Source of the DNA: Octopus sinensis
Taxonomy: Eukaryota
DNA length: 64,000 nt
Assembly: GCF_006345805.1 (NCBI RefSeq)
Contig: NC_043000.1
Span: 8,866,001-8,930,000 of the forward strand
Reading direction: 5' to 3'
This document shows, in pieces, positions 1-64,000 of this stretch. The notes below the pieces were generated by a model that was not told the DNA's origin, made no database searches, and saw only the letters and a program-made list of their open reading frames with translations. Position 1 is the first letter of the stretch; each line of letters opens with the position of its first letter. The translations under genes and the position numbers were made by a program.

Positions 1-339
1 ACATATCTTTCATGAGTTTCTTACTTTGCAGTTTGTTTGGAACGGTAGAGCTCTCAAATTCATATATACACACATACACACATAAATTCAGAATTTGAGG
101 AAGCAATATCCTCGTCAGGGATTATTAAAAACAATCCGGATACCAACTGGGTTTAGCCAAATATATCAATAGAAACTTCCTCAATATATATGTATAAACA
201 GTGTCGTAAGATTAAAAAGTCAATAAATGAAAATGTAGAAGAGAAATTAAAAATGTGCATGGTTCACCTATTTGTATTATAATTGGAAAACTAATGCAAA
301 TTAAGAGAATAAAGATATACCAATACGAACAAGTATAAC

Positions 340-400
340 TTGCACGTTAATTTCACGAGCAGGCTGGAACACTCGTCGTTGTAACCGTCGTTGTAAAATA
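340..400 (+). mobile_element. SINE family B 3' tail fragment
   Basis: cacgagcaggct..ggaacactcgtcgttgtaaccg resembles the tail of the SINE at 5993-6295 (ggaactctcgtcgtcgtaaccg). Confidence 0.4.
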
Positions 401-404
401 CATA

Positions 405-1151
405 CGAGGTCTGATCAATAAGTATCTGGACTGTTGTCATAGTAACAAAACTGACGCATGCAGAGTAAAGAGGTTTGGCACAGATTGACCTTAATCACTG
501 CTGTGTATGTGTACTGGGTTTTAACGTTCTTGCTCTCTTCTACTGTTTACACTAGTGCTTGGAAGGAACGTGCGTAGCATGTGATCGTCACATTGACCAT
601 GTCAGAGGAAGTTGTCATGGCGAGACCCGCAACGAGCAGAACTGAAAAAACATCGCAGATATGAGGATAAATCGTCGAATTATCATACGTTATTTATCAA
701 AGGAAATGCAGATAAGTTACGGTTCAGTTCAGTCCATTATCACTGAAGATTTGGGTATGAGACTTGTATCTGTCACGTTTGTGCCAAAACTGCTTTCAGA
801 TGACGAAAAAGAATCTCGAGTTTCAGTTGCACAAGATCTCCTTGATTATGTCGAGAACGATGAAAAGTGTTTGAAAACTGTGTAGGCTACTGAGCAGGTA
901 TCGCCAAGATTTTGGGAAAAATTTGATGCAGATTCTCTGCTCAACTTTCTCTATCATGGTCAATGCGACGATCACACGCTACACACGTTCATTCTAAGAC
1001 ATACTGTAAACAGCGGAAGTGAGATAGAACGTTAAAACTTAGTGCGCATGCGCAGCAGAGTCTAAGGTCAATTTGTGTCAAGCGGCTTTACACTGCGTGC
1101 TTTAGCTTCGTTACTATGACACCAGTCCGCAAACTTATTGATCAGACCACG
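405..1151. mobile_element. Non-autonomous fold-back mariner derivative (two 5' ends in inverted orientation)
   Basis: TA + CGAGGTCTGATCAATAAGTATCTGGACTG at 403-433. Its inverse, CAGTCCGCAAACTTATTGATCAGACCACG, ends at 1151. The arms stay alignable for about 210 bp. The right arm carries the transposase start on the minus strand (ATG at 957: MIEKVEQRICIKF...). Confidence 0.85.
599..885 (+). pseudogene. Mariner transposase N-terminal (HTH) fragment, internally deleted
   Basis: RRIIIRYLSKEMQISYGSVQSIITEDLGMRLVSVTFVPKLLSDDEKESRV matches the mariner RRITIREIA..GISYGSVQ.IL..DLGM..V.A.WVPK.L motif. ATG at 599 is followed by a deletion, and the frame is cut at the inversion junction. Confidence 0.85.
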
Positions 1152-1352
1152 TGTTGATCAGACCATATATTGACCAGACCATATATAGATGAGAAAGTTG
1201 GTTTGTGAAAGCACGTGGTTGAATATACAGAAAATAGTAAAAAGTGAAAAAACTACAGAAGGCTTGTTTTAAAAGGTTAAAAAAATATATATTTGAGTCA
1301 ATATGTCTGAAGAATATTATAAATTTTTTTCTCTTACAATGACATAGTTTAG

Positions 1353-1392
1353 AAGAAATGACCGGTTTCGCTTTCAGCTTTTCAAATTTCTT
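1353..1392 (-). ncRNA. Type I hammerhead ribozyme motif, U3-A8 variant (inverted pLTR arm)
   Basis: Minus strand: aagaaat-TTGAAAA-gctgaaagc-GAAA-ccgg-TC-atttctt. Confidence 0.7.
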
Positions 1393-1408
1393 ACATCGTT
1401 ATGTTTAT

Positions 1409-1673
1409 GATACCTTTTAGTGAGCACATTGAGAAATGCGCAAAGCAACTAGTACCACAATTTTTAATCTTTCCATTTTACCAATGTGCTATCGGAACAC
1501 CAACACAAATTAGACTAAACAAGGAAACATTCTTCATTGAAAAATACAAGCCCAGACTTAACCATTCCAACATACTTATACAGAGAAATTCACTCCAAAG
1601 GAAAGACAAAAAAATTTTAAGCGATTATCTCCCTTACACCGGAAGAAATCACTTATTACCTCCCCTTATCTAG
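1409..1673 (+). pseudogene. PLE GIY-YIG endonuclease C-terminal fragment
   Basis: IPFSEHIEKCAKQLVPQFLIFPFYQC...IRLNKETFFIEKYKPRLN is the typical PLE C-terminus (R..KE..FI..YKP.LN) and is nearly identical to the 3925-4194 ORF. Confidence 0.85.
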
Positions 1674-1729
1674 AACTCTTCTCAACATAAGCATAACGAT
1701 AACTCTTCTCAACATAAACATAACGATGT

Positions 1730-1769
1730 AAGAAATTTGAAAAGCTGAATGCGAAACCGGTCATTTCTT
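1730..1769 (+). ncRNA. Type I hammerhead ribozyme motif, U3-A8 variant
   Basis: aagaaat-TTGAAAA-gctgaatgc-GAAA-ccgg-TC-atttctt: 7-bp stem I, short stem II, palindromic ACCGGT stem III, GUC cleavage triplet (predicted cut after 1762). Confidence 0.7.
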
Positions 1770-1889
1770 CTAAATTATGTCATTGTAAGAGAAAAAAATT
1801 TATAATATTCTTCAGACATATTGACTCAAATATATATTTTTTAACCTTTTAAAACAAGCCTTCTGTAGTTTTTTCACTTTTTACTATTT

Positions 1890-1942
<53 letters not shown>

Positions 1943-2607
1943 GTTAAACAGGAGTCAAACATTATGGAAGGCTTTTATCTCAAATCATAAACAAAATTAC
2001 TATAGGAAGATGTTCAAAATCTTACACCTGTTTCTAGGATATCCCCGAGTATGGGATATTCCGTCATCAGAGACAAATAGGGAAAAATAGGGAGAATGAG
2101 AATGGTATATCTTAATAATATGACAACATACAGGAAGGGAGTAAAAGAATAAGGAGATGGAAAGAGAGAAGAAAAAAGAAGCATAAAAGTTCATAGTTAA
2201 ACTTTCCGAAGTTATAGAAACCAGAGCATGAAACCTTAGGTGCAATCCTGCATAGATCCATGAGCGTAAATCCTTAGGTGCAATCCCGCGTAAGATCCAA
2301 GTGGGTTAAAATACTGATATAGTAGACATCCAAAGAAAAAGACGCGAACATATCTATGTTCAATGACAGAAGATTTTGAATTTCTTTCTATAATAATATT
2401 GTATATGACTTGAGATGCTTTCCTTGCTTTAATGTTTGTTGTCTTCTTTAAAAATCCTATATCCGCTGCATCGAAAATCTGCAATGGCTCCATAACTACC
2501 GTCTCGATTATAACCATGAAGTCCTAGTCATCCGTTACAGCACTGACCTAGTGTACCTAATCGTTTAGATCACCTGTGAACAATACCCCCTATACTTTGT
2601 GTGTGTG

Positions 2608-2642
<35 letters not shown>

Positions 2643-2884
2643 GAATCGGTTTCTGACTGAAGAACGAAGGCTTTGAATGACCCGTTTGTCTTTTATGTTC
2701 GTCCCTTCGTGTATTTCACGTTATTTATTTATGTAAAGGTTTATTATATATATAACGGTAAGCTTTATGAAAATAGACAAAAGACGAAGGCAGGTTTACG
2801 GAAATAAACAAAAGACGAAGGCAGGTGGAATACAAACAAACAATTGTATTAGTATGGCGCTCAGGAAATATAAATAAAACAAGA

Positions 2885-2920
2885 CTTTAACGTTTCGAGC
2901 CTACGCTCTTCAACAGAAAG
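2885..2920 (-). ncRNA. Degenerate hammerhead-like motif (A6 to U)
   Basis: Minus strand: cttt-CTGTTGA-a-gagc gtag gctc-GAAA-cg-TT-aaag, with a palindromic AACGTT stem III. Confidence 0.4.
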
Positions 2921-3385
2921 ATACACAGAGAAAAAACACAGAAAGAAGGAGAGAAAAAAATATGCGTGCAGAGGCTAGCGAATCAACATGGCGATCTGAT
3001 TTCGGCCAGAAGTCAAAGATCATACGTGAGACGCAAGAGCGAAATTAGGGGAGATAATAGGGTTGAATGACCTCGCTCCAACATAAGAGTGTGTGTGTGC
3101 GTATGAGAAGAATGTGTGTGTGTGTATGAGAGAGTATTAGTGCGTATGAGAGGTCTGGACGTGTGTATGTATATATGATGTGATGTGTAAAGTCGTATGG
3201 TGTAGTGTAGAGAGAGGAAATGAGGGAAGAGGGGAGGTAAGGGGAGGGGAGAGAAAGAAAGGGGAGAAGAGAAGGGGAGAAGAGGAGGGGGAAGGGGGAG
3301 AAGAAAGGAGAGGAGAAGAGGAGGGGAGATGTATGGAAAAAAAGTCAACGTAGAAAATGTTAAATTAATTTTATAAAAAACGTTT

Positions 3386-3421
3386 CAGTACCGGTTTCAG
3401 TCATTGACACTTTTTCAACTG
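3386..3421 (-). ncRNA. Type I hammerhead motif, U3-A8 variant, different PLE family
   Basis: Minus strand: cag-TTGAAAA-agt gtcaatg act-GAAA-ccgg-TA-ctg. Confidence 0.55.
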
Positions 3422-3566
3422 TAAATATGGAAAACAATTAAAATTTTGAAAAATTAAATGAAAAGTATTTAAAATGAATATTTGCATAGTATTCAAATAC
3501 ATGGGGCTTTTCCTTGCCTCTGCCTGTCTCTGTCTCTCTTGTTTACTCTTGTGGGTTCGAGGTCGT

Positions 3567-3647
<81 letters not shown>

Positions 3648-3764
3648 TAGTAAAAAGTGAAAAAACTACAGAAGGCTTGTTTTAAAAGGTTAAAAAATAT
3701 ATATTTGAGGCATTATGTCAGAAGAATGTTATAAATTTTTTTCATACAGTGACATAGTTTTTTG

Positions 3765-3803
3765 AAGAAATTACCGGTTTCGTGTTAACTTTTCAAATTT
3801 CTC
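3765..3803 (-). ncRNA. Type I hammerhead motif, U3-A8 variant (sense arm of copy 2)
   Basis: Minus strand: gagaaat-TTGAAAA-gttaacac-GAAA-ccgg-TA-atttctt. Confidence 0.7.
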
Positions 3804-3924
3804 AAAACATTGTGTTATGACTTCGTTATGAAGTTTAAAAAAGAGTTCCAGGTAAGGGGAGGTAATGAGTGATTTCTTCCGGTGTAAGAGAGATAATCGC
3901 TTTATATTTCTTGCCTTTTTTTAC

Positions 3925-4700
3925 TTAATGGGGTGAGTTTCTCTGTATAAGAATGTTAGAGTGGTTAAGTTTGGGCTTATATTTTTCAATGAAGAATGTT
4001 TCCTTGTTTAGTCTAATTTGTGTTGGTGTTCCAATAGCACATTGATAAAATGGAAAGATTAAAAATTGTGGTAGTAGTTGCTTTGCGCATTTCTCAATAT
4101 GCTCACTAAAGGGTATCATTCTGTGTTCTGGGAATGCAATCTGTTGTCGATGCAGTGTGCATCTACGTCTGAGTGATAGTCCCGTGGATCCCACGTAGTT
4201 TTGGTGGCAGCCCGAGCATCTTATAACATAAATTATGTTTTCAGAGGCACAAGTAAAATTCGATTTGATCTTGAATTTTTGTCCCTCTTTGAAGAGGAAT
4301 TCTGATCCTTCTAGAAGGTTTGGGCATGTTGCACAGTTTGGTCTACCACATTTTTTTTACTTTTGCATCCGTAATTTCAGAAAGCAATTTTGCCTTTGTG
4401 AGAATCTTTTTAAGTGATTTAGGTTGTTTGTAGCTTTTAATGATTTTATGTATGTTTAGAATTTCCTTTAATTTGGGGTCCTTATGAAGTATTGGTAAAT
4501 TCTGGCTGATGATGGAGAAGGCTTCTTTGTTTCTAGGGTTGTATGTGGATATGTAAGGCAGTATTTTCGGGGAAGGTGTGTTGTTGTGTTGAACTTTTCT
4601 CAAAGTTTCTATGTCGATTTCTGTTGCACGTCTGATCCCATCCTCTATGAGTTGAGCTGGGTAGTGTCTGTCAATTAGGGTGTTTTTGAGTTATTGTAGT
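3925..4700 (-). pseudogene. PLE polyprotein C-terminus: RT thumb, CxxC linker and GIY-YIG endonuclease, one frameshift in an A-run near 4350
   Basis: ...LPYISTYNPRNK...SYKQPKSLKKILTKAK.../CGRPNCATCPNLLEGSEF...NFTCASENIIYVIRCSGCHQNYVGSTGLSLRRRCTLHRQQI...KETFFIEKYKPKLN. Confidence 0.92.
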
Positions 4701-4790
4701 CTTCCCTTACACCGGAAGAAATCACTCATTACCTCCCCTTACCTGGAACTCTTCGTTAAACTTCATAACGAAGTCATAACACAATGTTTT

Positions 4791-4829
4791 AAGAAATTTG
4801 AAAAGTTAACACGAAACCGGTAATTTCTT
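4791..4829 (+). ncRNA. Type I hammerhead motif, U3-A8 variant (inverted arm of copy 2)
   Basis: aagaaat-TTGAAAA-gttaacac-GAAA-ccgg-TA-atttctt. Confidence 0.7.
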
Positions 4830-5610
4830 CAAAAAACTATGTCACTGTATGAAAAAAATTTATAATATTCTTCAGACATAATGACTCAAATATATATTTT
4901 TAAACCTTTTAAAACAAGCCTTCTGTAGTTTTTTCACTTTTTACTATTTTCTATATATTCAACCACGTGCTTTCACACGCTAACTTTCTCACCTATATAT
5001 ATATATATATATATATATACATACATACATACATACATACATACATACATACATACATACATACATACTGTTCTACATACACAATCACACGCATGGGGAG
5101 AGGAAGAGAAAGATAGAGGAACAAGAGAGAGGTGAGAAGAAAAGAAAGAGAGTGAGAGATAAAATATTTCGTTGAAACTACTCAATACATCTTCATGTGA
5201 GGATATTACAAGTGTCACTTGTATGCTTCACATATATTTGCGATATATCAACTAACCAGGTTTACATTTGTGGGTATAAATACTTTGAGCAGCAGTCAAC
5301 CTTATGGTTGATTAGATTCTACGCAGATTGTTAAGTCTAACGGGGCAGAAGATGAATACAGATTAGTTTTCAGTGGATTGACGGATGTAAAACAGGCTTT
5401 TCGCCTGTCGGAAAATGACAATCTATTGGATGCCTGTTAGCAGTGAAATAAGATATATCTATATATACCATCGGGCACTAAAAATATATAGATTTCTGCT
5501 GGGGATTCGATCCATGTATCTTCTAGTACTAATTCTAGCCGCTGCAAGTAAGGGAAAAAAGGGAAAAGTAATGCAGTCTTGATGTTACTAATTTCATTAT
5601 ATCATAAAGT

Positions 5611-5990
5611 TAGGTGGCAGAATCGTAACAGCGCCGGACAAAATGCTTGGCGGCATTTCGTCTGCCGTTACGTTCTGAGTTCAAAATCCGCCGAGGTCGA
5701 CTTTGCCTTTTATCCTTTCGGGATCGATTAAATAAGTACCATTTACGCATTGGGGTCGATATAATCGACATAATCCGTTTGTCTGTCCTTGTTCATCCTC
5801 TCTGTGTTTAGCCCCTTGTGGGTAGTAAAGAAATGGGTATTTCGTGAGTCTTTACTTTCTGATTTCAAATCCTGCCGGGGTTGATTTTCTTTCATTTTTT
5901 CGGGGGTCGATAAAATAAGTACCAGTTGAACAATGGGACCGATTTAATCGACTTATCCACTTCCCCAAACCAGTTGGCCTTTAGCCATTA
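5611..5990 (+). mobile_element. tRNA-derived SINE family A, dimeric arrangement
   Basis: ggcagaatcgt...gagttcaaaatccgccgaggtcgactttgcct...ggggtcgat core, repeated at 9704, 14589, 16343, 56165, 56680 and 63891. A second partial core follows aaagaaat. Confidence 0.85.
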
Positions 5991-5992
5991 TA

Positions 5993-6295
5993 TCGTGAAG
6001 GTGCGTAGCTCACGATCGTAGGGTCCTGAGTTCAATTTCTGGTGCTGCATTGTACGCTTGAGCAAGACACTTTATTTCAGGTTGCTCCAGTTCACTCAGC
6101 TGGCAAAATTCGTTGTACCTGTATTCAAAAGAATCAGCTTTAGCACATTCTGTGTCATGCTGAATTGCCCTGAGAACTACGTTAAGAGTGCGCGTGTCTG
6201 TGGAGTGCTCAGCCTCTTGCAAGTTAATTTGATGAGCAAGCTGTTCCGTTGATCGGATTAACTGGAACTCTCGTCGTCGTAACCGACGGAGTGCC
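5993..6295 (+). mobile_element. tRNA-derived SINE family B
   Basis: B-box-like ctgagttcaatt followed by cttgagcaagacacttt. The tail is homologous to 340-400 and (inverted) to 6631-6790. Confidence 0.65.
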
Positions 6296-6436
6296 TTTCA
6301 TTTTTTTAAATCTCATTATTATTCGTAAAATCTGAGAACTAGTGTCGATGCAATCGACTATATCACTCTCTGAAAATTTCAGGCCTTGTACCTATGGTAG
6401 AAAGGAAAGAATTACGATTCATATGTTTAAGGTATC

Positions 6437-6965
6437 GTGCTGGCTGGGTCGTTAGCATGTCGGACAAAATGCTTAGCTGCATTTCTTTCGACTTTATCTT
6501 CTAAGTTCAAATTCCGCTATGGTCGACTTTGCCGTTCATCCTTTCGCAGTCCTTGAAGAAATTATCAGTTGATATAATTGGGGTCGATGTAATCGACTAG
6601 TCAACCCCACCACTCCCCACAAATTCCGGGTCATGACGATGAACACTCGATTGTTCGACCAGCTCTATTCTTCCTCGTGAAATAAGCATCTAAGCAGTTG
6701 AGTATTCCACAGATAAGTCAACGCAACTAAGCCGAATGACAGCGCGAGGCAAGGTTACATCATGAGACCTTTGAACTATGCATACAATTCAGAAAGAGAA
6801 AGACAGAAAGAAGAATCGACTTCAGACTTACACTTCATTTATTGATCCCGCATAGATGAAAGACAAGGTTGACGACGGCGGGATTTGAACTCCGAGCGAT
6901 AAGTACCGGAAAGAAAATCAAAACGCATTCTATCCCATACTCCAGCGAGTTTGCCAACACACCAC
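6437..6965. mobile_element. Cluster of decayed SINE fragments (family A +, family B -, family A -)
   Basis: Recognisable cores aagttcaaattccgc..ggtcgactttgcc and gacaaggttgac..ggcgggatttgaact. Confidence 0.7.
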
Positions 6966-8897
6966 TTTATGCACGCCTATATAATATATTCGACGGTATA
7001 AAAAGAAGAAAAATTGCGCATACACCGGAACAGAAATATTTATACTAATATTTATATTTGCTATAAGTCGTAAACACCTCCATTACTCTCCATTACCCAA
7101 CTTGTACCAAAAAATTGATTACTTCATCACAAATACATCTGGTTTGCATTGAATTTGCTTAGCAACTTTCTTTATAAACGTATATATGAGTGACTGTAGT
7201 ACTATAGTATAGGAAGTGATAAATTGGTGTTGGTAGAATCGACATTCGATATCAGTAACTTTTCGTCTTTTTCGATATCAGTGACTTTTCATCACTGGAA
7301 AAAGGATACATATTTGCAAAGGGAGGCCTACTTTTCATCGACAACCAGTGATTGTCATACGCTGATGACGGGTCAATACCCAGAAACTCGAGTCCGTGTG
7401 TATCATATGTTAAATACGGGAAGGATGGCTTCCTTTTGCAAATACTGATAGGGCACAGAAAGCGTGTCAATAGCCAGATGGAGGAGGTGTCCTCCTGGGG
7501 CTACAAGCTACAGTAGCATCCACCCTTAGGGGTAAGCCACATTTAAGTGGCAAATATACTTCACGATGTCGTGCAGCTACTGTCTATACCTCGCTCAGAG
7601 ATTTACTATTGCTTGTTTACACATCCCCCTACAAAATATGAACCCTGATATATGTAGTTAAAAGAAATTTCTTCCATCCTTTTAGTAAAAGGTATTGGAG
7701 GGGTTGAAAGCCTAATTTTTAATCGTTTATTGATCTGTTATTTTTGCTACATACTCCCACATGACAGAGTAGGACTCAATAGAATAAGCACCAGCAATTT
7801 GCATTGATTACTTTAATTGTTTACATGATCTCGTACACAGCAACCATATCACATTAAAAAAACCTCTCATTTGCCTTGAGATTTGCGTTATGAGTACACG
7901 TATATTAAAGAAATTAGTCAACAGGATAACTTTACGCGATCATTTGACCAGCAAGAAGTAACAGCCAAATATATGTCAACTCATGCCCTACCATCTTTCA
8001 AACATGTATAGGAACATGCATTGAACTATGCAGTCCAATATACAGTATGCCTGTGATAATACGAGATGGTCATGGTGAGAAGACTTTGACTATATCTCAG
8101 TCAAACACAACTCATTTATAGCTAAACAATGACTATGAAGAATTGGTTTTGGTTCATGCTTTAAACTTTGAAGAGAAAAACTAGCGAATCATAATCGGGC
8201 AAACATGTTTACGGATCCTTCCTGAAAATATTCACTTTGACAGTTCTCTTTTCGTTCTGGTTAATTTAGTTACCTGAGAATATTTCATTGAAGCTGCCTC
8301 GATGGAAATCGAGATTATAGTCTGATTAAGCTACAAATATTTGTTAATCAATATTATTACGATTTATCCAGTGTTGATGAATTAGCGGTGAAGCTTTTAG
8401 ATTCATCACGTATTCATCACGTATTCATTCATGTATAATCGTTTCGACATTACAGCATCGCCGCCACCACCACCACCACCACCACTACTACTACTGCTAC
8501 CACCACCACCACAACCACTACTACTACTACTACTTGTAATAGATTTATTAATCGCTTTCCCAAAGTTTCACAATACTGTATCTAAGTGCTTCTGTTAAAC
8601 ACGCTGAGCTGTTAAATACAGTTGTTGCCTATTTTGGTTAATCTTAATGGTGACCAGTAAGCAGCAACTTGTACATACCACACCGTATCTTGTTTAGACA
8701 GTACAAATTTCCGAATTCACATCCCACTAGGTTTCACTTCGTCTTTATTTGCCAGTGAACCCGTTCATAGAAACAAAAGACAACCCTTTTAGGAAAGAAT
8801 ATAATTTACAGAAGCATCAAATTTACCTTCAGCATGACATCACTTTTTGTTTTCAATAGCATCTGTGGCGCAACCCTTCGTATATCAAACACATACA

Positions 8898-9272
8898 TAC
8901 TTGTTTCAGTCATTTGACTGCGGTCATGCTGGAGCACCGCCTTTAGTCGAGCAAATCGACACCAGGACTTATTCTTTTGTAAGCGTAGTATTTATTCTAT
9001 TGGTCTCTTTTGCCGAACCGCTAAGTTACGGGGACGTAAACACATCAGCATCGGTTGTCAAGCGATGCTGGAAGGACAAACACAGATACACATATATACA
9101 TATATACGACAGGCTTCTTTCAGTTTCCGTCTACCAAATCCATTCACAAGGCTTTGGTCGGCCCGAGGCTATAATAGAAGACACTTGCCCAAGGTGCCAC
9201 GCAGTGGGACTGAACCTGGAACCATGTGGTTGGTAAGCAAGCTACTTACCACACGGCCACTCCTGCGCCTAT
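8898..9272 (-). mobile_element. tRNA-derived SINE family C
   Basis: Minus-strand head ggcgcaggagTGGCCGTGTGGtaag...GGTTCAGTCCCactg (A/B boxes), body gtagacggaaactgaaagaagcc, internal microsatellite and tail ctccagcatgaccgcagtc. Confidence 0.88.
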
Positions 9273-9703
9273 ATACATACATACATGCATATATAGATAC
9301 ATACATGCATACACACATACATACGCACACGCGCGCTCACAGACATACACATACACACACACACGTTGCTGTATATCTATATAACAGTATGTTCCTCATA
9401 CCTATATGTATTTAGTACCACTCTGAAAATAGTCCTCTAACCTCTTTTTCGGAAGTTCGGGATGACGAACTAACTGATTGATTTCATTGTTACAGGAACT
9501 ACTTATTACTCCTACCGAAGAAGTCGAGGCGAAGAATACCTATTAAAATGTATACAATTATGGACCTACGCAAAACAATTATGTATATACGCACAAAAAA
9601 ATCCTCCCATATTTTAGACGGCTACTAGCATGGCACTAGTGAAGTTAGACAGGTAGTAGCAGTATTTTCATGTAATTAATGCTTTTCTGTTTTCGCTTTA
9701 TTT

Positions 9704-9914
9704 CTTTATTGTTCACAAGGGGACAAACAGGGGCAGACAAAGGGATTAAGTCGATTACATCTACTACAGTGCGTAACTGGTACTTAATTTATGACCCCGA
9801 AAGGATGAAAGGCAAAGTAAACCTCGGCGGAATTTGAACTTAGAACGTAACGGCAGACGAAATACAGCTACGCATTTCGCCCGGCGTGCTAACGTTTCTG
9901 CCAGCTCGCCGCCT
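9704..9914 (-). mobile_element. SINE family A
   Basis: Reverse complement of the 14589 copy, from head aggcggcgagctggcag to tail ccccttgtgaacaataaagaaat. Confidence 0.88.
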
Positions 9915-11535
9915 TATTTTGCTTTCGCTTGTCATTGCCATCCTGATCTGGATTGATGCACGCCATCAGTTTACTGTTAAAACGTTTATCAAGAACAGTG
10001 AAACTAGGGGGAGGGGCGATTGAGGAATATGTGGAAAATAATCTTGATAGTCAGGTTCTGATGAACCCCATTTTTATTGACAGTTGAGAGTGGCCTTCGC
10101 AGGTGGCTGCACTGGTACTGGAAAGAAAATATTTTTTCCACAGGTCAAGATCCTTCTCAAAGGAGGAATACAGATTACTTTCTTTTTTGGCTGCGATTGG
10201 TGGTTGCAGGAATACCCGCAGGCCGCAAAAGAGTTAATTGAGGGAGTAATGCAAGAGGTTTATCGCCCCCGTATGTATAAAATTTGTTTCCTTTATGATG
10301 GACTTCTAGTCCAATTTTTTGTATATATTTGTAAGAGGTTTAATACCTCTGTATATGTTCTTTTTAACGAACAATGTTTTAGAGAAGCAGGGGGTCGGCG
10401 TTGCGCTTTCTGTCTTCTTCTATTTTTATCATTTTGTAGGATTATCATTCGCCTCATTAAATTCTTGTCCAGCCCGCAAAGCCACATATCTGTGTACTGC
10501 CTTTATGGCAAATGATATAAAATAAAATAAAATAAAGTACGATGAAAGTAGGAAAGTGTTTTTTTTTGTACCCTATATAATTTCGTATAAATATTTATAT
10601 AGTTATTCATAAACCTTACTGAATTGTTGCTCTAATTATTATAACAGCACCATTAATGTAGCAGAATTCAATCAATCAATTATACTTGCTCCCTTTACAA
10701 AATGTGTTGTGTACCTGGTCAAACGAAAGAAAACGGTACGCAGCATGGCCTTCGCTGTAAAGTAAGAAATCACAACTGCTGTGTACTGGCTTGAGGACTG
10801 TATCCCTTGCTGCTTCGAGTTAATATATCTAAGTTATATAATTAACACACTTGAAAATAAAGACAACGTCACAAAATTTCGTTTCCGTTTTCCACGAATC
10901 TCATTCCTTATTTTCTAAAAATTCTTTATGCCTTGTTCCTAAGAAAGAATTGAATAATGCGGAGCGACCAATCGAGTCTGTAGGCTATAACTAAGGTATT
11001 GATAAGACAATTAGACAATTTAGCAATTCCGTTTCGATTCTAGGTTGTGTCATTTTCGTTTCACTGACGTTGCTAATTTAGATTAGAAAGCTATGAGCAT
11101 TACATAATTAACTTACCTCTCCACTGAAAAATTAGATTCTGCGCCATCAGAAATAATACTTCTAAGTTAGAGATAGTTTGTTATATAGAGATTTCTTAAT
11201 CGTGAATTAAACGTTAAGTTAGAAAGTTGAGATAATCAGAAGTGGTGATGACCATGTATTCTCCCATTGGCATTATCCTTCTTCGAAACAGAAATTCTCC
11301 GGTTGGGAAAGATGATACGTCAATGAATATAATTTACAAAAGCTTCAAATATTTTATAAGTAAAATACTGTTACAGTACTTTACTCAATAAGATTTGTGG
11401 TGCATCCTTGTTTACACAAGGCTGCGGGCAAAACATATCCACAACTTCCAAATGAATTAGCGCGCAAGCTTCCAGATCTCTTGTGTATTCATCACGTATC
11501 CATTCATATATAATCGTTTCGACATTACAGCAACG

Positions 11536-11589
<54 letters not shown>

Positions 11590-11749
11590 GTAATAGATAT
11601 TATTACTATAAATTTAAAGTTTCGATAACTCTTTCAAGTATGTAATAAACCTACGGTATTACTTTATTGTTATAATTTAATCAACAGAAAGTAATTACTC
11701 TTCAACAAGCGAACACATGAATTTGATTTATCGGTAACAAGTGGCTACA

Positions 11750-11905
11750 GACAAGGCCACGTAGCTAACAAGTTCGCTTCCCAACTGTATAATTTATAGT
11801 TCAATTCCACTGCCCAGTATCGTAAACAAATATCTTCTATCGTAGCTTTCGGTTGACGAAAACCTTGTGCGTGGAAGATGGTAGAACGGAAACTGTGTAG
11901 AGGCA
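11750..11905 (+). mobile_element. Decayed SINE family C
   Basis: agttcaattccactg...aaccttgtg..tggtagaacggaaactg. Confidence 0.55.
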
Positions 11906-12889
11906 TTTCTGTAATACCGTTTCCGGTTCCACATGTCTAAGTGGCCCTTCGGTACTTTAGTTTGAATACACCTTGCAAATGTCCGGGCGAGGTCTTTGAT
12001 GCATGTTTGTGTATGAAGGAGCAACACTCTAATTTTTATCACATATTATGTAGAAAGTCTGCAACGGTTAAAGCTTGAGTATTTTCAAGACAGAATTATC
12101 CCAACTGTTTTTTTTTATCAATGTTATCACTTGGTTTGCTCTTCAATTTCTTAATCTTTTACTTGCAGATATAAATGGCAGAAAGAGAACGTCGTTACCG
12201 TCTCCGTTTTCTCTTTCCTCTTTATTGTTCTTCCTTTAATAACTGCGCATCCAATTTAGCACTCGTTAATTCGCTATTTCATTCGCTGTTCCTTTGAAGA
12301 CATGTTATTCAATCTAATATCTGAATAAGAAATTCAGAATCATTTATCCTCGTACATTAAAAAAATCTGGTCACTTCACTTTTGATGGTGATTAGGATAA
12401 ATACTGAAAATCATATTTCACCGCCATCAATGAAGTGCTGCCATTAGATCTGTAACTGTTTGAGTCAACACTTTATTTGGAAATTCAACAGCTTTCTTTA
12501 GATTTTTTTCTAACCATACAAAAAAAAACCGACTACTTTTGGCTTTAAAAGTTTTGTTTGTACACTGATGCCTTTGCACATTTTAAAATCTATTCATTTG
12601 ATTATTTGTTGAACATAAAAAATACCTAATACAGAAATTTAGTTGCTTTGGGGAAAGTTATAATGGACGTATAATCTTCAGAGGTTTTCATTTTCTCAAC
12701 TTATCTTTTATTCCCATGAAGATATATTTTGCATTTTGCGCGCAGTAGAGCTGTGGATTTCTTTCGCCTGTTGTATATAGTACTTGACTGGTTCTTTGTT
12801 TTCTCAATCCTGAAAGGATTAAAGGTTAGGTAGATCTTCGCGGGACTGAAATTCAGAACCAAAATGACCATAACTGAATTCCGTATTAT

Positions 12890-14030
12890 ATTTTATTCGA
12901 CGCTGTACTGAACCAGATAATTCAGCACCCAAAACTTAAGCGCGATACGTAAAAGAGTAAAAAGGTCACATTCTGTACACGACAGAATGTTTATTAAGTG
13001 TATACACATGTGCAATGTCAGAAAGTACGTAAACCAGTTATGCAATTTTGAAGAGGAGAGAAATAGGACAAAAAAAAGGGGGGTTAAAAAAAAGGGGGAG
13101 AGGAAAAAAAAAAAGAAAAAAAGTTGATCAATAGGGATCGTTATCACAGAAATGTCAATATGAAATGTAAAGGGGAGGACAGGTGAGGTTTACCCGTGGA
13201 AAGAAAAGCCTACGGAAAAGACCACGGTAACCTCGGTCAATGGAGTCACATGTTATATTTCTGTTTTTTTTTTTGCAAATAAGCAACTCTCTGTTTTCAA
13301 TTTCTGGGTTCATAGGATCATGCTCAAGGTGGCTTCGTCATTCATACGTGCCATTCTTGCTACATTCACCCATCTTTTTTTAAAACATTCGCTAGACAAA
13401 ACTTGCCTCTCTACTCTCACTTTCCTTTTCAAGTGGTACTTGAAGAAATTGATGAGAGATTGACCAGAGAGGAAAGTGTTTGTCTCCAATCCTTTCAGAC
13501 GCGTCCACCAGATACATTCTTTCGCCATAGCCACAAGGATGATGAAAATAGCTCTTCCTTCCCGTTTGAAGGAGGGAGGCGTGACAATATTAACGATAGA
13601 CTCAGCTGATAAACCGACTCGTCCACACGTGACAGCAGTTGTTCGACACAAGCCCACAGGTCGGAATTGTTGGACACTGCACGAGTGCGTGCAGAACGGT
13701 TTCGTCGCTCTGACCGCATCTCGGGCAGGTCGGCCCCGTGTTTCTCGAGCCGTGTCTGTAGAGCTTATCCCGAACGGGTAGCGCTTCTCGGTAGCACTGC
13801 CAGGCCAGGGATCTCTGGAAGTTGTCCATGGGTCCTGGCCCGAAAGTCGTCCTGGACAGGCGGGTCAGGTACTCCTCGTCGACGTCCAGGTTCGCCCCGA
13901 GCTCGTCGTCGTCCCTCCCCTCCACTAAACCCCTATAGAATGCTTTGGTTGTGTTGAAGTCACTCAAGGTCGACCCAGGACGGCAGAGTTGCTTGAGAGC
14001 AACGCGACACTCGCGGTGCCATTCGCCCTC
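12890..14030 (-). mobile_element. 5'-truncated non-LTR retrotransposon, L1/Tx1-like 3' end
   Basis: GC-rich coding remnant followed by a pyrimidine-rich 3' UTR with AATAAA motifs. The 5' truncation abuts a (TATC)n tract. The 3' boundary is approximate. Confidence 0.75.
13310..13967 (-). pseudogene. LINE ORF2 C-terminal zinc-knuckle (zf-RVT-like) region, one frameshift near 13660
   Basis: SLAWQCYREALPVRDKLYRHG...TCPRCGQSDETVLHALVQCP fits the W..h..LP....C..C...ET..HAL..C signature. It continues in the next frame as LWACVEQLL...ECIWWTRLK...CFKKRW. Confidence 0.85.
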
Positions 14031-14327
<297 letters not shown>

Positions 14328-14588
14328 ATATTACATAGATATGTACTCACAAACATATGTACGTAAATACACACGAGCATATTTATAACAATAGTGAGAG
14401 AGACAGAGGATGGAAGAGAAAGGGAGGAGTGGAGAGAGAGAAGAGGGGAAAGAGAGGAGAAGGAAAGAGAAATAGAAAGAGAGGGAGAAACAAGAAGGGA
14501 GAGAGAAGTAGTGAGAGAGAAGCAGAGAGAGAAAGAGATTTGGTGGGAAAAAAGGAAAAATAGCGCTCAATATATAGGTGTTTGTGTT

Positions 14589-14995
14589 AAGGCGGCGATC
14601 TGGTAAAATCGTTAGCAGGCCGGGCGAAATGCGTAGCCGTATTTCGTCTGCTGTTACGTTGTGAGTTCAAATTCCGCCGAGATCGACTTTGCCTTTCATC
14701 CTATCGGGGTCGATTAAATAAGTACCATTGACGCACTGGGGTCGATGTAATCAACTTAATCTGTTTGTCTGTCCTTGTTTGTCCCCTCTGTGTTTAGCCC
14801 CTTGTGGGCAATAAAGAAATAAGAATCGTAAAATACTTAGCGGCACTTCGTCCGTCTGTATGTTCTGAGTTCAAATTCCGCCGAGGTCACCTTTGCCTTT
14901 CATCCTTTCTGGTTCGATAAAATAAATACCAGTTGAGCACGAGGGTCGACTTGCCACCTCCCCAAAACTTGCTGGCTTTCTGCCGAAAATTTGAA
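14589..14995 (+). mobile_element. SINE family A, dimeric arrangement
   Basis: Full monomer at 14589-14820 ending aaagaaat, then a second partial core, as at 5611. Confidence 0.88.
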
Positions 14996-15095
14996 ATCAG
15001 TATATAGGTGTGGGTGCTTATATATATTGATATGTATACACACACACACACACACACATACATACATATATACATATATACATACATATATATAT

Positions 15096-15194
<99 letters not shown>

Positions 15195-15198
15195 ATAT

Positions 15199-15251
<53 letters not shown>

Positions 15252-15811
15252 GCACTCAAACAGACCCGCACATGATACCTTAGATAAATCATCTATAGCC
15301 AATCCATATTGATTACAAGAAAAACTAAATCAAACATTGAACACAAAATAACTAAAAAAATTTTATATCTAACATAATAACGCAAGAATATTTCTGTTTT
15401 TAAGAGAGACAAGAGAAATAAATGTTTTTGGGAGAAATTTATTGCACTTTTAAGTGGTTTACGATTAAATTGTACAAATATCATTATAGAATAGAAGCCG
15501 TCATAGGGTTGGAAATCTTGCTACTCCTGCACAGTAATTAAAGAAAACTTGTATTGTGAAAAATGCAACTTGAATACGCCGATAATAAATTAAAATAACG
15601 GTGAAGGTCGCGCGTGCGTAAGAGTGAGTGGGTGTGTGGGTGTGTGGATATCTATGTATGTAGGAATGTATGTAAGCTTGTATGTATGGCTATGTACAAT
15701 ATATATATCATATACAAATGAATGTATATATATATATGCATATACATACAAACATATGTATATACATATGCATATACACTCAAGCGTATAATATCTATAT
15801 CTATCTATCTA

Positions 15812-15864
<53 letters not shown>

Positions 15865-15889
15865 GTATTCACACACCCAGATATATTCG

Positions 15890-16066
15890 GAGGAGGATGT
15901 GGAGGAAGAGGACGACGACGACGATGACGACGATGATGATGGTGGTGGTGGTGGTGACGGTGACGGTGATGGTGATGGTGGTGGTGGTGGTGACGGTGAC
16001 GGTGATGGTGATGGTGATGGTGGTGGTGGTGGTGACGGTGACGATGACGCTGACGACGACGATGAT
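15890..16066. repeat. Mixed (GAC/GAT/GGT)n triplet tract
   Basis: Direct inspection. Contains an internal duplication of about 33-39 bp. Confidence 0.9.
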
Positions 16067-16342
16067 GAAATAGCTCAGTGTTTTGTTGAATAGATTTATT
16101 AAAATGTGTTACGTTTTCTTTCTCCTTAAAATACAAACAGAAACTGTAGTCTTGACTGTATTTGAACAAACGTTGTTATCATTTTTGTACGAGTTGTTGC
16201 TTTTCTATTGTTAACTTACTTGATTTAGATAGATGAAGCAATAAAATGGTTCGGTAGTTCATATGTTGCCGAGTTCAACCAATGCCTTTCTACTCTCTTA
16301 GTTTCGTGAAAACATTAATAATAATAATAATAATGATAATAA

Positions 16343-16566
16343 TCCTTTCTACTGAAGGCACAAACCTGAAATTTGTGGGGAGGGGACTAGTCGATTACAT
16401 CAACCCCAGTGTTTCACTGCTACTTAATTTATCGATCCCACCCCACAAAGGATGAAAAGCAAAGTCGACCTCGGCGGAATTTAAACTCAGGACCTTAAGG
16501 ACGGGCGAAATACCGCTAACCATTTCGACCAGTGTTCTAACGATTCAGCCAGCTCGCCCGCCGCCT
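16343..16566 (-). mobile_element. SINE family A embedded in (AAT)n
   Basis: Core aaagtcgacctcggcggaattt. (AAT)n lies on both sides, extending as (AAT/GAT/AAC)n to about 16900. Confidence 0.85.
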
Positions 16567-16614
16567 TAATAATATATAATAATAATAATAATAATAATAA
16601 ATAATAATATAATA

Positions 16615-16645
<31 letters not shown>

Positions 16646-16686
16646 TAATAATAATATAATAATATATAATAATAATAATGATATTG

Positions 16687-16738
<52 letters not shown>

Positions 16739-16835
16739 TGATGCTGCTGCTGCTGATGATGATGATGATGGCGACAACAACAACAACAACAACAACAATA
16801 ACAACAACAACAATAACAACAACAACAACAACAAC

Positions 16836-16879
<44 letters not shown>

Positions 16880-17539
16880 CAACAACAATAACGACTATAA
16901 CAATAACACTATTTTCTTTATTAACCATTGAAGGCTAACAAAAACATGGAGAACAGTACTGGATGAAGGATTGTGGGATTAAATAGATGTGAATAAAACG
17001 TGAATAATAATAATTTGAAAATATTTTGTCACAAGTTTAACTGAATCAGATTTAAACCTAAATAAATATTTTCTTTTTCTAAAACCCTACAGATGTCTAA
17101 AATCTTATTGTAAATACTTAATTTTCTTAAGAATCTGCATCAAAAGCCAGTGAATCTTTTTTACGATGCAAGCAATGCGTGAGAGGAGTACAATAAAGAT
17201 AAATTCCTTTCAACAAATTCAAGAAATCTACTGGAATAGGAATATTCAAACTAGGATTGAGACTCATTCAAAGAATATTATTTTAAATAGAAATTATAAT
17301 TGCTATATTCAATATTCTCGGAAAACACAGATCACATTTAATCTTATTACTAATGTCGCTACGCGAATCTTCCTCGAGGTTTTAAATAGCAGATATAGTT
17401 ATAAAGACATGATGAGGAAAAAATAAAACAAATATTACATAACTAAGATGATTCGTCCTTCAACCAATCTATTGGCATGTTTCCAGAGACGTATATCAAC
17501 ATGGATTACAGTAGGTGACAAAAAGCTATATCTACCCTT

Positions 17540-17870
17540 CATCTTTGCCCACTATTCAGGGGAATAACGTTTGAGTAGGTCCTATCAGAAGCATCGGTCA
17601 ATACATTTTTCGGATGGATTCCCAGGCGTGACCAACTGAAGTTATGAATATTTTCTAACCATCTCGTTCTTGCTCTGCCCTTTTCGATTCTTTCCTACGA
17701 AATTCTTATCGCATGTTCTTAGTGCCGGAGCTAAGATCATTCGATGCAGAGAAGTAGCGGCTTACCCTGGTGATATTCTCTGATCGCCGAGCTACGCATC
17801 TCACCGAGTAACGTTACTCAAGAGACCCTCCGGAAGAAACCCATTTCAGCCACACATTCGTGATCGTTCT
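17540..17870 (-). pseudogene. RTE-clade LINE ORF C-terminal remnant
   Basis: Minus frame with stops: VAEMGFFRRVS*VTLLGEMRSSAIREYHQGKPLLLCIE*S*LRH*EHAIRIS*ERIEKGRARTRWLENIHNFSWSRLGI. This matches the RTE motif AEM.FLRRV.G.TL.D.VRSS.IRE...EPLLL.IERSQLRW.GH...GRPRTRW. Confidence 0.85.
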
Positions 17871-17951
17871 TTTCCGGTATTATTCAGCATTCATAGACAT
17901 GATTGGAAAACTATGGATTATATAAAAATCATGGATTGTATATATATGTAT

Positions 17952-18003
<52 letters not shown>

Positions 18004-18047
18004 TGCATATATACATACGTATATGTACATACTTACATCTGTACGTA

Positions 18048-18079
<32 letters not shown>

Positions 18080-18107
18080 TATATATTATATATATATATA
18101 TATATAT

Positions 18108-18232
18108 TGGCCTTCTCGCTTAGCCAGCGGGTGGCGTCATTTGAAGGCTAAAACAATGCGAAGCGCATTGTGACCAGCGATGTGTAGCAACATCTGATAG
18201 CCTGGTCGGTCACGGTGATCACGGTGATATAT
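18108..18232 (+). mobile_element. Retroelement 3'-end-like fragment with short tandem tail
   Basis: GC-richer island inside (TA)n, ending ggtcacggtgatcacggtga. Family not assignable. Confidence 0.4.
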
Positions 18233-18265
18233 ATATATATATATATATATAATATAATATAATAT

Positions 18266-18302
<37 letters not shown>

Positions 18303-18350
18303 GCATATGTGGGCATAGGACATCACAAAACGCGTACAACAAAATATTAC

Positions 18351-18673
18351 GAAGTACGAGTATATGGAATATGAACTATTTTTTGAAACAACGAAAGACA
18401 CAAATGGCAAACAAGACAAACAACACAAAGAACGACCCTTCATCGGTTGTTGGCTGCCTTTTTACTCTCGTAAAATACCAAATTTTATTTAATTTGCTTT
18501 GCGGGAACGACTGTTTTATCAAACTCGTATATTGTTGTTAAATGCTCGAAATACGAGAGTAAAAAGACAGCCAACAACTGATGAAGGGTCGTTCTTTGTG
18601 TTGTTTGTCTTGTTTTCCATTTGTGTCTTTCGTTGTTTGAAAAAATAGTTCATATTCCATGTACTCGTACTTC
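18351..18673. repeat. 122-bp inverted repeat (about 5 mismatches) with 79-bp spacer; repeat family E, probably PLE pLTR-derived
   Basis: Arms at 18351-18472 and 18552-18673 align without indels. The right arm is homologous to 47490-47570 and 59615-59690. Confidence 0.85.
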
Positions 18674-18749
18674 ATATTCCATGTACTCGTACATATGCTT
18701 ATATATATATACACATATACGTAAGTATGTACATATACTATGCATATAT

Positions 18750-18844
<95 letters not shown>

Positions 18845-18928
18845 ATAAAATATTAGGGAATAAATCCAAACTTACAGGGAAAAATCAGATTTAGGATTGA
18901 ATCCAATTTTATAGTAAAATATTATATT

Positions 18929-19184
18929 ATATTAAATTAGAGATAAAACCACTATTAGGCAAATCAAACAATGAAAAACTTAAGCCAATACATAAAATTA
19001 ATTAATTTATATTATTTTAAATATATATCAAAAGTATAAAAAGTTTAATAAAAGATATCTTTTATTAAACTTTTTATACTTTTGATATATATTTAAAATA
19101 ATATAAATTAATTAATTTTATGTATTGGCTTAAGTTTTTCATTGTTTGATTTGCCTAATAGTGGTTTTATCTCTAATTTAATAT
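18929..19184. repeat. Perfect 256-bp spacerless palindrome centred on GAT|ATC
   Basis: Checked base by base outward from 19056/19057; the first mismatch is at 18928/19185. Confidence 0.9.
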
Positions 19185-19457
19185 TATATATATATTATTT
19201 ACATTATTATATGATTGAACGCCAAGCATCCTCTTCCAAGTAATCTTTATCCTATATATATATATTTCCATGATCTTTTGATCGTTGAATCTTTTAGTCT
19301 TTTATGTATTACTGGTACATATTTGTGTAGCACACAGTCTTTGCATGTATATGTATTCTTATAATACTCCCTTTTGTTTTGGAATAAATAGACATAATAG
19401 AATGCCTACGGCTGATGTATGTCATTTTTGTATCCTCTCCATTTTCCTTTTGCCATG

Positions 19458-19493
<36 letters not shown>

Positions 19494-19494
19494 C

Positions 19495-19679
19495 ATGTGT
19501 GTGGGGGGGTGTATAAAACGAGAGATGTATTTTAATCTAATATTAACATTTATGATTGAGGAATATCACACATTAATATAAATGATTTGAATACTATAAA
19601 ATATACTGTAATACAGATAATTAGATCATATATATGTATATGTATATATATCTATATATGTATGTATGTACTTTGTATG

Positions 19680-19731
<52 letters not shown>

Positions 19732-19925
19732 GGGGGTGTATAAAACGAGAGATGTATTTTAATCTAATATTAACATTTATGATTGAGGAATATCACACAT
19801 TAATATAAATGATTTGAATACTATGAAATATACTGTAATACAGATAATTAGATCATATATATGTATATGTATATATATCTATATATGTATGTACTTTGTA
19901 TGTATATGTATATATACATATATAT
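19495..19925. repeat. Tandem duplication, period 227 bp, microsatellite-bounded
   Basis: gtataaaacgagagatg starts at both 19511 and 19738; the copies are near-identical. Confidence 0.9.
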
Positions 19926-19979
19926 TGTTATATTTTTATATTCTGACACACACCACACACATACATATATATGTATATG

Positions 19980-20017
<38 letters not shown>

Positions 20018-20060
20018 AATATGCATGTATGTGTGTCTGTGCGCGTGTTTTTATATATAC

Positions 20061-20385
20061 CTCTGTGTATTGATATATTGATGTATTGATATATCGATAT
20101 ATGCTATTTATCTTAGAGAAGAACTCTTTCACATCTTCATCGTTATGCAATCCATGCAAATAATTCATATTGCTATTTAATGATATATTTCTTACAACAG
20201 GCAAGTTATCTTCAACTTTACTTATCAGATATAGGCACAAAGGTGTGTTTCCTTGTAAGATCAGACGGTGAGGTTGACGTAACATTGATATTAAGTCGGA
20301 AAGTTTTAAATTTCTTATCTTGTCACTGTCTCTACATTGTATCTTGACCAAGACATTTATTTGATTTCCAAACAGTCTAGTCCAC
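20061..20385 (-). CDS. Candidate internal coding exon of an unidentified gene
   Basis: tttgcatttAG acceptor, 325-nt open frame ([46 protein letters not shown]...), GAG|GTATAT donor. No family recognised. Confidence 0.35.
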
Positions 20386-20524
20386 CTAAATGCAAACACC
20401 ACAAGCTAGGAATGCCTTAGTCGGCAATGACTATAATTAGGAGTAATGTAAATACAATTGTGGAAATGTATAAAAAACCGTGAAGTATGTTAACCTAAAT
20501 GGTGTTAACCTAAAAGAGAGGCAG

Positions 20525-21136
20525 TTAAATCATACTGATTTCATTGAACAGTTTACTGAACACCTCTGGCCATGAAAAGTTAACTATGGATCTCGATCGT
20601 ATGAGAACTGAAGAATTGACTTCCGAAAGAAGTTGTCTCCACTTCTTGCTAATCGATTCCATTTTAAATATCTTCTTTTTATGAATACTTTCTGTGCAAG
20701 GCTTATGCCTCAACACACTGAAGTTGGCAAAACTATTTAACTTATAACCAAATAGCAAGATAAAAACAGCAACAGCTACGTTGAAACTCACTACAGTGAG
20801 TTCGTACTTTCTCTGATTGAGTCTAGAGAATTTTTGTTCCAGCTGTGAAGAAGAAGGCACCATCGGTGATTTATAGCTTATAAATCTGCTGAGTGCAAAA
20901 TTTAAGATTTTGGTGAAGGCGACTGCAAAATGGTAGGCGCTTGCCGAGGGTTGTATAGTCGAGACTGAACAGACCTGAGTGATTTCTGACACATGAAAGT
21001 ACTCTACGCAATATGTATTCAGTACCCAGCAGCGTCGTTTTCTCTTTGCTTCGCATAGTTGCAAGTCCCATGGTTTTTGGTAATGTACTGGTCTGCATTG
21101 AATTTTTGCATTGCCAAAGCGCACATTATAAAAGGA
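20525..21136 (-). CDS. About 200-codon non-repetitive open frame, candidate exon
   Basis: Long for AT-rich DNA, on the same strand as and adjacent to 20061-20385, with a hydrophobic stretch (TVVSFNVAVAVFILLFGY). No family recognised, and splice phases to the next exon do not fit neatly. Confidence 0.3.
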   Translation of the reverse strand, partial: SFYNVRFGNAKIQCRPVHYQKPWDLQLCEAKRKRRCWVLNTYCVEYFHVSEITQVCSVSTIQPSASAYHFAVAFTKILNFALSRFISYKSPMVPSSSQLEQKFSRLNQRKYELTVVSFNVAVAVFILLFGYKLNSFANFSVLRHKPCTESIHKKKIFKMESISKKWRQLLSEVNSSVLIRSRSIVNFSWPEVFSKLFNEISMI

Positions 21137-21630
21137 TTATTTCCGCTTTCAGGTCTCATACTGGGTTATCATTATTTCTAAATATTTGTATTTGGATAAT
21201 TTACTACTACTACTAGTATTATTATTATTATCATTATTCACTTTGACTTTCAGTAAGATTTCCTGCCTTCAAAAGAATGTAACTTCGCCTTTTAAAATTA
21301 ATCTATCCAGATTTACTCTGATGAGTCACAAAAAGTCTTTTGTTAGAGAAGTTTACTGCTATTGTCAGTCGTTTTGTGGCTGTTCTGTGTAAGATTCTGC
21401 GCGTTGTGATCGTAAATTTTTATCAACCCCTCTCTCTATCTCTCTGTCTATACATATATATATTTAATACATATACATATATCTATATATATATATATAT
21501 ATATGTATGTACATACACACACACACACATACAGATACATTTACATGTATGTATGCAATTTATGTAAGTATATGTACATATTACATATATGTATATATAT
21601 ATATATATATGTATTTATACATACTTACAT

Positions 21631-21699
<69 letters not shown>

Positions 21700-23256
21700 A
21701 AAACTGACAGACAGACAGATACATACATACATACATACATACATACATACATACATACATACATACATACATACATACATACATACATACATACATACAT
21801 ACATACATACATACATGCATACATATATCAGGGGATGTATTTTTCAATGGCTATGTTTACTGATTTTTATAAATTACAAATTGTATAGTTTTTCTCTTTT
21901 AACGTTTCTATTCCCCGACACGATTTCCATCGTTTAATTTCCTAAAACTTATTGTTGCTCTTACTGCTATGATTATAAACCATTCTAGTATTAAATCTAG
22001 TAGTAGTAAATATAATTTGTTTAAAATAAACAGTTATCTTTCTACAACTCAATAACCAATTTGTATATTTAAAAAAAACCTTCAACGCCAACAATAATTA
22101 TAATAGTAACTACAGAATTAATATCTGTGTTTCTCATAAAATAAAATTAATATTGTATATTAAATTTTTTATTTTAAGTCTTTTTATGTTTTTGCGTTTT
22201 ACATTTACAGAAAAAATATATAACCTTTGGGAGAAATATTAAATATTTCACAAAAATTTCGTTTTTGATTATAGTTTTTGACTATAGTTACGACCATACA
22301 GGCTTTTTTCTTCAAATTTTTGACTTCGTTTTTCCTTTTTATTTATTTATTTATTTGTATTAGTATACTGCATTCTATATTGTTCACATATTAATGAATT
22401 TACTTTTTACACTTAGTAATTATTCGAGATTATTTTCCTATAATTCGTACATTGTATTCTATTATCAAGCAAGAAATATTCTTATTTTTATTCCTAATAT
22501 ATGTGAAAGACTTAGTCATTGGGGGTGTTTTATAGAATTCAGCTTTCATCTGTTATTACTATTCTCAAGAGTGGTGTATTACTTCAAATCTTTCTCTGTT
22601 AATATCATTCAGTTTTACTATTTTCTTTATATCTTTAACCTCAACTGCTTTCATAAACAACCTCTACTCCAAAGTACATCAAATATCTTAGAAATTGCAT
22701 TTGGTATGGAATCTTGATGCCCGTTGCTTGCTAATATATATATAAACGAAACTAGATATATGCAATCAAAAGAAGTGGTTGATGTGATTTGCTTCAGATA
22801 TATATTAGACGTTTGGAATATCCCAACCTGAAGTGCAATATACCGAATACATTTATTAGTTTAAATTATGACTTGCTTCTCTCTATTTTACAGAAGAATG
22901 ATTTGATATTATTCATATCTAATCAGAAACCCAATGTGAGAGTTAATGATACGAGGGCAGTGATGCCTACTAGCAATTTTCTACCGATAGAATTTCTCCT
23001 TGGGCAACACAACGAATTCATAACCTCTTAGATGACTCCCCTCTACATATCACTAAACTAAGTTCACCTGAAGAACCCCAAATCAGTAAAAGTTAAATGA
23101 TAAAACCATTTTAGCCGGTATTGAACCAGTGGTGAAATGTGGTTTAGATAAAATGTTGGCTACCACTATTAATGCCCAACGCTGTAACTTACAGACTACG
23201 TTAACATCGAACTGCTGCTGTTGCTGCTGCTGCTACTACTGCTACTACTACTACTA

Positions 23257-23304
<48 letters not shown>

Positions 23305-24429
23305 AGTTTTTCAATATTGTATTAATTTCTGCTTCTTCTAATTGCTGTCAATCTGACGAGGTGAATGGTGAAGCACAATGATCATATAGAATAACTTACA
23401 AAGACGCTTTATTGACTTTATGATAAATGTGTTCCTTGCTTTAGAGATGACTTCGCACAGATTCTATGAATTAGCTTTTGATATAATCTTAACTATCACT
23501 AAAATAGTTTTCAAAGTTATTACATCCTAAGTTTATTTGTGTTTTAAGTTTCTCATTTGTCTTATTGCTATAAGACCAGTTTTTAAAATTCTTCTCACCT
23601 TAATGGCGATACATCTCATTCATTAGTCTTAGTAACTTCATAGTTAGAATGTCATACTTGATATCCCTACATATTTTTGTTCCTGGATCTCGGTTTTGTC
23701 GAATATTGCTTCCTGGTCAACAACATCAATGTCTGATCTTTTATTTGCTAACATTCGGCTACACTACTTGTTAAAATCTCAAGATTTACAGTTATTTTAG
23801 ACACAAGCAAACGCGAGGGCCTTTATAAATGAAACTCCACCTCAAATTACTCCGCCCCTGAAAACAGTAGGACACTGTTGAATAAAGTAGTCCTAGATAC
23901 ACTGTACATGAAAAAATCCGGAATGGCCATAGCTGAAAAGACTTTGATTATAAGTTCGCTCGTTCAGAGTCGAGCCGTGGCTTCAAAACAACAAACGTTC
24001 TATTTAGTTACACTTGCAGTTTAGGTATTGGACTGCATCTTTTACCCGGTTCAACGCCATCATCTTCAGTGTCTTTAGCGGCGTATCCTCTGCAAACATT
24101 CGGTGGAGTTCTCCGGTCTGAAGGCTACTTTCTCCTTTCCCCGCCACATTTACCAGACGACCTTTTATTTGTGTTGCACTTTACCTTTTGACTAAACGAT
24201 TGAAATAAAGTAACTGTGTTCATATATCTTTTACTGTCTCTTTCCTAAGTCATATTTCCCACAAAATTTCCAAGCATTGATACTAAACAAGTTCAAATGA
24301 GGTACACAATAAAGTATCGCTCTCTCCTATGTGAGACGGTGCTGCTACTTCGCACACAGTCAACCTCGACAGTATTTCATAAAAAAAACACCCGACTGAT
24401 TGGTATAAAGCCACTCACAGACGACTTAC

Positions 24430-24791
24430 TGCAACCTCCGGTCCACAGGCATGTTGTCTTCTCTCTGCCTTTTCTACAGCTTCTAGAATGGCGTCAGCTC
24501 TTTGGACCTGACTGAGCTCATCGTCACCTACACTTAAGCATTTCTATTTCTCTCTCGTTTCTCTTCTCATCACTTTTTGTGTGTCCTACCCCTCCTGAGG
24601 CCCTGCACTAATCACTATGCCCGATTCTTCCTTCCAAGAACATCGGCTCTCTGAAATTCCAGTTCTCTCTTTCTTTAAATCTTTTTCATGAATGCTGAAG
24701 AACATTAGCAGCATCGATCTACTCGGCCCAGGAAGGCCTGCGAAAGCTATGGTCACTACTTCCTTCAGACATACCAAGTAAAAAGCATAAT
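24430..24791 (-). pseudogene. Exon-like segment with two in-frame TAG codons
   Basis: Strong (T)n-GTTAG acceptor and GCA|GTAAGT donor. A single frame reads DYAFYLVCLKEVV...GPQEG*DTQK...REK*KCLSVGDDELSQVQRADAILEAVEKAERRQHACGPEVA. Confidence 0.3.
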
Positions 24792-26506
24792 CTAACAAAA
24801 AAAAAACACCTTCACATAATGATAGTAAAAACAACGACGAAAGTAAAACACAAAAATTAATGAATTTTAGACGCTATCCGCGCTCAGGATTAACACTAAT
24901 ACCTTCTCCTTGGTTGACTGCAATCCTGCTGCGAGCATTGGGCAACAGGATGATAGCTTTGTACACCCATCACCATTTTCATAGGCCCTGAAAAACTAAG
25001 AGGTTATGGATGCTACCCTTTGCTCTTTAACTAAACAAAATAAAGCAAAAGACAAAACAAACAAAACAAATAACAACATGCCAATGTGTTTTACGTTTAT
25101 TGTCTGCAAATGCTTGTAGACAATAGTTATTACAAAAAAAGAAAGGTAGTGAAATTACATGTGTACGTTTGTGTATATATTTTACCTTTTTATTCTTTTA
25201 CTTGCTTCAGTCAGTTGACTGGAGCACAACCTTGAAGGTCTTTAGTCGAACAAATCAACCACAGGACTTTTATTAAAGCCTAGTTCTTACTCTATTGGTC
25301 TCTGCAGCATTTCACCCGTCCGAGTTCAAAATCCTTCGACTAGCCTCCTTATCCTTAAATTTCGGGCCTTGTGCCTATAATAAAAGCTAATATCACGACT
25401 GTTGTTATTGCCATGTGTAATTAAAGTAGTTTTTATTCTGTTACTGTTGTTCTTGTAGTTGTTGCTGCTGCTGTAGTTGTTACCATTACTGTTGGTGTTC
25501 ATGTTTAACCCTCGATCAGCCCAAACCAAAAAGACATATAATGAAATGCGTGACCACACCGTCGAATGTGTTGTTTGTTCCTCGTCAACGAACATTCAAC
25601 ACCATAATATCCATCGTGTTCCTTTTCATTATGATTCGAAGGAGATTTGGCTGCTAATTTAAGCAGGCAGAGCAACCGCATAGAATCTTCCAGGGCGATG
25701 ATGTGGCTGCAAAGGCATTGTAATGGAATAAATGCTTTTCAGTATTTTGGTTTCGTCAGTTTCCTCTTCTGCCATTATTATATCGTGCAGAGGTCGACCT
25801 CACAGGTCAACACTCAAGGTCGACCTCACAGGTCAACACTCGAGGTTCGACAAAACAAATTACTACTGGAGAGTGACTCAGTCAAACGCATTCTTCCCGT
25901 TGCAATATATTGTGATCTTGTGTAAATGTAAGAGAATATGACTCAAAATTCCACCCGTTTTAAGAGTGGATGGAGGATATAAGCCCCAGAAACGGTAATA
26001 ATCCTATGAGAAGTATCCAACACGTATATTATCAGTTTTGAAAAGCATCATGACTGACAGAGGTGGCGAGAAGAAGAGTTGAAATATTCCTTCATTCTTC
26101 GACAAGCGATCCACATATAAAAATGACTGGAAAAACTAATTGAGTCAACACCATTCTCGATTGTTTTAGCGAGTTTCTTTTCTGCCTTACAAAGATAACG
26201 AGGTGAACAAATACTTTAAAAGAAAAGTTGATTTAGTAGCAGTTGTATCATTTTCTCTGGAGATTGGTTAAATATTGATACGTCAATCGTTAATATAAGA
26301 AGGTAAAAAAAATAGATATTGTTTGTTTTCTGTGTGCTTCATTGATATAAGATGGCCGCAAGTACTTCAGCGCAGATTGTTATACAACGGAGTCGTGCTT
26401 GGAAATTATGTGACACTTCAAGTCCTCAATTTTGCCTGATTAGTAGAGACTACTGATTGTTAAACAGGAACACGCGCTGTTGGTTGATTATATACACTTG
26501 TACACA

Positions 26507-26546
<40 letters not shown>

Positions 26547-26642
26547 TCTATATACATCTATATACATACATAAAGGCACATACGCACGAACACACACACG
26601 CAAATGCATATATATATATATGTGTGTGTGTGTGTATGTATA

Positions 26643-27933
26643 CGAGGGGCGTTCAATAAGTAATGCCTCTGACCCACTTGCAGTTGTTTGATCTAGCTGA
26701 GATTTTGCATGTGCAATTATTTATATCTCTATAGATTAAGTGGCAAATTACAGCTCTGAAATAATTGTGGTTTCTGATTTACAGGTGTTTGAACTGAGTC
26801 AAGTGTGAAATGGAGCCTGTTGAGTGTCGAGCAGTGATTCGGTTTTTGTATTTGAAAGGACGCACACCACAGGAGACTTTTGATGAAATGAAAGTAACTT
26901 ATGGTGATGATGCCCCATCATATGACCTTGTAAAACGCTGGCATCGTGAATTCAAACATGGTCGGAACTCTGTGGAAACAGCTCCCAGATCTGGTCACCC
27001 CCTTCTGCCATTGATGAGGCATCTGTCCGTCAAGTTGAGGCTGCCATTTTGGAAGATCGATGCATAACTATTCGCCAAATAGCCTATGAGGTCAAGATTA
27101 GTACCGGGTCTGTGGAAACTATCATTCATGACCATTTGCATATGAAAAAGGTGTCTGCCAGATGGATTCCCAGGTTGCTCACACCTTTCCAGAAGCAAGA
27201 ACGTGTCGATTGCTCGAGGATGAATTTGGAGATGTGCCAAGAAGATGAGTCAAAATTTTTCAAAAGAATGATTACACAGGATGAAACCTGGGTTCATCAC
27301 TATGATCCAGAGTCCAAAGCCCAGTCAATGCAGTGGAAGCACCGTGACTCACCTCCTCGATAGAAGGCAAGGGTGCAGCCCTCCGCTGACAAGGTCAGGC
27401 TCACAGTCTTCTGGGACCAGGACGGAGTAGTGATGACAGATTTCCTGGCAAAGGGTGTCACAATTACAGGAGTCTATTATGCTTCACTTTTGAGGAAATT
27501 ATGAGAAGCTATCAAAATCAAGAGGTGGGGCAAGATCAGCAAAGGCATCCTCCTCCTGCAGGACAACGCTCCGGTCCACAACTTGCATGTCGCCAGATCA
27601 GAAGCACAGGCGTGCTGCTATGAACTCCTCCCCCATCCCCCTACTCTCCTGACCTTGCACCCTCTGATTTTCACCTCTTCCCAGCAATGAAGTTGTTTTT
27701 GAAAGGAAAGCATTTCACAGATGATGCAGCCTTGATTTCTGAGGTCACGTCGTGGTTGGAGGACCAAGCTGGGGTCTTCTACAAAAATGGTCTTCAGAGC
27801 TGCATCAAACGATGGAAGAAATGCGTAACTCTGGGTGGTTCCTATGTAGGAAAAGACTAATAACTGTGCCAAGTTTCGTTGCTCTACTGCTATGGGAAGT
27901 GGGCCAGGGGCATTACTTATTGAACGCCCCTCG
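26643..27933 (+). mobile_element. Full-length (1291 bp) mariner DNA transposon, inactive
   Basis: TA-flanked TIRs CGAGGGGCGTTCAATAAGTAATGCC / GGCATTACTTATTGAACGCCCCTCG, inserted in a (TATG)n tract. Confidence 0.96.
26810..27860 (+). pseudogene. Mariner DD34D transposase pseudogene
   Basis: MEPVECRAVIRFLYLKG..., WIPRLLT, TQDETWVHHYDPESK, LLQDNAPVH, YSPDLAPSDFHLF, ...GGSYVGKD*. Frameshifts near 27000 and 27640; stops at 27361 and about 27501. Confidence 0.95.
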
Positions 27934-28006
27934 TATATGCATGTATGTATGTATGTATGTATGTATGTATGTATGTATGTATGTATGTATGTATGTATGT
28001 ATGTAT

Positions 28007-28059
28007 GGCAGCGTGCGCGTACGTGTGAGTGGATATGTATTTGTATATGTGTGCGTGTA

Positions 28060-28102
<43 letters not shown>

Positions 28103-28565
28103 CTTATGTATATCTGTCTGTCTACATCTATATCTATCTATTTGTCTATCTCTCTTCCTCTCTCTCAAGAATTTATTGGAGGCTACGCACAAACATAAAT
28201 ATTTATTTGCTTGGTTCTTTAACAATTCAATAAATCAACATTAATATATATTTAATTTGAATATACATTTATTAATTTAATAACTTTATATATAAATATC
28301 AATTTTTGATTGTTTAAAACCCTGAGACCTTTCATTTCATAGCAGTTTACTAGGTCCTTCTAACTATACATGTACAAGCCTATGTATGCATGTAAGTATG
28401 TAGGTATGTATGTATGTATGTACGTATGTATGTATGTATGTACGTATGTATGTATGTTGTATGTATGTATGTATGTATGTATGTATGTATGTATGTATGT
28501 ATGTAGTATGTATGTATGGCAGCGTGCGCGTACGTGTGAGTGGATATGTATTTGTATATGTGTGC

Positions 28566-28613
<48 letters not shown>

Positions 28614-28960
28614 GCTTATGTATATCTGTCTGTCTACATCTATATCTATCTATTTGTCTATCTCTCTTCCTCTCTCTCAAGAATTTATTGGAGGCTACGC
28701 ACAAACATAAATATTTATTTGCTTGGTTCTTTAACAATTCAATAAATCAACATTAATATATATTTAATTTGAATATACATTTATTAATTTAATAACTTTA
28801 TATATAAATATCAATTTTTGATTGTTTAAAACCCTGAGACCTTTCATTTCATAGCAGTTTACTAGGTCCTTCTAACTATACATGTACAAGCCTATGTATG
28901 CATGTAAGTATGTAGGTATGTATGTATGTATGTACGTATGTATGTATGTATGTACGTATG
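28007..28960. repeat. Tandem duplication, period 511 bp, bounded by (TATG)n
   Basis: ggcagcgtgcgcgtacg at 28007 and 28518. The unique parts are nearly identical. Confidence 0.9.
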
Positions 28961-29043
28961 TATGTATGTATGTATGTATGTATGTATGTATGTATGTATG
29001 TATGTATGTATGTATGTATCTATCTATCTATCTATCTACCTAC

Positions 29044-29114
<71 letters not shown>

Positions 29115-29119
29115 CCTAC

Positions 29120-29171
<52 letters not shown>

Positions 29172-30079
29172 ATTTCTTTGTGCGGGCTTGTGCGATATTT
29201 GAATTCATTTCGCAACAGTACATGGTTAAATACCACAAGATATTTTAATTATCACTTTAATTATTCTAACTTCAGTTACTCTCAATAAAGCACGAAAATG
29301 ATAAAATTAGCTGAATATCTGAAAATGCATTTAGACGATGGTTTGACCAGTAGCCACTATGATTTCATTAGCCCAAAGATACTGTCTTTTAAAGCTACAT
29401 GCTGTACTATAATTGCTATAAATTTGAATTGCATCAGAAGGATTATACTTTCAGCCAAATGCATGAGAGATCTGGGTGGGGACAGTGAAATGAAATAATA
29501 TTTAAGAAAAAGAAAAACAGAGAATCTCACAGAACCAAGATAAAATGTACAAATAGTTAAGGGTAGGAAAGCATCGCGTCTTTTAAAGAACGTTAATATA
29601 TAATTGGGATCATACCAATTCATAGCAAAAGAAAATTATCTAAGTTTTCAGACTAAGGCTTAGCTGAACTGGAAGGTTTATTGAGAAGCTAAATATTACT
29701 GAAATAGATTGGAAATCGGTATAAATGTACTCGATCATTCCACCAAAATGTGTGGCCTTGTGCAAAAGATAAAATCCTTAATATAATTACAAATTGGAGT
29801 GTAGATAATATTTGTCAAAAACCGAATGAAGTAAGATATAATCAAAAGATATACATATATGAAATAACACGTGTATATCTGACTCTCTATATAGGCATTA
29901 TGGTGGTTTATATATAAAAATATGTATAGCAAATTAATAAGAATATTCAAAAATCTTTAATTTCAGAATCCTATGTCTAAGGCTTTTCTATACTGAAATA
30001 AAACACACGCACACACGTGCACGCGCGCGTGTGTATTTATATATAACCATATACATAAATATATATTATATATACCTAT

Positions 30080-30122
<43 letters not shown>

Positions 30123-30524
30123 CATACATATATATATACATATATATTTATATACTTGATATATATACATATATATGTGTGTGTGTATATATGTATGTAT
30201 ATGTATATATGCATGTATGTATTTATATATGTATGTATATGTATATATTCATATATGTATGTATATATGTATGTATATTTGTATACATACAAATATACAT
30301 ACATATATACACACATCTGTATATGTATGTGAGTATGTATGTATATTATACATGGATGGATGGATTCTTATTAGAAAGAGATATTATTAAAACCTATTTT
30401 GATAAAATGTAAAAACTGATACACAGGTTAAAATTTATTCATGAATAAAATAATTTTATAAAATAAGTGGAAATTTCATAATCATTCTTAGAATATTATT
30501 GGAAATCCAATATTACAAATCCAT

Positions 30525-30593
<69 letters not shown>

Positions 30594-31625
30594 CAGTAGT
30601 AGTAGCAGTAGTAGTAGTAGTTATGGTGGTGGTGTTAGTAGTAGTGGGTTGATGGAGTCGTGGTAGTGGTGGTGGCTGTGGTTGTGTAGGTGACAATGGC
30701 GATTTGCTTTTGTCTTTTTTTCTCTCATATTGAATGATTCTGTCGTTTTTATTTAAACCTTGGTCAACCCTGTTTCAGTTGAAGACCTTCCAGTTTGTGT
30801 GTTCGTGAGTGTGTGTGTGTGTATGCGTGTGTGTGTGTGAGAGAGAGAGAGAGAGCGTATCTAGTAATACATTATCTAATACGTCTTTATCGTATGATGT
30901 AGCTCATCTTTCTAGGATGTTGTATGGATGCCATGCGTGCCCAGCATTAGCTAGACTAATAATTAACTTTTTAAAAAAATTTACTTCTAAATAATCGAAA
31001 CATGTTAGATGACGTTGGTACAGTTAAAAGGGTAGTAGAAACAATAGATTAAAGCACCTCGATTGAAAGAAATGGAACCGAAAGTGCTACACCGCAGTGT
31101 TTGGTTTTGGCCCTTCGTGACAACGTTGTATGCGTGTTTTAAAACAAAATAATCTCGCTTTAAATTTATCAACAGTTAAAATTCTACAATTTTTAAAATC
31201 TAGAATGTTTACATTTAAAATGCTTACAATTTACGCCTACATTAATTAAATTAAGTGAACTTAATTTTACTCTATCTCATTCCTTTGATTTTTATAGAAT
31301 AGAACACGTTGCGATTTATAATAACCATAACATGGTTATTAAAAACCATTTTACTTAATAGTACAATTTTTCAAAGAGAACTTCATAGGCTGTATAGCTT
31401 ATTATGATTTCTAGAAAATTGTGCAAGCTACGAATTGTCTATATACCTGTTCTCTCGTTGAAGCGAAATGAAATTCTTGTAGAGGTTGCAAAGCTGTTTA
31501 ACGGATTACTACCACTTTATTGTGCAAAATGCGATAGATAAATCTCCCACAAGTTTAAGGTCCATTGGTGTGGCGGAAGTAAATTTAGGCTGATGGTAAT
31601 AGTGCTTTCATAAAATGTGTTTTCT

Positions 31626-34600
31626 TTAGTTACCATTGTGATTTGGATCATTACTCAAACGCGCAATTAGTAACGATCCATTGTGATTTGGATCATTACT
31701 CAAACGCACAATGAGTAACGATCCATTGTGATTTGGATCGTTACTCAAACGCGCAATGAGTAACGATCCATTGTGATTTGGATCATTATTCAAACGCGCA
31801 ATGAGTAACGATACATTGTGATTTGGATCATTAGTCAAACGCACAACGAGTAACGATCCATTGTGATATGGATCATTACTCAAACGTACAATGAGTAACG
31901 ATCCAATGTGATTTGGATCATTACTCAAACGCGCAATGAGTAACGATCCATTGTGATTTGGATCATTATTCAAACGCGCAATGAGTAACGATCCATTGTG
32001 ATTTGGATCATTAGTCAAACGCACAACGAGTAACGATCCATTGTGATATGGATCATTACTCAAACGTACAATGAGTAACGATCCAATGTGATTTGGATCA
32101 TTACTCAAACGCGCAATGAGTAACGATCCATTGTGATTTGGATCATTATTCAAACGCACAATGAGTAACGATCCATTGTGATTTGGATCATTACTCAAAC
32201 GTACAACGAGTAACGATCCATTGTGATTTGGATCATTGCTCAAACGTACAACGAGTAACGATCCATTGTGATTTGGATCATTACTCAAACGTAGAACGAG
32301 TAACGATCCATTGTGATTTGGATCATTACTCAAACGTACAATGAGTAACAATCCATTGTGATTTGGATCATTACTCAAACGCGCAATGAGTAACGATCCA
32401 TTGTGATTTGGATCATTACTCAAACGCACAATGAGTAACGATCCATTGTGATTTGGATCATTACTAAAACGCACAATGAGTAACGATCCATTGTGATTTG
32501 GATCATTACTCAAACGCGCAATGAGTAACGATCCATTGTGATTTGGATCATTACTCAAACGCGCAATGAGTAACGATCCATTGTGATTTGGATCATTACT
32601 CAAACGCGCAATGAGTAACGATCCATTGTGATTTGGATCATTACTCAAACGCACAATGAGTAACGATCCCTTGTGATTTGGATCATTACTCAAACACACA
32701 ATGAGTAACGATCCATTGTGATTTGGATCATTATTCAAACGCGCAATGAGTAACGATCCATTGTGATTTGGATCATTACTCAAACGCACAATGAGTAACG
32801 ATCCATTGTGATTTGGACCATTACTCAAACGCACAATGAGTAACGATCCATTGTGATTTGGATCATTATTCAAACGCACAATGAGTAACGATCCATTGTG
32901 ATTTGGATCATTACTCAAACGCGCAATGAGTAACGATCCATTGTGATTTGGATCATTACTCAAACGCGCAATGAGTAATGATCCATTGTGATATGGATCA
33001 TTACTCAAACGCGCAATGAGTAACGATCCATTGTGATTTGGGTCATTACTCAAACGCACAAAGAGTAACGATCAATTAAGATTTGGATCATTACTCAAAC
33101 GCACAATGAGTAACGATCCATTGTGATTTGGATCATTACTCAAACGCACAATGAGTAACGATCCATTGTGATTTGGATCATTACTCAAACGCGCAATGAG
33201 TAACGATCCATTGTGATTTGGATCGTTACTCAAACGCGCAATGAGTAACGATCCATTGTGATTTGGATCATTACTCAAACACACAATGAGTAACGATCCT
33301 TTGTGATTTGGATCATTACTCAAACGCGCAATGAGTAACGATCCATTGTGATTTGGATCATTAATCAAACGTACAACGAGTAATGATCCATTGTGATTTG
33401 GATCATTACTCAAACGCGCAATGAGTAACGATCCATTGTGATTTGGATCATTACTCAAACGTACGACAAGTAATGATCCATTGTGATTTGGATCATTACT
33501 CAAACGCACAATGAGTAATGATCCATTGTGATTTGGATCATTATTCAAACGCACAATGAGTAACGATCCATTGTGATTTGGATCATTACTCAAACGCACA
33601 ATGAGTAACGATCCATTGTGATTTGGGTCATTACTCAAACGCAAAATGAGTAACGATCCATTGAGATTTGGATCATTACTCAAACGCGCAATGAGTAACG
33701 ATACATGGTGATTTGGATCATTACTCAAACGCAAAATGAGTAACGATCTATTGTGATTTGGATCATTACTCAAACGCACAATGAGTAACGATCCATGGTG
33801 ATTTGGATCATTACTCAAACGCACAATGAGTAACGATCCATTGTGATTTGGATCATTACTCAAACGCGCAATGAGTAACGATCCATTGTGATTTGGATCG
33901 TTATTCAAACGCGCAATGAGTAACGATCCATTGTGATTTGGATCATTACTCAAACGCACAATGAGTAACGATCCATTGTGATTTGGATCATTGCTCAAAC
34001 TCGCAATGAGAAACGATCCATTATGATTTGGATCATTACTCAAACGTACACCGAGTAATGATCCATTGTGATTTGGATCATTATTCAAACGCACAATGAG
34101 TAACGATCCAGTGTGATTTGGATCATTACTCAAACGCGCAATGAGTAATGTTCCATTGTGATTTCGATCATTACTCAAACGTACAACGAGTAATGATCCA
34201 TTGTGATTTGGATCATTACTCAAACGTGCAATGAGTAACGATCCATTGTGATTTGGATCATTACTCAAACGTACGAGTAATGATCCATTGTGATTTGGAT
34301 CATTACTCAAACGCACAATGAGTAATGATCCATTGTGATTTGGATCATTACTCAAATGCACAATGAGTAACGATCCATTGTGATTTGGATCGTTACTCAA
34401 ACGCACACTGAGTATCGATCCATTGTGATTTGGATCATTACTCAAACGCAGAATGAGTAACGATCCATTGTGATTTGGATCATTACTCAAACGCGCAATG
34501 AGTAACGATCCATTGTGATTTGGATCATTACTCAAACGCACAACGAGTAACGATCCATTGTGATTTGGATCATTACTCAATCGCGCAATGAGTAACGATC

Positions 34601-37454
34601 CATTGTGATTTGGATCATTACTCAAACGCACAATGAGTAACGATCCCTTGTGATTTGGATCATTACTCAAACACACAATGAGTAACGATCCATTGTGATT
34701 TGGATCATTACTCAAACGTACAACGAGTAATGATCCATTGTGATTTGGATCATTACTCAAACGCACAATGAGTAACGATCCATTGTGATTTGGATCATTA
34801 CTCAAACGCGCAATGACTAATGTTCCATTGTGATTTGGATCATTACTCAAACGTACAACGAGTAATGATCCATAGTGATTTGGATCATTACTCAAACGCG
34901 CAATGAGTAACGATCAATTGTGATTTGGATCATTACTCAAACGCACAATGAGTAATGATCCATTGTGATTTGGATCATTACTCAAACGTACAACGAGTAA
35001 TGATCCATTGTGATTTGGATCATTACTCAAACGCACAAAGAGTAACGATCCATTGTGTTTTGGATCATTACTCAAACGCGCAATGAGTAACGATCCATTG
35101 TTATTTGGATCGTTACTCAAATGCACAATGAGTGATGATCCATTGTGATTTGGATCATTACTCAAACGCGCAATGAGTAACGATCCATTGTGATTTGGAT
35201 CGTTACTCAAACGCGCAATGAGTAATGATCCATTGTTATTTGGATCATTACTCAAACGCACAATGAGTAACGATCCATTGTGATTTGGATCATTGCTCAA
35301 ACTCGCAATGAGAAACGATCCATTATGATTTGGATCATTACTCAAACGTACACCGAGTAATGATCCATTGTGATTTGGATCATTATTCAAACGCACAATG
35401 AGTAACGATCCAGTGTGATTTGGATCATTACTCAACCGCGCAATGAGTAATGTTCCATTGTGATTTCGATCATTACTCAAACGTACAACGAGTAATGATC
35501 CATTGTGATTTGGATCATTACTCAAAGTGCAATGAGTAACGATCCATTGTGATTTGGATCATTACTCAAACGTACGAGTAATGATCCATTGTGATTTGGA
35601 TCATTACTCAAACGCACAATGAGTAATGATCCATTGTGATTTGGATCATTACTCAAATGCACAATGAGTAACAACCATTGTGATTTGGATCATTACTCAA
35701 ACGCGCAATGAGTATCGATCCATTGTGATTTGGATCATTACTCAAACGTACACGAGTAATGATCCATTGTGATTTGGATCATTACTGAAACGCCACATGA
35801 GTAACGATCCATTGTGATTTGGATCATACTCAAACGCGCAATGAGTAACGATCCATTGTGATTTGGATCGTTACTCAAACGCGCAATGAGTAATGATCCA
35901 TTGTGATTTGGATCATTACTCAAACGCACAATGAGTAACGATCCATTGTGATTTGGATCATTACTCAAACGCGCAATGAGTAAGGATCCATTGTGATTTG
36001 GATCGTTACTCAAATGCACAATGAGTGATGATCCATTGTGATTTGGATTATTACTCAAACGCGCAATGAGTAACGATCCATTGTGATATGGATCATTACT
36101 CAAACGCGCAATGAGTAATGATCCATTGTGATTTGGATCGTTACGCAAACGCGCAATGAGTAATGATCCATTGTGATTTGGATCATTACTCAAACGCACA
36201 ATGAGTAACGATCCATTGTGATTTGGATCATTACTCAAACGTACAACGAGTAATGATCCATTGTGATTTGGATCATTACTCAAACGCACAATGAGTAACG
36301 ATCCATTGTGATTTGGATCATTACTCAAACGTACGAGTAAAGATCCATTGTGATTTGGATCATTACTCAAACGCACAATGAGTAACGATCCATTGTGATT
36401 TGGATCATTACTCAAACGCACAATGAGTAATGATCCATTGTGATTTGGATCATTACTCAAACGCACAATGAGTAATGATCCATTGTGATTTGGATCATTA
36501 CTCAAACGCACAATTAGTAACGATCCATTGTGATTTGGATCATTACTCAAACGCGCAATGAGTAATGATCCATTGTGTATTGGATCGTTACTCAAATGCG
36601 CAATGAATATTGATCCATTGTGATTTGGATCATTACTCAAACGCACAATGAGTAACGATCCATTGTGATTTGGATCATTACTCAAACGCGCAATGAGTAC
36701 TGATCCATTGTGATTTGGATCATTACTCAAACGCGCAATGAGTAATTATCCATTGTGATTTGGATCGTTACTCAAACGCGCAATGAGTAATGATCCATTG
36801 TGATTTGGATCGTTACTCAAACGCGCAATGAGCAATGATCCATTGTGATTTGGATCATTACTCAAACGCACAATGAGGAATGATCCATTGTGATTTGGAT
36901 CGTTACTCAAACGCACAATGAGTAATGATCCATTGTGATTGGGATCGTTACTCAAACGCACAATGAGTAATGATCCATTGTTTTTTGGATCGTTACTCAA
37001 ACGCGCAATTATTAACGATCCATTGTGATTTGGATCGTTACTCAAACGCGCAATGAGTAATGATCCATTGTGATTTGGATCGTTACTCAAACGCACAATG
37101 AGTAATGATCCATTGTGATTAGGATCGTTACTCAAACGCACAATGAGTAACGATCCATTGTGATTTGGATCGTTACTCAAACGCACAATGAGTAATGTAA
37201 TTGATGATTGTGATTGGATCGTTACTCAAACGCACAATGAGTAATGATCCATCGTGATTTGGATCGTTACTCAAACGCACAATGAGTAACGATCCATTGT
37301 GATTTGGATCGTTACTCAAACGCACAATGAGTAATGATCCATTGTGATTTGGATCGTTACTCAAACGCGCAATGATTAACGATCCATTGTGATTTGGATC
37401 GTTACTCAAACGCACAATGTGTAATGATCCATTGTGATTTGGATCGTTACTCAT
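31626..37454 (-). repeat. 45-bp tandem array (about 129 units) with internal dyad symmetry; minus strand open as a 15-aa repeat (RLSNDPNHNGSLLI[V/A])
   Basis: Consensus + strand TGGATC(A/G)TTACTCA-AACGC(A/G)CAA-TGAGTAA(C/T)GATCCA-TTGTGATT. ORF segments of 93, 146, 330, 203, 607 and 477 aa. Confidence 0.95.
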
Positions 37455-40400
37455 CGTACGTTTGTGTTGAAACGTTCGTCATGAATGGTGGAGCCTGAAG
37501 GTATTTTTGTCGTACCTTGTATAAAATACTTTTCAAAAAGAACAATTCGCCGAAGATTGGGGACTTTGATAGCCATAATAAATATTCTTTCGTATGAAAA
37601 AGTTAGTTATGAACACATGAACACAGATGAAGAAGTTAACTCCTGGACAGAAGACAAGCGACTTAATTGAATTTATAATGCTAAACAAGAAATTCGTTTA
37701 ACAGCAGACACTGGAAATGTAGATGCGAGTTGGATTTAGCGTGTGCTAGAATTGGATGGCCGTAATAAGCTAGAGGTTAGTCTTGGATCTAATTCCCAGA
37801 AACCCAATATCGCCCCTAAACCCAACTCTGTTTTGAGACTGGTATCAATAATCTAAAATGTGAAAATGTAATAGCTCATGAATTTATCATTAAGGAGTTA
37901 AATATTTTGTATCCGGAGTAAGACTATGGCTGTTCAAAAACTTTAACAATCACCTCCTTTACACATAAAATATATAAAATATGGAGTAAAGCCAAGATAA
38001 TTTTCTCGCTTTAAATTTATCATCAACACATAACAAGGATTTCCCACTGTATATTTGAATTTAAGATGTTTACAATTTACTTCTAAATTAATAATTAGGT
38101 CGTTAATTAAATGATGTCAAGTTAATTTTACTCTATCTCGTTCCTTTTATTTTTATCGATTAGAATTATTACTGGATTCAATAAAATGAGAACCACTCAA
38201 GTTCTGAAACAGATTTAATCAACCGGTCATCCTTCCTACTCAAATTTTATGACTATGAATCGCTCTACTTAATCCAAAGCGGAGTGTAACCACCATATAG
38301 CCCTTACCTTAGCTGAACACACTCTGCCTTTTCTTTGCACTCATGCCAGGTCTCCGGTCTGAAGATTTCCTCCTTTCCTTTCCCCCAGTTACGAAATTCT
38401 TGGAAAATGCTATGGGTCCTGCCTTTCCTACTCTGAGGAAGTCAAGTCACATAAAAAGAAATCACGCTTTTGAAACCATAGTAGAAACCGTCTTAAACTG
38501 ACGCTTCCCGACTGATTTATCTCCTTTGTCATTCTAACAAACTTCTAACAGAATCTTACTCGATATTGAGGAGCCCCTTATCAAAAGACGAGATGGATTC
38601 TTTCTTGGTATACCAACAAGGAACGAATGCAAAGTTAAATATTTTAGGATGCATAACAAATTCTGAACACTTTCAAAATTCCTAATATTTTCTGTTATTA
38701 GACCATACTCTGAAGTTCAAGTAACAAATAATCTAAGGGTTGCAGTAAAATATTCTTCAAAAACTAAATACTTCCCTAAAACTGAAGAATTTGACCTTAA
38801 ACATTAACATTGTTGGCTCTATACTACTCGACTGAAGAATATGCATGCCTATTTTAGGCTAGATTTTCAAACAAGATTTTTGGCAACGGTTCTCAACGAG
38901 ACACCGATATATGACTGGTTGTTTCAAGGCTACTAATATAAATAATCTTTGTGTTAGAAGGCATTACTCTATCTGAGAGATGTTGCCAGCAGAGCAGAAA
39001 AACAAATCCAGATGTCTGATGAAAGATATGTATTATATGGATATTTGCAAACACAAGAATACATTAAAATCACAAAAGAGTTTCATCATATCTACCACCT
39101 TTTTTGCAATTTCCATAGTTTAGTTTTTTGGCTATATCCACATGATGAAATGTTTTACTTCATAAAATGTTTAATAAATAAATCAGTAGTAATATCATGC
39201 AGCTGATTTCTAAAAAGAATGATATAGTGCTCTACTGGATTACCACCGACTAAAAATTCTAAGCGTTTCGTAATAAGTAAACGAAATTAAATACTTGGAT
39301 TCTTTTCATCTTTTTCCTTATAATGCATTAATTTCAATTTCAAAATTCTAATCACGCCAAATATCAATAAGAAATTATCATTCCTCTTATAATAACTACG
39401 TTTACAAAAGGATAGCACGGAATAATATATATTCTACCGTTATAAAAAATGCAAGTAACAGAAAATATATCAAAGGTTTCGAAATTCACATTGTGGAGTG
39501 ATTGCTTTAGGCCCTCTACCATTAATACACGTTATCTCTTGGTTGACATTGCTCCAATACGTGGATAGATTGACAAGCAAAGCGAAAAAACATAAGAAGT
39601 TTAATGAAAAGCACCAGTATTTATTATTGTTGCTTAGTCCCAGGTCAGCTCTGATTATCAAAAGAGCAACTCTATTGTCAAAAGCGTTCCAGCCGTAAGT
39701 AAACATGCCGTATTTTTTCCCTTTATGCAAAGAACCCAGAACTACACTAAAGCATCGATAGTTATTGTCATTTTTGTTTACCACCGAGTTAGTCCCGATC
39801 AAGCAGACGAGAAACCATATTGGCTGGCAAAAAAGTCTTCCATCCATGAACAGCGTGTATTTTTGAATATGCAAAGAACACAGGACTACATTATCTGGCG
39901 TGAAATTTGAGAGATTTGGCTGCTATTTCCAGATCGATCGTGTGTATGTATTTATTCGTCAATGTTGATTCATTGCTTATGACAAGAATGGAAAAAATAT
40001 AAACACTAACTATAAATAAATAAACAGAATGTATGTTTAAAAATTATAACAACAGCAGAAGCAACAGCAGTAGCAGTCGCAGTAGCAGCAGCAGCAGTGG
40101 CAGCAGAAAGGAGAGCATTGTTAACGGGCAATAATAATATACATGAACACTCAGTAAAAATCCACGCTCATATTCGTTTGCACTCCGTCATTGCAAGTGT
40201 GTTCTTGCACAGCAATTAAACCTTCTCAGAATCTCCTTATGGTTTTTAATGGCCACCGAATGACAAAAGAACCAAACCGTATTCGGTGCGAGGGGTGGGA
40301 TAGAAAGTTTGGACTTCAGTATTGATCTTAATTATGACTATTACGATGATCATGGTGGTGATAAGAGTGGTAGTGATGGAGATGGCGGTGGTGGTGGTGG

Positions 40401-40714
40401 TGGTATTAATGTTGACGATCTCGGAGTTGGGGTGAGAAGTAGGCAGCACGAAAATAAACGCAATTAAATCTTTTCACTGCCAGCAAGACATGTTGGCATT
40501 ATTAATTCAATGTTTGTTCGATCAACGAAGACGTCCAGTTCGAAATTAGTTCCTTATTGGGCAACTTTCATTGGTTGATTGGTTGTATCATCGTATGGCC
40601 AACGATGTTGACAAGTTCTTTCTTTCTTTATTTATTTCTTCCTTCTCTTTTCTTCTCTTCTTTCTTTCCTTATTTCTTCTTCTTCTTCATTTTTGCATAC
40701 TTACATATACATAT

Positions 40715-40778
<64 letters not shown>

Positions 40779-40780
<2 letters not shown>

Positions 40781-41000
40781 CGCAATGGCCTAGTGGTTAG
40801 GGCAGCGGACTCGCGGTCGCAGGATCGCGGTTTCGATTCTCAGACTGGGCGTTGTGTGTGTTTATGAGCGAAAACACCTAAAAGCTCTACGAGGCTCCGG
40901 CAGGGGGTGGTGATCCTGCTGTACTCTTTCACCACAATGGCGGTGCCCCAGCATGGCCACAGCTCAAGAGCTGAAACTGGAAAAACAAAAAAACAAAAAA
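40779..41000 (+). mobile_element. tRNA-derived SINE family D head fused to a family C-like tail
   Basis: A box TGGCCTAGTGG and B box GGTTTCGATTC. The head is nearly identical to the 56372-56675 copy; the tail gtgccccagcatggccacagctc..gctgaaac matches the family C tail at 46742-46775. Confidence 0.8.
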
Positions 41001-41249
41001 ATATATATATATATATATATTCAAATTCAAATTACGATTGACATAAACAAACAAATGAGGTTTGCTTTAGAAGCGTTGAGATGTCGTAGAAAGTTAAAGA
41101 AGTGATTTTAAATTCTCAAATGCAGGATAATGCTAATAATATAGCCTGAACAGAATAAGCCACCCCTATTTTGCAGAAAAAAGTGTTGGCGGCCGGCTAT
41201 GCTACTCCCATATATATTTATTTATATGTATATATATTATTCTTTTATT

Positions 41250-41622
41250 CTTTTATTTGTTTCAGTCATTTGTACGGGAGCACAGCCTTTAGTCGAACAA
41301 ACCTACCAGAGGACTTATTCTTTGTAAGACTAGTACTTGTTCTGCCAGTCTCTTATTGCCGAAACGCGAAGTTACGGGGACGTAAACACACCAACATCGG
41401 TTATCGCGCGAATGTGGGAGGAAAAACACAGAAACACGAACATATACATATATATACGACGGGCTTCTTTCCGTTTCCATCTATCAAATCCACTCAGAAG
41501 TCTTTGGTCGGCCGGAGGCTATAGTAGAAGACACTTGCTCAAGGTGCCACGCAGTGGGATTGAACTCAGAGCCATGTGGGTGGTTAGCAAGCTCCTTACC
41601 ACACACCCACACCTGCACCTAT
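41250..41622 (-). mobile_element. SINE family C
   Basis: Colinear with 8898-9272. Confidence 0.88.
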
Positions 41623-43234
41623 ACATACATACATATTTATATATGTATATATATACATTATATATATGCATATATGTATATAAATATATATGTATATATA
41701 TATATGTATATGTATGTATATATATGTATATATATATATGTATGTATGTATATATATGTATATATATGTGTGCATATATATATGTATGTATATATATGTA
41801 TATATATATATATATGTGTGTGTATGTATATATATATATATACAAATACACACACATATATATGTATATATATATAAAACAATTTAGTTACGTGCTAAAT
41901 AACCACCTAAGTGATATTAAATATCCGAAGAATTTACTGGGGTTTTTTTTACCTATATAAATAACAATGTTATGAAATATCGCTCTTAACAAAAAGGTAA
42001 ATAAAAAAAAATAATCATACAGTTTATCAATATATAAATATGAATTAGAAATGGAAACCAAGACTATAAATTGAACAATTAAGTAATTTAATCATTAAAT
42101 GATAAATTCAATTCAATTTTATACTAACAAATTACAGCTGTTTCAACACCATTAATAAAAACAAGTTTTTAAAGAATAATAAAATACCGTTTAAATATAA
42201 TGAAATTTCATCAGATAGATATAGATCTCATGAAAGATAGCAACTCAACATTTTTGTAACTGCTAACGCTTTTTGAGAGCGAGCTTAATCATAACTAAAT
42301 AATCTAACTGAAATTTCGTAAACTCGTAAATTTAAATCTATTAGTATCTAGTTCTATAACCGATTTTGTTGCATAATACACACATTCATATAGACATATT
42401 TATATATGCACACGTACACCTATTCATTTACGTATATATACAGACACATACATGTACGTATACATACATGCATATTCACATACACACGTTTACTTATTCA
42501 TCTATATATACAATATGCATACAAATACAATTTCATATACACATGTATATATGTTTATGGTAAAACATTAGTTTATATATTAATTCAAATCTAAATAAAA
42601 GAATTTATAACATAAATCCAACTTACAATTTATTCAAGTTATAGTTTAAAGTAAATACAGGAGAGATAACTATTTTTCCATTCTAAAAAAACATAACGAA
42701 AAACGAAACCATATCGATACGAACAATGAAAAACAATTTGAATACAAGAAAACCAAAGTAATACAAATACAAACGAAATGTCCCAAATACGAACAACGAG
42801 TCAAAATAACTAATTAAACAAAATAAACACGCTATATCTTCATATATACCACATTATTCATTCACTCACATACATATATATATACATATATATATCGATA
42901 CATATAAAGAAAACGAAAAACGAAACCGACTGTATAAGAAAATAAGATCTATCCATACATCAAAACCGAAGTAATACCAATAGAAACGAAATGTCACAAA
43001 TGCGAACATCGAGCCAAACAACAAGTTAAACGAAATTATACACGTTATATCATCATGTATATTATATTATGGGTAGCTATGTGGATGCATTAGTATGCAC
43101 ATATATATATATATCTATACCTCTTCACATATATGAATAAACAAATAAATAAACACATATACACAGGCATACATATGTACATATATACATATACACACAC
43201 ACACATATACAAATACATATACACACATATACAA

Positions 43235-43302
<68 letters not shown>

Positions 43303-43459
43303 ACTTTATATATAGGGACCTACATATATCTTCATTAAGTTTATATTTACATACATCTAGAATGAGGAAATGTTAATTCCTTAAGATCTATTTATAATCT
43401 TAATTATAAAAGTTTTATATTTGCTTTAGATAATAGTTAAAGTTATCTGTTGTAATGTA

Positions 43460-43675
43460 TCAATATAGCAGCCTATTAATTATAACAATATAAAAAAATC
43501 GTTTATATCTAGTAAATACAGATTTATTTTTATGTAGGCAAGAATTATATTTTTCATCCCTCAGATTAAATAACGGAAATTTATATATATACAAATTCCG
43601 CCAGGAAATACCGGATAGACCACTTACACCTGGACACATCTCATCCAATAACAACTCACTGTTTGAGTGGCCCAT
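43460..43675 (-). pseudogene. Possible decayed PLE GIY-YIG C-terminal remnant
   Basis: ...FNLRDEKYNSCLHKNK resembles the L.E..YI..H.P.LN end of PLE ORFs. It lies among (TA)n tracts and next to family E. Confidence 0.3.
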
Positions 43676-43733
43676 AGTGACCCGAAATAATTAACTAAAA
43701 GACTTTTCCAGGTTGTGCTATTGAGTTATATAT

Positions 43734-43793
<60 letters not shown>

Positions 43794-43894
43794 CAAAAAT
43801 GTACAGGTGTCGATTCATTACGGCCGTTTCAAGCGGCTCCTTTAATTGATTAATGAAAACATTACATTAATTTGAAAGGAACCGTTTTTTATGT

Positions 43895-44217
<323 letters not shown>

Positions 44218-45084
44218 GAGAGAGAGAGAGAGAGAGAGAGAGAAAATCTAGCTAGATAGATAGATATAAGTATGTGTGTATGTGCATGATAACATCATTA
44301 TCTCGCCCGATATTTCAGAAACTACTTCCGCTCTGCCCATTTCTGGGTAAGAGAGGTCAACCTGTTCGTCACCTCTTCTCAATTCTTATCCATCTGGAGG
44401 ACGGGACCAAACCTGATCCCGAGCAGTTTAACTGATCCGTCAGTCCAGCGTCAGACGACGCTTTCCGACGACATTGATCTGCCTCTGCAGTAATAATAAA
44501 TAATCCTATATACTATAAGTGTGTTTAATTTGTTCGCTGAACACGGCAGCGAATTCCCCCTTGTTTTTCAAATTTCCCCCTAAATCACAAAATAAGGCGG
44601 GGAAATCTGCCCTAGTTTTCTAATCCTGGTAGTAACACTGTAGCTGGAAGCAGGATAATAATCTAATTCTACACTTTATCATATACAAGAATATAAACAC
44701 ACTTTTAAGTACAACACATGCGGAGTAAAAAAGAAACACTACCTTTCACCAGTACACCAGGGTCGGCACTGCGTGAACCTAGCGTGCAGCTTCGTGTCTC
44801 AGACATGTAAGCAAGCGCACGACCAAACACCGCGTCACTGGAACTGTGAAGAGCACAGTTCTATACAAGGATTTTTGTACTTTTTTCATAAACTAGGAGA
44901 TGACTACTGACATTAAGATTAAGGATTATATAATGTGCAAGTATAAAGAAAGAAGTAAAGAGAAAAGGATTCATTGTATTGAACGTTATCGATAATATCG
45001 AGTAGAAATAGGGGGCGCTGCTATTCCGCAGTGCCTGTACACGAGCCGCCACTGCCCAGAACTTAAGCTTTTAAAAACCTGCTT

Positions 45085-45343
45085 TTATTCTGTCGGTTTC
45101 TTATACTGAACCGCTAAGTTACGGGTAATCAAACCAACACCGATTGTTAACAAATGCACACACACATAGATGTATACATATACATACGCGACGAGCTTCT
45201 TTCAGTTTCCGTCAACCAAATCCACTCAGAAGGCTTTGATCGGCCCGTCGCTATGGTAGAAAACACGTGAGCAAGGTTCCACGCGGTGGTATTGAACCCG
45301 GAACCATGTACTTGGGAAGCAAACGTCTTACCACACAGCCACT
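45085..45343 (-). mobile_element. SINE family C, partial
   Basis: ctttcagtttccgtc..ccaaatccactca..aaggcttt core. Confidence 0.8.
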
Positions 45344-46110
45344 AACTTATTTTGCACTTGACAATATAATGAACAGCAATTAATAGCTAATTAATATTTC
45401 ATCAGTTATCAATTGATAAATTGTTACGAAATAATTCTATAAAACATTTTTATTTTAAAAAACATTATCATTGCATAAACCGTTACATGTGGGTTTTTTG
45501 TGATAATTAGTAATTATTAGGGAAGCTTGTGTTGCACTAATCATAATATGGTCTCTCCCCTCCCCACACACTGGTACATCCACATACGCACATACTGCCA
45601 CACAAACACAAACATGTACACACATTTTCCAATACTCACACATAATTAGACCAACCAACCAGTAGTCACACAAACCATGCACACACACACACAGACATAC
45701 ACGCATGCATACATACATGCACCAACTTCAATACACAGAAACGCTCGCTCTCACACAGATACTCCCTGACACATGCATCATTCATGCATATATATGCATA
45801 CACCAAATATTTCCAATACACACACACACACATACACGAACTCACAATTCGAAATTCTCGCATGTGTACATGCACTCACTAACCTCAATACGCACATATA
45901 ATACACCCCCCCCCCCCACAGATACACAGAGACACATGCATCCTCTATACACATATACAACCCAACTGCAACCATACACAAACACACACACATATCACAC
46001 ACACACACACACTCACACATACTCCCACACACACACTCACACATACTCCCACACACACACTCACACATACTCCCACACACAAGCTCTTGAAAATTATTTT
46101 GGTGGTTAGA

Positions 46111-46790
46111 TATAGGCGCAGATGTGGCTGTGTGCTAGGGAGTTTGCTTCTGAACCATACGGTTCCTGTTTCAATCCCGCTGCAAGGCAGCTAAAGCAAG
46201 TATCTCTTACAGTAGTCCCGGGCCTACCGAAGCCATGTGGAGAGATTTGGTAGATGGAAACAGAAAGAAGCCCGTGTGTATTTATGTATGTGTGTGTGTG
46301 TATTTATATGTGTGTGTATCTATAAGTGTGTGTGTATCTGTGTGCGTATCTATGTGTGTGTGTGTATCTATATGAGTGTGTGTATCTATATGTGTGTATA
46401 TGTGTATCTATATGAGTGTCTGTAACTATGTGTGTGTGTGTATCTATGAGTGTGTGTATCTATTTGTGCGTATGTGTGTGTATCTATATGAGTGTGTGAA
46501 CTATGTCTGTGTGTATCTATATGACTGTGCGCATCTATGTGTGTGTGTATTTATATGTGGGTGTATCTATGTGTGTGTATCTGTGTGTTTATGTTTGTCC
46601 CCCTCCACCACCTCTTTACAATCGGTGTTGGCTTGTTTTTGTCCCCGTAACTTAGCCGTTCGGCAAAAGTGCCCGACAGGAAATGTGCCAAGCTTAAAAG
46701 ATAAGTGCTGGTTTCGAGTTGTTCGGTTAAAGACATTAATCAGTGCCCCAGCATGGTGGCAGTCCAATGATTGAAACAGTTCAAACAAAA
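46111..46790 (+). mobile_element. SINE family C with a roughly 330-bp expanded internal (TG/TA) microsatellite
   Basis: Head tataggcgcagatgtggctgtgtg, body to aagaagcccgt, the expansion, then tail ttagccgttcggcaaaag...ccccagcatgg. Confidence 0.85.
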
Positions 46791-46827
46791 TATAAAAGAC
46801 ATTTTGAATGTATTGTATGTATGTGTG

Positions 46828-46894
<67 letters not shown>

Positions 46895-47221
46895 GGTACT
46901 GTAAATTTAGGGTGAATACTTGATAAGTGTAAGCACCTGTATATGCCAGATAGTGGCAGAGGTGAAAGAGAATATATAAAATAAAATTAAAAACAGAACA
47001 CTAAGGATATCGAGGATATATATATATATATATATATATAAAGTAGTTGTATACTGTCAGCTTAATGTGACAGTCCCATGAAGGGAATAATACTACTGCT
47101 ATTTAGCCCTAGGAAGCAGCAAAGCTTCCTGTCAGCCTTGACACATTTCCTGTGTCCTTATGTTTACAAGGGGGAGATAAGCACCTTCACCCAGCTAAGC
47201 CTGCACTGGTTTCTGAGTCTT

Positions 47222-47310
47222 CACTCCTCATCAGTCTCCAACTAGTAGGCCACTCCTCATCAGTCTCCAACTAGTAGGCCACTCCTCATCAGTCTCCAAC
47301 TAGTAGGCCA
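47222..47310. repeat. 3 x 29-bp perfect tandem repeat carrying CTGATGA on the minus strand
   Basis: Unit cactcctcatcagtctccaactagtaggc. Confidence 0.9.
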
Positions 47311-47469
47311 TGCTACTCCAGACTGAACTAGTGTGTATGTTATTTTTTCTGTTCTGCATTGTTTGCCACAATTCTTTTAATTTGTTACATTCATTGGACT
47401 GCGGCCATGACGGGCTTTGAAGGACTTCGAAGCGTACATATATATGTATTTATATGTATTTACATATGT

Positions 47470-47705
47470 ATGGATATAGATGAAACAGGGACAACTGAAG
47501 AAGGGGAATGTTCCTGGTGTTGTATGTCTTGTACTCTATTTTTTCGTTGTTTAAGAAAAATGTCCATTTCCTTGGTTTTGTGTTTATGTTTTCGTTTCTC
47601 ATTGTGTTCGACGTTTTTTTGGTGTCCTGTACCCATATATGCACGTATATATAAATGTAGATGTAGGTACGTACATATATGTATGTATATATGCATATGC
47701 TTTAT
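47470..47705 (+). mobile_element. Repeat family E copy
   Basis: Colinear with 59590-59780. Confidence 0.75.
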
Positions 47706-47908
47706 TTATTAATTTGTTATATATATATTATATATATATATATATATATAATATAATATATATATATATGCATATATATATATATGCAAAAACTGTCCGA
47801 CGAACTGGAACGTGAAACTCAGAGTAACAGGTTTTGTTGAATTTTCTGCTGCTTTGAAATAAAGTATATATAGTTATATGTATACATATATATATATATA
47901 TATATATA

Positions 47909-47941
<33 letters not shown>

Positions 47942-48750
47942 ATCTTTTACCTTTTACTTGTTTCCACCCAGTTCCCGTCAACCAAACTTACTCATAAGAT
48001 ATTGGTTGACTCTGCACTATATTAGAAAAAAACTTTCTCAAGACGCTCTGCAGTAAGACTGAACCGAGAACCTCGGGGTTGTAAAGCAAATTTGTTTAAG
48101 CAACGCTGCATGCCTGCGCCTATGTTGTATTCACTTTTTAATGAAACCACTTTTAATTGCAATCGATAGAAACTTCGAATTCAATTAGTCGAATATTGAT
48201 TATTTCAACACGATCCAAATAGAGTTTTCACAATGAACAATTAACTTGCATTCAATATATTACGGTTAAATAATTTATTGGCCCCAGGAAAGGTGCATGC
48301 AAATCGATATCTAATTTGATGGTATTTGAACTCCTGCCGTAGAGGGATTGTAACAGAATATTGAAATGCATTTTATTTTAAGTACATCACTTTATTTCAG
48401 TTTACTCCAACCAACGAGGTGCACCTGAAAATGAGTACCAACCGAGTTCTAGTGCAACTCTCTCTCCCTCTCTCCCTCTCTCCCTCTCTCCCTCTCTCCC
48501 TCTCTCCTCTCTCTCTCCTCCCTCTCTCTCTCTCTCTCTCCCTCTCTTTCCAGCTGTCACATCATGAATACACCACTGGATCAAAGTGTGGTGAGTGAAG
48601 AAAGTGTCTGTTCGTGATTATATCAGTATCTAAAATAATTAGCTGTAGCATGGCACATGCTGCCAAGTTATACTCGTTCGCAGGTGACGGCTGACTCTTA
48701 AAACAATCTCCACTTTTTTGTATATACGTGTGATGTGTGGTGTATCTATG

Positions 48751-48781
<31 letters not shown>

Positions 48782-49879
48782 ATATATATATATATATATA
48801 TTGCGCGTATACATGCATGTATGTATGTTATATGTGTGTGTATTTGTGTACACACATGTTCATCCTTATGAATATAAATGTATGCATTCATATTCATATA
48901 TATTGTACAGGAAATATATGTTTCTTCATACGAAAAATTTAACAAAGTATTCAGTGAATATGAAAAGTGCGAAAATAAATGGCATAACTATTTTTATTGA
49001 CGGACATTGGTCGTCCATGGTGCTCGAATAACCTCTCCTATACAATGGTGCTCCATCGATACGTTTACACCATCTTTGACCTCTATCTCTCAAGTTCTCT
49101 CTGAAAATCATCTGATATGCATTCTTGTACCCTCTCCTTCACAGTCTGTGTCATCAAATCATTGTTTCCGAAGACTGCCCTTCACTGGACAAAATACGAG
49201 GAAGTCAGGAGTGGCACATCCAAACTTTACAGAGGATGGAGAACCACGGATCAGTTCAATTTGCAGAGAGAGAGAGAGAGAGATCGTTGTATCGACCAGA
49301 CTATCGGATGTTATGATACACCACTGATCACAATGCCGTTCTACGCATTGTTGTAGATTTCGAATGATGCCACCCCAGTGGCTAGGCGTGCAGAGTTACG
49401 CCTTTGCAACGTGAAATAAAGTGTTTTTTTCCCAAGGACAAAACGCACCCACAGGTCTAGGCATCGAAGGCACGATCTTGTGTACAACACTTTAGCAAGA
49501 GATCACATTGCTTCTAACACACAAGCGCGCTCCTGAATACATATGCATACACACACACTCACACTCACATATATTGATAAATGCTACTCTTTCCCTATTT
49601 TGTTTAATTCGATTTCATCCTGATATGTTCAATATATCAATTTTCTATTCTGAATTTTGAATAATTGTTGCATATTTTTCGCACGACAATGCCAAAGAAA
49701 CTCAACTACTCAACAATTATCCATAAAACAATTGCACAGCAAACTATACTGTTATTCTGAAGTATATTACTCTCACCATTACCCAGAACATATTCAACTC
49801 CCGAAATATAATTTAGATTTATTCATTATATTCTAATATATCCTTTCATATATGTATGTGTGTGTGTACATACAAACAT

Positions 49880-49976
<97 letters not shown>

Positions 49977-49978
49977 GC

Positions 49979-50017
<39 letters not shown>

Positions 50018-52253
50018 GTATATATATATATATTATACACACATATATATATACACGTGCACGCACAACCACCCACACAATATTAATGTATATATATAAA
50101 TATACATACGAACGTTCATCCATCTATCCATCCATCCATCCATACATACATACATACATACATACATACATACATAATAATACATACATAGATATTTATA
50201 ATTTATATGTGTGCAGATTGAATACATTTTCTGTTTTTATAGTCATACATTAAAACAAAACTGGATTCTAGCTTTATCATTTTTATTGAACATGTTTTCA
50301 TATTTTCATTTGAGCTCATTGCAGTTTATTTGTAACAGTAAAAATCCCAAATCTATCATTAGCGTTTCCAAATCTTTACAATTTTATGTTCTGGACGAAG
50401 TACTTATTATTCGTGTCGTGTGTTACTGCGTCTTTATATAGTAGGCAAAACTATAATTACTGATATAGACAATACTGCTATTTCAATTATTGAATGTTCC
50501 ATTTTATACCTCATTGGCGATATGTTTATTTCTGTTTGTAATCAATGAATGTTATCAACGTGTTTCTGGTTGCGTTACGTTGTGCTGTGTGGTTTCCTTG
50601 TATCACTAATCGTCCATTATTGTATAACACTGACGCGTTTTCTACTAAAATTTCCGCATTTAGTTTTTATGATTCTTGATGGCAAAAGCTCATGGTCAGT
50701 AAATGGGTGACTTGCATTTGTACGGTAAATATAACAGTCAGAGTCGTGAAATTTACAACTTTCATATTTGCACTAAGTTTTTTTTTAAGTTACACTTGTC
50801 AGTAAAAATAGCTTGTTTGGAAGTTTATATGGTTGTTGTTTATCATCGTTAGGAATGCAGTACATTTTAGATATTTTGTAGAATATTATTAGTTGCTATA
50901 ATGTACTATAAAACCTATCTATATATTTTTAGCAAACACTATATCTTACAACGAATGTAAACATCACGTTTGTGGAGAGAAAAAGAAGGAAGAGATGTAC
51001 AGACTCCTTGATTCAACTTTGTTTGGAGTTCTGTCAGCAACAGTGCACCTTCCTTAACTATCCACTAACAAAGTACATATAAACGCGCTAATTGGATAGA
51101 TCAATTTGCATAGTAAACCTTTTCTTGGCAGCTAGTTTGAATACTGAATTACCAATGTGTTAAGAGACTTGAAACGTGAACAGAGACAACTATTCCTTCT
51201 TTTTCCCCCGGTGAACTTATTCTGTATATAGACGTGATATTTACATTCGTATTAATATGCAAAAACAATGCTGACCAAAGATTTTTGATTATGGCTTGAT
51301 AAGTCAAGATCGACTTACCAACAACAAGAACAGCTGTACTGAAATCAGTAACTGATTCACTGCATGATGCAGAATTTCTGATTGAAACATCTTGCTAAGA
51401 TTTCTAACACTTATCTTCCCTAAATGACGAAAGCAAAGTACATCGTAGCAGAATTCAAATTCAAAACATAACACGAAGAAATTAAATATTAATTACTCAA
51501 TCACACTATCATGTGTGTGTTATTCTAATGAACATCTGGGACCAAATTTCTATTCATGGTTGAAAGTATTTCCTTTTCCATATAACGTTAGTACCGTAAA
51601 CAAATACTTAAACGTTAGTTAGATTCTCTATAACTTATGTATTTCTTCCTTTTAACTCTAGTAAGGTGTGTAGATGTTGAATGAACGTATGATATCTTTT
51701 ACATAGCTAATGCTTAGTGGGTACTCTTACATATTAAGCAACAGAACAGCCCTTAAAATTACATCTTCATGCAATGTAAGTAGAGCAAGGAAACCGGCGG
51801 ATGCTGTTATTCTCCGATCTACACCTGTAGGACATAATGGTCACTGCAAACCAACAAACTAGTCGTAGATTTAATAGATATGTCACTGCTTGAAAAGAGA
51901 GAGGCAACTACCTTGGCGTATTTATTTTCAACAAGATTTATACATTATTGAGAGTTAAATGACCCACAGACAAAATGCAGAACCGGTGACAAGAACGCAC
52001 TGCTGGATGTTCGATTCCGTATCAACTCGGCTATTTACGCATCCGTTTCCTTTATGTAATGAAATAAAGTCTTAAAACATTTCAGCAGTGTTTGTATATG
52101 GTATACAGCTTAAGGGGGTATGAGAGCATAAGAACCGTTATAGTCCTCCTTTCTATTAGCTTTGTTATATAAACTTAGATAACAGTCATGCGCACACACA
52201 CACATACACATATGCATATATATATATGTATATATGTATACAAACACACACAC

Positions 52254-52299
<46 letters not shown>

Positions 52300-52885
52300 G
52301 AATGCGGGTGTGATTGTGTCTGCGTGTACGTGAGTGTATGTGAAGCTGTAGTCGTTTTGTTTTGTTGTAGCTAATTCAAGCAGTTTTGTTGCGAGAGAAT
52401 TACTCTTTACATGAAATTGTCAAAGCAATCGAGAAAGAAAACTATTTGATCGAAGCATATTAACGTTAAGAAGCAAAATGATTTCGTGGATGAGTATGCC
52501 TGTGTACGTATGTGGATTTTTGTGTGTATGTATTTATGAACGTATGTATGCATGTATGCATGTATGTATACACATACAAACACACACTGTGGTGTGCATT
52601 GAATAAACAGTAATTCTCTTTTTTTTTATAATATTTTGGGGTCTTTTCGTGATTGATTTTCTTTTTTGGCTTTTGTTCTGCTTTCAATGATATAATATTT
52701 TGTTTTTCTTTGAAATCTAAGTTTGGTTTCTGGCCTAAGACATTCTTTTCAGGTTCGATTATTTCTAAGACATGAACACGAACATGATCCCAACGTGTTC
52801 ACAATATCCCGTCGTGCGAAATAAATCCGTGGAAGAAAGGACGTCCATCTTGTAACTTAGATATATTTATATATTAGTTTATGTA

Positions 52886-52935
<50 letters not shown>

Positions 52936-52940
52936 TGTGT

Positions 52941-52971
<31 letters not shown>

Positions 52972-53143
52972 GTCATTTCTGATTTGGCTATTCTTCCGTT
53001 ATCGAAATTTTCTAGGCAGATGTCTCTTTTGTCAGAGCTATTGAAAGTCTACAAAGACATGAATATGGCCGAACTACGAAAACGTTACTGATTCCCTCCC
53101 ACCACCTCGTTCCGCAGTCTTCTCTTTCTCTCTCCCCTCCGCT

Positions 53144-53197
<54 letters not shown>

Positions 53198-53411
53198 TCT
53201 CTCTCTCTCTCTCACTCTCTCAGCGTTTTATTATCTCACACACTATCCTCTCTTGTCCTCACTATTTGTATTCGCTTTTATATGTATATGCATGTGTATA
53301 AGTATGCATTATGTATCTGTCTATATGTGTGTACATATATTATATATGCATGTATCTATCTACCTCTTTAATTATCTATCTCTCTATCTATTGCTTTATC
53401 ACTGCTTATGA

Positions 53412-53486
<75 letters not shown>

Positions 53487-54397
53487 ATTGTTTGCTTGTA
53501 TTTTCCCTCTTACCTTGTGATTTCTGATGTTCACTAGAATATTTTTCTTTTAAATTTTTAACATGTGCCAAGAAATGGGAGGTTGGTGATCAGATTTTCA
53601 GAATTAGAAGCGCATAAAATAATCGTACCGAGCAACAGGTTTTGAAGAAAGTAACGTATGGTTCGAATCTATTTTATGTCCAATCTATCTTAACTTGCTC
53701 AGAGTTCAATGAAATAAAATATAATCGTCAAAGTAATAATAGAGAATAATGTGGGGTAAATATGATTGGGCCTTACTTTTAACATTGATTTCTTAAATGG
53801 TCACATGACCTCAAATTTATTCATGGGTATAACTGATCATATAGATCCCTAGTATTTGATTGACTATTTTTTGGGACCTGGAACTTAAAACTATTTCAGC
53901 GATAATTGAAATCAGAACGTTAAAGGTTGTAACTAAATACCGTATGTCATCTTATCCTATGCCTTAATGACTCAGCCAGTGTGCTTTAGACTGATCCCAC
54001 TGACCTATTGTCTCCTGGTGTTTCTAATAAAACTGTGCCGGTCATACACACTGCTAGAAATAACTGTAAAACCGCTATAAATCACAAGCTGCTTTCTCGA
54101 AAGAGAGAGAGGAGGGGAGCGAGAGAGAGAGAGAGAAAGGGAAAGAGAGAGGGGGTCTAATATTGATTAAGGTTGTTCATAACTTTTTCAGTCACAGGAG
54201 AAATAGTTAAACTCGGCATCTTAGTGTGTCAAATGTTGACTATCTAACTTTACATATCATACTTTGATTCTGTGAGGACTGGGTTCCGCATTGACAAGTC
54301 TCTGACATTAAATACAATGTTAAACACAAATAGTATACAAATTAGTAGCCACAGTTTTCTGTTCCTATCTGATTTGATGCGCACATCAATAGAATAA

Positions 54398-54452
54398 CTA
54401 CCGTAAATCCTCGAGTATAGTCCGCCCTTGAGTAAAATACGCAGTTTTTTTT
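54398..54452 (+). mobile_element. Solitary pogo/Tigger-like TIR end
   Basis: TA-CCGTAAATCCTCGAGTATAGTCCGC resembles TcMar-pogo termini. No partner TIR was found. Confidence 0.35.
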
Positions 54453-54892
54453 TATCAAGCTTTACACTCGATTGCATCGTATGTTATCAATCCCGGAAAA
54501 ATTAAATAAAATGCTAACGTCATCAATACTTGCTTTCAGACAACTAATTGCCTCTAACCAGGCTTGTCTCAATAAAACAAGCCCGCGATTAAGCAGTAAT
54601 ATATAATATTATTCTGGTTGCCGTGATCTATTCGAGTGTGACGTTTTACCAAGCTTAACTATGGAGCAAAACCACAGACACCATCGAGATTTTTAACATA
54701 CTGGAAATGGTTTGAGTGTTACAGTTAACGCAAGCTTGGCTATGTGGTGAAATGAAAGACATGATTGAAGTGTCTAAAATTAACGAAGCAATGTTAGGAA
54801 GATCTATAAATTATGCATCAAACTAGAATATGAATATTATAAAACGTCGAATTTCAGACGGATTCCTCTAATGTATAGTGCTTGTGAATATA

Positions 54893-54935
<43 letters not shown>

Positions 54936-55407
54936 ATATATATATAATATAATATATTATATATACGTATCTATAATATATATATACATGTAAAAATCAA
55001 AATCAAAAAAATATATATATATATGTATGTATGTATAATATATATACATATATGTATGTATAATATATATATCCTATATATATATATAATGATGTAAAAA
55101 TCAAAACTCAAAATAATATATATATATATGTATGTATGTATAATATATATACATATATATATGTATAATATATTACCATATATATATATATAGATAGGAT
55201 ATATATATATATATAAGATATATATTAGTATAATATATATATATATATATATATAAGATATATATATATGTATAATATATATATAAGCCCTGCCAATATA
55301 CACATTATTAGAATTTTCTCTGACTCCTCAGATTTTTGTATGCTGGACTACTGGTTTTAAATTGATATTAAAAATAATATTAATTTATCTCCCTCATTAT
55401 TTAAATA

Positions 55408-55487
<80 letters not shown>

Positions 55488-55567
55488 CATATATATACAT
55501 ATATATATATGTATATATATATATACTATATATATTTATATTATATGTATATACATATATATAATAC

Positions 55568-55605
<38 letters not shown>

Positions 55606-56114
55606 CAAAACATAGAAATATCGGCGAAACCACTACCGTCCCTCAAAGAATAGTAGAGACCTCAACGAAGAAATAAGCAAAAATTAATGTTGCGAGCAGA
55701 ATAACTTTAATTATTTGAAACTATACTTGTTTCGGTAAATGAAAGTGAATATAAAAAATATTATTGAAAGCATCAAAGTGGCGTTTAATTAATGTTAGGA
55801 ATAGGTAATGTGTTGAGATAGGGGAATGATCATCTCAGATCTTTAAAAAACGCTGTAAGATTCTAGGCATTTCATTCTCATTGCTTGATAATGCATCGAA
55901 GAAAAATCTGCAGCTTAATTTAACTTCCAACATTTTCGAACATAAGCACAAGACCAGAAATTTGCGAGGAGGGTTTATTTTATTGATGTCCGAAACGTAA
56001 CAGGTAATGTTGATTTTGCAGAGATTTAGATTGAAAATGTAAGGAACCGGGATAAATATCGCGAGGCATATTCTCCTACACTTTAACGATTTCGCCATTC
56101 CCCTACGCTTCAAC

Positions 56115-56885
56115 TAATAATATTAGTTTCAAATTTTGGCACAAAGCTAGCAAATTCGAAGAAGGGGTGTCAGTCAATTACATCGAACTTAGTGCTCAAC
56201 TGGTATTTATTTTACCGACTCCGAAAAGATAAGAGGCTAAGTTGACCTCGGTTGATTTGAACTCAGAACATAAAGACAGACGGAATGCCGCAAAGCATTT
56301 TGCCCGGCGTACTAACGACTCTGCCAGCTCACCGTTTTTATTTAAGTATTAATATTAGTTTCAAATCATGGTTCGTTTGTTCCTTCTTGAATCTCGGCTG
56401 GCTCATAGGGCCGGTTTCCCGGTTTCCTTGGCGTTTAGGTTCCCTACCTGGACGGGACGCCGGTCCGTCGCAAGTGAGTTGCAAGATGCAGGAGGAAAGA
56501 GTGAGAGAAAGTTGTGGCGAAAGAGTCAGCAGAAGTTCGCCATTACCTTCTGCCGGAGCCGAGCGGAGCTTAGGTGTTTCGCTCATACACACACACATCG
56601 CCCGGTCTGAGATTCGAACCCGCGATCCCTCGACCGCGAGTCCGCTGCTCTAACCACTAGGCCATGTGCCTCCACCAAATTATGGTAAAAGGCCAGAAAT
56701 TTCGGGGAAGGAGCTAAATCGATTAGATCGACCCCAGTGCTCAACTGGTACTTATTTTATCGATCCTGAATGATGAAAAGCAAAGTCGACCTAGGCTGAA
56801 TTTGAATTCAGAACGTAAAGACAGACGAAATGACGCTAAACATTTTGCTCGGCGGGTTAACAATATTATCAGTTCGCCGTCTTCA
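56115..56885 (-). mobile_element. Nested SINE cluster: two family A copies, the second interrupted by family D
   Basis: Family A cores at 56165-56335 and 56680-56885, with a shared tail aatattagtttcaaat. Confidence 0.8.
56372..56675 (-). mobile_element. Full-length SINE family D with 10-bp target-site duplication
   Basis: Head ggaggcacaTGGCCTAGTGGttag...GGTTCGAATC. TSD caaatcatgg (56362-56371) / caaattatgg (56676-56685). Confidence 0.88.
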
Positions 56886-57444
56886 TTAAGGTAATATCAA
56901 TAACGTTTCAAATAATAATTTATTACGTAGGAACGAGACCAGACATTTTGAAGAAATGGTTAGTCGATTAAATCTACTTGTATTTCATTAGTACTTATTT
57001 TATCCACTTTTTAAGGTTGAAAGGCAAAGTTAACCTCACTGGAATTTGAACTCCATTCATAAAAAGCCATACACAAATATCACAAGTATTTTGTCCAACA
57101 TTAACATTGGCACAAAGCCACACAGTTATTGAAGTGGGAGCAGTCGGTTAAATCTGTTACGGTATTTGTCTGGAAAATATTTTATCGACATCCGGGATAG
57201 GGAATAATCTCCGGATGAAAATGATGTCTAAATACCTTCTCTCAGTTTGTCCATTGTTCACTCGCCTAAAATGAATTTGACCTGGTACAAGGCCACATAA
57301 TATATTCTGTAGGACGGTGAGATTGTTTTAACTCATTTGATATTTTCCTGGGATCTTTTTAGCGACTATAGCATTATGTAAGGCAATATATGTATATCTG
57401 TCTAGTGCTAGCCTGCAGTTTCACACACAACGACAAACACACGC

Positions 57445-57511
<67 letters not shown>

Positions 57512-57999
57512 GTATACAGCTACAGATAGCTCTATACACCTCCAGTTCACTACTTTTGAAAATCCTGAAACTACAAAATCTGTTATAATATTTAGACCTC
57601 GAATATATTTTTAACGTCATCTCATCATGATTCTGTCAGAGAAAAAAAAAACGTTTTTCTCTCAGAGTCTATGTATGTATGTATGTATGTATGTATGTAT
57701 GTATGTATGTATGTATGTATGTATTTATGTATGTATGTATGTATGTATGTATGTATGTTTGTATGTATGTAACGTTTATCCAGTTATATGTATTGTTAAA
57801 TATGACGAAAAGGGTATGTGAATATTTGTCTATGTGTATGCATGTCACTATGTGTTGTGTGTACGTGTGCTCGTGGTGTGTCGTGCGGTGTATAGTGCTC
57901 GCATATATCTACTGAGTGTGGCATGATTTATTCTTGTTATATATATATATGTATATATATTATATATATATTATATATATTATTATATTATATAATATA

Positions 58000-58051
<52 letters not shown>

Positions 58052-58945
58052 CACCTATATACACATATATTTGCGTTTATGTACAGCAGTTCGTTTTATA
58101 TCTACCACTTTATTTAACCTAACATGTTTCACGCGTACATTCATATCTCCGTCAAATCATATGCCATTTGCCTATTTACGAAATATGATATAACCAAACA
58201 TAAACATCAATCATTTAGGGAGTGAAGTGCAAATCCCAATGCACTGGAGTGCTTCAACGCGAATACACAGCTTTCTGAGGAAGATCCTAGTTTTTCAAAC
58301 AGTTACTTTTGGAAAACATGTCTGACATCATATCGCTTCCTGGGAAATGAAGCTATAAATTAATCTACTTCTATAACTAGAGTCTCATATTCGATTACTA
58401 TGTATGTATGTATGATGTATGTATGTATGTATGTATATTGATGGATGGATATATGCATGTGTGTGTAGTCACACATGTTTGTGAGCGCGTTTGTTTAGGT
58501 ATAGGTGTCTTTTTGTGCGTGTATGTATGTGTATGCATGTATATGCACATATATAAATACATATGTATGTATCTGTATGTTTATATACATATATATATAT
58601 GTGTGTGAGTGTGTGTGTGTATGTATGCATATATATATATATATTATACATACATACATATATATTACATATTACACACACACATATATATATACATATA
58701 TATATATATACACACACATATATATATATATATATATATGTACGTGTATATATACATATGTATGTGTGTGTGTGTGTGTGTGTGTGTAGATACATCGATA
58801 GATAGATATACAAACTCAGTCACGCACATAACAAACACACGCACATACACACACATACACACACACACAAACACGCACTCAAACACACAGAGCCATAACC
58901 TGTATATATTTTTTTCTTCTCTTTATATTCATTAAATCACCTGAT

Positions 58946-59590
58946 TATACATACATACATACATACATACATACATACATACATACATACATACGTACGT
59001 ACGTGCATACATACATACATACATACATACATACACACATACATGCATACACACACACATACACACATACATACATACACACATACATACACACATACAT
59101 ACATACATACATATATACATACATAACATACACACATACATACATACATACATACATACATACATACATACATACATACAGAACATACATACAGAATACA
59201 TACATACATACACACATACATACATACATCATACATAAATACATACATACATCATACAGAATACATATACACACATACATACATACATACATAACTACAT
59301 ACATACAACATACATACATAAATACATACATACATACATACATACATACATACATACATACATACATACATACATACATAAATACATACATACAATAAAT
59401 ACATACATACATACATACATACATACATACACATACATACAACATACGTACATACATACCTAACATACATAATCATACATACATACATACATACATACAT
59501 ACATAATACATACATACACATGTATACATACATACATACATACATACATACATAACATACATAAATACATCATACATACTACATACATAC
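58946..59590. repeat. (TACA)n degenerate microsatellite, about 650 bp
   Basis: Direct inspection. Confidence 0.95.
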
Positions 59591-59845
59591 ATTACGGGAG
59601 TAGGACGAAACAGGGCCAACTGAGAAGGGACATATTCCTTGTGTTGTATGTCTTGTACTTTTTTTTTGTTGTTTGAAAAAAATGTTTGTTTCTATGTTTT
59701 CGTTTCTCATTGTGTTTAACGTTTTCTTGATGTTCTGTACCCACACATGCATGTATATATACATATAGATGTAGGTATATATGCATATATTTATATATTA
59801 TTTATATTATTATATGATCGAACGCCACGCATCCTGTTCCAAGTA
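59590..59845 (+). mobile_element. Repeat family E copy
   Basis: Colinear with 47470-47705 and 43895-44075. Confidence 0.75.
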
Positions 59846-60033
59846 TAAATAAAGATATATATATATATATATACATATAACTCATGTAGGATAAAAATTT
59901 TTTCGGGAAAAAATTTTTATCAATGGCTGGCATATCAAAAAATACCTTTAAAGGTTAAATTTATAAATAATTTACAAAATAAGGGCAAAAGAAAAATTCT
60001 AATGCCAAATATGCCGTAAAAAAGACAAAAATT

Positions 60034-60185
60034 GTGAAATACTTACTCATACCCATGGAAAAATCAAGCACTAAGTACCCCAAATATATGTGCCGAAGAT
60101 TTTCTATTTTGGATATATTTGGGGTACTTAGGTCTGCTCGGGACTTGGTGCTTGCTTTTTCCATGGGAATGAGTAAGTATTTCAC
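60034..60185. repeat. Inverted repeat (56-bp arm; partner carries an insertion of about 16 bp), probable PLE remnant
   Basis: gtgaaatacttactcatacccatggaaaaa...aagtaccccaaatatat versus atatatttggggtactt...tttttccatgggaatgagtaagtatttcac. Confidence 0.8.
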
Positions 60186-60200
60186 TTATATCTCACGTAT

Positions 60201-60260
60201 TTGCCGCTGAAGAGGGGAATTTTCTATGAATTAACCCCGAAATTGGAACCAATACGGTAA
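60201..60260 (+). ncRNA. Type I hammerhead ribozyme, canonical core
   Basis: ttgccg-CTGAAGA-gggg aattttctatgaattaa cccc-GAAA-ttgg aa ccaa-TA-cggtaa. All three stems pair; predicted cut after A60254. Confidence 0.75.
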
Positions 60261-60994
60261 TAACGGATTTTTTAGAAATTTCTATCGGTTTGCTTCTAGA
60301 CGCATAAATTATAATGTATATATACATATATATATGTGTATATATATATATATTTATATATATATATATATATACATACACACACACAATTATATATATA
60401 TGTGCGCGTGTGCGTGCTAGTAGGAGGACTGACCTTGTTTTGGATAGTAGACTTTGCGCGTCGTTCGATTCAACATTGTGACCCGATGTCTGTGTGTCTT
60501 ATACGGAACTCAAGTCTTTTGGCAAGCATTTGGACCTAGTCTTCGGCCAGACTTATAATTTCCTTTATTTCGTTTATCAGTCTTAGGTATCCTAAAGGTA
60601 GAGAGGTAAAATGTTTCGCAATGTTCACCCAACATGCCAGAAACAGCAGCTATATTTCTATTAAATGACAACATAACGTAACTTTCTGCGGCACAACTAT
60701 TCAATTTCCATTAACATTTCATTCCAACTTCACATTTTCTACGGTTTTCTAAGACACCAATCTTCAACATTTGCATATAACACACTTGCAACTGCTTCGT
60801 TGTGCTTGTCCTCGAAGCAGGTGTCCGATACCACACAAGCAATACCAACAAGATGACTATATACGTTCAAAACCTAGCCTTATCTCTGTTAATGTTCTCA
60901 ATAGCCACCACATCACCGATCAGTGTCATCCTCTTCGGCCCCAGTTGTTGCACGGCTCAAGAAATCTTTCATTTCACGTTTCATATTTTTATTC

Positions 60995-61235
60995 TTTTAT
61001 TCTATTACTTCTTTCAGTTATTTGACTGAAGCCATGCTGGAGCACCGCCTTGAAGGGTCTTAGTCAAAGATCTCGAAACCAACGACTTTTTCCTTTTAAG
61101 CCTAATACTTAGTCTATCGGGCTCTTCTTCAATATTAGTACCTTACACTTCTGAAATTCCAGTTGTCGCTAGAGAGATTTCCATCGTTTTCGATATAGGA
61201 CAAAAAGTTTAACAATTAAAGAAAACGGAGAATAC

Positions 61236-61277
<42 letters not shown>

Positions 61278-61476
61278 ATATATAAATATATAAAGATATA
61301 TATATTATGCGACGAGCTTCTTTCAGTTTCCGTCTACCTAATTCACTCACAAGGCTTTGGTCGATCCGAGGCTATAGTAGAAGACACTTGTCCCCAAGAT
61401 GACACGCAGTGGGACTGAACCCGGAACGATATGGTTGGGAAGCAATATTCTTACCTCTCCTCCACGTCAGCACCTA
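60995..61476 (-). mobile_element. SINE family C, interrupted, with internal (TA)n
   Basis: Tail gccatgctggagcaccgcctt at about 61030; body and head at 61305-61476. Confidence 0.8.
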
Positions 61477-62228
61477 TTTTAAATACTTTTTTTTATTTTT
61501 GCTTCTGTCCAACATTTCTCATGCAGAACACAGTCCTGCCTTGTTTGCATTGATTATTCACATTCCTCGACCTTTCTTAACTGTTTTTTTGTATGCTACG
61601 CTTTCTTCGGTCGCTGTGAGAATTAAAATATTCAGTTAATAAAATACATTCGTTGTGCATATTCTCATTTTCGTCTTTCTTCTTCCACATTACAAATTTG
61701 CACCATCCATTTGTGCATTGTAAACACGGAAATGCCTCAGTGGCCACACTACGTCCTAAAAATAGCAGCTACGTACTAAAAATCTACACTTAGCGTATTC
61801 TGCAGCAAGATGATCCGTAGTTTTAACAATCGCCTAAAATATTTCGCTTCTCTCTGGTCCGTTTTAAAAGAAAAAAGAATCCTTTGTCTAGTTACAAAAT
61901 AATTTTATTGTAAAACATCTTTTTCCCCTTTGGTCGTTATTATAACAGTTCATTTGTTAATAAAATACTTCCGTTCAGAAAAGTAAAATTTGTCATTTTT
62001 TTTATCTAAAGGATTAAATGAAGTTATCCATTTTTGCATGTTTCCAAAATTGCTAATATTTGTCTTCCACGTTGTAATTGCAACAATATTTCCTTTTCCG
62101 TATTTTTAAATTCAGCCATTGTTTACATTACTTCCTACTAATTTTTAGACTAGACGAATCGCCAATATTATCCACATAGGCTTGCTGTTATATATAGGGT
62201 AACAATACATATATTTCTAAATAAGCAA

Positions 62229-62282
62229 ATAATAATAATAATATATAATAATAAATAATAATATAATAATAATAACAACAAC

Positions 62283-62314
<32 letters not shown>

Positions 62315-62418
62315 TTAATATGTAGATAAATAATAATAATAATATAATAATAATATAATAATAATAATAATAATATAATAATAATAATAATAATAATACT
62401 TATAATAATAATATAATA

Positions 62419-62449
<31 letters not shown>

Positions 62450-62479
62450 ATAATAATAATAGCAATAATAATAATAATC

Positions 62480-62510
<31 letters not shown>

Positions 62511-62600
62511 TAATATAATAATATAATAATATAATAATAATAATATAATAATTAATAATAATTATAATAATATAATAATAATAATAATAATAATAATAGC

Positions 62601-62631
<31 letters not shown>

Positions 62632-62668
62632 TAATAATAATAATAAATAATAATAATAATAATAATAC

Positions 62669-62732
<64 letters not shown>

Positions 62733-62770
62733 TCATAATAATAATAGCAATAATAATAATAATAATAATA
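62229..62770. repeat. (AAT)n degenerate microsatellite
   Basis: Direct inspection. A second tract lies at 63441-63865. Confidence 0.95.
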
Positions 62771-63440
62771 AATGCCCTGATGCAGTACCAGGCAATGCCC
62801 TGATGCAGTACCAGGCAATGCCCTGATGCAGTACCAGGCAATACCCTGATGCAGTACCAGTAAAATGCCCTGATGCAGTACCAGGCAATGCCCTGATGCA
62901 GTACCAGGCAGAGGCTCTCATGGCTTCTGATCTTAACTGATTGGAAGTGTTATCATGTACATTGTTCTGTCTTGGTATAAAAGATGGGCTACAGCAATAT
63001 TCTGCTCAATACCACAGATTTGCTTGTCAGTTGTTTGACTTAACCAGTTAAGCATGTCCCCTATGGCTGACGATATGTGCATCTCTGATCACGAGCAGAA
63101 GTAGTGGGAGTGCATCATAGCCATGTGTTGAGAGGGATTCTTTGGGGTTTGAATAATTCATCTCTGGAGACATGGGTGGGTTTTCAACATCCTTAAACAA
63201 CCCTTATTCAGGGACCGTTTTGAGCGGGATGGGCTACTCACCTGAAGAAAATTCTAACTGGGCCCCACCTGCAAGGTCATGTGCAGTTTATCTTGATATG
63301 AGATCACCATGCCGCGCACATATGGTTGTGATGCATGTGCCTGGTGTGCCCTTATCAGACGGGTAGTCATGATGGGTATATTGGGCTTCGTATATTTTAC
63401 CCCAGTGTCACTTTGATGGCATGCTCTGCTCGCTCACTCA
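62771..63440 (-). mobile_element. 670-bp non-coding interspersed element embedded in (AAT)n, with 6 x 23-bp terminal tandem repeat
   Basis: Unit aatgccctgatgcagtaccaggc at 62771-62909. Sharp boundaries with (AAT)n on both sides. The orientation is inferred. Confidence 0.65.
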
Positions 63441-63547
63441 ATATAATAATAATAATATAATAATAATAATATAATAATAATAATAATAATATAATAATAA
63501 TTAATAATAATAATAGCATCATAATAATAATCATAATAATAATAGTC

Positions 63548-63605
<58 letters not shown>

Positions 63606-63730
63606 GTATAATAATAATCTAATAATAATAATCATAATAATATCATAAAATAATATCAATAATAATATAATCATAATAATAATAATAATATAATAAATAA
63701 TAATAAATAATAATAATAATAATATAATAA

Positions 63731-63771
<41 letters not shown>

Positions 63772-63807
63772 TAATAATATAATACTATAATAATACTACT
63801 AATAATA

Positions 63808-63842
<35 letters not shown>

Positions 63843-63890
63843 TAATAAATAATAATAATAAATAAAGAAATACCAATACTAGATGACTAT

Positions 63891-64000
63891 AGGCGAGCTG
63901 TCAGAATGGTTAGAACGCCGGGCAAGATGCTTAGCGGCATTTCGTTCTTTATGTTCTGCGTTCAAATTCCGCTAAGGTCGACTTTGCCTTTCATTCTTTT
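63891..64000 (+). mobile_element. SINE family A, running off the window end
   Basis: aggcgagctgtcagaatggttag...gttcaaattccgctaaggtcgactttgcct. Confidence 0.85.

What the first reader, a model, noticed from the sequence alone, without database searches (positions are those of the whole stretch)
31626..37454. 45-bp array with recombination-site-like dyad architecture: 14-bp inverted arms with alternately flipped spacers
Seen: unit = A' (TGGATCRTTACTCA) + S1 (AACGCRCAA, 9 nt) + A (TGAGTAAYGATCCA) + S2 (TTGTGATT, 8 nt). A and A' are reverse complements, and S2 is nearly the reverse complement of S1 (AATCACAA versus AACGCACAA). Every arm can therefore pair with either neighbour, giving two alternative registers of about 129 hairpins or cruciforms on either strand, or one long branched dsRNA. 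Known: a 13-14-bp inverted pair around an 8-bp asymmetric spacer is the geometry of loxP/FRT-type sites and of dimeric protein operators. Inferred: the array arose by iterative template switching or inversion from a 22-23-bp proto-unit, and may act as a protein-binding, structural or small-RNA locus. The recombinase analogy is geometric only.
Basis: partly seen in the sequence, partly recalled or inferred. Interest (0 to 1): 0.7.

Follow-up and report, generated by a model that had tools for sequence, protein, structure and literature searches.

The report
Hairpin-prone 45-bp satellite in octopus DNA
This is a 5.8-kb non-coding tandem array of a 45-bp unit with two 14-bp inverted arms, in an octopus genome, and every test I could run points to an ordinary, slowly decaying satellite, not a recombination, protein-binding or RNA locus.

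Summary
Window 31626-37453 holds about 129 head-to-tail copies of a 45-bp unit: A' 14, S1 9, A 14, S2 8. The arms are reverse complements, 13/14 in the consensus and 14/14 once one CpG is restored. Single strands are predicted to fold far better than shuffles.

The window is octopus DNA: it is microsatellite-rich, its SINE-like repeat matches Octopus vulgaris and O. bimaculoides, and it shares dispersed repeats with an O. vulgaris chromosome.

The functional reading finds no support.
- Neighbouring arms pair slightly worse than randomly re-paired arms.
- Only 12-16 of 120 stems are perfect.
- Arms are no better conserved than spacers.
- 57% of differences lie in eight CpG columns.
- No spacer is ever flipped.
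- No solitary site exists in the window.
- The 20 longest flanking ORFs show no recombinase domain.
- No Rfam family passes threshold.
- The one open frame is trivial and has no relatives.

The proposed 22-23-bp head-to-head proto-unit predicts self-complementary spacers. They pair at 0/4 and 0/4.

Verdict: an interstitial satellite or minisatellite with a dyad-symmetric monomer. It is a new member of a known kind and of low interest. Genome-wide copy number, transcription and binding could not be tested here.

The parts
31626..31643 (+). Degenerate partial first unit (GTTAC-CATTGTGATT) at the left edge of the array
   Evidence: Local alignment of the flank to the consensus matches only CCATTGTGATT / GTTAC-CATTGTG. 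Nothing unit-like lies further left.
31644..37453 (+). Tandem array of the 45-bp unit A'(14)-S1(9)-A(14)-S2(8). It has 129 A' arms and ends flush after an A' arm. All units and spacers are in one orientation.
   Evidence: TRF: period 45, 129.6 copies, 92% matches. Unit table. Arm order and spacer lengths: A-to-A' is 8 bp in 126 cases, A'-to-A is 9 bp in 121 cases, and no spacer is flipped. Mean pairwise unit identity is 91.8%, with no higher-order repeat.
32364..32408 (+). Example of a canonical unit: A' 32364-32377, S1 32378-32386, A 32387-32400, S2 32401-32408
   Evidence: Sequence read. Register taken.
31824..32183 (+). Local segmental duplication inside the array: a block of 4 units repeated at a lag of 4 units, 3 of them exactly identical
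   Evidence: Run of 3 identical units at lag 4 in the unit distance matrix. The 4-unit block (unit labels 4,5,6,7 then 4,5,6,8) is visible.
33939..35420 (+). Second internal duplication: a block starting at 33939 recurs at 35241, 29 units away. It carries the shared 42-bp deletion variant.
   Evidence: Run of identical units at lag 29. Unit labels 28,29,30..,32..,34,22 occur twice. Identical 42-mers lie at 34254 and 35555.
31148..31309 (+). Left copy of a direct repeat of about 165 bp that brackets the array and its unique flanks
   Evidence: Pairwise alignment. nhmmer finds only these two copies in the window and in all fetched loci, E 1e-38 and 1e-44. Identity is about 77% over ungapped columns.
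37998..38170 (+). Right copy of the same direct repeat, 545 bp beyond the array

Best explanation
This is a non-coding, interstitial satellite or minisatellite array in an octopus genome.

**Origin (inferred).** A short hairpin-forming sequence, two perfect 14-bp inverted arms around a 9-nt loop with an 8-nt linker, was amplified head-to-tail. The usual tandem-repeat processes would do this: replication slippage or fork stalling at hairpins, unequal exchange, and block duplication.

**Later history (shown).** The array has since drifted. Most changes are transitions at the four CpG dinucleotides of the unit. A few variants were copied locally in blocks of 4 and of about 8 units.

**Role of the dyad symmetry.** It is a property of the founder sequence and probably helps the array expand or contract. 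The sequence shows no sign that pairing, a protein site or an RNA product is being maintained by selection.

Shown: anatomy, orientation, mutation pattern, lack of compensation, lack of coding or RNA-family signal, and host taxon. Inferred: the amplification mechanism and the absence of function.
For: - **Tandem, unidirectional and sharply bounded:**
- **Non-coding:**
  - Only 1 of 6 frames is open, and 93% of shuffled units have at least one open frame.
  - Units of 44 and 49 bp break the frame.
  - The common variants change amino acids.
  - No relatives in 5.8 billion proteins.
  - The exhaustive 1.84-billion-protein search found only unrelated proteins with a 15-residue period.
- **Decay pattern:**
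  - 179 transitions against 68 transversions.
  - 57% of differences fall in the 8 CpG columns: 14.7% non-consensus there, 2.4% elsewhere.
- **No constraint on pairing:**
  - Adjacent arms pair worse than re-paired arms in both registers.
  - At pair 7/31: A.C 71, A-T 25, G.T 15, G-C 8.
  - Non-CpG variability: A' 1.7%, S1 1.7%, A 3.3%, S2 2.5%.
- **No regular higher-order repeat,** only two local block duplications.
- **Eukaryotic, octopus context:**
  - 143 TRF rows in 64 kb.
  - Fragments of mariner, Penelope-like and non-LTR elements.
  - SINE-like repeat 83-88% identical to O. vulgaris and O. bimaculoides predicted proteins.
  - Many shared dispersed repeats with O. vulgaris OX597820.1.
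- **Known kind of feature:**
  - Kasinathan & Henikoff 2018 (PMC5889037) report that dyad symmetries shorter than 10 bp are common in centromeric satellites.
  - A Tribolium madens study (PMC13081366) lists the rarer satellites with longer intra-monomer inverted repeats.
Against: - Only one array could be examined. Copy number, chromosomal distribution, transcription, chromatin and methylation are unknown.
- 14-bp arms filling 62% of a 45-bp monomer is a stronger dyad than the symmetries under 10 bp usual in satellites.
- The minus strand folds better than the plus strand, because the commonest arm mismatch becomes a G.U/G.T wobble there. One could read that as strand-specific constraint. It is equally what a single amplified CpG transition gives.
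- The extra complementarity between the two spacers (P 0.003-0.03) is not explained by simple amplification.
- A direct repeat of about 165 bp brackets the array, so the array may belong to a larger unit.
Confidence: 0.75

Rival explanations
1. The array is the internal tandem-repeat region of a larger low-copy unit: a mobile element, or a segmental duplicate, bounded by the direct repeats of about 165 bp at 31148-31309 and 37998-38170. Such a unit would carry and spread the array. This is compatible with the main explanation for the array itself.
For: The two repeat copies lie in the same orientation on either side of the array. They are the only copies in the 64-kb window and in 20 kb of O. 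vulgaris sequence. The array has sharp edges.
Against: - The copies are only about 77-80% identical and have indels.
- Their ends are fuzzy, with no TG..CA termini.
- No primer-binding site, polypurine tract or target-site duplication is obvious (by eye).
- No coding capacity lies between them.
- Two copies of an uncommon dispersed repeat could lie there by chance.
Confidence: 0.15
2. The array is transcribed and works as an RNA locus. A long hairpin or dsRNA would feed endo-siRNA or piRNA production, or act as a substrate or sponge for ADAR editing, which is very active in octopus nervous tissue.
For: Predicted three-unit RNA folds reach -59 to -63 kcal/mol on the minus strand (z -9 to -11), and both strands beat every shuffle. 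The commonest arm mismatch is a G.U wobble on the minus strand.
Against: - No compensation in the arms.
- Stems are only 14 bp, separated by 8-9-nt loops.
- Only chance-level miRNA matches, 21-26 bits against gathering scores of 63-99, and none at the gathering threshold.
- No expression data and no promoter evidence.
- Any palindromic repeat folds well.
Confidence: 0.07
3. The array is a battery of binding sites for a dimeric DNA-binding protein or a site-specific (tyrosine) recombinase. Each site would be 14-bp inverted arms around an 8- or 9-bp asymmetric spacer, as in loxP or FRT.
For: The geometry matches: 14+9+14 and 14+8+14. S2 and the non-CpG arm columns are 97-98% uniform.
Against: - Arms are not better conserved than spacers.
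- 90% of the dyads are imperfect.
- No spacer is ever inverted.
- No solitary site with up to 2 mismatches elsewhere in the window.
- No integrase, recombinase or other DNA-binding domain beyond a decayed mariner fragment 4 kb away, in the 20 flanking ORFs scanned.
- Directly repeated lox-like sites 45 bp apart would be collapsed by their recombinase rather than kept as about 129 copies (inference).
Confidence: 0.04
4. The array is a structural chromosomal satellite, centromeric or heterochromatic, whose cruciform or non-B DNA helps to specify chromatin.
For: Dyad-rich satellites are proposed to mark centromeres (PMC5889037; PMC13081366). The DNA hairpins are predicted to be stable.
Against: The array is 5.8 kb. 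It lies between ordinary interspersed repeats and microsatellites on both sides, so it looks interstitial. It shows no higher-order repeat or recent homogenisation. Its chromosomal position is unknown.
Confidence: 0.05
5. The array encodes a repetitive protein, (LSNDPNHNGSLLIAR)n, on the minus strand.
For: Minus-strand ORFs of 477, 607, 203, 330 and 146 aa cover most of the array.
Against: - An open frame is expected by chance.
- The frame is broken by 44- and 49-bp units.
- The common variants change amino acids.
- There is no methionine in the repeat.
- No homologues.
- The ORF is not a called gene in the collection.
Confidence: 0.01

Closest known systems
Satellite DNAs with intra-monomer dyad symmetry. 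Examples: the short dyads of Old World monkey, chicken and horse centromeric satellites; and the rarer long ones in Tribolium madens TmSat2, T. brevicornis and Trichogramma brassicae.
   Same: A head-to-tail non-coding array whose monomer contains inverted repeats predicted to form hairpins or cruciforms.
   Different: - The monomer here is very short (45 bp), and the inverted arms take 28 of its 45 bp.
- The array is small (5.8 kb) and looks interstitial.
- No link to a centromere is known.
- No array-level (macro-dyad) inversion is present.
Classical minisatellites (VNTR loci, units of 10-100 bp)
   Same: Unit length, array size of a few kb, interstitial position, internal variant units, block duplications, and unit-length variants produced by slippage.
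   Different: Many vertebrate minisatellites are GC-rich and not palindromic. This unit is 38% GC and strongly dyad-symmetric.
loxP / FRT tyrosine-recombinase target sites
   Same: Two inverted arms of 13-14 bp around an asymmetric 8-bp spacer (from memory for loxP and FRT; for this unit).
   Different: - Here there are about 258 overlapping sites in tandem.
- No recombinase was found.
- There are no inverted spacers and no solitary sites.
- The arms are under no detectable constraint.
Foldback-type elements and palindromic AT-rich repeats (PATRR)
   Same: Sequences whose single strands snap back, and which are prone to replication errors and rearrangement.
   Different: Foldback elements have long terminal inverted arrays, and PATRRs are single palindromes of several hundred bp. 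Here the whole array has one orientation, and only the 14-bp arms are inverted.

Membership tests
Satellite / minisatellite DNA | Head-to-tail tandem repetition of one unit, all in one orientation | tested here: met
   129.6 copies of a 45-bp unit, 92% matches. The arms alternate strictly and no spacer is flipped.
Satellite / minisatellite DNA | Non-coding | tested here: met
   The single open frame is trivial. The frame is broken by indel units. No protein relatives were found.
Satellite / minisatellite DNA | Present as many arrays, or a notable fraction of the genome (needed to call it a satellite rather than a single VNTR locus) | not testable with these tools
   No eukaryotic genome can be searched by DNA here. 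Exact 20-mer scans of metagenome, prokaryote and viral collections gave only single chance matches. No other copy exists in the window.
loxP/FRT-type recombination site | 13-14-bp inverted arms around a 6-8-bp asymmetric spacer | tested here: met
   14+8+14 and 14+9+14. Neither spacer is self-complementary. This is a match of geometry only.
loxP/FRT-type recombination site | A cognate tyrosine recombinase encoded nearby or in the element | tested here: inconclusive
   Pfam on 20 ORFs around the array found only mariner HTH_48, GIY-YIG and zf-RVT. Short or spliced genes and the rest of the genome were not covered.
loxP/FRT-type recombination site | Footprints of recombination: inverted segments, or solitary or paired sites at element borders | tested here: not met
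   None of about 129 S1 and about 129 S2 spacers is inverted. No solitary arm or half-unit with up to 2 mismatches exists elsewhere in the window.
Structured RNA / miRNA hairpin cluster | Match to a curated RNA family, or base pairs kept by compensatory change | tested here: not met
   No Rfam match at the gathering threshold. Only 21-26-bit chance hits against cut-offs of 63-99 bits. Pairing is no better than in shuffles.
Centromeric dyad-symmetric satellite | [quoted passage not shown] | tested here: met
   DNA hairpins of -8.6 to -8.8 kcal/mol, z -4.8 to -6.4.
Centromeric dyad-symmetric satellite | Centromeric location or CENP-A association, with large homogenised arrays | not testable with these tools
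   Position and chromatin are unknown. What can be seen argues against it: a 5.8-kb array, no higher-order repeat, and ordinary interspersed repeats on both sides.
MITE / foldback transposon-derived repeat | Terminal inverted repeats with target-site duplication, and the arms recurring as element ends | tested here: not met
   The flanks share no inverted repeat. The only similarity between the flanks is a direct repeat. The arms do not occur outside the array.

The most novel reading that the evidence does not exclude
The array is one member of an octopus-specific family of transcribed hairpin repeats. Its minus-strand RNA would fold into long, wobble-tolerant duplexes that are processed into small RNAs or soak up ADAR, tying a satellite to the unusually heavy RNA editing or small-RNA biology of coleoid cephalopods.
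Probability: 0.06. Interest if true: 0.65.

Novelty: new member of a known kind. Interest (0 to 1): 0.22.

Why it matters
As it stands it matters little. It adds one undescribed tandem-repeat family to a group, the octopods, for which I found no satellite DNA survey in the paper library. No paper there contains the monomer sequence.

It is a clean textbook case of a very short monomer dominated by a hairpin. It could be useful as a FISH or cytogenetic marker, and as a natural substrate for studying how hairpin-prone repeats expand.

It would matter more if arrays proved to be transcribed or bound by a specific protein, or if the 165-bp flanking repeats showed that arrays travel inside a mobile unit.

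Tried and rejected
- **Coding repeat.** Rejected.
- **Compensatory evolution of the arms.** Tested three ways: a contingency table at pair 7/31, counts of single and double changes, and re-pairing shuffles in both registers and with wobble on either strand. None shows an excess; the sign is slightly negative.
- **Head-to-head dimer origin from a 22-23-mer.** Rejected, because the spacers are not self-complementary. An ungapped rotation test of whole-unit palindromy was uninformative: 26/45 matches, reached by 6% of shuffles.
- **Higher-order repeat.** None. My first raw-lag analysis was spoiled by indels, so I redid it on units.
- **More copies elsewhere.**
  - None in the window.
  - Metagenome, prokaryotic-genome and viral scans gave only isolated chance 20-mers.
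  - Three fetched eukaryotic loci have none.
  - Eukaryotic genomes cannot be searched by DNA with these tools.
- **Degenerate units beyond the array edges.** None above shuffle level.
- **Recombinase or other gene next to the array.** None found.
- **Species identification.**
  - The mariner fragment was uninformative: its best named relative is a mantis shrimp at 85%, and O. sinensis is only 63%.
  - The SINE-like ORF gave Octopus. The genus and species of the window remain unresolved.
- **Rfam.** Nothing real in either gathering or permissive mode.


Full report

Yes. Tandem Repeats Finder gives a single array at 31633-37453: period 45, 129.6 copies, 92% matches.

- Anchoring on the arm TGGATCATTACTCA finds 129 copies. 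They are spaced 45 bp apart in 120 cases. The rest are 42-bp units (3), 44-bp units (4, one inside a fused 89-mer) and one 49-bp unit.
- The array starts with a degenerate part-unit at about 31626 and ends flush after an A' arm at 37453. Nothing unit-like above shuffle level lies beyond either edge.
- The arms are complementary at 13/14 positions in the consensus, and 14/14 if the CpG at columns 6-7 is restored.
- 'S2 is about rc(S1)' holds as 7 matches plus one gap. The probability is 0.003 against random spacers for the consensus and 0.028 for the CpG-restored form, and the test is post hoc. Concretely, it is a third inverted pair: CACAATG (19-25) and CATTGTG (36-42).
- Predicted folding is far better than shuffles. 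DNA hairpins give -8.8 and -8.6 kcal/mol (z -6.4 and -4.8). The CpG-restored hairpin gives -13.9 kcal/mol.
- Three-unit RNAs give -45 to -49 kcal/mol on the plus strand and -59 to -63 kcal/mol on the minus strand (z -5.7 to -10.8).

**2. Where are we?**

The window is eukaryotic and comes from an octopus.

- It holds 143 tandem-repeat rows in 64 kb, is about 35% GC, and has no tRNA or Rfam hit.
- It carries decayed fragments of three mobile elements:

| Element | Window position | Pfam evidence |
|---|---|---|
| mariner | 26798-27857 | HTH_48 |
| Penelope-like | 3928-4690 | GIY-YIG, E 4e-4 |
| non-LTR retrotransposon | about 13605-13967 | zf-RVT |

- A SINE-like repeat, present at about 8.9, 41.3 and 61.3 kb, translates to a peptide 83-88% identical to 'hypothetical predicted proteins' of Octopus vulgaris and O. 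bimaculoides.
- The window shares dozens of dispersed repeats, at 70-88% identity, with a 20-kb piece of O. vulgaris chromosome OX597820.1. It shares essentially none with two other eukaryotic contigs fetched through the mariner.
- The species is not resolved.

**3. What the array looks like inside**

- Mean pairwise unit identity is 91.8%. There is no regular higher-order repeat. There are only two local block duplications: a 4-unit block at lag 4 starting at 31824 (3 of its units exactly identical), and a block at 33939 that recurs at 35241, 29 units away.
- Differences from the consensus are 179 transitions and 68 transversions.
- 57% of the differences fall in the eight columns that form the unit's four CpG dinucleotides. 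Non-consensus frequency is 14.7% there and 2.4% elsewhere.
- At non-CpG columns the arms are no better kept than the spacers: A' 1.7%, S1 1.7%, A 3.3%, S2 2.5%.
- CpG observed/expected is 1.42 in the array and 0.88 in the rest of the window. The variation therefore looks like ordinary CpG transition plus copying of a few variants, not site-specific constraint.

**4.

They are not.

- Pair 7/31 is the only arm pair that varies often. It reads A.C in 71 units, A-T in 25, G.T in 15 and G-C in 8. The odds ratio for G with C is 0.20 (P 0.001), the opposite of compensation.
- Over all 14 pairs, adjacent arms are Watson-Crick paired in 90.5% of cells with S1 as the loop and 90.7% with S2 as the loop. 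Randomly re-paired arms give 91.3%. The observed value is reached by 2000/2000 and 1989/2000 shuffles.
- Counting wobble pairs on either strand does not change this.
- Only 12 and 16 of 120 stems are perfect, against an expected 21 or so.
- The better folding of the minus strand arises because the commonest mismatch (A.C on plus) is G.T/G.U on minus. That is what one amplified CpG transition in one arm produces.

**5. Other functional readings**

- *Recombination sites.* The geometry (14+8+14, 14+9+14) does resemble loxP and FRT. However, no spacer is ever inverted, 0 of about 129 for each type. No solitary arm or half-unit exists elsewhere in the window. The 20 longest flank ORFs scanned show no recombinase or other DNA-binding domain beyond the decayed mariner.
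- *RNA.* Nothing passes the Rfam gathering threshold. In permissive mode there are only 21-26-bit miRNA-like hits against cut-offs of 63-99 bits.
- *Coding.* The minus-strand frame (LSNDPNHNGSLLIAR)n is open for 146-607 aa stretches, but this means little:
  - One open frame in six is what 93% of shuffled units give.
  - The frame is broken by the 44- and 49-bp units.
  - The common variants change amino acids.
  - The word-indexed search found no relatives.
  - The exhaustive search returned only unrelated proteins that also have a 15-residue period, at most 49% identity over short stretches.
  - The ORF is not a called gene in the collection.

**6. Origin**

A head-to-head dimer repeated in tandem has its dyad axes at the two junctions, which here would be the centres of S1 and S2. 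Both spacers should then be self-complementary. They are not: 0/4 and 0/4 pairs. The unit has the interleaved form a-b-a'-b', which a simple inverted duplication does not give.

The simplest reading is that a 37-bp hairpin sequence plus an 8-bp linker was amplified. The partial complementarity of the two spacers is unexplained and only modestly significant.

**7. A possible larger unit**

A direct repeat of about 165 bp lies at 31148-31309 and 37998-38170, about 77-80% identical. It brackets the array together with 330 bp and 545 bp of unique flank. It has no other copy in the window or in the fetched loci. The array may therefore sit inside an old mobile or duplicated unit of about 6.9 kb. 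I saw no LTR hallmarks. This needs a genome-wide look.

**8. Comparison with what is known**

- Short dyad symmetries are common in centromeric satellites (PMC5889037).
- Longer intra-monomer inverted repeats are rarer but described in Tribolium and Trichogramma (PMC13081366).
- This array works like those: a hairpin-prone tandem repeat. It is much shorter in unit and array, looks interstitial, and has no array-level inversion.
- It fits the definition of a minisatellite or satellite on every feature I could test. The one I could not test is genomic abundance.
- It fails the testable footprints of a recombination-site system and of an RNA family.
- No paper in the library contains the monomer, and I found no octopus satellite survey.

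**9. Verdict**

The anatomy is correct. The functional and origin inferences are not supported by any available test.

- Most likely (0.75): an ordinary, drifting, non-coding tandem array whose dyad symmetry is inherited from its founder sequence and may aid its own expansion.
- Classification: new member of a known kind.
- Interest: low (0.22).
- Most novel reading still open: a transcribed hairpin-repeat family linked to small-RNA or ADAR biology in octopus. Probability about 0.06.

Noticed in passing
window 31148-31309 and 37998-38170: A direct repeat of about 165 bp, 77-80% identical with indels, brackets the array and its unique flanks, about 6.9 kb in all. These are its only two copies in the window and in the fetched loci. 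It may mark a larger mobile or duplicated unit.
   Followed up: partly
window 26798-27857 (+): A decayed mariner-type transposase, frameshifted into at least three ORFs (HTH_48, E 4e-10). Its closest named relatives are in a mantis shrimp (Oratosquilla oratoria, 85%). Octopus sinensis copies are only 63% identical, and abalone and crab copies lie between. This patchy spread suggests horizontal transfer.
   Followed up: partly
window 3928-4690 (-) and 1362-1670 (+): A Penelope-like element fragment with a GIY-YIG nuclease domain (E 4e-4, just under Pfam's cut-off). A partial copy of its C-terminal part lies in inverted orientation 2.3 kb away.
   Followed up: partly
window about 8840-9410, 41160-41620, 61170-61460; also about 45150-45340 and 46120-46780: A SINE-like dispersed repeat shared with Octopus vulgaris and O. 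bimaculoides. Several copies run straight into a microsatellite (ATAC, TA or GT runs), as if the element seeds or carries simple repeats.
   Followed up: partly
window 27936-28250 and 28381-28756: Two adjacent near-copies of a composite block, (TATG)n + GTGTGAGTGGATATATA + (TA)n + unique tail, about 445 bp apart. The block is a local tandem duplication that includes microsatellites.
   Followed up: no
window 47222-47310: A perfectly identical 29-bp repeat (3.1 copies, 100% matches): CACTCCTCATCAGTCTCCAACTAGTAGGC. It looks very young compared with the 92% identity of the 45-bp array.
   Followed up: no
window 62771-62910: A 23-bp minisatellite (6 copies, 93% matches; AATGCCCTGATGCAGTACCAGGC) lies directly after a 540-bp (AAT)n run.
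   Followed up: no
window 13605-13967 (-): The C-terminal zinc-binding domain of a non-LTR retrotransposon reverse transcriptase (zf-RVT, E 3e-7). It abuts a 295-bp (AGAT)n microsatellite.
   Followed up: no
whole window: Simple-repeat density is extreme: 143 TRF rows in 64 kb, with several microsatellites of 300-690 bp. CpG depletion is only mild (observed/expected 0.88 outside the array).
   Followed up: partly
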